NCBI GenBank assembly: GCA_964398115.1
Contig: CAYNLP010000002.1
Location: 36,724 to 81,003 of the forward strand
DNA from: an uncultured Methanosarcinales archaeon
Lineage (GTDB): Archaea > Nanobdellota > Nanobdellia > Woesearchaeales > CAYNLP01
Direction: 5' to 3'
Length of the DNA stretch: 44,280 nucleotides
Shown: positions 1 to 44,280 of the stretch, one piece after another
How positions within the stretch are numbered: position 1 is the first letter of the stretch
Layout of the letters: each line of letters opens with the position of its first letter
Translations under genes and position numbers: made by a program
Notes under the pieces: generated by a model
What the model was told of the DNA's origin: nothing
The model's database searches: none
The model's input: the letters and a program-made list of their open reading frames with translations, nothing else

Positions 1-455
1 TCTTCTCCTTCAACGTCAAAGTATTCAAAGAATTTCTCTGCAAGTTTAAGCTTGTAAGTCCTTCCGTGTTTTTCCCTGTTCAAAAATCCCATTTCATTCA
101 ACATTTTAATATGTTGATAAGCATGATCTCCTCTAATATCTACAACTTCTGATTGTAAAACCGGTCTTTTCCAAGCTATTACGGCAAGTGTTTCAAGAAC
201 AGGCGTTTGCAATTCAGTATCCGCAACTATTTGCCTTACAAGCTCTTGATAATCTTGCTTCACACCCATCTTCCATCCTTTGGCAGTGTTGACAATAGCC
301 AAGGCACTTTCAGAATTAGTATAATCCTCCTGCAAATCCTCTAAAGCACTAGTTACTTCACTTTTACTCTCTCCAGTAAGGTTAGAAAGGTGATCTGCTT
401 TCATATACCTACCGCTTGCGAATAGCAATGCTTCAAGCTCGTTTTTTAGTGCCAT
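1..455 (-). CDS. scpB: SMC-Scp complex subunit ScpB (3' end outside window)
   Basis: Not in the ORF track. Manual translation from ATG at 455 gives MALKNELEALLFASG...LETLAVIAWKRPVLQSEVVDIRG...HIKMLNEMGFL...GRTYKLKLAEKFFEYF, the typical ScpB motifs. Confidence 0.93.
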   Translation of the reverse strand, partial: MALKNELEALLFASGRYMKADHLSNLTGESKSEVTSALEDLQEDYTNSESALAIVNTAKGWKMGVKQDYQELVRQIVADTELQTPVLETLAVIAWKRPVLQSEVVDIRGDHAYQHIKMLNEMGFLNREKHGRTYKLKLAEKFFEYFDVEGE

Positions 456-539
456 ATTCACTTCAATCATAGTTTACTATTAAAAGCTTTCTGGAGAGAA
501 TAGTAAAAAATTTATATGTAGAATCACGTAATCCCTGTT

Positions 540-974
540 ATGACGGTACTCAAACCTGAGAGGATGTCTGGTGGTTTCTTGCCCGAAAGAAGGCCCGGGG
601 ATAGGGAGAGAGAAATATGGCATGCTCTAACCTCTGAAATGAGGGAATTACGAAAGGAGGATTTGGAAAGTAGAATTTTAAACTCTGAAGAGGAACTGCA
701 GGAGTTTATCCCTGAAAACGATCGATACGGTCCAGTGAAAATAGTTAAGGAGGTTGAAGAGAGTCTTGGAGAAGAAGGTTATGTCGTTTATGGAAGAGAA
801 AACGATAATGATGGTACAATAGAACGTTTAGCGTACCAGTGCGGTCGTTCTGAAAAAATAATTGTAGCAAGTCCAAGAATAAGAGACTTTGGTAGAGGGA
901 GATTTGGAGGTTATAGAGTTGACTGTGTAAATTGCAGTGCGTTGTTAGAAACAAAAGACGGAGTAATCTATTAA
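540..974 (+). CDS. hypothetical protein, possible C-terminal Cys/Zn site
   Basis: 144-aa ORF with a TTTATAT box ~25 nt upstream. Its stop overlaps the convergent gene's stop (TTAA). Contains QCG...CVNC. Confidence 0.6.
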   Translation: MTVLKPERMSGGFLPERRPGDREREIWHALTSEMRELRKEDLESRILNSEEELQEFIPENDRYGPVKIVKEVEESLGEEGYVVYGRENDNDGTIERLAYQCGRSEKIIVASPRIRDFGRGRFGGYRVDCVNCSALLETKDGVIY

Positions 975-1567
975 TCTACTTTTTCGTATTGATTGTCATC
1001 TACGGTTAACTTGCCTTCATCAATTAACGCTTGGAAATACTCCCTCAAATTATCACTGTCTATACCGATTTGTTCTTCAATCTCTGCAGGTGTTTCATAA
1101 CCATTCTGTACACATATCAAAATACTATTCTTAACTAACCGATTAAAGTTTTTCATAAGCAACTTATTCCTAGAATTCATCTGCTTACTCATCTGACCCA
1201 CTTCGTGAAGTTTAGATAAGAAATCGTTTATCCAATCTTGAAGTTCTGGAGCTTTGAAATGAAAATCTACAGGCTCCATTATCTCCACGCTTGCAGGCGA
1301 GAAGTTGTAACACAACCAATTTAACTTGTTCAAGTCTTCAATTAGGATTTCAGTGTCTGCAAACGTGCTGAACAATCCTTCTTCAACTTGTTCCGGTTCT
1401 CCAAAGTCTTCACTTAACACTCTCAATTGTTCATCTGTTTTGATATTCTCTATATAACTTTTTAAGCTGTCTTCTACGTGGCTTTTTGGATTACCTACAA
1501 CTTCAAAGATTACATTTGCTCGAATCCAACCGTCGTCAATCTTTTCTTGAATCTCTTCCTCTTCCAT
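971..1567 (-). CDS. conserved-type archaeal hypothetical protein with C-terminal winged-helix-like segment
   Basis: Start moved to MEEEEIQ (ATG 1567) because TTTATAAA lies at 1591-1598 (leaderless spacing). C-terminus TPAEIEEQIGIDSDNLREYFQALIDEGKL is HTH-like. Confidence 0.7.
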   Translation of the reverse strand: MEEEEIQEKIDDGWIRANVIFEVVGNPKSHVEDSLKSYIENIKTDEQLRVLSEDFGEPEQVEEGLFSTFADTEILIEDLNKLNWLCYNFSPASVEIMEPVDFHFKAPELQDWINDFLSKLHEVGQMSKQMNSRNKLLMKNFNRLVKNSILICVQNGYETPAEIEEQIGIDSDNLREYFQALIDEGKLTVDDNQYEKVD

Positions 1568-3002
1568 ATCCACGAGGTAACCCACTCTCTTTTATAAAGT
1601 TTGCTTTAAGCTCAGATTCTTCAATGAAAGGATTAAGAGTTTCTTGACTAGGATTTCGAGTGTTCCAATAAACAACTCCTAGAATTATTAAAGATGCTAA
1701 AATGGAAGCACCGATTAAAAACGTCGCTGCAATATTTTTCTCTTCATAAATTTGTCTTGGTTGAACTTCACGTAAAGAAGAATTAAATTTTTCATCCTTA
1801 TGGACTTCTTCATTTAAAACTTTTACTTCTGACTCTTTTACCAATTTTTCAAACTCGACAACTAGCTTTTCTGAATCCAAAACTTCTCCTCTATAATTAA
1901 GAAGTTCCATCACGTACAGATTACCTCCGCGTTTCGCAGGAACAACAAAATCTAAAGTTTTAGAACCATTTACGATAACTGACTTGTTAATACTTCCTTC
2001 TTCAGTGGTTAATTGCATTTTGTAAATTCCAGAACCTTTTATCCGACTGTAAAGAGTTATTTCTGGATCGAACTTTCTTTTGCGAGTGTAAAAACTCTCC
2101 AAAGTTGCAGTTTTTTCTTCTTCACACTTTGGTTCTAAAACTTGTTCTTTTTCTTCTAACTGTCTTTCTAAATCTTTTATCTTTTCCTCGTACTCGAAAC
2201 AGGAGTTCTTTTTGCCCTCTCCGTTTTTTCCTTTTACGTAAACTATTTCAGAACTAGTCCTGTTAGCTATTGAACAATTTGCAGATAGTATTTTGTTTGA
2301 TATTATGAAAGCTTGTTCTGACTTTTCCAGTTTAGGAGTGAATTGTTTCTCATTCGTGTTCTCAGTGGTCTTTTTTCGTATTGTTTGCCCAAAAACGTCT
2401 TTCACTTGGTATTCGATAACTGCTTCAACATCTTCATTTAAAGTGTTTTTGAAATAGATAGTATCGCCTTCTTCGTACATTTTTTTCTCATTCTTTATTT
2501 CTAAATCCACCGATAAGTTACAAGCTCTAGTTTCATTATCTTCTTCGTGTTCAGTTCTTAAAAACGGATTTTTATTTTGAAATCCTGGTGTTCCATTACT
2601 AGGATAGAAAGTGTTATTCCAATACTCTACACCAACACCTGGACCGGTGTAATTCATTGAATCCACCTTTGTACCATTAAAATATAAGGCTATGGCGTCT
2701 CCTTCGTTTGACAATCCATTGCCTATAGTTGCTCCAACGCTATATATAGATGCATTAATACCTGAATGGTTGAATCCTTCCTCTACTATTAAAGCAAATG
2801 AACCATTCACGTATTTGATTTCTTGCAGAGAATCATTAGTGTTTAAATCAGAGACTACATATCCTGTTAGATTGTCAACTCCGTAAATCTCCACGTATTC
2901 CCTGTTGTTATCTGACCCTTCAGGATTATACATCACTTCGTTAATCCTTACTGCAGTGGTTAAAGAACTGCAAATCAGGAAAAATAAGATTATTCTTTTC
3001 AT
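1536..3002 (-). CDS. secreted, membrane-anchored lamin-tail-domain (LTD) protein
   Basis: Signal peptide, LTD signature VRINEVMYNP...EYVEIY...GLSNEGDAIAL, and a C-terminal TM helix. Confidence 0.8.
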   Translation of the reverse strand: MKRIILFFLICSSLTTAVRINEVMYNPEGSDNNREYVEIYGVDNLTGYVVSDLNTNDSLQEIKYVNGSFALIVEEGFNHSGINASIYSVGATIGNGLSNEGDAIALYFNGTKVDSMNYTGPGVGVEYWNNTFYPSNGTPGFQNKNPFLRTEHEEDNETRACNLSVDLEIKNEKKMYEEGDTIYFKNTLNEDVEAVIEYQVKDVFGQTIRKKTTENTNEKQFTPKLEKSEQAFIISNKILSANCSIANRTSSEIVYVKGKNGEGKKNSCFEYEEKIKDLERQLEEKEQVLEPKCEEEKTATLESFYTRKRKFDPEITLYSRIKGSGIYKMQLTTEEGSINKSVIVNGSKTLDFVVPAKRGGNLYVMELLNYRGEVLDSEKLVVEFEKLVKESEVKVLNEEVHKDEKFNSSLREVQPRQIYEEKNIAATFLIGASILASLIILGVVYWNTRNPSQETLNPFIEESELKANFIKESGLPRGYGRGRDSRKD

Positions 3003-3235
3003 ATGAGTTAATGTAAATACCGTTTTATTATTTTTATCGGAGATTTTTTTGGAATTCTTTCAATATTCTCAGAAAATTTTCCTTAGAATAAGGGTTGATA
3101 GAAATTCAAACTTGTTTTTTCTCCACTTAAAATTTTACGTATAAGAGAAAGTATTACTTTTCTTTCATTCCGACATAGTAACAAACATTTTTATATGACC
3201 AGGGGGTTATTCGAGAAAAAGGGGGTGTAAATAAT

Positions 3236-4384
3236 TTGGGAATATCAGATTTCTTAAATAAGACTTTCAAGAAAGACGACTCTTCTGATGACGACTCAAA
3301 AGGGGGGCCTCCAAAACCTCCAAAGAAACCATCTGATAGTCCTCCAACCCCTCCCAGAGACGAATCTAAAGATAGCGACATAAACATGCAACCTAACTCA
3401 AGAGACATACCACCAGAAGACTCTGATGATATGAATATGCCTGCCCCGCCAGGACAACAAGAAAAAGAAGAATCAGAACCAGAAACCTCTTCTAAATCCA
3501 AAGAAATGCCAACCCCTCCAGCACAAAAGGAAGGACAACCTGCGCCGAAGGAAGATTCTGATGATATGAATATGCCTGCTCCACCAGCGCAAAAACAATC
3601 ACCATCTCCTGAAGGACAAAAACCACAAGGACCTGGCAGAGCAGCTGGAAGAGAAGCCGGCTTATCAGGATCAGACACTCCACAACCACCTGCAGGTCAA
3701 GAAGGACCAGGATTAGACACTCCTAAACCAGCTGCAGAAGGAGAAAAATCACAAACACAAGAAACAGAAGATATGGGGATGCCAGAACCACCACAAGACG
3801 AAGGCGATATGAGCATGCCAGAAGCTCCAGGAGAGTCAGAAGAATTTGACCTTCCTGAATTCGACGAATCGGACTTAGAAGAAATAGAAAGGCAAGAAGA
3901 AATGGACTGGACAAGAAGTCCTGATGAAGAACCAGAAGAGCCTGAGCAGGAAGGTGAGCCTGAGATTGAAGAAGAGCCCGAACCTGAAGTTGAAGAGGAA
4001 CCCGAGCCAGAACAAGATGAAGAAGTCGAACCCGAAACAGAAGAAGAGCCTGAGCAGGAAGGTGAGCCTGAAATCGATGAAGAATCTGAAAGAACACTCG
4101 ACTTAGGAGAAGAAACGGACTCCGGACCAATGATAGAAAGAGCAGTACACAGCAAAGACGGATTATACGTCAAAGCTGAAAACTATGAAGACTTATTCCA
4201 ATCAATAGAAGAAATAAAACAAGGAGTAGACAAGCTTGAAGAAAGCGTCCACGACTTCCACACGTTAGATGAAGAACAAGATTCACATTACGATCACATA
4301 GCAAACATTTTGAAAGGAGTACAAGATCACATAGAAGATATAGATAACAGACTATTCGAGAAGGAGGGTACATCAAATGGATAA
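3236..4384 (+). CDS. Pro/Glu/Asp-rich disordered protein with C-terminal coiled coil
   Basis: TTG start 8 nt after GGGGGTG SD; TATA near 3190. Long low-complexity region, then GLYVK..Y plus heptads. Overlaps the next ORF. Confidence 0.8.
   Translation: MGISDFLNKTFKKDDSSDDDSKGGPPKPPKKPSDSPPTPPRDESKDSDINMQPNSRDIPPEDSDDMNMPAPPGQQEKEESEPETSSKSKEMPTPPAQKEGQPAPKEDSDDMNMPAPPAQKQSPSPEGQKPQGPGRAAGREAGLSGSDTPQPPAGQEGPGLDTPKPAAEGEKSQTQETEDMGMPEPPQDEGDMSMPEAPGESEEFDLPEFDESDLEEIERQEEMDWTRSPDEEPEEPEQEGEPEIEEEPEPEVEEEPEPEQDEEVEPETEEEPEQEGEPEIDEESERTLDLGEETDSGPMIERAVHSKDGLYVKAENYEDLFQSIEEIKQGVDKLEESVHDFHTLDEEQDSHYDHIANILKGVQDHIEDIDNRLFEKEGTSNG
3934..4071 (+). repeat. intragenic 30-bp direct repeat (3934-3963, 4042-4071); also duplicated EDSDDMNMPAPP coding block near 3416 and 3551
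   Basis: agaagagcctgagcaggaaggtgagcctga occurs twice, 108 bp apart. Confidence 0.9.
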
Positions 4385-4595
4385 CTCACCAATATTTGTC
4401 AAGATAGACGAGTACAAAGACATCTTAAACGTGGTAGAAGAAGTAAATGAGAAAGTCGACAGTATTAGAGAAAGCCTAGACGAAATCAAAGAAATAAAAG
4501 ATAAAGAAGACCAACAAATAAGAGATTGGAACAGCCAACTTGACAGAGTAACAGAAAAAATGGATTATATCAACGACACATTACAGGAGATGTAG
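4377..4595 (+). CDS. small coiled-coil hypothetical protein
   Basis: GGAGG SD. PIFVKIDEY plus heptads resembles the C-terminal domain of the upstream ORF. Confidence 0.8.
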   Translation: MDNSPIFVKIDEYKDILNVVEEVNEKVDSIRESLDEIKEIKDKEDQQIRDWNSQLDRVTEKMDYINDTLQEM

Positions 4596-4597
4596 AA

Positions 4598-5032
4598 ATG
4601 CCACAAGACGACCTATTTTTCACCACGGTAAAAAAGCCTCGTAAATTCCGTAGGAGACTACTAGAGTCGTCTAAAGACGTTATCAAAATCTTGAAAGACT
4701 ACCAAAGACTTCTAGAAATGAGGGAGAGAAAGAAAGAAAAAATAAAGAACTTAAAACAAGAATTTGCCGAACTCAACAGCTTAATGGAAGAACTAAACCA
4801 TTACTTGCCAGAAGAAAGCCTACAAAAACTACACGACTTAATGCCAGAAGAAGAACAACCAGAACCCGAGCCAGAGGAGCATCATGAACCCGAAGAGGAT
4901 GAAACAGAAGAAGAACCTGAAGAAACTCATGAAGAGGAAGAACCTGAAGAGGACGAAGAACCAGAAAATCCAGAAATAGCTAAGTTAGAAAACGCTCTCA
5001 GCAGCATAGATGAGAAGTTGAAGAACTTATAA
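4598..5032 (+). CDS. coiled-coil hypothetical protein with acidic Pro/Glu linker
   Basis: AGGAG SD, 2 nt after the previous stop. Basic N-terminal helix, EPE-rich linker, short C-terminal helix. Confidence 0.8.
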   Translation: MPQDDLFFTTVKKPRKFRRRLLESSKDVIKILKDYQRLLEMRERKKEKIKNLKQEFAELNSLMEELNHYLPEESLQKLHDLMPEEEQPEPEPEEHHEPEEDETEEEPEETHEEEEPEEDEEPENPEIAKLENALSSIDEKLKNL

Positions 5033-5071
5033 CTTTCTAACGCTTGTAAAGTAATTAGATAAGAGAAAGAA

Positions 5072-5094
5072 TTATTTATTGTCTATATTGAAAA
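5072..5094 (+). promoter_or_regulatory. dispersed intergenic motif, copy 1
   Basis: ttatttattgtctatattgaaaa, 22/23 identical to 36001-36023. Confidence 0.55.
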
Positions 5095-5149
5095 GAAATA
5101 GAAGTTAATTTTAAAAACAAATCAGAATTCGTAAAAACAAAAAGTACGC

Positions 5150-5276
5150 GCGGGTGTGCCGGAGTGGTCAAACGGACGTGGCTCAAGACAACTTGAGCTA
5201 TGAGGTCACCAAGACCGATGAATGTGAGTAACCACGGGGCTTAGTGCCTTCGCAGGTTCGAATCCTGCCACCCGCA
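5150..5276 (+). tRNA. tRNA-Leu(CAA) with 43-nt intron (5188-5230) at position 37/38; CCA not encoded
   Basis: Acceptor GCGGGTG/CACCCGC+A, anticodon stem CGTGG/CCACG, CAA at 5184-5186, long variable arm, T-arm GCAGG-TTCGAAT-CCTGC. BHB motif: CTCA/TGAG helix with AG|A and TA|A bulges. Confidence 0.96.
5188..5230 (+). ncRNA. tRNA intron; candidate minimal K-turn (box C/D-like) guide RNA
   Basis: CTTGAGC is antisense to the anticodon loop and is followed by ATGA-GGTC...GACC-GAT-GA-AT, which has K-turn geometry (see findings). Confidence 0.55.
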
Positions 5277-5320
5277 TTTTCAAGTAACTTTTATAAACTA
5301 AATAATTCTCTACGTCGAAT

Positions 5321-6637
5321 ATGGGACTTTCAGTAATACCAATCGGCGGATTCAAAGAAATAGGAAGAAATTCAGTGGCCGTAAGAGCAGACGATGAAGT
5401 AGTAATCCTAGACATGGGACTACAAATGGACACATACATAGAATACACCAGAGAAGAAAGAGAAAGTTTGGAAGTAACCCCTAAAAAACTAATGGAAATC
5501 GACGCAATACCCAACGTGAACATAATAAAAGACTTAGAAGAATTTGTCGAAGGAATATGCGTAACACACGCACACCTAGACCACGTAGGCGCAGTTCCAT
5601 TCCTAGCCGACAAATTCGGTGGTAACATCCACTGTACAGAATTTACCCAAAACTTGCTCAACAAGATGAGCGAAGAGGATGGAAAACACATACAGAAAGA
5701 CGTTCAAGCTCACGAAATAAATTCAACTTTTCAAATAAGCGACAAGTTAGAAATAGAATTCATACACGCTACGCACAGCACTCCTCAAACTGTTATGATT
5801 GCAGTCCACACTCCATATGGCACCGTCTTATACGCCCCAGATTACAAACTTGACAATGCACCAACACTCGGACCTAGAACCAATTATGAAAGGCTAGAAG
5901 AAATGGACGTAAAATGTTTAATTAGTGACGCTCTCTACGCCAACGACCCTATCAAGACACCAAGTGAAAGCATAGCCAAAGAAATGTTGAAAGATGTACT
6001 ATTAGGAACGAGTTCTGAAGACAAAAGCGTTATAGTCACAACGTTTGCCAGCCACATCGCCCGATTGAAAAGCATAATAGAAATAGGACAAATGATGAAC
6101 AGAAAAGTATTATTCATGGGCAGAAGTCTACACAAATACGTCACTTGTGCCGAACAAGCTGGACTAGTAAACTTCACAGACCAAGTAGACATTATAAAAT
6201 ACGGAAGTCAAATCAAAGACTGGCTAAACAATTGTCAAAACCCAGAAGATTACTTAATGGTAGTGACCGGTCATCAAGGAGAACCCAACAGCACCTTAGG
6301 TAAAATGGTGTACGGCGACCAATTCCACTTCGACTTTGAAGACCACGTAATATTCAGCGCAAGAGTAATCCCCGTAGAAATAAATGAACTAAACAGAGAA
6401 AAAATGGAAGAACAACTCCGAAGCAAACACGTACGAATCTTCAGAGACATCCACGTAAGCGGACACGGAGCTAAAGAAGACAACAGAGAACTCATACACA
6501 TGGTAGATCCAGAACACATCGTACCTACCCACGGCGACCTGAAAAGATTACAAGCGCAAAAAGACCTAGCACTCGAAATAGGATACAAGGATCAAAACGT
6601 ACACATCCTAGGAAACGGCGAAAGACTACAACTCTAA
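5321..6637 (+). CDS. rnj: ribonuclease J (beta-CASP metallo-beta-lactamase)
   Basis: GGFKEIGRN, THAHLDHVG, HST, FASHIAR, GHQGEP and HVSGH motifs. TTTATAAA at 5290-5297. Confidence 0.93.
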   Translation: MGLSVIPIGGFKEIGRNSVAVRADDEVVILDMGLQMDTYIEYTREERESLEVTPKKLMEIDAIPNVNIIKDLEEFVEGICVTHAHLDHVGAVPFLADKFGGNIHCTEFTQNLLNKMSEEDGKHIQKDVQAHEINSTFQISDKLEIEFIHATHSTPQTVMIAVHTPYGTVLYAPDYKLDNAPTLGPRTNYERLEEMDVKCLISDALYANDPIKTPSESIAKEMLKDVLLGTSSEDKSVIVTTFASHIARLKSIIEIGQMMNRKVLFMGRSLHKYVTCAEQAGLVNFTDQVDIIKYGSQIKDWLNNCQNPEDYLMVVTGHQGEPNSTLGKMVYGDQFHFDFEDHVIFSARVIPVEINELNREKMEEQLRSKHVRIFRDIHVSGHGAKEDNRELIHMVDPEHIVPTHGDLKRLQAQKDLALEIGYKDQNVHILGNGERLQL

Positions 6638-6719
6638 CTTTGTAAAATCGATGACCATTTAACAATAACATTTAAATATCGCTTTGATTTTCGCAAAAAG
6701 CAAGTGGGGGAACCAAAAC

Positions 6720-7457
6720 ATGAAACTTACTTTAGCCGAACCAAAACTGCTCAAAGATCCAATATCAATAATTAGCGACTTAGTCACAGAAGCACAATTC
6801 AAACTCACACCAAACGGTATGGAACTCGTCGCCATGGACCCAGCAAACGTGGCCATGGTCATATTCAAACTCTTAAGCAGTAGCTTCGTAGAATACGACG
6901 TTAAAGACGAACAAACAATAGCCCTAAATCTAAACGACTTAAAACAAGTATTGAAAAGAGCAGGAAGCAACGACAGCCTAATAATGGAACTAGAAGACGA
7001 AAAAGTAAAACTAACCATGAAAGGAACAGCAACGAGAACATTCCACCTACCACTCATTAACACAGACGACCGAAGCCAAAAAGTACCAGATCTCAACTTC
7101 AAAGCAACGGTTCAAACCAAAGCCGATATGGTAGATCAAGGAATTGAAGACGCAGACATCGTAGCCGAAAGCGTCTCCTTCATTGCAGAAGAAGACAAAT
7201 TCACAATAGCAGCAGCCGGAGACTTAAGCAAAGCCAACGCAGAAATCCCAGCAGACGAAGACACTTCCATCAAGACGGATGGTAAACAAGAAAGCAAGTA
7301 CTCAATCGAATACCTGAAGAAAATGATCAAAGGAAGCAAAATAAGCGACGAAGCAAAAGTAGAATTCAGTTCAGATTATCCACTTAGGTTAGAGTACTTG
7401 GAAAAAAACAAAGTACAACTCGCCTTCATCCTCGCACCGCGAGTAGAAAATGAATAA
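6720..7457 (+). CDS. pcn: DNA polymerase sliding clamp PCNA
   Basis: AMDPANVAMV, KYSIEYL, DYPL and C-terminal ILAPRVE. ATG at 6720 follows a GGGGG SD. Confidence 0.96.
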   Translation: MKLTLAEPKLLKDPISIISDLVTEAQFKLTPNGMELVAMDPANVAMVIFKLLSSSFVEYDVKDEQTIALNLNDLKQVLKRAGSNDSLIMELEDEKVKLTMKGTATRTFHLPLINTDDRSQKVPDLNFKATVQTKADMVDQGIEDADIVAESVSFIAEEDKFTIAAAGDLSKANAEIPADEDTSIKTDGKQESKYSIEYLKKMIKGSKISDEAKVEFSSDYPLRLEYLEKNKVQLAFILAPRVENE

Positions 7458-8928
7458 TTCTTATCATGAACTCATCCAACACTGGAAAGAAGCTACTATA
7501 CTAGCAAGTGCAGGAGCCGTTCTAGGATGGGACGAAAAAGTAATGATGCCAGACGGCGCACAACCAATACGTTCTAAACAACTATCCGTCCTATCAGGAT
7601 TTCAACACAAACTAGCAACAGACGAAAAAATAGGAAATCTTCTCGAAGAAATAAATGAAGACGAACTCGACGAAGAGGAAAAAGCTAACGTTCGAGAAAT
7701 AAAGTGGAGTTACCAAAGAGCAAAGAAAGTACCTAATGAACTCGTGAAACAAATAACAGAATTACAATCAAAAGCAGGACAAGTCTGGGAAAAAGCTAGG
7801 GAAGAGGACGATTTCGAAACTTTCAAACCATACTTGGAAAAAATGTTCAAACTGAAGAAAGAAATGGCAAAAGCCATAAATCCTGACAAAAATCCCTACC
7901 AAGTCTTACTAGAAGACTACGACCACGACTTAACCATAAAAGACATCGAACAATACTTCAATAACATTAAAGAAAAACTCAAACCCCTCATACAAAAAAT
8001 AAATGAAAAACAACTCGTAGAAACCGACATTTTAGAAAAAGAAGTTTCTGAAAATGTTCAAAAACAATTCCTTAAATACTTACTAAAAGAAATAGGATAT
8101 GACTTTTCAAAAGGCAGACTTGACGAATCTACACATCCCTTCACCATGCCTACACCAGAAGGAAGAATAACAACCAGGTTTGAAGGGAACTGGTTAGACC
8201 CAATAAGAACAACCATCCACGAAGCAGGACACGGAATGTACAACCAAGGACTTCCTCTAGAAAAATTCGGAACTCCAATAGGAGAAGAACCAAGCTTGAG
8301 TATACACGAATCACAATCCAGGCTTTGGGAAAATCACATAGCCAAATCAAAAAATTTTTGGAAAAAATACTTGCCAAAACTCAAAGAAAAATACAGCCTA
8401 GACTCTCTCACTTTACCACAAATGTATAAAATCATAAACAAGGTTGAACCAGGTCTTATCAGAGTGGATGCAGACGAGCTAACCTACAGCATGCACGTCA
8501 TACTAAGATTTGAAATAGAAAAGGCAGTGTTGGAAGAGAAATTAGAAGTTGAAGACATCCCGCAAGTTTGGAATGACAAGATGGAAGAATACCTAGGAGT
8601 AAGACCACCCAATGATAAAGAGGGGGTTTTACAAGACACTCACTGGGCGTGGGGACAAATCGGATACTTCCCAACCTATACCATAGGATCAATGACGGCA
8701 GCACAATTATTCAAAGCAGCAAAAGAAGATATACAAAACTTACAAGAAAAAATTGAAAACGGAGACTTCAAACCACTACGGAAATGGCTCTCTCAAAACA
8801 TATGGAAACATGGAAGCAAGTACAGAACCAAAGAGATGGTGAAACGCGCTACCCAGAAAGAATTAAGCTCTGACGACTATACTGAATACTTGACCACCAA
8901 ATACAAAAACCTATATGATATTGACTGA
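7450..8928 (+). CDS. carboxypeptidase, peptidase family M32
   Basis: HPF, RITTR, HEAGH, HESQSR, IRVDAD and GYFPTY motifs. Confidence 0.95.
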   Translation: MNNSYHELIQHWKEATILASAGAVLGWDEKVMMPDGAQPIRSKQLSVLSGFQHKLATDEKIGNLLEEINEDELDEEEKANVREIKWSYQRAKKVPNELVKQITELQSKAGQVWEKAREEDDFETFKPYLEKMFKLKKEMAKAINPDKNPYQVLLEDYDHDLTIKDIEQYFNNIKEKLKPLIQKINEKQLVETDILEKEVSENVQKQFLKYLLKEIGYDFSKGRLDESTHPFTMPTPEGRITTRFEGNWLDPIRTTIHEAGHGMYNQGLPLEKFGTPIGEEPSLSIHESQSRLWENHIAKSKNFWKKYLPKLKEKYSLDSLTLPQMYKIINKVEPGLIRVDADELTYSMHVILRFEIEKAVLEEKLEVEDIPQVWNDKMEEYLGVRPPNDKEGVLQDTHWAWGQIGYFPTYTIGSMTAAQLFKAAKEDIQNLQEKIENGDFKPLRKWLSQNIWKHGSKYRTKEMVKRATQKELSSDDYTEYLTTKYKNLYDID

Positions 8929-9023
8929 AAAACATGTTTTCAAGTATACCGATTATTCAACACAAAGACATTTAAAACCCGTGATTTTCTGCTCAAATAA
9001 AAGAGAACAGTGAGGGAGTAAAA

Positions 9024-9344
9024 ATTCAAAAAGAAATCTTAGAAGAAATCCAAACCATCGAACAAAAGATGGAAGAAGGACTTGAAAAAGCAAAGAAGAA
9101 AAAACAAAAAATAATATCTGACGCAGAACAAAATTCTCTACAATACGTTGAAAAAAAGAAAGAAGAAATCAACGAAGAAATGGAAGAAAAAATAGAAGAA
9201 AAAAGAGAAAAAATCGAAACTGAAAAAGAAAAAATTCTAGAACAAACTGAAAAAGAAATCGAAAAAATAAAAGACCGATATGAAGAAAACAAAGAAGAAG
9301 CGATAAACTATATTCTAGACAAGTTTGAAGAGAAAGTGAATTAA
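9024..9344 (+). CDS. atpH: A-type ATP synthase peripheral stalk subunit H (G-like); probable ATT start at 9024, first ATG at 9069
   Basis: Charged all-helical ORF, first in the operon. In-frame upstream QKEILEEIQTIE matches the subunit H N-terminus. GAGGGAG SD at 9012-9018. Confidence 0.8.
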   Translation: MQKEILEEIQTIEQKMEEGLEKAKKKKQKIISDAEQNSLQYVEKKKEEINEEMEEKIEEKREKIETEKEKILEQTEKEIEKIKDRYEENKEEAINYILDKFEEKVN

Positions 9345-9345
9345 C

Positions 9346-11154
9346 GTGGGACTTCCAAAGCGAATGACCAAAGTTGGAGTTTTCGGCTCCAAAAAAGACA
9401 TGGAAGAAGTAACGGAATCCTTACACGAGCTCGGCGTATACCACATAGAAGAACACGACAGCAATGAAATAGATACAGGAAAACCATTCGAAAAAGCAGA
9501 AAAAATTGATGAAGCACTCGTCACCGCCAAAAGCATAATATCCACATGGAACCTTGAAGGAAGTGCTAAAAAACCAAAAAGATCGATAGACAAAATAATT
9601 TCAAAAATTAAAGAAATAGAAGCGAAAAACAACGAATACAGAGAAGAAGAAAGAAAACTACAAAACCAAATAAGTCAAATCGAAAAATCATTACCAATAA
9701 TACAACTGATAGAAAAACTAGGTCTCAAAACAGAATACTTCCAACTAAAAAGCATACAAGGATTCCTGGGAAGACTAAAACGAACAAAAGGATTGAAAGA
9801 AGAACTAAAACAGGTAACGACCCAATTAGAATTTGAAACTTTAAACAATCACGCAGTAGTTTTTACCTCAAAAGAACACGCCAGTGAAGTATTAGAAAAA
9901 CTAAACCAACGAGGATTTGAACAAGTAGATACAACAATTTTAGAGAAAAACGGAGACAGTGAAAAACTAAGAAAAAGACTGGAAGAAATCAAAGGAAGAC
10001 TAGCAGAACTACAAGAAGAAAATGAAGAATACATCCAAAGCAAGAAAGACTTCATACTAGGATCAAAAAGAAAACTCGAAGAAGAAAGTGAAAAAGCCGA
10101 AGCACCACTAGACTTTGCCGTTTCAGAAAACACTTTCTACATAGAAGGATACATCCCAGATGACAAAGTAGAAGAAACAAAACAACGTTTAGAAGAAGTC
10201 ACCCAAGACCAAATCGCAGTTCAAGAACTAGAAATCGAAGACGCAGAAAAAGTACCGGTAGAGATGGAAAACCCAAACGGAGTCGAAAACTTCGAATTCT
10301 TCATGGACCTCTACAGCCTACCGAAATACGTAGAGACAGATCCTACCATGTTAACGTTCATAACATTCCCGATACTATTTGGATTCATGCTGGGAGATAT
10401 GGGATATGGAGTTGTCACACTACTACTATTTCTAACGCTTAGAAAACTACTACCAAGTATGAAAAGACTAGTTAACATCCTATTAGCGAGCAGTATTTGG
10501 ACTATAATATTTGGAGCGATGTTCGGAGAAGCATTCGGACAAGAAACATTATTCGGAATACACTTTCCACACGTATTCTCTAGATTACACGACAAATACA
10601 CCCTACTATACACATCCATCGCCGTGGGTGTACTACACGTAAATATAGGACTTTTTGTAGGGATTTATAATGAATGGAAAAACCACGGTTTCAAAGCAGC
10701 ATTGTTTGAAAAAGTGAGTTGGATCGTCCTCGAAATCGCAGCAGTAATTTTCGGCATAAATTACATGTGGGGAACGATACCAATGAGTTACGGATATGCA
10801 ACTCTAGCCCTTGCCGTTATAATGATATTCAAAGGTGAAGGAATTAAAGGCTTAGTAGAACTCCCCCAGATATTCAGCAATATTTTAAGCTACGCACGAC
10901 TCATGGCAATTGGGTTAGCCAGCGCTGGACTGGCAGGAGTTGTAAACGACTTCGCCACCCAATTCTGGAGTCAAGGAGTATGGGGCATACTAGGAGCTGT
11001 ATTAATACTAGTGTTAGGACACACGATAAACATAGCACTTGGTCTATTAGGACCGTTCCTACACAGCTTAAGACTCCACTACGTGGAGTTTTTCACAAAA
11101 TTTTACGAAGGAGGCGGAAAACCATACACGCCCTTCGGAACTACAAGGAGGTAG
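9346..11154 (+). CDS. atpI: A/V-type ATP synthase subunit I (a)
   Basis: FGFMLGDMGYG, SYARLMA and LRLHYVEFFTKFYEGGG. GTG start. Confidence 0.97.
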   Translation: MGLPKRMTKVGVFGSKKDMEEVTESLHELGVYHIEEHDSNEIDTGKPFEKAEKIDEALVTAKSIISTWNLEGSAKKPKRSIDKIISKIKEIEAKNNEYREEERKLQNQISQIEKSLPIIQLIEKLGLKTEYFQLKSIQGFLGRLKRTKGLKEELKQVTTQLEFETLNNHAVVFTSKEHASEVLEKLNQRGFEQVDTTILEKNGDSEKLRKRLEEIKGRLAELQEENEEYIQSKKDFILGSKRKLEEESEKAEAPLDFAVSENTFYIEGYIPDDKVEETKQRLEEVTQDQIAVQELEIEDAEKVPVEMENPNGVENFEFFMDLYSLPKYVETDPTMLTFITFPILFGFMLGDMGYGVVTLLLFLTLRKLLPSMKRLVNILLASSIWTIIFGAMFGEAFGQETLFGIHFPHVFSRLHDKYTLLYTSIAVGVLHVNIGLFVGIYNEWKNHGFKAALFEKVSWIVLEIAAVIFGINYMWGTIPMSYGYATLALAVIMIFKGEGIKGLVELPQIFSNILSYARLMAIGLASAGLAGVVNDFATQFWSQGVWGILGAVLILVLGHTINIALGLLGPFLHSLRLHYVEFFTKFYEGGGKPYTPFGTTRR

Positions 11155-11160
11155 ATAAAC

Positions 11161-11382
11161 ATGGCATTAGAAACTGGATTAATTGCATTAAGCGCAGGAC
11201 TAGCAATTGGACTTAGCGCAATCGCTGCAGCAATAGCAGAAAAAGCAATCGGTACTGCAGCAATCGGTGCAATGGCAGAAGACGAAAGTCTCTTTGGACG
11301 AGGACTAATCCTCACCGTAATTCCAGAAACCCTCGTAATCTTCGGCCTAGTCATAGCAATCATGATAATCGGAATGGCATAA
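11161..11382 (+). CDS. atpK: A/V-type ATP synthase proteolipid subunit K (c), single hairpin
   Basis: Two TM helices and the PETLVIF ion-binding Glu. GGAGG SD. Confidence 0.96.
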   Translation: MALETGLIALSAGLAIGLSAIAAAIAEKAIGTAAIGAMAEDESLFGRGLILTVIPETLVIFGLVIAIMIIGMA

Positions 11383-11384
11383 AA

Positions 11385-11939
11385 ATGGGGCTTGAAGAAG
11401 TAAAACAAGGACTCAAAGAAGAACTAGAAGAACGCAGAGAAATAATTCTAGAAGAAGCCAGACGGCGAAAAGAAGAACTAGAGAAAGAAGCAAAGCAAGA
11501 AATAGAGACTTACAGAGAGAAAAAGGAGAAAGACGCAGAAAACTTGATTAAAAATCTGGAGCGAAGCGAGCTTGCAACCACAAAATTACAAAGCAAGAAG
11601 AAAAGACTTAGCGTGAAGAAAGACGCCATTGATAACTCTTTCCGACAAGTAATGGACAAGCTCGTTTCGAAAAAACCCAAACAGAGAGAAGAAATAATCG
11701 AAGCGTTGATAGAAAAAGCAGAAGATGAAATAGACGTTGGAAAGATTTTCTGTGCAAGTAAAGACAAAAAACTCATCGAAAACTACGAGGTAGAAACCAG
11801 CGACGACATAGAAGGCGGGATTGTTTGTGAAAGTAAAGATGGACAATCCAGAGTAGACTATACTATTGAGTCCTTGCTTGTAGAGATCAGAGAAGAAACT
11901 TTGAAGGAGGTTGAAGAAAAACTCTTCCAAAATGACTGA
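11385..11939 (+). CDS. atpE: A/V-type ATP synthase subunit E
   Basis: MGLEEV coiled coil, GGIV..S.DG..RVDYT, and operon position. Confidence 0.93.
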   Translation: MGLEEVKQGLKEELEERREIILEEARRRKEELEKEAKQEIETYREKKEKDAENLIKNLERSELATTKLQSKKKRLSVKKDAIDNSFRQVMDKLVSKKPKQREEIIEALIEKAEDEIDVGKIFCASKDKKLIENYEVETSDDIEGGIVCESKDGQSRVDYTIESLLVEIREETLKEVEEKLFQND

Positions 11940-12969
11940 ACTACAAGTCAAGTTCAATCCTTACGCCTTTGTAAGGACAAACGTGATGCGGAGCAACCTC
12001 TTACAAGAAAAAGATTACGAGAGAATGATGAAGATGACAGTATCAGAAATAACGAAAACTCTTCAAAACCTACACTACAAAGAAGACATCGATGCATTAG
12101 GAGGAGCGTACACAACCACCGAACTGATAGAAAAAGCACTAAGTCGGAATAGAGATAGAAGTTTCCAAAAACTCCGCAGGATTTGTCAAGGAGATGATGA
12201 CCTAATTGAATTAGTAGATGCGTACCTAGAAAGATATGATTTGTTCAATATCAAAACCGTTTTGCGGGCGATAAAAACAGGACAAAAAGATGAAGCGACT
12301 GATTTACTTTCTAATGCAGGGATTAATGATAAAGAATTCTATCAGGAAACGTTACGTCTCAATTCTATTGAAGAAGCTATTCAAAAATTAAGTACGACTA
12401 AGTTCGTCAATTTAAGCATGCGAGATAAAAGCTTACAAGAAATTGAAAACTTACTTGAAAAGAGCTACTATCAAGAATTACTCGATATGGCGAATAACAT
12501 TCCAAAACAAGTAAACCTGTTCAAAGAGTTCATATTAAATGAAATAGACGTGGTCAATATTTTAACCTTGTTAAGGTTAAAGAAAGAAAACGTTTCCAAT
12601 GAAAAAATCCGAGAGCTGCTGATAATTCCTGAAAGGGATGTGGGCAGGTACTTTTTGGAGAAAGTTATTAACAACGACAGTGTAGAGAACATTTTAGAAC
12701 AATTGAAAGACAGCGACTATGGTGAAATGATAGAAAAAGCGATGGAAAGATATGAAGAAACTCAAAGCTTAATGCCTATCGAGAAAGAACTCAAACGAGC
12801 CTTGCTTGAAAAAAGTGTTTTGATGCTTCATAAAGATATACTTTCCCCTAGCGTCATCTTGGGCTACATGTTTGCAAAAGATGTAGAGATAAGAAATCTT
12901 CGGATAATTATAAAGGGTAAAAAATTCGACTTGGATGAAGAATTTATCAAGAAGGAGTTGGTGTTTTAA
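11932..12969 (+). CDS. atpC: A/V-type ATP synthase subunit C (d)
   Basis: YAFVR..VMRS.LL, NIKTVLR, EID..N and EIRNLRIIIKGK. ATG at 11932. Confidence 0.93.
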   Translation: MTELQVKFNPYAFVRTNVMRSNLLQEKDYERMMKMTVSEITKTLQNLHYKEDIDALGGAYTTTELIEKALSRNRDRSFQKLRRICQGDDDLIELVDAYLERYDLFNIKTVLRAIKTGQKDEATDLLSNAGINDKEFYQETLRLNSIEEAIQKLSTTKFVNLSMRDKSLQEIENLLEKSYYQELLDMANNIPKQVNLFKEFILNEIDVVNILTLLRLKKENVSNEKIRELLIIPERDVGRYFLEKVINNDSVENILEQLKDSDYGEMIEKAMERYEETQSLMPIEKELKRALLEKSVLMLHKDILSPSVILGYMFAKDVEIRNLRIIIKGKKFDLDEEFIKKELVF

Positions 12970-13271
12970 TGACTGAAATAGCAGTAGCAGGAACAGAAGA
13001 GTTCATGCTCGGATTTAAACTAGCCGGTATCAGACACATGTTCAACACTGAAGAAAACCCGAAAGAAACTTTGGAAGAAGCTATGAATATTGAAGAGGTT
13101 GGAGTAGTAGTTGTAGATCAAGAAACACTTGATAAATTACCAGAACATTTTCAAGAAGAAATCATGTCATCAGTCAATCCAGTTATTTTACCTCTTTCAG
13201 AAGAAACAGATAATTCAAGATTACGAGACAAAATTACAAGTGCAATAGGAGTAGACTTAATGGATAGGTGA
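12969..13271 (+). CDS. atpF: A/V-type ATP synthase subunit F
   Basis: IAVAG...GFKLAGI...AIGVDL. Confidence 0.95.
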
Positions 13272-13276
13272 TAATA

Positions 13277-15018
13277 ATGTCAAAAGGAACACTTAAGAGA
13301 ATTGCAGGACCAGTAGTTGTCGCCAAAGATCTAGAAGCAAAAATGTACGACGTTGTATACGTAGGAAAAGAACAACTCATGGGTGAAGTCATCGAAATTG
13401 AAGATGATGAAATAACCATACAAGTTTATGAAGGAACTAGTGGCATTCAACCAGGAGAACCTGTAGAAAACACTGGAGAACCACTTACTGTAACGCTAGG
13501 ACCAGGACTGCTCAAAAGCATATATGATGGGGTTCAAAGACCGCTACCAGAATTAGAGGAGCAACAAGGAACCTTTATCAGCAGAGGAGCAAGAGCTCCA
13601 GGTATAGACTTAGAAAAAGAATGGGAGTTTGAACCCTTGATAGAGGAAAGTGACGAAGTTCAACCTGGCGACGTGGTTGGAGAAGTACAAGAAACAGAAA
13701 ATAATATACACAAAGTTATGGTGCCACCCGACTATGAAGGTGGAGAAGTATCCAATGTTAAAAAAGGAGAGTACACCGTGGAAGAAAGCGTTGTAGAATT
13801 AGACAACGGAGAAGAAATAAAGATGAAACAAGAATGGCCGGTGAGAGAAGCAAGACCTGTAGAAGAAAAACTCTCTCCTAACATTCCACTCATTACAGGA
13901 CAACGAGTGTTTGACGCGTTGTTCCCACTAACCAAAGGAGGAGCAGCAGCGATTCCCGGGCCGTTTGGAGCTGGTAAGACAGTCGCTCAACAACAACTGG
14001 CTAAATGGTGCGACGCAGACATAATAATCTACGTTGGATGTGGAGAACGTGGGAACGAAATGACAGAAGTGTTAGAAGAATTCCCAGAATTAGAAGATCC
14101 TCGAACCGGAGCACCCTTAATGAATCGAACTGTACTCATAGCAAACACTTCAAACATGCCGGTTGCAGCAAGAGAAGCAAGCATATATACAGGTATCACG
14201 ATAGCAGAATACTACAGAGATATGGGATACGACGTAGCAATGATGGCAGACAGTACCAGTAGATGGGCGGAAGCGATGAGAGAAATCTCGAGCCGGCTGG
14301 AAGAAATGCCGGGAGAAGAAGGATACCCAGCATACCTAGCCACTAGATTGGCAGAGTTTTATGAAAGAGCCGGAAGAGTCACACCCCTCGGTGTCGACGA
14401 TCCTGGAAGCGCGACAGTTATCGGAGCTGTAAGTCCGCCCGGAGGAGACTTTTCAGAACCAGTAACGCAAAACACTCTTAGAGTTACAAAAGTTTTCTGG
14501 GCATTAGACAGCGACCTTTCAAAGAAGAGACACTTTCCAGCAATAAACTGGCTAGACTCATATAGCTTGTATCAGGATGAGATTAAAGGATGGTACGCGG
14601 AAGAAGTTGGAGAAGACTGGGGTGAATGCATCAGTCGAATTAACAAGTTACTGCAGGAAGAAGACGAATTAATGGAAATAGTACAACTCGTTGGAAGCGA
14701 CGCATTGCCAGAAAACCAACAAGTCTTGCTAGAAGCAGCACGGTTAGTTAGAGAAGATTTCTTACAGCAAAACGCTTTCCATGACGTCGAAACATATTGT
14801 GAATTGGACAAAACATACATGTTGATGAAGACAATACTTCTCTACTATGACTTGGCTCAAGACGCGTTAGAACGAGGAGTGAGGATAGAAGACATACTCG
14901 GAGTAGATGCGAAGAACAAAATAGGGAAAGCTAAGTTTGAAGAAGACTACGAAAAGTTATTGGAGGAAACACAAGAAGAAATCAAACAAGAATTTGAAGA
15001 ACTCACAGGTGATATAGA

Positions 15019-15022
<4 letters not shown>
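13277..15022 (+). CDS. atpA: A/V-type ATP synthase catalytic subunit A (no intein)
   Basis: [27 protein letters not shown] and [10 protein letters not shown]. Confidence 0.98.
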
Positions 15023-16518
<1,496 letters not shown>

Positions 16519-16522
16519 ACAG

Positions 16523-17149
16523 ATGGAAGATGTTAAACCCACAAGGACTGAATTGTTGAACTTGAAGGAAAAGATAGAACTAGCTAAAAACGGTCATAAA
16601 CTTTTGAAGAAGAAACGGGACGGTTTGATAATGGAATTCTTTGAAGTTTTGAAAGAAGCAAAGAGTTTACGAGAAGAACTTACTGAATCTTTCAAAAACG
16701 CACAGGAGAAAATGAATATAGCCAGAACGTTAGAAGGAGATTTGAAGATTAACAGCTTGGCTATGGCGATTAGTGAAAAGCCAGAATTTGAAATGGCTGA
16801 GAAAAACATCGTTGGAGTCGTCGTTCCAAAGGTGGAAGATGCGAAGAGTTTGAGAAAACAAATGTTTGAAAGAGGACACGGTTATTTCAACAGCGCGGCT
16901 ATTGACGAAGTAGCAACTGCTTATGAAGAACTAGTTGAAAAAATTATCAAAGCAGCCGAAGTTGAAACTACTATCCGGAAATTACTAGAAGAGATTGAAA
17001 AGACCAAGCGTCGTGTTAACGCTTTAGAATTTGAAGTCGTGCCCAGGATGGAAGACCAAGCTGAATACATACAAATGCGTTTAGATGAACAAGAAAGAGA
17101 AAACTTTTCTAGACTTAAGCTTATCAAGAACCGTATGGAAGAAGATTAG
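16523..17149 (+). CDS. atpD: A/V-type ATP synthase subunit D
   Basis: KPTR.EL...GHKLLKKKRDGL and EIEKTKRRVNALE. Confidence 0.97.
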   Translation: MEDVKPTRTELLNLKEKIELAKNGHKLLKKKRDGLIMEFFEVLKEAKSLREELTESFKNAQEKMNIARTLEGDLKINSLAMAISEKPEFEMAEKNIVGVVVPKVEDAKSLRKQMFERGHGYFNSAAIDEVATAYEELVEKIIKAAEVETTIRKLLEEIEKTKRRVNALEFEVVPRMEDQAEYIQMRLDEQERENFSRLKLIKNRMEED

Positions 17150-17192
17150 AGGAAAAAGTTTATATTCCATCTTTCAAGAAAAATGAGGTTAG

Positions 17193-19385
17193 ATGCCAAA
17201 AAAGAGTGTGGGTTCCGGTAAATTCGGCGCTTTCTCAGGAGTTTTCGTACCAACATCCCTAAGCATACTCGGGGTTATCCTGTTCTTAAGACTTGGATAT
17301 ATAGTAGGAAGTGCAGGGATTTTGGGGGCGATAGCAATAATATTTCTGGCAGTTTCAATCACTCTCAGCACAGGATTATCACTAAGTTCAATAACTACTA
17401 ATATTAGGATAGGTGCGGGTGGGGCCTACAGTATAATTTCAAAAACTTTAGGTTTAGAAGTAGGAGGATCCGTCGGTATACCTTTATATCTTGCACAAAC
17501 TTTTTCTGTTCTCCTATACATTTTTGGATTTGCTGAAACTTATCACTTTATATTTCCAGATCATCCAAGAATTCTCATCTTACTAGGAACGTTTTTGGCA
17601 CTCGTTGCATTAACAGGGATTAGTGTGAAGTATGCGGTGAAAGCGCAAAAATATGTTTTCTATCTTGTTCTTCTAGCATTGGTTTCAATATTTGCGGGTG
17701 GTGGTTGGTGGGAAGCAGGCAGGCAAGTAGTTATGGTTTCGAACTTTACTGAAGCGCCTTTCTGGAGTTTATTCGCCTTGTTCTTCCCTGCCGTTACAGG
17801 CTTGATGGCAGGGGTGGGGATGAGTGGTGAATTAACTGATCCTAAACGGCAGATACCGAAGGGAGTTATGTGGGCTTTGGGTGTTACTACAATAATTTAT
17901 GTTATAATGGTTTTCTGGTTTGGATACTCTGCAGATGCTCAGACTTTAATAAATAATAATTTAGCGATAGCTAAATTGGCTGCTTTTTCCCCCTTGGTCT
18001 TGGCGGGTATATTAGCAGCGACTTTCTCCAGTGCTCTCACTACTTTTGTTGCTGCGCCTCGTTTGCTTCAAGCGTTGGGTGATAACGGTATTTTACCAGC
18101 TAGTAGGTTCTTTGCTGAAACTACCTCTAATAATGAACCTAGGAATGCAACTCTAGTCACGGGAGCTATAATTGGTGTGGTGTTGCCTTTTAGCAACTTA
18201 GATGCTATCGCTCCTTTCTTAACCATGTTTTTCCTCATAACTTATGGTATGATTAACTTGGTAGTTTTTATAGAGCAAAGTCTTGAATTAGTTAGTTTCC
18301 GACCTACTTTTGAGATACCTAAATTTGTGCCTTTATTTGGAGCAGTGGGTAGCGTTGTATTCATGTTCTATATTGACGTATTGGCAGGTGTTACAGCTCT
18401 CGGGTTCTTGTTCTTCACATATATGTTGTTGGTACAAAGAAAGTTAAGTCCTAAACATGGAGATGTTAGATCGGGATTGTTTGTGGCGTTGTCTGAATGG
18501 GCGGCTAAGAAAGTGATGAGTTTGCCTAAGAGCACTAAGCATATTTGGAGGCCTAACTTATTGTTACCTATTCAGACTAGTAGGAAATTACTTGGTAGTT
18601 ATCCTTTGATAAAATCTATAGTTTATCCAAATGGTACTTTGAGTGTTTTGGGTATGGAGACTAAAGAGGGTAGTGCTCCGGATGAGGAGGATTTAAGTGA
18701 GGAAGAAGCGCAAGAAGAGTTGCAGATGATTGATGAAATGGTTGAAAAATATGGTAGGGAAGGCATTTTTACTAGTAACACTACGATTCATGCTGATGAT
18801 TACATCCATGGTGTGTGTTTGTCTATGGAAGCGATTGAAGGGCAGTTCTTCCATCCAAATATTGTTTTCTTACCTAGCGCTCCGGATAAGTTTAAGGTTA
18901 AAGAGTTGGATGAAATATTTTACACTGCGAATGAAACAGAGTCGGGTTTGATATTCTTTGATAAGGATAAAGACATTGGTTTAGGTAGTGAGGAAGACGT
19001 ACATATCTGGTTGACAGATGATGTTTTGGAGGGAGACTTTTATGATGATAGGGTATTTGACTTAGCGATGCTTGTAGCTTATAGGATGCATAAGAATTGG
19101 GTCGGTAATATCACGTTGTGGATGTGTACCGATGAGGAGAATGAGAAAGAGGCTAACGATTACCTGGACAGGTTGGTTTATGAAAGTCGTTTCCCTGCTA
19201 AGACTGAAAAGTTAGTTTCTTTGGATAGTTTCAAGAAGAGTGTTAAGAACGCGCCGAAAGGGGATATTCATATCGTGCCTTGTGAGGGCGAAGAACATTT
19301 GAGAGAGTTGATTGGGAAAACGAAAAATTTGAATAGGTCTTTCCTCTACGTGATTGATAGTGGTGAGGAAGATATTTTGGCTTAA
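17193..19385 (+). CDS. APC-superfamily transporter, SLC12/cation-chloride cotransporter (CCC)-like, with cytoplasmic C-terminal domain
   Basis: FGAFSGVFVP...LGVILFLR, GGAY.IIS..LG.E.GG..G, FFPAVTG, SGEL.DP...IPKG and WRPNLL. Confidence 0.88.
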   Translation: MPKKSVGSGKFGAFSGVFVPTSLSILGVILFLRLGYIVGSAGILGAIAIIFLAVSITLSTGLSLSSITTNIRIGAGGAYSIISKTLGLEVGGSVGIPLYLAQTFSVLLYIFGFAETYHFIFPDHPRILILLGTFLALVALTGISVKYAVKAQKYVFYLVLLALVSIFAGGGWWEAGRQVVMVSNFTEAPFWSLFALFFPAVTGLMAGVGMSGELTDPKRQIPKGVMWALGVTTIIYVIMVFWFGYSADAQTLINNNLAIAKLAAFSPLVLAGILAATFSSALTTFVAAPRLLQALGDNGILPASRFFAETTSNNEPRNATLVTGAIIGVVLPFSNLDAIAPFLTMFFLITYGMINLVVFIEQSLELVSFRPTFEIPKFVPLFGAVGSVVFMFYIDVLAGVTALGFLFFTYMLLVQRKLSPKHGDVRSGLFVALSEWAAKKVMSLPKSTKHIWRPNLLLPIQTSRKLLGSYPLIKSIVYPNGTLSVLGMETKEGSAPDEEDLSEEEAQEELQMIDEMVEKYGREGIFTSNTTIHADDYIHGVCLSMEAIEGQFFHPNIVFLPSAPDKFKVKELDEIFYTANETESGLIFFDKDKDIGLGSEEDVHIWLTDDVLEGDFYDDRVFDLAMLVAYRMHKNWVGNITLWMCTDEENEKEANDYLDRLVYESRFPAKTEKLVSLDSFKKSVKNAPKGDIHIVPCEGEEHLRELIGKTKNLNRSFLYVIDSGEEDILA

Positions 19386-19426
19386 AGGTTAATAATAAAA
19401 AAGTTTAATCTCTAGCATGTTTTGTT

Positions 19427-19888
19427 ATGGAGAAGAGAAAACTTTTCTTGTTTTTAGTACTTGTGCTGTCAGTTATTGGAATGGCTGATAGCATTCACTT
19501 GTTGGAGATTAAGTATGGTGGTCACGAGTTTATAGCGTGTGATATTAATGAGAAATTTAGTTGTTCTACTGTTAATATGAGTCCTCAGAGTGAATTTTTC
19601 GGCTTTCCTACGGCAGGGATAGGATTAATCGGTTATAGTGTGTTGGCTATGATGAGTTTTTTCTTACTACGAAAAAAGGATTGGAGGGATAAGTTCTTTC
19701 ATGAGAAGCTTTTCAATTTAGTTACTCCTTTCACTCTTTTGATAGTTGCAGCTATAGGTTTGATAATGCAGTTATATTATACTTATGTCGAGTTTTTTGT
19801 GTTAGAGCAATTCTGTATTTTTTGTTTATTCAGCCAAGCCTTGATAATAGGGATTGCAGTTTTTGCTTATGTCAACTTTTCTAAGTGA
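19427..19888 (+). CDS. vitamin K epoxide reductase (VKOR) family protein
   Basis: Loop Cys pair CDINEKFSC..V..S, FG.P, active-site CIFC, and 4 TM helices. Confidence 0.9.
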   Translation: MEKRKLFLFLVLVLSVIGMADSIHLLEIKYGGHEFIACDINEKFSCSTVNMSPQSEFFGFPTAGIGLIGYSVLAMMSFFLLRKKDWRDKFFHEKLFNLVTPFTLLIVAAIGLIMQLYYTYVEFFVLEQFCIFCLFSQALIIGIAVFAYVNFSK

Positions 19889-20471
19889 TTTGATCCACTA
19901 CTGTTTCGCTTGAACTATCCTGGTTTGAGTTATTCGAAGTCGTGTTTTCTATCTTTTCCTCACCTTTTACAGGAGTGTTCGGAACACTTCCTGCCTGTTT
20001 TCTGATATATTGTTTAATATCAAAAGTTTTCTTGAAGGATAGTTTGTAAGTGGTGAAGTATGCGTTGACTGAAACGTTTCCTTTCACGTTAGCGTAGACA
20101 TGGTCTTTGAGCAATAGTTGGACTGCCATGCTTGCAGTCGGAACCCATCTGGTATGGTGTTCGAAAGGTACTTTGTTTACTTGAGTGCTTTCAAGTTTGA
20201 AACTAGGTAGGTTTCCTGTGCTGATAGTTTCTCCGGTTTGGTTTAGTTCAATTATGTAATCTACGCCTTTAACCGGTACTGATAATAATGCAGGGTTTTG
20301 TATAATTAAGTCTCCTGTTAGGTTGAATCCTTCGGTGCTTACTCCTGAGAGACCAGTTATTTGAAAGTTTTGAACGCTTACGTTTGTAAGTCCTCGTCCC
20401 ATTAAGAATAAAATGCCGAGAATTGCTATTATTAAGCCGGTTTTAATCCAAGTTTTCTTGTTGGAACTCAT
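19881..20471 (-). CDS. membrane-anchored LEA_2/WHy-like domain protein
   Basis: N-terminal TM, then beta-rich L.IQNP...VPVKGVDY.I.LN pattern. Confidence 0.65.
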   Translation of the reverse strand: MSSNKKTWIKTGLIIAILGILFLMGRGLTNVSVQNFQITGLSGVSTEGFNLTGDLIIQNPALLSVPVKGVDYIIELNQTGETISTGNLPSFKLESTQVNKVPFEHHTRWVPTASMAVQLLLKDHVYANVKGNVSVNAYFTTYKLSFKKTFDIKQYIRKQAGSVPNTPVKGEEKIENTTSNNSNQDSSSETVVDQIT

Positions 20472-20511
20472 AAAAAAAGTTTTAATCTGATATTTTTTTT
20501 AAGTATGTCTG

Positions 20512-21873
20512 CTATTGTTTTTTGAGTTCTGTCATTACTTCTGCAAGTGTTGGGTGGACGTGGACTGTTTTTGTCAAAGCACCTATTTTAGCGTTTGTCG
20601 TGAGCAATGCGGCTATTTCGTGTATGAGGTTTGGAGCGTCTGCTCCTATAATCGTTGCTCCTAATATCTTTTTAGTTTCTTTGTCGTAGATTACTTTTGC
20701 AAACCCTTCTTCTTTTCCGATTATTTTTGCTTTTCCTGTTTTTGAAAATTTTCCTTTCATAATTTCTATGTCGTGTTCTTTTTTTGCTTGTTGTTCGTTC
20801 ATCCCTACCCCGCCTATTGGTGGGAAAGTGAAAACCGCCCATGGGATTTTATCATGTTCTAAAGTACGGTTTTTTCCTAGCAATGAATTTTCGAGGGCTA
20901 TCCTGCTTTCCCTTTTTGCTGTGTGTGCGAATGGTGATTTTCCGTTTACGTCTCCCACGGCGTATATGTTTGGATTGGCGCTTTGTAGTTTTTCATCCAC
21001 GACTATGTGTCCTTTTTCTGTTTCTACTTTGGCTTTTTCTAGATTTAAGTGTTCTGTGTTTGGTCTTCTCCCAGTTGATACGAACAGGCTTTCTCCAGTG
21101 TATTTCTTCACAGGTTCTTCTTCATCTACAGGTGTAGTTTTGAGTTCTACCCTGTCATGGTTTTCTCCACTTACTTGTTTGATGTCGACGTTGGTATATA
21201 TTTCTACATTTTTTTCTTCTAATTTTTCATGTATTAATTGGGATACGTCTTCGTCTAACATTCCTAAAATTCTAGGTTGTCTTTCTAGTATGGTTACTTT
21301 GGCTCCTAGTGTTGCGAAGAAACTTGCGAATTCACAGCTTATGTATCCTCCGCCGATCATAACTATACTTTCGGGTAGTTCATCTAATTTTAAAGCTTCA
21401 ACGTTCGTCATGTAACCAGTTTCTTCTAATCCTTCAATTGGAGGTGTCCACGGACTGCTTCCTGTAGCTATTATTATTTTGTCGGCAGTTATTTCTTCAT
21501 CTCCAACTTTTACAGTGTCTTTAGATACAAATTTTGCTTTCTCATTATAGTGAGTTATGTTATCTATTTTTTCTACGCTTTCTTCTGCGTGTGTTCTTCC
21601 GGTCGTGACGATTTTTCTCATACGGTTCATTATTTCTAAGAAGTCAAAGTCTACATTTTTAGTTTGGATGCCGTATTCTTCACTTGCTTGCATTTCTTGG
21701 TATAGTTCTGCGCTGTGTAGAAGTGTCTTGGTGGGTATACAGCCTGTGTTTAGACAGGTTCCTCCCATCGCTGCAGGTTCTATAAGTGCTGTGTCGAATC
21801 CGCTTTTTGCGGCTATTATAGAAGCTCTTAAACCTGCAGTCCCACCTCCTATTATCATGACATCATATGCCAT
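20512..21873 (-). CDS. class I pyridine nucleotide-disulfide oxidoreductase (dihydrolipoamide dehydrogenase/mycothione reductase-like)
   Basis: GGGTAG FAD motif, GGTCLNTGCIPTK redox disulfide, GGGYI..E, IYAVGD and the HPTLAE His-Glu dyad. No C-terminal Cys pair. Confidence 0.92.
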   Translation of the reverse strand: MAYDVMIIGGGTAGLRASIIAAKSGFDTALIEPAAMGGTCLNTGCIPTKTLLHSAELYQEMQASEEYGIQTKNVDFDFLEIMNRMRKIVTTGRTHAEESVEKIDNITHYNEKAKFVSKDTVKVGDEEITADKIIIATGSSPWTPPIEGLEETGYMTNVEALKLDELPESIVMIGGGYISCEFASFFATLGAKVTILERQPRILGMLDEDVSQLIHEKLEEKNVEIYTNVDIKQVSGENHDRVELKTTPVDEEEPVKKYTGESLFVSTGRRPNTEHLNLEKAKVETEKGHIVVDEKLQSANPNIYAVGDVNGKSPFAHTAKRESRIALENSLLGKNRTLEHDKIPWAVFTFPPIGGVGMNEQQAKKEHDIEIMKGKFSKTGKAKIIGKEEGFAKVIYDKETKKILGATIIGADAPNLIHEIAALLTTNAKIGALTKTVHVHPTLAEVMTELKKQ

Positions 21874-21900
21874 TCTAATGTTTTAGAGTTATAGCAAACC

Positions 21901-21929
21901 TTTATATATCTTAGTAACCAAGTTGTTAC
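21901..21929. promoter_or_regulatory. probable bidirectional TATA (21901-21908) plus inverted repeat GTAAC-N6-GTTAC (21914-21929)
   Basis: Reads TTTATATA on + and TATATAAA on -. It lies 27 nt from the reductase ATG and just upstream of the small-ORF SD. Confidence 0.55.
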
Positions 21930-21944
21930 AAAAGGTGATTACTA

Positions 21945-22046
21945 GTGCAATTATTTAAAGACAAGGATGAAGAAGAGCAGGAAGAAGAAGCTGAAGAGAA
22001 GAAAGAATTGGAAGATGCAGGCGATGAAGGCTGTGAATTCTGTTAA
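21945..22046 (+). CDS. 33-aa acidic microprotein with C-terminal CxxC (MQLFKDKDEEEQEEEAEEKKELEDAGDEGCEFC)
   Basis: Below the ORF-track cutoff. AGGTGA SD at 21933-21938, GTG 6 nt later, TATA upstream. The stop overlaps the convergent NUDIX stop (TTAA), as at 971-974. Confidence 0.75.
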   Translation: MQLFKDKDEEEQEEEAEEKKELEDAGDEGCEFC

Positions 22047-22426
22047 TTTTCTATATATTTTTTGACAGCTTCGTCATCCCTGGAAGTGATTGGATATTTT
22101 TGTAATTCTTCTGGACTTAGCCAATGATGTGTAGCGTGTTCTTTGTTTAGTTTGATCTTTCCTGTAAAGTCTGCTTTGTAATAGTGTTGCAGAAATCTTG
22201 TCCCTTCTCTGTTGTTGCTTAGATAGAAGAGGAATTCAGTATTTTGTATTTCGAGATTTGTTTCTTCTTTAACTTCTCTTTCGAGAGCAGATTTTGCTTC
22301 TTCAGTTTCTTTTCTTTTCCCGCCAGGTAAGGTGAGTTTATTGGGATAGTCTAGATTTTGATTTCTTTCTAGAAATAGTACTTTGTTGTTTCTTTCAAGT
22401 ATAGCTCTTACTACTTGTTCTACCAT
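22043..22426 (-). CDS. NUDIX hydrolase
   Basis: LPGGK...E....ALEREVKEETNL Nudix box. Confidence 0.92.
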   Translation of the reverse strand: MVEQVVRAILERNNKVLFLERNQNLDYPNKLTLPGGKRKETEEAKSALEREVKEETNLEIQNTEFLFYLSNNREGTRFLQHYYKADFTGKIKLNKEHATHHWLSPEELQKYPITSRDDEAVKKYIEN

Positions 22427-22462
22427 ATTTTAAGAAAAATTTTTATGATGGTTTTAAAGGTT

Positions 22463-22732
22463 TTAGCAGATGTCCATGATGTCGTCGTACATCATGGCTA
22501 TGTCTTCGTCGAATTCTTCTAAGGTGTCGATGATGTGTTTTCTTAGTTCTTGGCTGGTTACTTCGTGTCGGTCTTCCATGAAGTTGTTCATGTATTCGAG
22601 TACGGTGCTAGCTATTTCTTCGCTGACTTCTTCTCCGTAGTGGCAGTTTAGACAGGCGGCGTATACGCTGGCGTAGAGTTTTCTTGGCTCGTATTCTTCC
22701 GTGTGTCCTTTTCTTTTGACGACGTGTTTCAT
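22463..22732 (-). CDS. stand-alone ATP-cone domain protein
   Basis: VVKRKGHTEEY...KL..S and VTSQELR..I...L. Confidence 0.8.
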   Translation of the reverse strand: MKHVVKRKGHTEEYEPRKLYASVYAACLNCHYGEEVSEEIASTVLEYMNNFMEDRHEVTSQELRKHIIDTLEEFDEDIAMMYDDIMDIC

Positions 22733-22733
22733 T

Positions 22734-23441
22734 TTAGTTTATGTTTATTACTCCGCTGGCGATTAGCATTAATAACCATCCAAGTCCTATAAGTAGTAAT
22801 CCTGTGAAGTATCGCATATAAGCTTTGCTGCCTTGCTTCCATTTCTTCACATTTTGTACTTTTACTCCGAGCATAGTTAGTATGAGGATTATTACGAGTG
22901 GCATTACGAATATTATGTTGTATGCGATTAATAGGAGGATTGCTTGGAAGTTGAAGTTTTGACTTAATAAAAGGGTTATTGCTAGGTATGGGCCTCCTGT
23001 GCATGGGAGTTCGACGCTGCTTACGAATACGCCGAGAAAGATGACTGTTCCGATTGATAGGTCTTGCATTTTTTCTTTAATCTTTTCGGCATATTTTTCT
23101 GGTATCATCAGGCTGAATCCTTTGCCGTACCAGAAGAAGTCTTTCATTTCGAATAAGCCTGCGGCTACTACTAGGATTCCTACGGCTATGCTGATGTATT
23201 CGCTTACTATTAGGGGGATGTTTGCCATGAATGTGGTTAGTCCTAGGCCGAAGGCGAGGTAGGTTAGGAATACTGCTGTGATGTAGATCATGCCGATTTT
23301 GAGCATGTCTTTCTTTTTCTTAGCTACGAGGAGGGTTGAGATTAAGAGTATTAATACTCCTATCGCGCATGGGTTGATGGAGTCTACTGCTGCGGTGGTT
23401 AGTACTGCCACGACTGTGGGCATTGCTACATCTACTGCCAC
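22734..23441 (-). CDS. CcdA/DsbD-like transmembrane electron transporter (cytochrome c biogenesis family)
   Basis: DSINPCA and ELPCTGGPY pseudo-symmetric Pro-Cys pair, ~6 TM helices. Confidence 0.82.
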   Translation of the reverse strand: MAVDVAMPTVVAVLTTAAVDSINPCAIGVLILLISTLLVAKKKKDMLKIGMIYITAVFLTYLAFGLGLTTFMANIPLIVSEYISIAVGILVVAAGLFEMKDFFWYGKGFSLMIPEKYAEKIKEKMQDLSIGTVIFLGVFVSSVELPCTGGPYLAITLLLSQNFNFQAILLLIAYNIIFVMPLVIILILTMLGVKVQNVKKWKQGSKAYMRYFTGLLLIGLGWLLMLIASGVININ

Positions 23442-24235
23442 TCTCTACCAGCCTCCGAGGTGTCTTCTCTTTTTTCTTCCCAGTTGTTGTAATTCCAATC
23501 TTGTGTTTCCCAGCTGCTGCATAGCTTATTCGTGGTTTGTGAGTTATTCGGTCCGAATTCTACTATTATGCAGTCTCCGGGTGGTACGTAGGGGTCGGGA
23601 TAAGGTAGGTAGTGGGTGTAGTTTTGTATTCTTTCTCCGTTGACGTATACTTTGAGTTGTCCTGTTTGTCCGTTTGGACAGGTGTCTCCGTTTTGATAAT
23701 TGTATGTTTGGTTTTGTCCGGGATAGATTAAGTGTCCTTTTTCGAGTTTTCCTCCTATAACTTCGAAGTAGTCTCCTAATTCTACGTCTTTGACTTCCAT
23801 GACTGTTCCTTCTACGTGGATTCGATCGTCGTCATGTTCGTGGAATAGAGGTGTTCCTATCTTATTGCTGAGTCCTTGTGGGTTTTTTAGGTCTATTCTT
23901 TCACCGCAGGCCCATATTTGGTAGTCGGCGTGCCAATGTACTGGTCCTTTGGTTTCGCTGACTATGTTTTCGTGTATTATAGCACCGGCGAAGTATAGGC
24001 TTGAGAGGGAGGTTACTAGTATGAGCATTATAAAGATTAGTTTTTTGCCTTGTTCTGTAAGTCGATCTTTTAATGGGATTATTGCGAAAGAGCCTAGGAT
24101 GAGTATTATCCCTGCTATTTTTAGTAGGAGGACACCTGTGTCTACGCTGAAGAAGGGTTTGGTGTTACTTGCTGCAAGTGTTAGTTGAAAGGATAGAACT
24201 ATCGCTGTTAAGTAAGCACTCCACCTCTTTTTCAT
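23432..24235 (-). CDS. membrane-anchored extracellular protein with His cluster (putative metal binding)
   Basis: Signal/TM helices, then HWHAD...FHEHDDDRIHVEG and four Cys. Confidence 0.72.
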   Translation of the reverse strand: MKKRWSAYLTAIVLSFQLTLAASNTKPFFSVDTGVLLLKIAGIILILGSFAIIPLKDRLTEQGKKLIFIMLILVTSLSSLYFAGAIIHENIVSETKGPVHWHADYQIWACGERIDLKNPQGLSNKIGTPLFHEHDDDRIHVEGTVMEVKDVELGDYFEVIGGKLEKGHLIYPGQNQTYNYQNGDTCPNGQTGQLKVYVNGERIQNYTHYLPYPDPYVPPGDCIIVEFGPNNSQTTNKLCSSWETQDWNYNNWEEKREDTSEAGREWQ

Positions 24236-24274
24236 GGTGTATACTCACTAGCGTTCTTATTTAAACGTTTCGAA

Positions 24275-24817
24275 CTAATCTTTTGATCGACTGGTTTTTT
24301 GTATGGTTATATATGCAATTATCGCTATCATTAATAGTATGATTTGTCCGATTAGAAACCAGGCGCCGATGCTGTATTCTTCTAGTAAGCCTTCTCCGGC
24401 TTTTTCAGGTCCTAAAGTTTCTTGCTGGTTTAGGGGTTGGATTTTTAGTTGAAAGTCGTGTTCTACGAGCGTGGTCTGATTTTTTTCGAAGCGGATGGTT
24501 ATTTCGTAAGTGCCTGGTTCGGCAAAAGTTTGGGTTGTGATGACGTTGTTCACGTTTGGGTTGTAGTTTCCTGTGTCTGTTATAGTGTTGTTTTTGCTGG
24601 TTCTCATCCATACGTTGTCTAGCACTATTGCTTTTTCTGTAGTTGCGTTGACAAGGTTTACGTTTATTTTTACTTGATCTCCTGCTCGGGGGTTTTCTGG
24701 TTCGTAGCCGAAGTCTATTATATAGCCGTTTTTTGTAATGTCTTCGCCGCTGGCCAGATGTCCTTGTGCTAGTGGCAGGGTGAGTATGAGAATTGTTAGG
24801 ATTGTTTTTGGTTTCAC
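24275..24817 (-). CDS. secreted Ig-like (YtkA-like) protein with C-terminal TM anchor
   Basis: GTG start at 24817 gives a signal peptide ending AQG|H. The F.EPGTY.ITIRF beta pattern follows. The track's longer N-terminus is antisense to the SDR. Confidence 0.68.
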   Translation of the reverse strand: MKPKTILTILILTLPLAQGHLASGEDITKNGYIIDFGYEPENPRAGDQVKINVNLVNATTEKAIVLDNVWMRTSKNNTITDTGNYNPNVNNVITTQTFAEPGTYEITIRFEKNQTTLVEHDFQLKIQPLNQQETLGPEKAGEGLLEEYSIGAWFLIGQIILLMIAIIAYITIQKTSRSKD

Positions 24818-24899
24818 TGTACTTCTTTTTGTGTTTTCTTTTATTCTTAATGTTTTCGATAATAATTTTAAATAGTAGGAGTTACATGGTTTTTCATGT

Positions 24900-25598
24900 A
24901 TGGATTTGGAAGATAAAGTTGTTATCGTCACGGGGGCTAGTAGGGGTATTGGTAGGGCGACGGCTGTAGAGTTTGGTCGTGAAGGAGCTCGTCTTGTATT
25001 GGCTGCTAGGTCTGAAGGGGATTTGGAAGAGACTGAAGATTTGGTTGAAGAAGTGGGTGGTAGTGCGATGGTTGTACCGACGGATGTCACTTCAGAGGAT
25101 GATGTTGGTAAATTGTTTGACATTGCAGAGCAGCATTATAATGATGATATAGATGTTGTTGTGAACAACGCCGGTTTTGGTGTTAGAAAGCCTTTGGAAG
25201 ATCACTCATTGGAGGATTTTGAGAAGTGTATTGGTGTTAATGTTAAGGGAGTGTTTTTGTGTTGTCGTGAAGCCGTTCAACGTATGGGTGATGGTGTTAT
25301 TTTGAATGTGGCTAGTGGTGCGGGTAAGAATGGACACCCTGGCATGAGTGTTTATAGTGCTAGTAAGTTTGCAGTAGTTGGTTTTACGGAGGCTTTGGCT
25401 GGCGAGTGGGATGGTAAGGTCATGGCTCCTTGTCCTGGACCTACTGATACGGATATGTATAGGAGGTGTTTTCCTGAAAAAGATTATAAGGATTGCGACG
25501 ATCCGGAAACGGTTGCGAAGAGAATGGTAAAGTTGGTTAAGCATGATAAGTTGCATGGTAGTGGTAGCGCGCCTAATGTTTGGAAGCCAGTCATGTAA
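24900..25598 (+). CDS. short-chain dehydrogenase/reductase (SDR)
   Basis: TGASRGIG, NNAG and YSASK. Confidence 0.95.
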   Translation: MDLEDKVVIVTGASRGIGRATAVEFGREGARLVLAARSEGDLEETEDLVEEVGGSAMVVPTDVTSEDDVGKLFDIAEQHYNDDIDVVVNNAGFGVRKPLEDHSLEDFEKCIGVNVKGVFLCCREAVQRMGDGVILNVASGAGKNGHPGMSVYSASKFAVVGFTEALAGEWDGKVMAPCPGPTDTDMYRRCFPEKDYKDCDDPETVAKRMVKLVKHDKLHGSGSAPNVWKPVM

Positions 25599-25622
25599 TT
25601 ATTTTCTATATAGACAATAAAT
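25596..25622 (-). promoter_or_regulatory. dispersed intergenic motif, copy 2 (inverted)
   Basis: Reverse complement atttattgtctatatagaaaataatta is 26/27 identical to 36003-36029. Confidence 0.55.
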
Positions 25623-25638
25623 GTTGTATCGAAACCGT

Positions 25639-25656
25639 TATATCGCCACCGATATA
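25639..25656. promoter_or_regulatory. probable PadR operator TATATCG-N4-CGATATA
   Basis: Perfect 7-bp inverted repeat abutting TATA-like elements 20 nt upstream of the PadR gene. Confidence 0.6.
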
Positions 25657-25676
25657 TTTATAAGTTTGTTCTACTT

Positions 25677-26186
25677 ATGACAAACCCGATGGGAAGCAAC
25701 TTAAAACTGATGGTCCTAAAAGTTCTCGACCAAGAAAGCACCAGTGGATACGGAATAGTGAACAAGATAGAAGAAAAAACAGGGTGGAAACCCAGCTACG
25801 GATCGATATATCCTCTCCTTGAGGAAATGAACAAAGAAGGCCTAGTTGACTATGAAGAGAAAGGGAGGAGCAAGATTTACTCACTCACCTCTAAAGGAGA
25901 GAAAGAAATAGAAAGTTGGGATGAAAAAAGGGAAGAACTATGTGAGAGCATGAAAGAAAACATGTGCGTGATACAAGAACTCACAGGAAAAGATATGGGG
26001 CCCGTCATAGAACTAATGGACAGGTTCAAAAAAGATGAAGACCCTCTGAAATCCTTAAATCCGGAATTTTTAGAATTCCGAAACAAAATATTCAAAATGG
26101 CTTTTGAAGGAAAAGCACAAGAAAATTCGGAGGAGATAAAACAAATGCTAAAAGATAACATCCGAAAACTTGAGGCGATGGAATAA
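25677..26186 (+). CDS. PadR-family transcriptional regulator
   Basis: SGYGI...W.PSYGSIYPLL..M...GLV...KIYSLT.KG. Confidence 0.92.
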   Translation: MTNPMGSNLKLMVLKVLDQESTSGYGIVNKIEEKTGWKPSYGSIYPLLEEMNKEGLVDYEEKGRSKIYSLTSKGEKEIESWDEKREELCESMKENMCVIQELTGKDMGPVIELMDRFKKDEDPLKSLNPEFLEFRNKIFKMAFEGKAQENSEEIKQMLKDNIRKLEAME

Positions 26187-26869
26187 TGCCGATAATAAAA
26201 TGTGACAACGTATGGAAAATCTACCAGATGGGAGAAGTAGATGTAGAAGCACTCCGAGGGATGAACTTCGAAGTGGAAAAAGGAGAATACGTCGCTATAA
26301 TGGGGCCAAGCGGTAGTGGGAAATCAACCGCTATGAACATGATAGGATGCCTCGACACCCCCACGAGAGGAAGTATCTACTTAGAAGGTCAAGATATCAG
26401 CGAACTTGAAGAAAGCGACTTGGCTCAAATAAGAGGGAAGAAGATAGGATTCGTCTTTCAACAATTCAATCTTATACAAACACTGACTGCTTTAGAAAAC
26501 GTGACTTTGCCCATGGTTTTTCAAGACGTAGCCGAAGAAGAAAGAAGGAAGAGAGGAGAAGAATTACTAGAAATTGTAGGATTGGGCGAAAGACTCGATC
26601 ACCTCCCATCTGAACTCAGCGGGGGTCAGCAACAAAGGGTTGCAATCGCTAGAGCTTTATCAACAAGTCCTGATGTTATACTCGCAGATGAGCCCACAGG
26701 CAATTTGGATAGCAAGACGGGAGAGAATATTATGCAATTTTTTGAAAAACTCAACAAAGAAGAAGGTGTAACCATAATATTAGTAACTCACGATGAAAAA
26801 GACGCGTCACACGCTGACAGGATAGAACACTTAAAAGACGGGCAAATAATTTCAGGAGGTAAAAAATGA
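26186..26869 (+). CDS. ABC transporter ATP-binding protein (LolD/MacB type)
   Basis: GPSGSGKS, GFVFQQFNL, LSGGQQQRVAIARAL and ADEPTGNLD. Confidence 0.96.
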   Translation: MPIIKCDNVWKIYQMGEVDVEALRGMNFEVEKGEYVAIMGPSGSGKSTAMNMIGCLDTPTRGSIYLEGQDISELEESDLAQIRGKKIGFVFQQFNLIQTLTALENVTLPMVFQDVAEEERRKRGEELLEIVGLGERLDHLPSELSGGQQQRVAIARALSTSPDVILADEPTGNLDSKTGENIMQFFEKLNKEEGVTIILVTHDEKDASHADRIEHLKDGQIISGGKK

Positions 26870-28059
26870 ATAAGACAATTCTTTACATCACGATAGCACT
26901 CATAGCTTTAACGGCAGTAACCGCTCAAGTAACAGAAACGGGCGAAGACTTAGAAGTGACTTTATTACAATACGAGCCAGTACCTGCGCATCCAGGAGAC
27001 TCATTGGACGTGTGGGTTAAGATAGAAAATGTGGGTGGCGACGTCGCTCGAAATGTCCAGCTACAAATGAGCGATAACTATCCTTTCAGCGTGTCAAGTG
27101 AAAGAAACCTCCATACTATCGGAACTTTGCCTGGGCAAAACGCGTACGTGGCCAAGTTTAGAATGAGGGTTGATAGCAACGCGCCAGCAGGAACCTCCAC
27201 TCTACGTGTTAGGTACTCAAAAGGTGAAGGAACGGTTTGGAAGGAAGAGTACCTTCCTATAGATATAGAGTCTAGAATCACAGCTTTAGAAATCGAGTCT
27301 GTAGAGATGACTCCGAAAAACCTCGTGCCAGGAACAGAGGGTCAATTGAAACTTACTGTGAGAAACACTGCCGATTCACAAATTAGAGATGTGAATGTAA
27401 AGTTGGACTTGGAAAATTCTGAAGCTCCAATAGTACCGGTGCAGAGCAGCACTCAGTTAAGGATTGATAGCTTGGCACCTGGTGAAACTAAGGAGTTCGT
27501 GTTTAATGTGATGGCTGAACTCGACGCATCATCCAACGCGTACACTCTACCCGTTGATGTGTCTTTCAAGGATGACGAGGGTGATGAAATAACGTATGAA
27601 ACCCTGGTGGGTATAGTGATTAAGTCACCGCCTGAACTTTCAGTGACTGTTGATTCAAACGATGTTTACAGTGATGCTAGAACGGGCACGGTAACTTTGA
27701 AATTTGTGAATAAAGGCTTGGATGAGATTAAATTCCTCTCATTCAACTTGTCCGAGGACGACTCCTATAAATTGATAAACCCCACTGATAGCTTTTACGT
27801 GGGAAACATTCGCAGTGATGATTACGAACTTCAAGATTTGAGGATTGAAGCTCATAATGAGGATAGGGTTAACCTCCCCATGTCGATTCAGTATAGAGAC
27901 GCGGCTAATAACGTTCATACCACCCAGCAAACAGTAACTTTGCAGTTGGTTGAGGAATCATCCGTTACGGAAGAAGAAAGTAACACAACTACTTGGGTTA
28001 TAGTGTTGATGGTGGTGTCGGGTATCGCGCTTTATTTCTGGAGAAAAAGGAAAAAGTAA
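26866..28059 (+). CDS. COG1361-type S-layer-domain protein (repeated Ig-like/CARDB modules)
   Basis: Signal peptide, YEP.PA.PG....V.VKIEN.G modules, C-terminal TM plus basic tail, located inside the ABC operon. Confidence 0.82.
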   Translation: MNKTILYITIALIALTAVTAQVTETGEDLEVTLLQYEPVPAHPGDSLDVWVKIENVGGDVARNVQLQMSDNYPFSVSSERNLHTIGTLPGQNAYVAKFRMRVDSNAPAGTSTLRVRYSKGEGTVWKEEYLPIDIESRITALEIESVEMTPKNLVPGTEGQLKLTVRNTADSQIRDVNVKLDLENSEAPIVPVQSSTQLRIDSLAPGETKEFVFNVMAELDASSNAYTLPVDVSFKDDEGDEITYETLVGIVIKSPPELSVTVDSNDVYSDARTGTVTLKFVNKGLDEIKFLSFNLSEDDSYKLINPTDSFYVGNIRSDDYELQDLRIEAHNEDRVNLPMSIQYRDAANNVHTTQQTVTLQLVEESSVTEEESNTTTWVIVLMVVSGIALYFWRKRKK

Positions 28060-28068
28060 GGAGGTAAG

Positions 28069-29286
28069 ATGATTAAGGATTATCTGACTCTGGCTTTCAG
28101 GAGTCTAACCCATAGAAAACTGCGTAGTTGGCTTACTATGATAGGGATATTCATAGGTATAGCCGCCGTAGTATCTTTGATAAGTTTAGGCCAGGCTATG
28201 AGTTTAGCGATTGAAAAACAATTCATGGCTTTAGGGGCTAACACGATAACCGTCCAACCTAGAGGAGGTGGTTTTGGACCTCCTGGCACTCTTGCAGCTA
28301 CAAACTTGACGGAAAGAGATTTAGAAGAAGTTCAAAGAGTTAACAATGTTGACAGCGCGTTTGGCAGATTAATAAAATCGGTCGAGGTAAACTTTAACGA
28401 TGAAAAAGAATTTCTTTTCTTAGCGTCTTTACCTGAAGAAACAAGTGATAGAGAGTACTTGTACGACGCCAGAGATATCCAGATACAGTTGGGTAGGGAT
28501 TTAGATTCAAGTGATGGTAAAAAAGTATTAGTTGGTAACAATTATTACCGTAACGAAGAATTTGGTCGGCCTATCCGACCAGGTGACAAGATTGAAATTA
28601 ACGGTGAGAGAGTTGAAGTAGTTGGAGTACTTGCCAGGACGGGTAGTCCAGAAATAGATATTTCTTTCTTAATGAATGAAGAACCTATGCGCGACCTGTT
28701 GAACAATGAGGGAGAATATAGTGTAATATTGGCCAGATCTTCTTCAAATGCGGATGTTGATCAAGTAGCGGAAAATATAGAGCGAGATTTGAGGAATCTT
28801 AGGAATGAGGATGAGGGGGAGGAAAGTTTTAATGTTGAAACAAGTCAAGAACTTATGGAAACTTTTAGTACAGTATTGAACGTTGTGCAAATAGTTCTTA
28901 TCGGTATCGCGGCTATAAGCTTGTTTGTAGGCGGCGTTGGTATTACAAATACGATGTTTACCTCTGTTCTTGAAAGGACTAGAGAGATTGGCATTATGAA
29001 GGCTGTGGGTGCCAGGAATAGTGATGTATTATGGCTTTTCTTGTTAGAGTCGGGCTTGTTGGGACTAGCAGGAGGGATTATAGGTGTGGCGATAGGAGCA
29101 GGGTTAAGCAAACTCGTTATCTGGGCAGCCGTTAAGTACGGGGGTCTTGTATTTCTTGAAGCTTACTTCCCCCTTTGGTTGATATTGGGAAGCCTTGCAT
29201 TTTCATTCGTCGTTGGGACTATTTCAGGTATAGTGCCTGCTAGACGTGCCAGTAGGATGGACCCTGTGGAGGCGTTGAGAGAATGA
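28069..29286 (+). CDS. ABC transporter permease (MacB/FtsX family)
   Basis: RKLRSWLT.IGI.IG, NTMFTSVLERTREIGIMKAVGA and MDPVEALR. Confidence 0.95.
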   Translation: MIKDYLTLAFRSLTHRKLRSWLTMIGIFIGIAAVVSLISLGQAMSLAIEKQFMALGANTITVQPRGGGFGPPGTLAATNLTERDLEEVQRVNNVDSAFGRLIKSVEVNFNDEKEFLFLASLPEETSDREYLYDARDIQIQLGRDLDSSDGKKVLVGNNYYRNEEFGRPIRPGDKIEINGERVEVVGVLARTGSPEIDISFLMNEEPMRDLLNNEGEYSVILARSSSNADVDQVAENIERDLRNLRNEDEGEESFNVETSQELMETFSTVLNVVQIVLIGIAAISLFVGGVGITNTMFTSVLERTREIGIMKAVGARNSDVLWLFLLESGLLGLAGGIIGVAIGAGLSKLVIWAAVKYGGLVFLEAYFPLWLILGSLAFSFVVGTISGIVPARRASRMDPVEALRE

Positions 29287-30521
29287 TAAAAGATTATTTG
29301 AAAATGGCGTGGACTAACCTTTCTCACAGGAAGCTGCGTAGTTGGCTTACTATTATAGGAATCTTTGTCGGCATCGCAGCAGTGGTGGCTTTGATAAGCG
29401 TAGGTCAAGGCTTGCAAGGTGCAATCACTCAGCAGTTTGAAGAACTTGGGACTGACTTGTTGATTATACAACCCAAGTCGGCGGGTCCTACCACGGCGGG
29501 TAGTGAAAACCCTGCGTTGTTGACGACAGAAGATGAAGACGTGGTGAGTAAGACCAATGGGGTGTTGATGACCACAACCATGGTCTTCAGAAGCGCAAGA
29601 ATTGAATTCAAGGATGAAGTGAGTTTTCAATTCGTTTCAGGGATTCCTACTGACGATCCAGAGAAGATGAGCCTTGCTCAAAGGATGGCAACTATGGATG
29701 TCATGCAGGGGCGTAACATCGATGGTGGTGGTCGATTCAACGCTTTAGCGGGTTTTTCTTACACAAATGAGGATGAGGTTTTTTCTCAAAGCATTAGAGT
29801 TGGTGATAAGGTTAATATTGAAGGTCAAAATTTTGACATCATCGGTGTTTTAGAGAAGATTGGAAGCCCTCCGGATGATCGACAGATGGTTCTTCCTATG
29901 GAGACTGCTGATGAAGTTTTGGATGTTGGAGAATTTAATGGAGATAAGGTGAGGGATTATATTGTTGCTAAGATAAATCCGAGTGTTTCTCCTGAATCAG
30001 TTGTGGAGAGGGTGGAGCGTCAGCTTCGTAGTCATCGAGGTTTGGATGAGGGAGATGAAGACTTTCAGGTCCAGACTGCCGAGCAATTGTTGAGCAGTTT
30101 TAATGATATTTTAGTTGTAGTCCAATCTGTTCTGGTTGGCATCGCTGGTATTAGCTTATTAGTTGGGGGGATTGGGATTATGAATACTATGTATACGGCG
30201 GTGGTTCAACGTACTAAAGAGATTGGTATTATGAAAGCTGTTGGTGCTAAGAACAGCGACATCTTGCAGATTTTCTTGATAGAATCCGGTGTTCTAGGCT
30301 TGGTGGGGGGTGCTATCGGAGTAACTTTAGGTTATTTGATAAGCAGGGTTGTGACGGATATAACAGCTCAGTTCATAGCTGGTGACTTGACTACTTTCTT
30401 TCCTTGGTGGCTTGTGCTTGGTGGTTTGGCTTTTAGTTTTGTCATCGGCGCTGCTTCAGGGGTTTTGCCAGCGATTCAAGCCAGTCGGATGGATCCGGTG
30501 GATAGTTTGAGGTATGAGTAG
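29283..30521 (+). CDS. ABC transporter permease (MacB/FtsX family), paralog
   Basis: Same motifs as the upstream permease; ATGA overlap. Confidence 0.95.
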   Translation: MIKDYLKMAWTNLSHRKLRSWLTIIGIFVGIAAVVALISVGQGLQGAITQQFEELGTDLLIIQPKSAGPTTAGSENPALLTTEDEDVVSKTNGVLMTTTMVFRSARIEFKDEVSFQFVSGIPTDDPEKMSLAQRMATMDVMQGRNIDGGGRFNALAGFSYTNEDEVFSQSIRVGDKVNIEGQNFDIIGVLEKIGSPPDDRQMVLPMETADEVLDVGEFNGDKVRDYIVAKINPSVSPESVVERVERQLRSHRGLDEGDEDFQVQTAEQLLSSFNDILVVVQSVLVGIAGISLLVGGIGIMNTMYTAVVQRTKEIGIMKAVGAKNSDILQIFLIESGVLGLVGGAIGVTLGYLISRVVTDITAQFIAGDLTTFFPWWLVLGGLAFSFVIGAASGVLPAIQASRMDPVDSLRYE

Positions 30522-30556
30522 TTTTAAATACGATTTTAACTTGGTGGTAGGATAGG

Positions 30557-30973
30557 ATGGTTGAATATTGGATTGTTGGATTAGCACTTCTTGGATTTAT
30601 TGATAGTTTGTATACTGCTATCCAGCAAATTCATAACGTGTTTGAATTCTGCTTTACGAAAGATTTTGTAAGGGTTGGTTGCTACGACATCTTGCATAGC
30701 GAATGGGCGAGTATTTTCTGGGTTCCAAATAGTTGGCTTGGAACCGCTGCGTATGCGTTGTTGAGCTTTATGTATTGGAAGCCTGAATGGATACCTTTAA
30801 GCTTGGATTTAGTTCACTGGATTGGTGCAGGAATTGCCACTCTTGGTTTGGCAATGAGTTATTACTTGGTTTACGTCCAGCATGAAAAGTTGGAGAAGTA
30901 TTGTATTTTCTGCCTTACAAGCACGTTGTTAATGACAATAATTTTCGTACTTTCTTGGAGTTTAGTTTTGTGA
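30557..30973 (+). CDS. VKOR family protein (second copy)
   Basis: FC........GCYDILHSEWA.IF.VP and YCIFC. Confidence 0.88.
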   Translation: MVEYWIVGLALLGFIDSLYTAIQQIHNVFEFCFTKDFVRVGCYDILHSEWASIFWVPNSWLGTAAYALLSFMYWKPEWIPLSLDLVHWIGAGIATLGLAMSYYLVYVQHEKLEKYCIFCLTSTLLMTIIFVLSWSLVL

Positions 30974-31003
30974 ACAGGGAAAAACTTTTTCCCTGCTCAC
31001 AAA
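30967..31003. terminator. 18-bp-arm hairpin, probable terminator between convergent units
   Basis: tttgtgaacagggaaaaa-c-tttttccctgctcacaaa. The single mismatch is a G-U pair on the minus-strand RNA. Confidence 0.6.
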
Positions 31004-31033
31004 GTGCCTGTGCACGGAGGGGCGTTCGGTTAC

Positions 31034-31117
31034 CTACACAGATTCTATACTTACAGTGGCTCTAGGGTCATCGAAACGGTCGGAGGTATGTTCTTTGAAT
31101 TTTTTCCAACTATTCAT
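31034..31117 (-). CDS. candidate 27-aa small ORF MNSWKKFKEHTSDRFDDPRATVSIESV
   Basis: GGTGAT SD 7 nt before ATG, TTTATAAA at 31153-31160, hairpin downstream. Confidence 0.4.
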   Translation of the reverse strand: MNSWKKFKEHTSDRFDDPRATVSIESV

Positions 31118-31231
31118 TTTTTCTATCACCCATTCCTATCTTACTATTTGGTTTTATAAATGAGTTGTTAAAGAACGTTCTAGAGGTATCTTTCATAACC
31201 TTTATAAACCACTTTGGAACAGGTGTGAAAC

Positions 31232-31894
31232 ATGGTAAACTTGGCGTTAGTGCCGGATTGGTTTTTTGGTTATGATATAATTCTTGAATTGATATTTGTG
31301 GCTATAACGTTAGCTGTCAGTTGGTACGCTTTTAAAACGTATAAACTAACGGGGGAGTCAAGGAGTAAATTGTTCAGTATTTCTTTTATATTGATATCGT
31401 TGGGTTATTTTGCGCTTTCCTTGGTTAACTTTGTTGTTTTTTACAGGGCAGAAACTGGGATTTCTAACTATTTGAACTTTCTAAAAATACAAGTTTTTGA
31501 ACAGATTGGGATTTACATATACATGATTTTATTCTTATCAGGGTTGCTTACTTTAGCTTATATGACCTTTGAAAAAAGGAGTAAGAAGATGTATGTGACG
31601 TTGTTCTCTTTATTATTCGTTTCTTTTGTTTTAACAGCTGAGATATCGTTCTTCTTCTATATCGTTTCTGCTATTTTCTTGATGGTGATTCTGTGGTATT
31701 ATGTTAAGAATTATTTAGAGAAAAAAAGATTGAATACGGGTTTGGTTATGTCGGCTTTCATCCTGCTTTTCATAGGGAGGTCACAGTTTATATTTTCTCA
31801 AATTGATAAAGTGTTTTATCCGTTGGGGCATTTTCTGGAATTAGCTGCGTATATTTTGATATTGTCTAGTTTGGTTTTAGCTATGAAGAAATGA
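31232..31894 (+). CDS. 7-TM membrane protein, putative sensor
   Basis: Seven hydrophobic segments, TTTATAAA at 31201-31208, and ATGA coupling to a wHTH gene. Confidence 0.75.
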   Translation: MVNLALVPDWFFGYDIILELIFVAITLAVSWYAFKTYKLTGESRSKLFSISFILISLGYFALSLVNFVVFYRAETGISNYLNFLKIQVFEQIGIYIYMILFLSGLLTLAYMTFEKRSKKMYVTLFSLLFVSFVLTAEISFFFYIVSAIFLMVILWYYVKNYLEKKRLNTGLVMSAFILLFIGRSQFIFSQIDKVFYPLGHFLELAAYILILSSLVLAMKK

Positions 31895-32163
31895 GTTCGA
31901 AACGTAATCGCATGGAGATAATCCATGACATCTTGGATGCTATCAGGGAGGAGGGTGAGATTAAACCCACTCATATATTGTATGGTGCGAACTTGTCGCA
32001 TGATATGATGAAGGATTACTTGGATGAGTTATTGGAGAAAGACATGATTGAGAAGAAAGAAGAGGATGACGGCACGTTTTATAGCCTTAAAGAGAAAGGT
32101 TTTGAATATTTGAATGAGTATGAGCGTATTAAGGAGTTTATGGAAAGTTTTGGCTTGGATTAG
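31891..32163 (+). CDS. archaeal winged-helix transcription regulator (HTH_45-like)
   Basis: KRNRMEIIHDIL...KPTHILYGANLS...YL..L...KG..YL. Confidence 0.9.
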   Translation: MSSKRNRMEIIHDILDAIREEGEIKPTHILYGANLSHDMMKDYLDELLEKDMIEKKEEDDGTFYSLKEKGFEYLNEYERIKEFMESFGLD

Positions 32164-32723
32164 TCTTTTAGCACTTCTAAGATTATGATTAGTAGGAATG
32201 CTGTGAATGCCATCAATGGTATTGTGATGTATCCGAGGTGGAAGAAGTTTCTTACTGCGCATTCAACTCCTTCGGTGCAGCTGAAGGTGAGTTTGGTTAC
32301 TTGTATCATGTAGTGGTAGAATGCTATCATGCCTCCTATGATTGACATAGGGATTGTGTACTGTGGTATTTTTTCTTTCTTGTAAATGGCTATTCCTAGT
32401 AAAAGGACTAAGGGGTACATGAAGATTCTTTGGAACCAGCATAGTTTGCATGGGGTGTACCCTGCTATTTGGCTGTAGAATAAGCTTCCGCTCGTTGCTA
32501 TTAATGCTACTATGAATGCGAGTTTCGTCCCGTTATTTCTTATGTCGTCTAAGAATTTTGGTTTGGTTATTATGAATATTGCGAGGAGTATTAAGATTAG
32601 GTGTGCTGCTATTGTTAAGTGTACTAAGCTGTCTTTTACTGCTTGTAAGGGACTTGTTAGGAGTAGGTTAACTGCTAGTGTTGCGATTATTAATCCGATG
32701 CTCCCCCAAAAGGTTTTGTTCAT
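32160..32723 (-). CDS. dsbB: disulfide bond formation protein B (DsbB/BdbC-like)
   Basis: GSLFYS...YTPCKLCWFQRIFMYP, second pair C.....C, and ITIPLMA. Confidence 0.92.
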   Translation of the reverse strand: MNKTFWGSIGLIIATLAVNLLLTSPLQAVKDSLVHLTIAAHLILILLAIFIITKPKFLDDIRNNGTKLAFIVALIATSGSLFYSQIAGYTPCKLCWFQRIFMYPLVLLLGIAIYKKEKIPQYTIPMSIIGGMIAFYHYMIQVTKLTFSCTEGVECAVRNFFHLGYITIPLMAFTAFLLIIILEVLKD

Positions 32724-32800
32724 ACGTTTAGAAGAAGGGGTTTTGTTATAAAAATTTATTGAAAAGTTTAATATAGTATTTTTTGTTGTGTAGTTTTTTA

Positions 32801-33346
32801 ATGGTTAATGATGAACTCCTTAAATGGTTGAGGGGGAGGAAGATTCAGGGTTACAGTCCTGATCGTTTGAGACCGGTCCTTCTGGATAAGGGTTGGGATG
32901 CGGAAGAAGTAGATAAAGCGATTGACCGAGTTTATTCTGAAGATGATAGTTTGAATCCTGGTCCTTTCATCGCAGGTGGTATAGTCTTGCTTATTTTCGC
33001 TAGTGGGATTGTTTGGTATCAAACCTCAGATTTTGAAACTCAGAACAAGTGGATTGAATCTCCTGCTAACAATTCAGAATTTAAAGTAGATAGTGCTTGT
33101 GATGAGTTATCTGAAAATTTAGAAAGTTGTACTACTTACAGGTGTGAGACTCCTGATTTCACTAGGCAGGTGGTGAATTTACAAGGGGGTGGTTGTCGCT
33201 TGGTTGAGAGAACTGATGATAGGGCGTGGCGTTGTGATTTGAATGATTCTTTGAAAGAGGAATTGATCAGTTTGTATAGTGATGGGGTAGAGCCACTTCC
33301 GGATAGTTTCAAGCGAAATTGTGAAACTAGTAATATTGCTCAGTGA
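32801..33346 (+). CDS. single-pass membrane protein with Cys-rich extracellular domain
   Basis: N-terminal GYS...L...GW....V helical motif, TM, then six Cys. ATG at 32801. Confidence 0.7.
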   Translation: MVNDELLKWLRGRKIQGYSPDRLRPVLLDKGWDAEEVDKAIDRVYSEDDSLNPGPFIAGGIVLLIFASGIVWYQTSDFETQNKWIESPANNSEFKVDSACDELSENLESCTTYRCETPDFTRQVVNLQGGGCRLVERTDDRAWRCDLNDSLKEELISLYSDGVEPLPDSFKRNCETSNIAQ

Positions 33347-34013
33347 ATATTTTTTCTTGTTTGAATCCTTTCTTCAACAATTTTTGTTGGACTTTTTCTA
33401 CCATTGGTGGTGGGCCGCATATGTATGCTTCGGCTTGTTTGTTTTTACAGAGGTTAAGGTATTCTTCTACACGTCCGTGTCGTCCTTCCCAACTTGGGTT
33501 TTCTCCTGGTCTGCTAATTGTTGGAATGTAGGTGAAGTTTTCTCCTTCCATGTTTGAAAGTTGTTTGTAGTATCCGAATTCGTCGTTGTAGCTCACTCCG
33601 TGTAAGAAGGTTTGTTTTCTGTCACTATTTTTTTCTTTGAGGTGTCGAGCCATTGAAACTAGTGGTGCTATACCGCTCCCTGCGGCTATATAGTATATCT
33701 CGTTGTCTGTGTCTTGTAAAGTGAAGTTACCAAATGGGCCGGTTAGCTTTGCTTTTTCTCCTTCTTCCATTTCAACAATGTGCTGGGCTACGTCACCGTC
33801 GGGATATGCTTTCACGTAGAATTCTATATTTTCTTCGCTTGGTGTGTTTGTCATGCTGTATGGTCGCATGAGTTCTTCATCTTCTTTTTCTATGGTGAGG
33901 TTGAGAAATTGTCCTGGTTGGAATTCTATATTTTTTTCTGGTTTGAATTTCATGATGCATATCATTGGCTTTAGGTGCTCTTTCCTGACTAGCTTTGCTG
34001 AGAATTGGTTCAT
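33327..34013 (-). CDS. ferredoxin-NAD(P)+ reductase-like FAD/NAD(P)-binding oxidoreductase
   Basis: PGQF, RPYS, GPFGNF, AAGSGIAP, YICGPPPM and terminal EQY. ATG at 34013. Confidence 0.92.
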   Translation of the reverse strand: MNQFSAKLVRKEHLKPMICIMKFKPEKNIEFQPGQFLNLTIEKEDEELMRPYSMTNTPSEENIEFYVKAYPDGDVAQHIVEMEEGEKAKLTGPFGNFTLQDTDNEIYYIAAGSGIAPLVSMARHLKEKNSDRKQTFLHGVSYNDEFGYYKQLSNMEGENFTYIPTISRPGENPSWEGRHGRVEEYLNLCKNKQAEAYICGPPPMVEKVQQKLLKKGFKQEKIFTEQYY

Positions 34014-34213
34014 ATTAGGTTTGTTTTTTCTAATCCTATCCATGCTGCTGACCAGATTAGGAATACTACGCCGAAGAAAAGTCCTAGGATGCTGAGTGGG
34101 AATAGCATTGCGGCTGTTGGTGTTTGAGGTACTTGTGCACTTGCTAGGTAAACTGCGCTTAGTATTATTAGAACAGCTCCTGCTATCATGAGTGTTTTTT
34201 GATCTTGGTTCAT
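34010..34213 (-). CDS. small 2-TM membrane protein
   Basis: Two hydrophobic helices; ATGA overlap with the FNR-like gene. Confidence 0.65.
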   Translation of the reverse strand: MNQDQKTLMIAGAVLIILSAVYLASAQVPQTPTAAMLFPLSILGLFFGVVFLIWSAAWIGLEKTNLI

Positions 34214-34296
34214 ATCTTTTTCTAGAAGGTGGTTTGGTTAAAAAACTTTTTGCTTTGGGATATATTTAAATAGAAACGTTAGGGATGTTATATTCG

Positions 34297-35235
34297 ATGC
34301 GTAAAGTAATATTGTTTTTGGCTTTGTTATTACTGGTTGGATGTGGACAACAACCTATTAATAAGAGTTTGAACAACACCGATGTTTCTTTTAACGATAG
34401 TGTTGTGAATGAATCTAAAGATAATGAAAGTTTTTCTAACAATAGTAAGGGTGGTGAAAACGTAGGTGTAGATGCCGGTGTTAACGCCACGGTTGAGAGT
34501 GATTTAGAAAGTGCTGAAAACATTACAGAATTGTTGAAAGAGTTGAAGGAAAGGCAGAAGAGGATATATGATAAGAGGATTGAAGTTGTGAATCAAAGGC
34601 GTGAAATTCGTGGTATAATAAATAGTAACATAAGTTTTGAAGATCGACAATTTTATGATAAAGTTTACGCCATACTTGGAGAGAAGAAGTCAGAACTTAC
34701 TTTAGAAGCGCAGTTGTTGGAGTCAAGGATTAAACATTTAGAGAAAAAGGTTGAAAGAGGTAAGACGTTAAGACAATTTAAGAATCGGTTGGAGGAGTTA
34801 AAGCAAGAAGAAAAGGAGATTAAAGTAGATTTGAAAAATGTTAGTAAGGAAATAATAAAGGTAAGGCAAGAGTTGGTTAATAATTACAGCAGTGACGTAC
34901 AGAATCGTTTGAAAAGTTTACAATCAAGAGAGGAAGATTTACTAAGTCAGTTGAATGACGTCCGAGATGAGATAAATGAGAAGAGAAATCAGATTGATGA
35001 GTTTAACACCACGATTAACTTCACTACTGATAAAGAATTGTTGATAGAAAGGCAAGCTTTGACTACTGAGTTGAGTGTGGTGAGGAATAAAATTGCTAAC
35101 AAGTATGTTGAATTAAGTAAAGCTTCGTCAGATGAGGAAGTTCAAAGGATTAGGGATGAAATTGATAAGCTTGATGATAGAGAAAAGGAGTTAAGGTCCA
35201 AAATTAGAAGTATTGATGAACAGCTTAAATCTTGA
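34297..35235 (+). CDS. putative lipoprotein with long coiled coil
   Basis: Lipobox LLVGC, N-x-S/T-rich linker and ~230 aa of heptads. TTTAAATA at 34265-34272. Confidence 0.75.
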   Translation: MRKVILFLALLLLVGCGQQPINKSLNNTDVSFNDSVVNESKDNESFSNNSKGGENVGVDAGVNATVESDLESAENITELLKELKERQKRIYDKRIEVVNQRREIRGIINSNISFEDRQFYDKVYAILGEKKSELTLEAQLLESRIKHLEKKVERGKTLRQFKNRLEELKQEEKEIKVDLKNVSKEIIKVRQELVNNYSSDVQNRLKSLQSREEDLLSQLNDVRDEINEKRNQIDEFNTTINFTTDKELLIERQALTTELSVVRNKIANKYVELSKASSDEEVQRIRDEIDKLDDREKELRSKIRSIDEQLKS

Positions 35236-35959
35236 TGACGTCACCAGCCTTTGGCATTATCATTTTCTGATCTGACTTTTCAAGCCTTTTCTTAATATTT
35301 TCTTCCTTTCTTACCTCTCGGTTTAGGTGGACGATCGCGCATGCTTTTACATTTTGCTCATTCATGGTTTCTTCTACGGTGTTGATGTGACCATGTCCCT
35401 CTATACCTTGGTTTACAGTGTAGGTTTCGTGTACTAGCAAGTCAGCGTTTTCATAAAGTTCTTTACTTTCGAAAGTGTCTTCTCCATCTCCACTGTAGCA
35501 AAAAGTTTTTTCTTCATCTTCAATCCGGATGGCTTTGTTGGGAGCCGCATGCTTGGTAGGAGCGGTTTTGAAACCTAGCTTTCCAAAAGCAGGGGTTTGT
35601 TCTAAATTCACAAATTCGATGTCGTAATTGAATTTTTCTCTGAAGCCGGGATATGCCATTTCTAATGAGACGAGGATTTCATCTTTCATCTCACTGTTTA
35701 AAATGTATATTGGTTTTTCTCTTCCGTCTTCCCACATCCTCATCAAGAGGGCTTGCACTCCAAAGTAGTGATCTGCGTGAGGATGACTAGTCCAGATAGC
35801 GTCTAAGAAGTCTGGGTCGTCATTGTATTCCCAAAGTGCGTGTGGCACGCTATAACCACAATCTAGTAAGATGGTTGTACCGTTGGCTTCTAGAATCATG
35901 GAAACGTTTGTGTGTTTTTCGTCGAACGCTTCTCCGACGCCGATGAAAGTGACTTTCAT
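35225..35959 (-). CDS. RNase Z-like metallo-beta-lactamase fold hydrolase
   Basis: LLDCG, SHPHADH, YSGD, LVHE and VHL. Confidence 0.85.
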   Translation of the reverse strand: MKVTFIGVGEAFDEKHTNVSMILEANGTTILLDCGYSVPHALWEYNDDPDFLDAIWTSHPHADHYFGVQALLMRMWEDGREKPIYILNSEMKDEILVSLEMAYPGFREKFNYDIEFVNLEQTPAFGKLGFKTAPTKHAAPNKAIRIEDEEKTFCYSGDGEDTFESKELYENADLLVHETYTVNQGIEGHGHINTVEETMNEQNVKACAIVHLNREVRKEENIKKRLEKSDQKMIMPKAGDVIKI

Positions 35960-36000
35960 ATATCTTCTTTTAGTGGTTGGATTTTATTTAATTTTTGCAG

Positions 36001-36029
36001 TTATTTATTGTCTATATGGAAAATAATTA
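36001..36029 (+). promoter_or_regulatory. dispersed intergenic motif, copy 3
   Basis: ttatttattgtctatatggaaaataatta. Confidence 0.55.
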
Positions 36030-36075
36030 TTTTGGAGAAACTCTTATATAGAAAGCTCTGCGGATATTGAAATTG

Positions 36076-36555
36076 ATGCCGGAAGAAACTAAGCTAGAAG
36101 AATTTGAAGAAGAGATAGAGCATGAGTTTCATGAAATTGACAAGCACATAATTAAGTGGATGAAGAAACATGGCCTTCACTGGCTACGTTACAGCCTAGC
36201 TATCATCTTCATCTGGTTTGGAATTTTGAAACCTTTTGATGTGAGCCCCGCTGCAGAGCTTGTAGCGAATACCGTTTACTGGGCGGATCCGAGCTGGTTT
36301 GTTTCTTTCCTTGGCTGGTGGGAAGTAGCCATCGGTGTTTGTCTATTGTGGAAGCCTTTGTTAAGAGTTGGTATTGGTTTGATGGCATTGCAAATGGCTG
36401 GCACATTCCTACCTTTGATATTGTTACCAGAAGTCGTATATCAAGATAACATGTTGCCTTTCCTAACCTTGGAGGGGCAGTACATCATTAAGAATTTGGT
36501 TTTGATAACTGCGGCCATGGTTATTGGTAGTCATGTTAATGATGATAAGATTTGA
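36076..36555 (+). CDS. DoxX/DUF417-like membrane protein
   Basis: LRYSLAIIFIWFGILK...SPA..LV and TLEGQYIIKNLVL. Confidence 0.8.
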   Translation: MPEETKLEEFEEEIEHEFHEIDKHIIKWMKKHGLHWLRYSLAIIFIWFGILKPFDVSPAAELVANTVYWADPSWFVSFLGWWEVAIGVCLLWKPLLRVGIGLMALQMAGTFLPLILLPEVVYQDNMLPFLTLEGQYIIKNLVLITAAMVIGSHVNDDKI

Positions 36556-36731
36556 CGTTCTGTAACGGGTTAGTTGTGACTGTTTGAACCTTTAAGAATA
36601 AAGTGTTATAGAAAAATATTTTGTAGAATAATTTTCGTGAGGAGAACTTTTTCTTTCAATATTTCGAATACTTATATCTCAAAATATCATCTTCAAAACA
36701 ATAACGTTTAAATAAGAGGTTGAATAACTAA

Positions 36732-36779
36732 ACCCTAGATGTGTTGGTTCTAAACCAACAGAGACACTACATATAGTGT
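36732..36779. promoter_or_regulatory. tandem NrdR boxes (degenerate 36732-36747, near-consensus 36764-36779)
   Basis: ACACTACATATAGTGT matches the NrdR-box palindrome. ACCCTAGATGTGTTGG starts 32 bp upstream. TTTAAATA at 36707-36714. Confidence 0.8.
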
Positions 36780-36820
36780 TTCCCGTTGTTACGGGTTTTC
36801 GGAAAGAAATCGAGAAAAAA

Positions 36821-37270
36821 ATGAAATGTGTATACTGCGATAACGAAGAAACAAAAGTAATAGAAACGAGAGAGAACGAAGAAGCCACTCGTAGAAGAAG
36901 AGAATGCACTTCTTGCGAAGAAAGATTCACCACTTACGAAAAACCCAAACTGCAAGGAATAATAGTAAGAAAAAAAAGCGGAGAAAAAGAACCTTTCAGC
37001 AAAGAAAAAATAAAGAAAGGTATGATGAAAGCCTGCAAGAAAAGACCAGTTTCTGAAGAAGAAATAGATCAAGCCGTAGATGAAATCGAACAAAGCTTCC
37101 AAAAAAGAGACGGTAAAGAATTCACCACAAAACAAGTCGGAGCAATCGTATTGAAAAAACTACAAGCCTTGGATAAAGTAGCCTATATGAGATTCGCAAG
37201 CGTATATAGAGAATTTTCAGACATTAGCAGTTTCGAATCAGAACTGCAAAAAATCGTTAAACAAACTTAG
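36821..37270 (+). CDS. nrdR: transcriptional repressor NrdR
   Basis: MKCVYC...TKVIETR...RRRRECTSC..RFTTYE Zn ribbon, ATP cone, and DKVAYMRFASVYREF. ATG at 36821. Confidence 0.96.
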   Translation: MKCVYCDNEETKVIETRENEEATRRRRECTSCEERFTTYEKPKLQGIIVRKKSGEKEPFSKEKIKKGMMKACKKRPVSEEEIDQAVDEIEQSFQKRDGKEFTTKQVGAIVLKKLQALDKVAYMRFASVYREFSDISSFESELQKIVKQT

Positions 37271-37284
37271 GAGGGGTAACAAGT

Positions 37285-40200
37285 ATGACACCACAACAAA
37301 TGAAAAAAGTAATTCAAGAACGACAAGATAAGTACGAAAACATCAAACAAACTAACGGAATTCCAGACAAGATACAAGCAACAGAAAACCAGAGGAAAGT
37401 CATCAAAGACAAATACATCAAAGTAGCAGACAGCCTAGAAGAATGGCTAAGGATCGTATCAAGAAACATCGCCCTGGCAGAACTACTACACCACGACGAA
37501 TTCAAAGACGAAATATTCAAAGGCGTAGACTACGAAGAAAAAACATTCGAATTCGAAAATCACAACCTGCCAGAAAGCACAACCTACTACCTACACGCAG
37601 GCAAAGACGACCACGACGCGATGGAAGACAACTTCGACAAATTCATAGAAAACCTAGAAAGAGTTGCCGACAACAACGAAAAAGCAGGTCGCATCGTAAA
37701 AGAAATGGAAGACTTATTCTACAGCATGATGTCCCAATGGGACTTCCTACCTAACAGTCCAACACTGATGAACGCAGGCAGAGACTTACAACAACTAAGC
37801 GCGTGCTACGTACTCCCAGTAGAAGACAGCGTAGAAGGCTGGGGAGACGCAGTAAAGAACACAATGCTAATCCACAAAAGCGGCGGAGGAACAGGATTCA
37901 GCGGATGCAGAGTCCGACCCAGGGGAAGCATCGTACAAAGCACAAAAGGCGTCGCATCAGGACCTATGAGCGTGTTCAAAATGGTCGACGCAATGACACA
38001 ACAAATTAAACAAGGAGGAATGAGAAGAGGAGCCAACATGGGCATCCTACCATACCACCACCCAGACATTGAAGAATTCGTAAACAGCAAAAAAGACAAC
38101 GACGAACTAGAAAACTTCAACATTTCCGTAGCTATTGACAGCGACTTCATGAAAGCAGTGAAAAACGACGAAGAAATAGAACTAGTCAATCCACACACGG
38201 ACAAAGTAGAAGGACAAATAAGAGCACAAGAACTATGGAACACCATGATAGAAAACGCATGGGCAACAGGAGACCCAGGATTCGTAAACCTAGAAAGAAT
38301 AAACGAAAGCCGAAGCAACCCCACGCCGGAAGTGGGACAAATTGAATCAACCAATCCTTGCGTTACTGGAGACACTTTGATAAGCACGGATGAAGGTCTA
38401 GTAAGCATTGAAGAACTTGCTAACAGGGAAGGAGGATCTAACATATACGTGGATTCCAGAACTGAAACAGTAGAAAGCAATAATTTACTAATGAATCAAT
38501 TAGGGACTAGACTGGTACGGGCCACGAAAGCTTGGAAAACAGGTGTGAAAGACACTTATAAAGTAAAAACCAAGAGTGGATATGAGGTTGAAGCAACCGC
38601 GGACCACAAAGTTTTGACAAAAGAAGGATGGAAAGAAGTCCAAGACTTGACAGAAGACGATAAACTCTTGATACAATCAGATGAAGGAGGATTTCCTGAA
38701 AACGCCGAATTACCAACCAGTTTTAACGGATACACTCAATGGAATAAGAAACTAGGTCAAGTGCTTGGATGGCTAGTTGGTGACGGCTGGCTAAGATCTG
38801 GAGATGAAAACCGAAGAGCTGGTTTCTGTTTCGGCGAAAAAGACACTGATGTTTTCAAAGAACTCAAACCATTCTTGAACAAACTATATGGAAAAGAGAT
38901 AAAAGAAGTTGAAAGAGAGAATGGAACGATACACTTGTCGTATCACTCAAAACCTTTCGTTAACTTCTTCAAAGAACTCGGTGTTAAACCTGTGAAGTCG
39001 AAAGAAAAAGTAATGCCAGAGAGTTTGTTCAGAGCTAGCGAAGATGCAGTTAAAGGATTCCTGCAAGCACTCTTCACTGCTGATGGCACGGTGAGTGCTT
39101 CTGAGAATAAGACACATTATGTTAGGCTTTCCTCCAAGTCTAGACGACTGTTAGAAGGTGTTCAAAAACTGTTGGTCAATCTCGGAATAAAATCCAAGAT
39201 TTACAACAGATCAAGACCGTCTAGAAAAGTTTTCGCTTACGAGAATAAAGACGGAGATTCAGTTGAATACGACTCTGATGGAGTTCTCTACGAACTTCAA
39301 ATAAGTAAAGATCTAATTCCCAAATTCATGGATGAAGTAGGATTCATGTCAGAAAGACACAGTGACAAGATAGAAAAATTAGATAAAGTAAATTACTACA
39401 CCACCCAGTTTGAAGATGAACTGGATTCTGTCACTTACGTTGGAGAAAAACCCGTCTACGATCTCACCGAACCATTAACTCATTCATTCATAGGGAATGG
39501 TTTGGTATTGCACAACTGTGGAGAACAACCTCTGCTACCATACGAACCATGCAACTTGGGAAGCATAAAACTTGCAAACTTCGTCATCGAAGACGAAGAA
39601 AACCCAAGAATTGACTGGGATAGGTTGAGAAACACAGTTCACTTGGCAATTCACTTCTTAGACAACGTTATCGATATCAACAATTATCCACTGCCAGAAA
39701 TTGAAAAGATAGCGAAAGAAAACAGGAGAATCGGCCTTGGAGTGATGGGATGGGCGGAGATGCTGACCAAACTACACATCCCATACAATTCAGACAAGGC
39801 TTACAAACTGGCAGAAGAAGTCATGCAATTCATAAACGAAAACGCACTAGAAGCAAGTGAAAACCTCGCAGCAGAACGAGGAGTATTCCCCAACTGGGAA
39901 GACAGCATCTACGACCCACAAGGAGAAAACTTCGATGATAAAGAAGCTTATCCGAGAAACTGCGCAAGGACGACAATCGCACCAACCGGCACGATCGGAA
40001 TAGCAAGCGGTTGTCAAGGAGCAGGCATCGAACCATACTTCGCAGCCGTCTACACACGATACACGGCAGAAGGAATCGATGCCATAAAGCGAGGTGAAGA
40101 ACCGGATGAGAAACACACATACTACGAAGTTAACAAGGAGCTCAAGAGAGTCGCTGAAAAGAAAGACTACTGGGGAATGGAGCCAGAAGAGCTCTGGGAA

Positions 40201-41085
40201 AAGATTGATGAAAACGACGGAAGCCTAGTAGGCATTGACGAAATCCCAGAAGAAGTACAAGGCTGGTTCCTAACCGCACACGACCTCACACCAGAAGACC
40301 ACGTGAAAGTACAAGCCGCGTTCCAAAGACATGTCGATAATGGCGTGAGCAAAACAGTAAACTTCGATCACGACGCAACTACGGAAGACGTGAAAGAAGT
40401 ATACGAACTCGCATACGAGCTTGGATGTAAAGGAGTCACTATCTACAGAGACGGTAGCAAGGATGAACAAGTCTTGAACAAGAGTGATAGCGAGGAAGAA
40501 AGCGAAGACGCTGAAGAACAAGTCGAAACTGTAGAAGCAGATCAAACTAGCGAATCAAGTGTAAGTCCAGAAGGAGTTGCACCAGCCAAGCAAGCAGCAG
40601 GTCAAGAAGCCAGTGCCTACTACGAACTCGAAACAGGGTACGGACCTGTCCATATCCACATCAACTACGACGCGGAAGGACCGAAGAAAGTGTTTGCTAA
40701 CCTTTCACCTACAGGCACTGAGATTAGCGGTTTGACAACGGCGTGTGGCATCTTGTTGAGCAAGTACTTGGAAGAAGGAGGAGATGCGAAAGATATCCTC
40801 CGACACTTGAACAGCATCAAGGGAGACAAGCCACATGGATTTGGAAAGAACAGGATTGACAGCATCCCGCACGCTATCAGCGTAGCCTTGAAAGACCACT
40901 TGGTAAAGACTGGAAAATTAGAAACTGGACAGACCAAACTAGACTTTGAAGATAAAAAAGTTCAGGACTTTGACGAAGACGGTGATGACCAATACTGTCC
41001 CGAATGCTACAGTCAAAACGTGGCTATGGTCAGCGGATGTGACGAACCAGTCTGCTTCGACTGTGGCTACAGCAAGTGCGGATAA
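37285..41085 (+). CDS. nrdJ: class II (adenosylcobalamin-dependent) ribonucleotide reductase with intein, C-terminal TSCPD-like and Zn-ribbon domains
   Basis: PNSPTLMNAG, LSACYV, GGGTG, RRGANM, TNP|CGEQPL, RRIGLGVMG, TIAPTGT, SKTVN and KGVTIYRDGS. Confidence 0.96.
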   Translation: MTPQQMKKVIQERQDKYENIKQTNGIPDKIQATENQRKVIKDKYIKVADSLEEWLRIVSRNIALAELLHHDEFKDEIFKGVDYEEKTFEFENHNLPESTTYYLHAGKDDHDAMEDNFDKFIENLERVADNNEKAGRIVKEMEDLFYSMMSQWDFLPNSPTLMNAGRDLQQLSACYVLPVEDSVEGWGDAVKNTMLIHKSGGGTGFSGCRVRPRGSIVQSTKGVASGPMSVFKMVDAMTQQIKQGGMRRGANMGILPYHHPDIEEFVNSKKDNDELENFNISVAIDSDFMKAVKNDEEIELVNPHTDKVEGQIRAQELWNTMIENAWATGDPGFVNLERINESRSNPTPEVGQIESTNPCVTGDTLISTDEGLVSIEELANREGGSNIYVDSRTETVESNNLLMNQLGTRLVRATKAWKTGVKDTYKVKTKSGYEVEATADHKVLTKEGWKEVQDLTEDDKLLIQSDEGGFPENAELPTSFNGYTQWNKKLGQVLGWLVGDGWLRSGDENRRAGFCFGEKDTDVFKELKPFLNKLYGKEIKEVERENGTIHLSYHSKPFVNFFKELGVKPVKSKEKVMPESLFRASEDAVKGFLQALFTADGTVSASENKTHYVRLSSKSRRLLEGVQKLLVNLGIKSKIYNRSRPSRKVFAYENKDGDSVEYDSDGVLYELQISKDLIPKFMDEVGFMSERHSDKIEKLDKVNYYTTQFEDELDSVTYVGEKPVYDLTEPLTHSFIGNGLVLHNCGEQPLLPYEPCNLGSIKLANFVIEDEENPRIDWDRLRNTVHLAIHFLDNVIDINNYPLPEIEKIAKENRRIGLGVMGWAEMLTKLHIPYNSDKAYKLAEEVMQFINENALEASENLAAERGVFPNWEDSIYDPQGENFDDKEAYPRNCARTTIAPTGTIGIASGCQGAGIEPYFAAVYTRYTAEGIDAIKRGEEPDEKHTYYEVNKELKRVAEKKDYWGMEPEELWEKIDENDGSLVGIDEIPEEVQGWFLTAHDLTPEDHVKVQAAFQRHVDNGVSKTVNFDHDATTEDVKEVYELAYELGCKGVTIYRDGSKDEQVLNKSDSEEESEDAEEQVETVEADQTSESSVSPEGVAPAKQAAGQEASAYYELETGYGPVHIHINYDAEGPKKVFANLSPTGTEISGLTTACGILLSKYLEEGGDAKDILRHLNSIKGDKPHGFGKNRIDSIPHAISVALKDHLVKTGKLETGQTKLDFEDKKVQDFDEDGDDQYCPECYSQNVAMVSGCDEPVCFDCGYSKCG
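38359..39516 (+). mobile_element. 386-aa intein with LAGLIDADG homing endonuclease in nrdJ
   Basis: Starts CVTGDT; block B ATADH; LGWLVGDG and FLQALFTADG motifs; ends VYDL...HSFIGNGLVLHN followed by extein Cys. Confidence 0.96.
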
Positions 41086-41125
41086 AAACATTTTTATCTT
41101 TTCATTTCTTTCTTTTCTTCTGAAA

Positions 41126-41704
41126 ATGGGGGATAAAGTCTTACTACACTCGGATGGAGAAGGACTCGATTACTATGCTAGTGGAGAGAAAAAACTAGGA
41201 TTGCTTCACGTAGTAACAGGTGATGGAAAAGGAAAAACTACCAGTAGCGTAGGGCTTTGCACGAGAGCAGCCGGTGCCGGATTTAAACCCTTGTTCGTAC
41301 AATTCTTCAAGAAAGAAACCAACGAGTTAGAACCAATGAAAGAAATCGGTGTCGAGGTGAAACAATTCCAATTCCTGGGTCCTTTCTTTAAAGATTACGA
41401 CGAGGAAGAATTTGAAGAAATGCAGGAGGAATTTATGGAATTCTGGGGGGAGGTCAAGCTGAGAATTTCAGATTACGATGTGGTTGTATTGGATGAGATC
41501 GTTTACATAGTTACGGAAGGAGTACTTCCAGAAGAAGATTTTTTGGAATTCTTGGATGAACGCCCTGCAGATACAGAACTAGTGTTGACAGGGAGAGACT
41601 TTCCAGAGTCTATAATTGAAAGGGCGGATTACGTTTCGGAAATTAAAAGAGAGAAGCATCCTTTTGAAAGAGGTGTACCTGCTAGGAAAGGTATAGAGTT
41701 TTAA
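41126..41704 (+). CDS. cobO: cob(I)yrinic acid a,c-diamide/cobalamin adenosyltransferase (CobO/BtuR)
   Basis: TGDGKGKTT, VQFFK, VVLDE, ELVLTGR and KHPF..G..AR.GIEF. ATG at 41126. Confidence 0.93.
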   Translation: MGDKVLLHSDGEGLDYYASGEKKLGLLHVVTGDGKGKTTSSVGLCTRAAGAGFKPLFVQFFKKETNELEPMKEIGVEVKQFQFLGPFFKDYDEEEFEEMQEEFMEFWGEVKLRISDYDVVVLDEIVYIVTEGVLPEEDFLEFLDERPADTELVLTGRDFPESIIERADYVSEIKREKHPFERGVPARKGIEF

Positions 41705-41708
41705 GACG

Positions 41709-41975
41709 ATGATACTTTGGCTCTTTGCTAGTTTTGACTTCTGTATGGGATTACTTCACTTATTTGCACACTGGGATTTAATGCCGTGGAGAGCTCTTGT
41801 AGCCGGGAGTTTCTTGATGGGTGGTAAAGCTTTAATCTTTAACGACCACTTTTTATCCTTCTTAGATGTGTTAAGCGCTATTTACTTGTTCAGTCAAATA
41901 TTTGTTGACAGCACTTTCTTAAGCTATTTCTTCGCTGGATATTTTACGTACAAGTTCTTGATTTCAATATTTTGA
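41709..41975 (+). CDS. small membrane protein
   Basis: Hydrophobic 88-aa ORF 4 nt after cobO. Confidence 0.65.
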   Translation: MILWLFASFDFCMGLLHLFAHWDLMPWRALVAGSFLMGGKALIFNDHFLSFLDVLSAIYLFSQIFVDSTFLSYFFAGYFTYKFLISIF

Positions 41976-42011
41976 AAAACTTTTTATACAACTCACACAT
42001 TCCAAATAGGT

Positions 42012-43088
42012 ATGGGTTGGGTGAGTTTAATTTTAGAAACTGATTACGTCCAGTCGTTACTCTTATTCTTATCGTTTTTCTTCTTTGCTTCCATACTAGA
42101 TTTCTTAATGAAGAAATATGGTGAAAAAATACAAGATCAGAGCAAGGTGTTAGGTAAAATATGTGAAATCTCTCACCGACCTATTTACTTCCTCTTAATG
42201 TTTACAGGTATTTACCTAGCGGTCCAAGTATTCACCTTAGGCCCCAAGTTGGACATGTGGGTTGACAGATCTTTCTTCGTAGTAGAGGCGATGCTCGTTG
42301 CTTACGTGTTGTCAAAAATAAGCTCTGCTATGGTAACAAGTTGGTTGAAAGTTAACAGGCGTTATGAAAAAACTCCTGAATTGATTAACAAAATAATAGC
42401 GGTTATAATCTACGTGATAGCAACTCTTGTCGTGTTAGATCACTTCAACATTGAAATAAGTCCTATCATAGCCACTCTTGGATTAGGAGGTTTAGCAATT
42501 GGCCTCGCTTTGCAAGACACGTTGAAAGATTTCTTTGCAGGTTTGCACATAATCAGTGACCGGCCTATCAGGGTTGGAGATCATATCGAAATTGAAAAAG
42601 GTCCTTCCGGTTATGTTGAAGACATTGGGTGGAGGAGTACTAGGATAAGGACTTTGCCGAACACTTACATTGTTTTGCCTAATTCGAAAATAGCTACGAG
42701 CACTATTGAAAATCATAGCATGCCTGTGAATGAAATGAGTATACGTATACAAGTAGGTGTTGATTACACTAGCGATTTGGAAAGGGTTGAAGATGCAACT
42801 ATTGAAGTTGCTAAAAAAATTCAGGAAGAAGTTGAGGGGGCTGTAGACGATTTTGAACCTTTCATCCGCTTCCATACTTTTGGAGATAATAATATCAACT
42901 TTACCGTGATTTTGCGAGTTAATGAATTCGTGGACAAGTATAGAGTGACGAACGAGTTTATGAAAAGATTGCATGAGAAATACAAGGAGAAAGGAATTGA
43001 AATCAGCTGGCCTATTAGAAAGGTTTATGACATGCAAAAGAAGAGTTCAAAACGTAGAGATAAGAGCTCGGATTCTAAGAAGAAATAG
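42012..43088 (+). CDS. mscS: mechanosensitive ion channel MscS family
   Basis: LGLGGLAIGLALQD, GD.I, G.VEDIGWRSTRI and PNS. Confidence 0.94.
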   Translation: MGWVSLILETDYVQSLLLFLSFFFFASILDFLMKKYGEKIQDQSKVLGKICEISHRPIYFLLMFTGIYLAVQVFTLGPKLDMWVDRSFFVVEAMLVAYVLSKISSAMVTSWLKVNRRYEKTPELINKIIAVIIYVIATLVVLDHFNIEISPIIATLGLGGLAIGLALQDTLKDFFAGLHIISDRPIRVGDHIEIEKGPSGYVEDIGWRSTRIRTLPNTYIVLPNSKIATSTIENHSMPVNEMSIRIQVGVDYTSDLERVEDATIEVAKKIQEEVEGAVDDFEPFIRFHTFGDNNINFTVILRVNEFVDKYRVTNEFMKRLHEKYKEKGIEISWPIRKVYDMQKKSSKRRDKSSDSKKK

Positions 43089-44048
43089 TTATTCTATTAG
43101 TTCCACACTATCTATTTTGCCGTCGCCGTCCATGTCGAAGCCGTCTACGATTGCGGCGAATTGTTTTTGATCATTGAATTTCTGTAAGATTTTATCTGCG
43201 TATCTCGTCAGTCCTATCACAGCTGTTTTTGATCCGATGCATCGGAAACCGGCGAGTATCAAAACGCTATTGTCTGGATTCCAGGGGTTTGGTATTCTTG
43301 CTATAATGCCTGCTTTTTCTTCTGTTGTTCTTCTTCCGGTTTTTTCTGAAACAATCCCGCTGCATAGAAATCCTTCTTCGCTTTCTTTAATGTCGAACTT
43401 GATGGGTAGGAATTCGTTCAATTCTTGCGTTATGATGTTTGTTCCTGGCCCTCCTACTACTATCATGTTTCTTTTGTGTGTTTTTTCTGCTTTGACGTCA
43501 ACGTCTATCTTTACGGAGAACTTGTCTGGAACTTCGCAATATCTTCCTAGGAATAGTGCTAGATCGGTTGCGTAGTGACCGTCTCGAGCGTAGCTTTTGT
43601 AAGGGCCGTGAGGGTCAGGGCTTCCCACTACAAAGTCACAATTGAGTTGTCTCTTTTCTATGAAGGGGTCGAGGAATGTTCTTAATTCGCTGTCTTCAGG
43701 TTCTAAAAGTTGATTGAATTCTTTCCAGTTTTCATCTATGCTGTATGCAAAACTTGTGTGTTTGGCTTGGTACTTCTTTGCTACCGTCCCTCTTATTTCT
43801 TCTTTTCCTGCTTCTTCTAAAACACCTGTGTTAACTAGTTGTTTCAAATGGTAGTACACTTTTTGCTCGTGTATTTCTAGTTCTCTTGCGAGTTGTGCGG
43901 CAAACATTGGCTTTTCGCTTAGTTTCTGCATTATTTTTTGCCTGACTTCGTGGTCTAACACTTTTAGGTTGGGGTTGTCTAGTATCTTGACAGGACTGTA
44001 TTTCATGTTCTGATTGTTTTCTTTTACGAGATAGTATTTGTCACTCAT
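43089..44048 (-). CDS. ArsR-like HTH protein fused to an S-layer-C-like alpha/beta domain
   Basis: R.KI...L..KPM..AQLAREL...EQKVYYHL..L, then NMIVVGGPGTN and terminal DMDGDGKID. Confidence 0.8.
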   Translation of the reverse strand: MSDKYYLVKENNQNMKYSPVKILDNPNLKVLDHEVRQKIMQKLSEKPMFAAQLARELEIHEQKVYYHLKQLVNTGVLEEAGKEEIRGTVAKKYQAKHTSFAYSIDENWKEFNQLLEPEDSELRTFLDPFIEKRQLNCDFVVGSPDPHGPYKSYARDGHYATDLALFLGRYCEVPDKFSVKIDVDVKAEKTHKRNMIVVGGPGTNIITQELNEFLPIKFDIKESEEGFLCSGIVSEKTGRRTTEEKAGIIARIPNPWNPDNSVLILAGFRCIGSKTAVIGLTRYADKILQKFNDQKQFAAIVDGFDMDGDGKIDSVELIE

Positions 44049-44280
44049 ATTATGTTATAAGAAAAGTTATAATATTTATATAATTTTTTGTAATAATATC
44101 TTGGGTTTAAACGCTAGAAAAACGGTTTAAAAAGTAATAAGCGTTGTTTTCAAATTTATAGGGTTTAAAATTTTCTAATAAAGGTTTATTTCTGGATTGA
44201 AAGGTGAAAAAGGCTTTGTTAATATTTTATTATAGGAAACTTCTTAATTAACCTTTTAAGATATCTTGAATTTCTTAACT

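What the first reader, a model, noticed from the sequence alone, without database searches (positions are those of the whole stretch)
5181..5231. tRNA-Leu(CAA) intron looks like a 43-nt single-K-turn box C/D guide aimed at its own wobble C34
Seen: intron bases CTTGAGC (5192-5198) are exactly complementary to GCTCAAG (5181-5187, tRNA positions 31-37). One nt later come ATGA (5200-5203), a GGTC/GACC stem, a 3-nt bulge GAT, then GA-AT. This is K-turn geometry: tandem sheared G-A pairs, with A-U and U-A pairs in place of the usual U-U and G-C of boxes C/D. The 5th nt upstream of the ATGA D-like box (G5195) pairs precisely with C34 (5184). Established: archaeal box C/D RNPs (L7Ae, Nop5, fibrillarin) methylate the base paired to D+5; euryarchaeal tRNA-Trp introns carry C/D guides for Cm34; Cm34 is a known modification of tRNA-Leu(CAA). 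Inference: this is an unusually small half-guide. The guide hairpin and the BHB helix (CTCA/TGAG) use the same bases and are mutually exclusive, which suggests a methylate-then-splice conformational switch. Caveat: the duplex is only 7-8 bp.
Basis: partly seen in the sequence, partly recalled or inferred. Interest (0 to 1): 0.8.

Follow-up and report, generated by a model that had tools for sequence, protein, structure and literature searches.

The report
Minimal methylation guide inside tRNA introns
The intron of this archaeal leucine tRNA gene carries a conserved one-kink-turn RNA module placed to direct methylation of the tRNA's own wobble base, and the same design recurs in other tRNAs and in many related genomes.

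Summary
Window 5150-5276 is a class II tRNA-Leu(CAA) gene with a 43-nt intron (5188-5230) at 37/38. The intron holds a 7-nt antisense to tRNA positions 31-37, one spacer nt, a D'-like AUGA, a 4-bp hairpin, a GAU bulge and GA: a kink-turn.

It is not chance. Leu(CAA) genes were collected from the same order without regard to their introns. Of 40 long introns, 29 have a strict K-turn whose fifth upstream nt pairs with C34 (0.28 expected from shuffles), in at least 22 families. The hairpin stem, the d1-c4 pair and the 31:N+2 pair covary.

The same module, with an antisense matching each anticodon, sits in the Met, Trp, Glu(UUC) and Leu(UAA) introns of this genome. These are largely the tRNAs whose position 34 is a C/D target in Pyrococcus. 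L7Ae, fibrillarin and Nop5 are encoded, but Nop5 lacks its N-terminal domain.

Best reading: a natural single-K-turn ("hemi") box C/D guide for Nm34 on pre-tRNA, competing with the BHB splice fold. Methylation itself is untested. [quoted passage not shown]

The parts
5150..5276 (+). tRNA-Leu(CAA) gene, class II, with intron
   Evidence: Rfam tRNA, 44.9 bits, model positions 1-71. Sequence read. ARAGORN with introns allowed finds the same span.
5150..5187 (+). 5' exon (positions 1-37); anticodon C34 A35 A36 = 5184-5186
   Evidence: Manual cloverleaf. The acceptor stem GCGGGTG pairs with CACCCGC.
5181..5187 (+). Target strand: tRNA positions 31-37, including wobble C34 (5184)
   Evidence: Exact complement of 5192-5198. 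The helix is kept in 95.6% of cells of 107 aligned introns, and pair 31:N+2 covaries (AU 89, GC 9).
5188..5230 (+). 43-nt intron at canonical position 37/38
   Evidence: The BHB geometry fixes the splice sites at 5187|5188 and 5230|5231.
5192..5199 (+). Antisense guide (5192-5198) plus one spacer nt (5199 = N+1); G5195 = N+5
   Evidence: In the best ungapped register N+5 pairs with position 34, run of 8. The same register holds in 29 of 40 long Leu(CAA) introns.
5200..5203 (+). D'-like box AUGA (d1 d2 G A)
   Evidence: Alignment columns 36-37 (GA) are invariant or nearly so in 107 sequences.
5204..5216 (+). K-turn C stem (5204-5207/5213-5216) capped by a 5-nt loop
   Evidence: Stem pairs covary; for example the second pair is UG 34, CG 25, GC 19, AU 8.
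5217..5223 (+). C'-like box: 3-nt bulge GAU (5217-5219), GA (5220-5221), and AU that can pair with d2 and d1
   Evidence: Among 102 unique relatives the bulge is GAU 61, AAU 18, UAU 13. Pair d1-c4 is CG 36, AU 28, UA 15, GC 3.
5223..5230 (+). BHB 3' strand: h' (5223-5224 with 5189-5190), central-helix strand TGAG (5225-5228), bulge TA (5229-5230) plus A38
   Evidence: Central-helix pairs are conserved in 107 sequences: C32-G 107, U33-A 93, C34-G 59 or C.A 48, A35-U 106.
5231..5276 (+). 3' exon (positions 38-73)

Best explanation
The intron is a minimal, single-K-turn ('hemi') box C/D-type guide carried inside the pre-tRNA. L7Ae binds the hairpin-capped K-turn (D'-like NNGA, C'-like xAUGA). Nop5 and fibrillarin assemble on it. 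The 7-nt antisense just upstream of the D'-like box pairs with positions 31-37 of the same pre-tRNA (cis hairpin), or of another copy. Wobble C34 is then the fifth base pair from the box and receives a 2'-O-methyl group (Cm34). This fold uses the bases that must pair with the intron's 3' end to form the bulge-helix-bulge. The RNA must therefore refold before the splicing endonuclease can cut, which would order methylation before splicing.

Shown: the anatomy; its conservation, covariation and fixed register; its recurrence in Met, Trp, Glu and Leu(UAA) introns; and the presence of the protein genes.

Inferred: L7Ae binding, RNP assembly, methylation, cis versus trans action, and the order of events.
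For: 1. Exact anatomy in the window.

2. Leu(CAA) genes were collected without regard to their introns: 62 places in 60 of 401 genomes of the order. The 4 places in genomes flagged unpublished were left out; 57 of the remaining 58 could be evaluated. Of these, 14 have no intron, 3 have 12-16-nt introns and 40 have introns of 30 nt or more.

3. 29 of the 40 long introns have a strict K-turn whose N+5 register pairs with C34 with a run of 4 or more. 12000 shuffles predict 0.28 of 40. No other register comes close except a weak 4-bp echo at position 28. Relaxed rules add L064 and L074. L036 and L076 add two more by eye, giving 33 in at least 22 families (family labels).

4. In the scan of all species genomes the pattern fixed only the antisense and the D' GA. 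Even so, 107 of 114 hits have a stem, a 3-nt bulge and GA downstream, against 21% in shuffled controls.

5. Covariation: d1-c4 is CG 36, AU 28, UA 15, GC 3; the C stem shows several pair types; pair 31:N+2 is AU 89, GC 9, other 9. The covariation score is 0.351, against 0.138 for shuffles (0 of 500 reach it) and at most 0.074 for slid partners.

6. The antisense follows the anticodon in other tRNAs with the same spacing. Met(CAU): 10 genomes. Trp(CCA): own genome, L192 and G001. Glu(UUC): own genome and G001. Leu(UAA): G001 and G002.

7. Position 34 of Leu(CAA), Leu(UAA), Met and Trp is the predicted target of C/D sRNAs in Pyrococcus (PMC7994747, passages; PMC7668247, passages).

8. L7Ae (99.9 bits), Nop domain (191 bits), fibrillarin (239 bits) and EndA are encoded.

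9. A complex model supports binding of this short Nop5 to fibrillarin: ipSAE 0.89 in 3 runs, best of 3 controls 0.00, partner pLDDT at least 88. In the calibration 58 of 80 solved pairs and 2 of 110 mismatched pairs reached the mark. The pass may reflect likeness to solved Nop5-fibrillarin structures.

10. A stand-alone two-K-turn sRNA candidate in the same genome uses the same hairpin-capped D'/C' motif.
Against: There is no direct evidence of methylation, L7Ae binding or expression.

There is only one K-turn. In vitro, a single-site C/D complex was active but not site-specific, and its authors call the bipartite architecture absolutely conserved in natural complexes (PMC1635284).

The duplex is short, 5-8 bp, whereas archaeal guides usually have 10-12 nt (recalled).

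The Nop5 of this genome (245 aa) lacks the N-terminal domain that holds fibrillarin in solved structures.

The Leu(UAA) intron of this genome has one extra nt, so N+5 falls on U33. L040 and L041 are off register, on position 35.

Two introns carry the antisense without the expected arrangement: L072 has an antisense but no K-turn, and in L029 the anticodon antisense lies 16 nt from the D' box.

The sequences are related, so the counts overstate independence. 77 of the 107 aligned rows were selected by a pattern that demanded the antisense.
Confidence: 0.66

Rival explanations
1. The K-turn is an L7Ae-binding structural module that helps folding or splicing of the pre-tRNA, and no methylation occurs. 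In this view L7Ae clamps the K-turn, whose non-canonical stem can be continued by the 2-bp h' helix of the BHB. The antisense hairpin is a kinetic trap or timer for splicing.
For: The two nt after the C' GA often form the h' helix next to the BHB, for example in L047. BHB and K-turn could then stack while the guide is looped out (my reading). The guide hairpin is predicted more stable than the BHB in 88 of 109 arms, with a median difference of -2.9 kcal/mol; in this genome the values are -22.5 and -11.7. A refolding aid is therefore plausible. L7Ae is known to bind K-turns outside C/D RNAs, such as RNase P RNA and mRNA leaders (titles and abstracts listed).
Against: It does not explain why the spacing between antisense and D' box is fixed so that N+5 falls on nt 34 in five tRNA species, while every other spacer in the intron varies in length. 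It does not explain why the tRNAs concerned are largely those with C/D-guided Nm34 elsewhere. Many Leu(CAA) genes of the order splice short introns, or need none, without any K-turn.
Confidence: 0.17
2. The guide works mainly in trans after excision. The released intron, linear or circular, is a small stable sRNA. It pairs with the anticodon loop of spliced tRNA or of other pre-tRNA molecules. Two such half-guides may be bridged by a Nop5 dimer to restore a two-K-turn particle.
For: The H. volcanii tRNA-Trp intron guide was reported to act in trans (PMC4090602 and PMC7994747, passages). [quoted passage not shown] The Nop5 of this genome keeps the coiled-coil region: its residues 21-244 align to P. 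furiosus 133-373. Up to five different K-turn introns exist per genome.
Against: A 3-4-nt loop joins target and antisense in many introns, so the cis hairpin should form first. No RNA data are available.
Confidence: 0.25
3. The antisense plus K-turn recruits or positions another anticodon-loop modification, such as a base modification of C34 or U34, rather than fibrillarin-dependent 2'-O-methylation.
For: Intron-dependent modification of C34 of tRNA-Leu(CAA) by a stand-alone enzyme is known in yeast (PMC4090602, passage). C/D snoRNPs that guide acetylation are cited in the reference list of PMC7994747.
Against: The N+5 register is the hallmark of fibrillarin placement, and nothing here points to another enzyme. 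Fibrillarin is kept in 59 of 61 genomes of the order that were searched.
Confidence: 0.05
4. The complementarity and the GA motifs arose by chance in an ordinary intron.
For: The loose K-turn hairpin motif is frequent in this genome (935 hits), and introns at 37/38 always carry some complement to the anticodon loop because the BHB requires it.
Against: 29 of 40 observed against 0.28 expected. 107 of 114 against 21%. Covariation. Recurrence in other tRNAs.
Confidence: 0.01

Closest known systems
Box C/D guide in the intron of euryarchaeal pre-tRNA-Trp (H. volcanii, Pyrococcus; d'Orval 2001 and Singh 2004, as described in PMC7994747 and PMC4090602; the primary paper PMC92551 is not held)
   Same: It lies in the intron at 37/38 and is complementary to the tRNA's own anticodon loop, with the D' guide placing C34 at N+5. 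It uses L7Ae, Nop5 and fibrillarin.
   Different: The Trp intron is a full sRNA (median 65 nt, about 105 nt in H. volcanii by recall) with both C/D and C'/D' motifs and two guides (C34 and U39). Here there is one K-turn and one 5-8-nt guide in introns of 37-57 nt, and it occurs in Leu(CAA), Leu(UAA), Met, Glu and Trp.
Stable 66-nt intron of elongator tRNA-Met of Nanoarchaeum equitans, proposed to be a C/D sRNA (PMC3491384, passages read)
   Same: A DPANN relative, a tRNA-Met intron, and one box C-like plus one box D-like motif indicated. It is probably the same kind of element.
   Different: It was described in one tRNA of one organism. The passages I read do not state a target register, a hemi-guide architecture or a conflict with the BHB. 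I could not see its figure or compare sequences.
Trans-acting Pyrococcus C/D sRNAs that target position 34 of tRNA-Leu(CAA), Leu(UAA), Met and Trp (PMC7994747; PMC7668247)
   Same: The same target nucleotide in the same tRNA species.
   Different: Apart from the Trp guide, which is the tRNA-Trp intron (sR50), those are stand-alone genes. They have two K-turns and act in trans.
Synthetic single-site ('hemi') box C/D RNP (Hardin and Batey 2006, PMC1635284)
   Same: One K-turn plus one guide.
   Different: It is an artificial construct that was active but not site-specific. Here the guide is natural and is covalently joined to its target by a 2-14-nt loop, which might supply the missing second anchor (inference).
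Generic L7Ae-binding K-turns (rRNA Kt-7, RNase P RNA, L7Ae mRNA leader)
   Same: C stem, 3-nt bulge, tandem G.A/A.G pairs and a non-canonical stem.
   Different: Those have no adjacent antisense element with an N+5 register.

Membership tests
Kink-turn (K-turn) RNA motif | Watson-Crick C stem, 3-nt bulge, tandem sheared G.A/A.G, then a non-canonical stem | tested here: met
   Window 5200-5223. 107 of 114 pattern hits carry the full motif against 21% of shuffles; the C stem and d1-c4 covary; the bulge is xAU. The sheared geometry itself is inferred from sequence.
Archaeal box C/D methylation guide sRNA | Box C (RUGAUGA) and box D (CUGA) forming a K-turn | tested here: met
   The D'-like box is NNGA (AUGA here; CUGA, CAGA and AAGA in relatives). 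The C'-like box is xAUGA plus 2 nt. In 36 of 102 sequences d1-c4 is C-G as in the consensus.
Archaeal box C/D methylation guide sRNA | Bipartite architecture: both a terminal C/D and an internal C'/D' motif | tested here: not met
   Only one GA/GA motif fits in the 43-nt intron. The 3' U(G/A)AG is explained by BHB pairing, and 48 of 107 sequences have A instead of G there. A true two-K-turn sRNA candidate exists elsewhere in the genome for comparison.
Archaeal box C/D methylation guide sRNA | Guide directly upstream of D/D', with the target paired to the fifth nt (N+5) | tested here: met
   N+5 pairs with C34 here and in 29-33 of 40 long Leu(CAA) introns. The same holds for Met, Trp and Glu. 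The guide gives only 5-8 bp, shorter than the usual 10-12.
Archaeal box C/D methylation guide sRNA | Core proteins L7Ae, Nop5 and fibrillarin present | tested here: met
   Nop5 is 245 aa and lacks the N-terminal domain. A complex model still supports fibrillarin binding through Nop5 residues 3-23: score 0.89, best control 0.00.
Archaeal box C/D methylation guide sRNA | 2'-O-methylation at the predicted nucleotide | not testable with these tools
   No modification data are available.
Archaeal BHB intron at 37/38 | Two 3-nt bulges around a 4-bp helix, flanked by helices; splice sites in the bulges; EndA present | tested here: met
   Helix 5182-5185/5225-5228; bulges 5186-5188 and 5229-5231; h' is only 2 bp. 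The helix is conserved. EndA is at G000:C2:32576-32836.
H/ACA pseudouridylation guide | Hairpin with pseudouridylation pocket, apical K-turn, and an ACA box 3' of the hairpin | tested here: not met
   There is no ACA 3' of the hairpin and no pocket. Rfam finds no match other than tRNA.

The most novel reading that the evidence does not exclude
Woesearchaeal archaea run a naturally minimal box C/D system. Single-K-turn hemi-guides are embedded in up to five tRNA introns per genome and are served by a Nop5 without its N-terminal domain. They methylate wobble nt 34 in cis on the precursor. The guide hairpin and the BHB act as a two-state switch that licenses splicing only after modification. This would be a natural exception to the 'absolutely conserved' bipartite C/D architecture and a possible picture of how guide RNPs began.
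Probability: 0.35. Interest if true: 0.85.

Novelty: new variant of a known kind. Interest (0 to 1): 0.72.

Why it matters
Natural box C/D guides are held to need two K-turns, and single-site complexes made in vitro lose site specificity. A widespread natural family of one-K-turn guides, tied covalently to their target, would test that rule. It would give a 40-60-nt minimal system for structural and biochemical work.

It would also raise the count of functional tRNA introns in archaea from one textbook case (tRNA-Trp) to a family covering five tRNA species. It would suggest why these DPANN archaea, with genomes of about 1 Mb, keep fibrillarin and Nop5. And it would make the idea of a checkpoint, in which modification comes before splicing, directly testable.

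Tried and rejected
- **Default ARAGORN.** It finds no tRNA. With introns allowed it calls the gene Met(cat). I rejected this in favour of Leu(CAA): class II arm, A73 and BHB geometry.
- **Rfam.** At E up to 10 on 5130-5300, nothing but the tRNA is credible.
- **K-turn motif counting alone.** 935 loose hits make it useless as evidence.
- **Crude scan for canonical double C/D sRNAs.** The 14 rows are mostly purine-rich coding repeats, so I dropped them.
- **Target search for the stand-alone sRNA candidate.** Uninformative: many 1-mismatch hits, and the rRNA may not be assembled.
- **Search for a stand-alone Leu(CAA) guide.** In five genomes whose Leu(CAA) gene has no intron, the only K-turn hits were tRNA-Met introns. 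A K-loop-type sRNA would be missed by that pattern.
- **Co-occurrence with fibrillarin.** It has too little power, because 59 of 61 genomes have fibrillarin. G019 is 98% complete and shows no fibrillarin and no Nop5 with my query; its Leu(CAA) intron is 14 nt without a K-turn. G019 and G042 gave no convincing Met- or Trp-type hit. This is an anecdote only.
- **Sequencing runs.** No RNA holder is listed.
- **Pfam NOP5NT search of the genome.** Uninformative, because the model does not ring over its cut-off in the archaeal control genomes either.
- **A second K-turn.** I considered one made by the 5' antisense UUGA and the 3' GUGA, also in a circularised intron. I rejected it: half of the relatives have UAAG there and no pairing partner fits.
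- **H/ACA reading.** Rejected: there is no ACA and no pocket.
- **Earlier findings.** Nothing was returned.
- **Literature.** Five full-text searches found no paper describing single-K-turn guides in DPANN tRNA introns. The library lacks most subscription journals and d'Orval 2001, and supplements are closed.

Full report
**What is in the window.**

One search shows a class II tRNA gene at 5150-5276. Rfam scores it 44.9 bits, and it is the only family above threshold in the window.

- The acceptor stem GCGGGTG pairs with CACCCGC, the discriminator is A, and the variable arm is long.
- The anticodon loop is CTCAAG followed by A38, which gives Leu(CAA) with G37.
- The 43 bases 5188-5230 interrupt the gene between positions 37 and 38.
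- ARAGORN finds nothing by default. With introns allowed it calls the gene Met(cat) by shifting the intron two bases.
- The BHB geometry and the class II body argue for Leu(CAA).

- antisense 5192-5198, complementary to 5181-5187;
- spacer 5199;
- AUGA at 5200-5203;
- stem 5204-5207/5213-5216;
- bulge GAU at 5217-5219;
- GA at 5220-5221, then AU at 5222-5223.

G5195 is the fifth base upstream of AUGA and pairs with C34 (5184).

**Two folds.**

The predicted MFE of the precursor is the guide hairpin, extended to 11 bp with G.U pairs (5177-5187/5192-5202). The z-score is -4.1 for the whole RNA and -5.4 for the arm.

The splice-competent fold needs three things:

- CTCA (5182-5185) paired with TGAG (5225-5228);
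- 3-nt bulges at 5186-5188 and 5229-5231;
- a 2-bp h' helix (5189-5190 with 5223-5224).

With each fold enforced, the arm gives -22.5 kcal/mol for the guide fold and -11.7 for the BHB. Across 109 related arms the guide fold is predicted more stable in 88, with a median difference of -2.9. The two folds share bases 32-35, so they exclude each other in cis.

**Is it more than chance?**

The K-turn hairpin pattern alone is common: 935 loose hits in this 1.0-Mb genome. I therefore collected tRNA-Leu(CAA) genes from the same order with a pattern that covers only the D loop to the anticodon, so it is blind to the intron. It matched 62 places in 60 of 401 genomes. The 4 places in genomes flagged unpublished were left out, and one place was cut off by a contig end. 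That leaves 57 genes:

| Class | Genes |
|---|---|
| No intron | 14 |
| Intron of 12-16 nt | 3 |
| Intron of 30 nt or more | 40 |

Of the 40 long introns:

- 29 have a strict K-turn (NNGA, a stem of 3 bp or more, a 3-nt bulge, GA) whose N+5 register pairs with C34 in a run of at least 4. 12000 shuffles predict 0.28.
- Allowing an A.A variant adds L064 and L074. By eye, L036 (A.C as first stem pair) and L076 (2-bp stem) also belong. That gives 33, spread over at least 22 family labels.
- The exceptions are L040 and L041 (one extra G, so the register falls on 35), L072 (antisense but no K-turn), L088, L090 and L091 (another intron type), and L050 (a box C-like word at the 5' end and a D-like word at the 3' end).

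These genomes are related, so the counts are not independent events.

**Wider scan and covariation.**

One scan of 185,579 species genomes fixed only the D arm, the anticodon loop, the antisense core and the D' GA followed by G. It returned 114 stretches. Nearly all of the 80 titles shown name Woesearchaeota, Nanoarchaeota (Nanobdellota) or Nanoarchaeia bins. Two name Undinarchaeota, and some are bins labelled Methanosarcinales or bacterial.

- Although the pattern said nothing about what follows, 107 of the 114 have a stem, a 3-nt bulge and GA, against 21% of shuffled controls.
- The 7 misses are two non-tRNA hits on contigs of bacterial-labelled bins (L120, L149), one truncated locus (L112) and four with 2-bp stems.
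- Among 102 unique sequences d1-c4 is CG 36, AU 28, UA 15 and GC 3.
- The second and third stem pairs show five or more pair types.
- The bulge is GAU 61, AAU 18, UAU 13.

I then aligned 107 arms with MAFFT. Of these, 30 come from the intron-blind set and 77 from the scan. Six of the 113 parsed arms were left out: L050, L072, L088 and L090 as non-members, and L114 and L151 as very long. On this alignment:

- The structure made of guide helix, C stem and anticodon stem has 96.2% of cells paired.
- Its covariation score is 0.351, against 0.138 for shuffles (0 of 500 reach it) and at most 0.074 for slid partners.
- The only guide pair free to vary, position 31 with N+2, is AU 89, GC 9 and other 9.
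- No sequence has an indel between the antisense core and the D' box, while the loop, the hairpin and the 3' tail vary in length.
- The BHB central helix is conserved as well: C32-G 107, U33-A 93 plus 12 U.G, C34-G 59 or C.A 48, A35-U 106.

**The same module in other tRNAs.**

In this genome the introns of Met(CAU), Trp(CCA) and Glu(UUC) carry the same module. Each has an antisense that fits its own anticodon loop, one spacer nt, NNGA, a GC-rich hairpin and GAUGA. In each, N+5 falls on nt 34. The Trp gene was missed by ARAGORN and was found by the K-turn scan.

Leu(UAA) has the module too, but with one extra nt, so N+5 falls on U33. Its orthologues in G001 and G002 have the standard spacing on U34.

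Among relatives:

- **Met.** 7 of the 7 anticodon arms my regex recovered from 11 loci have the module. Four loci were not parsed. G001, G065 and G298 add three more.
- **Trp.** L192 and G001 have it.
- **Glu(UUC).** Only 2 of the 18 genes seen have it: this genome and G001. That suggests a recent gain.
- **Leu(UAG).** One intron (L029) has a K-turn whose N+5 would fall on C39 across the 3' splice junction.

According to a 2021 review and a 2020 tRNA modification survey, Pyrococcus C/D sRNAs are predicted to target position 34 of Leu(CAA), Leu(UAA), Met and Trp (PMC7994747 and PMC7668247, passages). Apart from Glu, that is the same set.

**Proteins.**

- The genome is 91% complete. It encodes L7Ae (99.9 bits), fibrillarin (218 aa, 237.6 bits), a Nop-domain protein and EndA.
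- The Nop5 is only 245 aa. Its residues 21-244 align to 133-373 of P. furiosus Nop5, so the N-terminal, fibrillarin-holding domain is missing while the coiled coil and the C-terminal domain remain.
- Equally short forms occur in G001, G007, G020 and G025. Stop-to-stop frames of 243-267 aa occur in 9 of 29 genomes with a match.
- A complex model supports binding of this Nop5 to fibrillarin through residues 3-23: ipSAE 0.89 in three runs, best of three controls 0.00, partner pLDDT at least 88. In the calibration 58 of 80 solved pairs and 2 of 110 mismatched pairs reached the mark. Because Nop5-fibrillarin complexes are solved, this may show likeness only.
- Fibrillarin was found in 59 of 61 genomes of the order that were searched.

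**Mechanism.**

- *Shown:* a conserved, covarying, hairpin-capped K-turn; an antisense to the anticodon loop at a fixed N+5 distance; a competing, equally conserved BHB; and the protein genes.
- *Inferred:* L7Ae binds the K-turn; Nop5 and fibrillarin assemble on it; C34 is 2'-O-methylated in the guide fold; and the RNA then refolds, or the RNP leaves, so that EndA can cut.
- *Against:* single-site C/D complexes made in vitro were active but not site-specific, and natural guides are described as always bipartite (PMC1635284, abstract and passages).
- *Two ways round this, both speculative:* the 2-14-nt loop ties the target to the guide and fixes the register, or a Nop5 dimer bridges two intron K-turns.

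A stand-alone two-K-turn sRNA candidate in this genome (G000:C2, about 27415-27515, minus strand) has the same hairpin-capped internal D'/C' motif. The intron module therefore looks like the inner half of a local sRNA.

**Comparison with what is known, and novelty.**

- The tRNA-Trp intron guide of Euryarchaeota is the textbook case. A 2014 review calls it a unique example (PMC4090602, passages).
- Randau 2012 reported a stable 66-nt tRNA-Met intron with C- and D-like boxes in N. equitans (PMC3491384, passages). It is probably a relative of what is seen here.
- Five full-text searches found no description of single-K-turn guides in tRNA introns of Woesearchaeota or other DPANN archaea. The library is incomplete and supplements were closed.

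I file this as a new variant of a known kind. It works like a box C/D guide but fails the bipartite criterion of the family.

**Verdict.**

- Methylation and the switch remain to be shown.
- Confidence in the guide reading is about two in three.

Noticed in passing
G000:C5 (locus L003:1495-2232, minus strand); outside the window: Nop5 is only 245 aa and lacks the N-terminal fibrillarin-binding domain. It aligns to residues 133-373 of P. furiosus Nop5. Short forms are shared by several genomes of the order. A 123-aa hydrophobic ORF sits between nop5 and the fibrillarin gene.
   Followed up: partly
G000:C2 about 27415-27515, minus strand (about 9 kb before the window start): A stand-alone box C/D sRNA candidate with two K-turns. 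It has a terminal 7-bp stem with GAUGA and GAGA, and an internal AUGA, hairpin and GAUGA. The two guides are 14 nt each. No target was identified.
   Followed up: partly
G000:C12 about 5710-5860, plus strand: A tRNA-Trp(CCA) gene with two introns: a K-turn guide intron at 37/38 and a second intron in the T loop. It was missed by ARAGORN and by the Rfam-based genome search.
   Followed up: partly
window 5150-5276: ARAGORN without the intron option reports no tRNA in the whole window. With it, the gene is labelled Met(cat). The Rfam-based search of the whole genome also failed to list this gene and the Leu(UAA) gene.
   Followed up: yes
L029:1420-1562 (G033): A tRNA-Leu(UAG) intron with a K-turn whose N+5 nt would pair with C39 across the 3' splice junction (6 bp). 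This recalls Um39 of H. volcanii tRNA-Trp. Its anticodon antisense lies 16 nt from the D' box.
   Followed up: no
L050:423-485 (G080): A Leu(CAA) intron with the opposite layout: a box C-like AUGAUGA near the 5' end and an AUGA near the 3' end. It may be a different solution or a decayed copy.
   Followed up: no
L009, L019, L021, L031, L102, L104 and G000:C36:512-659: Many class II tRNA genes of this order carry two or three introns (D loop, anticodon loop, variable or T region). ARAGORN mislabels most of them.
   Followed up: no
G019 (0.6 Mb, 98% complete): No fibrillarin above cut-off and no Nop5 with my query. Its tRNA-Leu(CAA) has a 14-nt intron without a K-turn.
   Followed up: partly

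Follow-up and report, generated by a model that had tools for sequence, protein, structure and literature searches.

A CxxC-tailed microprotein family of DPANN archaea, encoded beside a DLD-like flavoprotein reductase and a CcdA-like membrane module, as a candidate peptide dithiol

The locus considered here raises the question of whether a very short open reading frame, which ends in a Cys-x-x-Cys motif directly before its stop codon and lies divergently to a flavoprotein disulfide reductase, is a gene at all, and if it is, what its product might do. High-Mr thioredoxin reductases (TrxR) and MerA are GR-fold dimers with an N-terminal CxxxxC, in which electrons or metal leave by way of a flexible C-terminal Cys pair, and the original prediction, made from the window alone (that is, from the whole stretch of DNA that was analysed, 44,280 nucleotides long), was that the peptide is such a redox tail supplied in trans, forming with the reductase a minimal two-part thiol-redox system. 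Comparison across genomes confirmed the 33-codon frame as a real, conserved gene, which is part of something larger than first noted: its terminal motif is conserved and the gene is syntenic with a clade of reductases and with a membrane module.

The particulars of the frame originally read from the sequence held. The frame has 33 codons and a GTG start, it is preceded by a TATA-like word, TTTATATA, at 21901-21908 and by an SD-like AGGTGA at 21933-21938, 16 of the 33 residues of its translation are Asp or Glu, and its TAA stop (22044-22046) shares the letters TTAA with the stop of the NUDIX gene that runs towards it. The distance of 71 nt between the starts of peptide and reductase was likewise as predicted, and this interval may be the promoter region of the divergent pair (Table 1). 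The NUDIX gene was not adjacent to the peptide in the other loci compared and is therefore no conserved member of the module.

Table 1. Features around the microprotein gene, with their positions in the window
Feature	Position	Strand	Remarks
VKOR-family membrane protein, 153 aa	19427..19888	+	Pfam VKOR, 93.6 bits
DLD-like flavoprotein disulfide reductase, 453 aa	20512..21873	-	Pfam Pyr_redox_2, 247 bits; Pyr_redox_dim, 105 bits
Divergent intergenic region, 71 nt	21874..21944	.	Carries TTTATATA and AGGTGA; lies between the start codons of peptide and reductase
Microprotein gene	21945..22046	+	33 aa; GTG start; MQLFKDKDEEEQEEEAEEKKELEDAGDEGCEFC; ends GCEFC, then TAA
NUDIX hydrolase, converging on the peptide gene	22043..22426	-	Pfam NUDIX, 60.1 bits
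Stand-alone ATP-cone protein, 89 aa, ending in Cys	22463..22732	-	Pfam ATP-cone, 41.1 bits
CcdA/DsbD-superfamily membrane protein, 235 aa	22734..23441	-	Pfam SfLAP, 40.1 bits (cut-off 35)
p267, membrane-anchored, with a conserved His/Cys-rich domain	23432..24235	-	No Pfam family

Beyond the window, 29 CxxC-tailed microproteins were found in 28 genomes plus the window's own, spread over 16 families of one DPANN order, and all 29 end in C-[E/P]-[F/Y]-C followed by the stop codon. The members are 14-52 aa long with a net charge of -13 to +14, and the invariant columns of the family alignment are M1 and the two Cys (alignment A4 leaves out L094 and L114 on account of their uncertain start codons); only the C-terminal tail is thus conserved, the rest of the peptide probably being a hydrophilic spacer of any charge. 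The window's genus and a Lys-rich group use C-E-[F/Y]-C, and two peptides (L123 and L126) carry an N-terminal, zinc-finger-like CxxC...C extension, the matches of which are all sub-threshold (zf-FCS 17.7, Metallothio_Pro 17.6 and LIM 22.8 bits). Searches of Pfam and NCBIfam gave no above-cut-off match for the peptides. A thioredoxin or glutaredoxin fold around the CxxC does not fit products of this length in which only the last residues are conserved, nor does an HMA metallochaperone with its ferredoxin-like domain and MxCxxC, as there is no Pfam match, the CxxC stands at the C-terminus and the length is insufficient for that fold. The family is also almost invisible among called proteins: the exact window peptide is absent from about 15 billion of them, of ten members looked up seven are absent from the same set and none carries a name, and a profile of 27 peptides gave a single match among called proteins (E = 1.7), identical to the L125 peptide. 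A scan for D-E-G-C-E-F-C-stop of a set of genome contigs that may leave out the window's genome and its near relatives returned three matches, all in bacterial MAG records by title, with about four expected by chance.

So short a frame, lying in an AT-rich intergenic region and absent from almost all gene calls, could in principle be open by chance, or mark a conserved element of the promoter region at the DNA or RNA level, an explanation that is already disfavoured and is judged extremely improbable. The amino acids of the tail are kept while third codon positions vary synonymously (GGC/GGT/GGA, TGT/TGC, CCT/CCG/CCA, TTC/TTT), as does the stop codon (TAA in 14 members, TGA in 8 and TAG in 7), at loci with a GC content of 0.32-0.56; the same-genus ortholog MGLFMKDEDEEDQEEELADEGDEGCEFC, for instance, occupies the same divergent position in a locus with a GC content of 0.51, against 0.38 in the window. 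Most members have an ATG (27 of 29) and an SD-like word of their own (within 18 nt upstream in 19 of 29), and 22 of 29 have a TATA-like word in the 70 nt before the start, although words as short and AT-rich as these are weak evidence. The location of the frame shifts, from before p267 to after the ATP-cone gene or beside the reductase, while the motif stays, and the frame is unique in its own genome, in that the whole 1.0 Mb contains 56 CxxC-ending stop-to-stop frames of at least 14 aa, of which the window peptide alone has a D/E/K-rich tail. Irrespective of what the peptide does, its gene family is a conserved one that goes almost entirely unreported in standard gene calling.

The absence of a conserved CxxC-terminal ORF beside homologous reductases had been named as an outcome that would speak against the pairing. 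Instead, among 42 scored loci, the peptide lies divergently upstream of the reductase in 16 of 18 loci of one reductase clade and in none of 24 other DLD-like loci, the clade having been defined after a quick tree had been seen. The two starts are 58-149 nt apart in 15 of these pairs and 510 nt apart in one, and the arrangement spans nine families, in which the other neighbours change. The two clade reductases that stand alone, in G313 and G049, have no peptide nearby and their genomes no GCPFC or GCEFC match, the assemblies being 88% and 76% complete. A search of 401 genomes of the order for G-C-P-F-C-stop gave 20 matches, compared to 4 for the reversed control, 13 of which lie beside the reductase, while one is a real unlinked copy and six are chance. 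At the same time, the peptide occurs without an adjacent clade reductase in at least 12 genomes (G321 and 11 further loci), so that the reductase is not an obligatory partner and a system of only two parts, as originally proposed, is too narrow.

The more general partners of the peptide are p267, the CcdA-like protein and the ATP-cone protein. In seven loci the order peptide, p267, CcdA-like, ATP-cone is found on one strand, and p267 is the next gene after the peptide, in the same orientation, in these seven and in seven more of a further set of CcdA-like loci. In most related clusters the CcdA-like gene is succeeded by that of the ATP-cone protein; a C-terminal Cys is present in six of seven aligned ATP-cone orthologs, whereas an internal CxxC was discarded as a conserved feature (the CLNC of the window copy is not kept). 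In some genomes VKOR and a CPHC thioredoxin-like lipoprotein take the place of p267: VKOR directly follows the peptide in L091, L092 and L102, with the lipoprotein next in L092 and L102, and the order peptide, VKOR, CPHC thioredoxin-like, CcdA-like is seen in two loci and, in part, in two more. A Lys-rich CE[F/Y]C peptide borders the cluster in 11 of 20 further CcdA-like loci.

In the membrane protein, DSINPCAIGV and VELPCTGGPYLAIT are invariant among 12 orthologs, in accordance with a two-Cys protein of CcdA/DsbD type, the membrane placement of the two motifs being deduced from hydrophobicity. Pfam reports only SfLAP for it and NCBIfam nothing, and in the nearest Atlas clusters 10-79% of the members bear SfLAP, DsbD_TM or DsbD_2, which can serve as a lead only. 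The orthologs in peptide loci are 53-80% identical. Of 371 genomes of the order, 117 have a CcdA-like protein (the unpublished genomes G244, G183, G273, G337 and G206 account for 5 of the 117 rows and for nothing else here), far more than are known to hold the peptide, which counts against the relay proposed below. The nine closest orthologs, at 66-79% identity, are all in peptide-positive genomes. The link to the CcdA-like protein that had been suggested is strongly supported by synteny. The p267 protein has invariant GPxHWH, HEH and R-x-HVEG motifs and four invariant Cys, falls only into 'hypothetical protein' clusters of the Atlas, and gave neither a PDB sequence match nor a fold match at E <= 0.001 (model pLDDT 76.7).

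Since the peptide opens the operon in 14 loci, with a gap of only about 1-16 nt to the following gene in those whose coordinates were compared, and its conservation is limited to the last residues before the stop, as is the case in some arrest peptides, it might act in cis as a leader or arrest peptide that controls translation of the downstream p267-CcdA operon and have no functional product. That explanation is very unlikely. The peptide follows the ATP-cone gene in four loci, once convergently, and is followed by unrelated genes in L096 and L097, while its convergence on an unrelated gene in the window, G001 and L094 leaves it with nothing downstream to control; moreover, a ribosome stalled at the stop would presumably cover, and not expose, a start 1-16 nt away. 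A RiPP precursor was also considered and set aside, as the gene maps of 17 loci contain no recurring radical SAM, cyclase or protease family, the sole radical-SAM match (28.8 bits, below cut-off) lying about 3 kb away in L102.

For the function of the peptide, the reading preferred here, to which an about even chance is given, is that of an unfolded cytoplasmic dithiol shuttle that is kept reduced by the DLD-like reductase of the clade and feeds the CcdA-like membrane relay. The ribosomally made microprotein would have its C-terminal C-x-[F/Y]-C pair as its only functional part, and the NAD(P)H-dependent flavoprotein would reduce the terminal disulfide at its CLNTGC and His-Glu site, the peptide acting like a lipoyl arm, or like the C-terminal tail of TrxR or MerA supplied in trans. 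The reduced peptide would then hand its electrons to the pair of Cys that the CcdA/DsbD-like protein has within the membrane, and from there to the extracytoplasmic p267 or, in other genomes, to VKOR and the thioredoxin-like lipoprotein; each of these electron-transfer steps is one that we infer. A broader form of the proposal, in which a fold-less, gene-encoded low-molecular-weight dithiol of 14-50 residues is both the physiological substrate of a DLD-family enzyme and the dedicated cytoplasmic donor of a CcdA-like relay, and as such a stand-in, made on the ribosome, for lipoamide or glutathione in archaea with reduced genomes, is put forward more tentatively and is rather doubtful.

The proposed dithiol relay may be set beside several known systems. 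In the classical relay, thioredoxin passes electrons through CcdA/DsbD to an extracytoplasmic thioredoxin-like protein. In that system, as here, the gene for a cytoplasmic CxxC donor is clustered with those for a two-Cys membrane protein and extracytoplasmic Cys proteins, but the candidate donor here lacks a thioredoxin or any other fold, normal thioredoxin and TrxR are present as well, and the membrane protein passes Pfam SfLAP and not DsbD_TM. In the Lpd-DlaT-AhpD-AhpC peroxidase chain of M. tuberculosis, DLD reduces a lipoyl-lysine arm, which in turn reduces a CxxC client; common to both would be a DLD-type enzyme whose dithiol substrate terminates a flexible arm, except that the dithiol here would consist of two gene-encoded Cys with no lipoate cofactor, in a genome that shows no lipoyl domain or ligase. 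The C-P-F-C tail is identical to some glutaredoxin active sites, CP[Y/F]C, although the peptide has no surrounding fold and the window's genus and the Lys-rich group have C-E-[F/Y]-C. Lastly, the bis-gamma-glutamylcystine reductase of Halobacterium, first annotated as MerA, is likewise an archaeal GR-fold enzyme with a misleading database name that acts on a small Cys-containing disulfide, its substrate being, in contrast to the ribosomal candidate with an intramolecular disulfide, an enzymatically made dipeptide (PMC7278568).

The reductase itself contains GGTCLNTGC and HVHPTLAE, and in 44 sequences CLNTGC (C40, C45) is invariant and H440 and E445 are at least 90% conserved, as is characteristic of an E3-type CxxxxC and His...Glu centre. 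Its identification as MerA was rejected (TIGR02053, 379.3 bits against a cut-off of 454.45; no C-terminal Cys pair), and so was that as high-Mr TrxR or TGR (TIGR01438, 191.4 bits against 475.85). As had been noted, there is no C-terminal Cys pair: the last 22 residues, ALTKTVHVHPTLAEVMTELKKQ, contain no Cys, and a C-terminal CxxC was found in none of 120 homologs inspected. The likeness to high-Mr TrxR and MerA would thus lie in the GR fold with its N-terminal CxxxxC disulfide and a flexible C-terminal Cys pair, the difference being that the pair is here on a separate product of 14-52 aa, is spaced CxxC and has no cis counterpart. In the tree, from which L005 was dropped for an internal stop, L015 and L110 as short or distant, and L109 as nearly a duplicate of L108 (442 aa each, with the same printed termini), the reductase falls into a 25-row clade (support 99/95) outside the 11-row canonical DLD (E3) group (100/99), and the peptide-linked clade groups with MerA-like and 'DLD family' sequences, the root being a midpoint root only. 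Residues K320 and R321 are clade-specific, being conserved at 0.95 and 0.86, with other residues in three other groups. Metagenome contigs yielded only three distant relatives of the reductase (29-32% identity), and a phylum-level sample of 351 genomes gave matches from the same order only.

It is conceivable, though improbable, that the peptide serves the membrane module only and is reduced by the thioredoxin system or another reductase, its neighbour being a normal E3 and their placement a matter of co-regulation or of chance fixation in one clade. The reductase scores 437.7 bits with TIGR01350, over the cut-off of 408.8, and members of its clade in other genomes score 401-417 bits, two of four being over it. 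Pfam revealed no lipoyl, E1/E2 or thioredoxin protein in the window, as had been stated, among 19 ORFs scanned of 72 frames of at least 90 aa, and the window's genome (91% complete) shows no lipoyl domain, lipoate ligase or GcvH, and so no partner for an E3. The designation of the reductase as an orphan is nevertheless correct only for that genome, as a lipoyl protein and ligase are present in four other peptide-positive genomes (G390, G321, G170, G317), in three of which (G390, G170, G317) the reductase is the only DLD-family enzyme and therefore may simply be their E3. The peptide in L094 converges on a lipoate ligase gene; this, together with the score over the curated DLD cut-off, counts against the relay.

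The thioredoxin system bears on the same point. TrxR and thioredoxin are the usual donors of CcdA, and both are present in all five peptide-positive genomes tested, which is a further observation against the relay and in favour of reduction of the peptide by other means, as is the occurrence of the peptide without the reductase. A replacement of thioredoxin by the pair, as formerly suggested, has accordingly been abandoned, because these genomes keep thioredoxin and TrxR. The ribonucleotide reductase (RNR) NrdJ, another suggested client, lies 15 kb away and outside the conserved cluster and has a Cys-rich C-terminal tail of its own, which also disposes of the peptide as a missing RNR tail.

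What argues for a dedicated link between peptide and reductase, and against an ordinary E3 that happens to be adjacent, is that the divergent pairing persists in its clade despite changing neighbours, that the window's genus shows the peptide still paired with the reductase after inversion or relocation of the p267-CcdA-ATP-cone block, that the window's genome keeps the pair with no lipoyl protein or ligase in evidence, and that the clade lies outside the canonical E3 group. A structure prediction of the reductase dimer with the peptide, which had been proposed as a check, points weakly in the same direction: run with custom alignments and no interface given, it scored 0.50 (runs 0.49, 0.50 and 0.53), against 0.01 for the best of three controls, with at least 94% of contacts shared between runs and a partner pLDDT of at least 56. 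Of 80 solved complexes 58 reach the mark it passed, as do 2 of 110 mismatched pairs, but with scores up to 0.60 only 7 of those 80 do, together with both passing mismatches. The controls are clean and the pass is a weak one.

The main rival to the redox shuttle is a role in metal handling, in which the terminal CxxC, a classic soft-metal site, would bind Cu(I), Zn, Cd or Hg and pass the ion to or from the Cys-containing membrane protein and the His-rich p267, in a trafficking chain like those of mer or cop but assembled from non-homologous parts, where the reductase, if present, acts on the metal or on the peptide-metal complex. This reading is unlikely on balance, though several features are in keeping with it, namely the terminal motif itself, the invariant HWH, HEH and H-x-E motifs and four Cys of p267, and the position of MerA among the near-best NCBIfam and PDB matches of the reductase. 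The His-rich motifs and the sub-threshold zinc-finger or metallothionein matches of the extension in L123 and L126 may be taken as hints at metals. CopZ and MerP are CxxC metallochaperones, and TRASH and zf-FCS are mini-domains; the family resembles them as small proteins with CxxC, two of them with such an extension, but differs from CopZ and MerP in having no ferredoxin-like HMA fold, no Pfam match over cut-off and a motif at the extreme C-terminus. Against metal handling stand the failure of the reductase to reach the MerA cut-off and its lack of a C-terminal Cys pair, the replacement of p267 in some clusters by VKOR and the CPHC lipoprotein, which are thiol-disulfide enzymes and not metal proteins, and the conserved NPC and LPCTGGP Cys contexts of the membrane protein, which we take to resemble those of CcdA/DsbD. 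Nor do the clusters share a metal regulator, P1B-ATPase or HMA domain, and the P-type ATPase present at two loci is of the cation type.

A description of the microprotein family was not found in the open-access PMC and bioRxiv literature. Such a peptide dithiol might also exist in CPR bacteria, where the p267 and CcdA-like families are found as well. If the dithiol shuttle proposed here is correct, the smallest known thiol-redox carrier would be a fold-less ribosomal peptide, a widespread group of 'dihydrolipoyl dehydrogenase' annotations would gain its real substrate, and it would become apparent how episymbiotic DPANN archaea, which are poor in the synthesis of cofactors and low-molecular-weight thiols, could power extracytoplasmic thiol chemistry.

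The short open reading frame divergent from the DLD-like flavoprotein reductase carries the signals described in the original prediction, with matching coordinates, GTG start, 16 Asp/Glu among its 33 residues (hand count), AGGTGA word, a TAA stop shared in part with that of a convergent NUDIX gene, and 71 nt between its start and that of the reductase on the opposite strand; the reductase, too, has the motifs ascribed to it and lacks a Cys near its C-terminus. Across the whole 1.0-Mb source assembly (91% complete, with the window as contig 2 of 67), CxxC is the C-terminus of 56 stop-to-stop frames that are 14 aa or longer, and among these only the microprotein has a D/E/K-rich tail. A second, Lys-rich frame of 32 aa overlaps the gene out of frame, the conserved C-terminal motif and start being properties of the CEFC frame and not of this one. 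The ATP synthase genes of the window are of archaeal A-type, which is consistent with its archaeal origin.

Features of the window and of related loci (L-numbers)
Feature	Position	Strand	Remarks
ATP synthase subunits A, B, D	13268-17149 (within 11385-17149)	+	archaeal A-type
Reductase	20512-21873	-	453 aa; CLNTGC, HVHPTLAE; C-terminus without nearby Cys
TTTATATA	21901-21908		upstream of microprotein ORF
AGGTGA	21933-21938		upstream of microprotein ORF
Microprotein ORF	21945-22046	+	33 aa; GTG start; MQLFKDKDEEEQEEEAEEKKELEDAGDEGCEFC
Overlapping frame	21967-22065	+	32 aa; Lys-rich; MKKSRKKKLKRRKNWKMQ...
ATP-cone protein	22463-22732	-	orthologs in L089, L090, L095, L101, L103, L106
CcdA-like protein	22734-23441	-	235 aa
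p267	23432-24235	-	His/Cys-rich, membrane-anchored
Ribonucleotide reductase, class II-type	37285-41085	+	intein (LAGLIDADG); C-terminal TSCPD domain
Lipoprotein-like Trx-fold protein, L092	8355-8732	-
Lipoprotein-like Trx-fold protein, L093	9749-10144	+
Lipoprotein-like Trx-fold protein, L102	10943-11329	+
CE[F/Y]C microprotein, L123	1995-2126	+	N-terminal CxxC-x16-19-C extension
CE[F/Y]C microprotein, L126	4083-4199	-	N-terminal CxxC-x16-19-C extension

Comparison between genomes shows the ORF to be conserved as a gene. Within the genus, G001 is the one other genome, and it encodes MGLFMKDEDEEDQEEELADEGDEGCEFC on the opposite strand, 72 nt upstream of a reductase ortholog that is split over two contigs. 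Its locus (contig 7; L032/L106) has a GC content of 0.51 vs 0.38 in the window and a different downstream neighbor, a strong local gap for two members of one genus, and the reductases are only ~56-60% identical. With the reductase as query, 27 of 401 genomes of the order gave a match at E <= 1e-90; a divergent short ORF ending in G/D-C-P-F-C-stop was present at 14 of 16 loci with a 40-49% identical reductase and at none of the nine with 35-39% identity. The G-C-P-F-C-stop pattern occurred 20 times in the 401 genomes vs 4 times for a reversed control, 13 matches lying beside the reductase, one (in G321) being a real but unlinked copy and six being due to chance; a further copy came from a phylum-level sample (G504). 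The reductase-linked genes vary synonymously in their last five codons, use all three stop codons, and start with ATG in 15 of 16 cases.

The reductase itself passes the curated lipoamide-dehydrogenase model (437.7 bits; cut-off 408.8) and falls below the cut-offs of the MerA, GR, mycothione, and TGR models, and among solved structures it is closest to DLDs, with MerA and mycothione reductase next. A maximum-likelihood tree with 54 rows, rooted by midpoint only (leaving out L005, with an internal stop, L015 and L110, short or distant, and L109, a near-duplicate of L108), placed all 16 peptide-linked enzymes within one 25-row group (support 99/95), separate from an 11-row group that includes the named bacterial DLDs (100/99); the 25 rows also include G313 and G049, with no visible peptide, and seven sequences of unknown context from databases. 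As predicted, a conserved CxxC-terminal ORF accompanies homologous reductases: among 42 scored loci, it lies upstream in 16 of 18 members of this clade, the boundary of which was set after inspection of a quick tree, vs 0 of 24 others. Residues specific to the clade include K320 and R321 in the helix after the GD motif, a region which we take to line the disulfide-substrate site in glutathione reductase. Three clade homologs (P0026, P0029, P0032) bear Cys-free, Lys/Glu-rich N- or C-terminal extensions reminiscent in composition of the peptide bodies.

Survey of ~9 kb on each side of every peptide, with clustering of the ORFs, placed the gene in a larger membrane thiol module. The most frequent order is reductase (minus), then peptide (plus), p267, CcdA-like, and ATP-cone genes (L089, L090, L098, L099, L100, L101), with L103 having the same series without the reductase. 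A second type consists of peptide, VKOR, a lipoprotein-like Trx-fold protein with a W/G-C-x-H-C motif, and CcdA-like (full in L092 and L102, partial in L091 and L093); this protein of 125-131 aa (MYG..W/G-C-x-H-C plus other conserved Cys) comes after VKOR and takes the place that p267 has in other loci. In the window and G001, the p267-CcdA-ATP-cone block is inverted or displaced, VKOR lies two genes past the reductase, and the peptide remains with the reductase; L095 has peptide followed by ATP-cone, and the fetched spans of L094, L096, and L097 hold only reductase and peptide from the module. The CcdA-like protein, with invariant DSINPCAIGV and VELPCTGGPYLAIT, passes SfLAP alone in Pfam, and its Atlas neighbors bear DsbD_TM or DsbD_2. 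For p267, in which an N-terminal hydrophobic region precedes invariant GPxHWH, HEH, and R-x-HVEG motifs and four Cys, no Pfam family, PDB relative, or fold match was found; its Atlas neighbors fall in clusters without a name, from DPANN archaea and Saccharimonadota. The stand-alone ATP-cone protein (86-115 aa), a constant member of the cluster, ends in [L/M][D/E]x-Cys-stop in six of seven aligned orthologs.

Microproteins of this kind are not confined to loci with the reductase. At E <= 1e-30, 117 of 371 genomes of the order have a CcdA-like protein (five of these rows being from genomes flagged unpublished), and the nine closest (66-79% identity) all come from peptide-positive genomes. Among 20 additional CcdA-like loci (49-68% identity), 11 have a Lys-rich microprotein ending in C-E-[F/Y]-C-stop (e.g. 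MAKKSKKAKAKKSKAVKSKKAKVCEFC, MPGTKKPKKKKNVCEFC, MPGKKKAKVMKKSANVCEYC), directly upstream of p267 in seven and directly after the ATP-cone gene in four (one convergent), with a clade reductase beside none of the 11; for three of the nine peptide-free loci, the genome does have the peptide, next to a reductase on a different contig or at another place in the same contig. The suggested link to the CcdA-like protein is strongly supported by the shared gene neighborhoods, and the proposed minimal two-part system is not supported, given the p267, CcdA-like, and ATP-cone partners and the 11 loci without a clade reductase. The 29 microproteins in total span 14-52 aa and net charges of -13 to +14, with stop codons TAA (14), TGA (8), and TAG (7); SD-like and TATA-like words precede 19 and 22 of them, respectively, both weak as signals where the DNA is AT-rich. 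A 27-row alignment shows no invariant positions apart from the initiator Met and the two Cys. The N-terminal extensions of L123 and L126 match zf-FCS (17.7 bits), Metallothio_Pro (17.6), and LIM (22.8), all under cut-off. The family is nearly always missed by gene callers: a look-up of 10 members among ~15 billion called proteins found three, all unnamed, and did not find the other seven, that of the window included. A function as a cis-acting leader is unlikely: the gene converges on unrelated genes in the window, in G001, and in L094 (there a lipoate ligase gene) and follows the operon in four loci.

The idea that the peptide replaces thioredoxin did not hold, as a low-Mr TrxR (296-371 bits) and thioredoxin are kept in all five peptide-positive genomes tested, which makes the pair an addition to that system. 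NrdJ is likewise disfavored as a client, the ribonucleotide reductase lying outside the conserved cluster and having its own tail with CPEC, CFDC, and more Cys after an acidic stretch. The description of the reductase as an orphan fits the genome of the window (G000, 91% complete), which yielded no lipoyl domain, lipoate ligase, or GcvH, but not G390, G321, G170, and G317, which encode a lipoyl protein and ligase. G000 has two DLD-like enzymes, the second being a paralog of the MerA-like group on contig 20. G321 and G235 have a separate E3 that scores higher than the peptide-linked enzyme; in G390, G170, and G317, the latter is the sole DLD-family gene, so that in some lineages it may also, or only, be an E3.

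Modeling of the peptide together with the reductase dimer weakly supports a complex, scoring 0.50 (runs 0.49, 0.50, 0.53) vs 0.01 for the best of three controls; of 80 solved complexes, 58 reach the mark passed here, as do 2 of 110 mismatched pairs, and only seven of the solved complexes but both mismatches do so at scores of 0.60 or under. The runs, made with custom alignments and the interface not given, share at least 94% of their contacts, with partner pLDDT of at least 56. The main rival is a metal-handling peptide, for which the His-rich p267, the zinc-finger-like microprotein variants, and the closeness of the reductase to MerA would speak. The simplest reading is a dithiol/disulfide shuttle, since the terminal Cys pair alone is conserved on bodies from polyacidic to polybasic, since the gene is kept beside CcdA-like, VKOR, and CPHC Trx-like thiol-disulfide membrane proteins, and since one clade adds a pairing with an NAD(P)H-dependent disulfide reductase.

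The observation behind the original prediction is confirmed and extended, and its interpretation is partly supported. Similar logic is found in high-Mr TrxR and MerA with their C-terminal redox tails, in DLD acting on the lipoyl arm of E2, in Trx-to-CcdA relays, and in an archaeal enzyme annotated as MerA that reduces a small Cys disulfide (PMC7278568); CPR bacteria are reported to be enriched in extracytoplasmic thiol-disulfide oxidoreductases adjoining VKOR (PMC6744442). Full-text searches of open-access PMC and bioRxiv gave no account of a CxxC microprotein, free and fold-less, in such a role. As a shuttle, the peptide would receive electrons from the reductase at its terminal Cys pair and pass them to the CcdA-like membrane protein, which in turn would deliver them to an extracytoplasmic acceptor.
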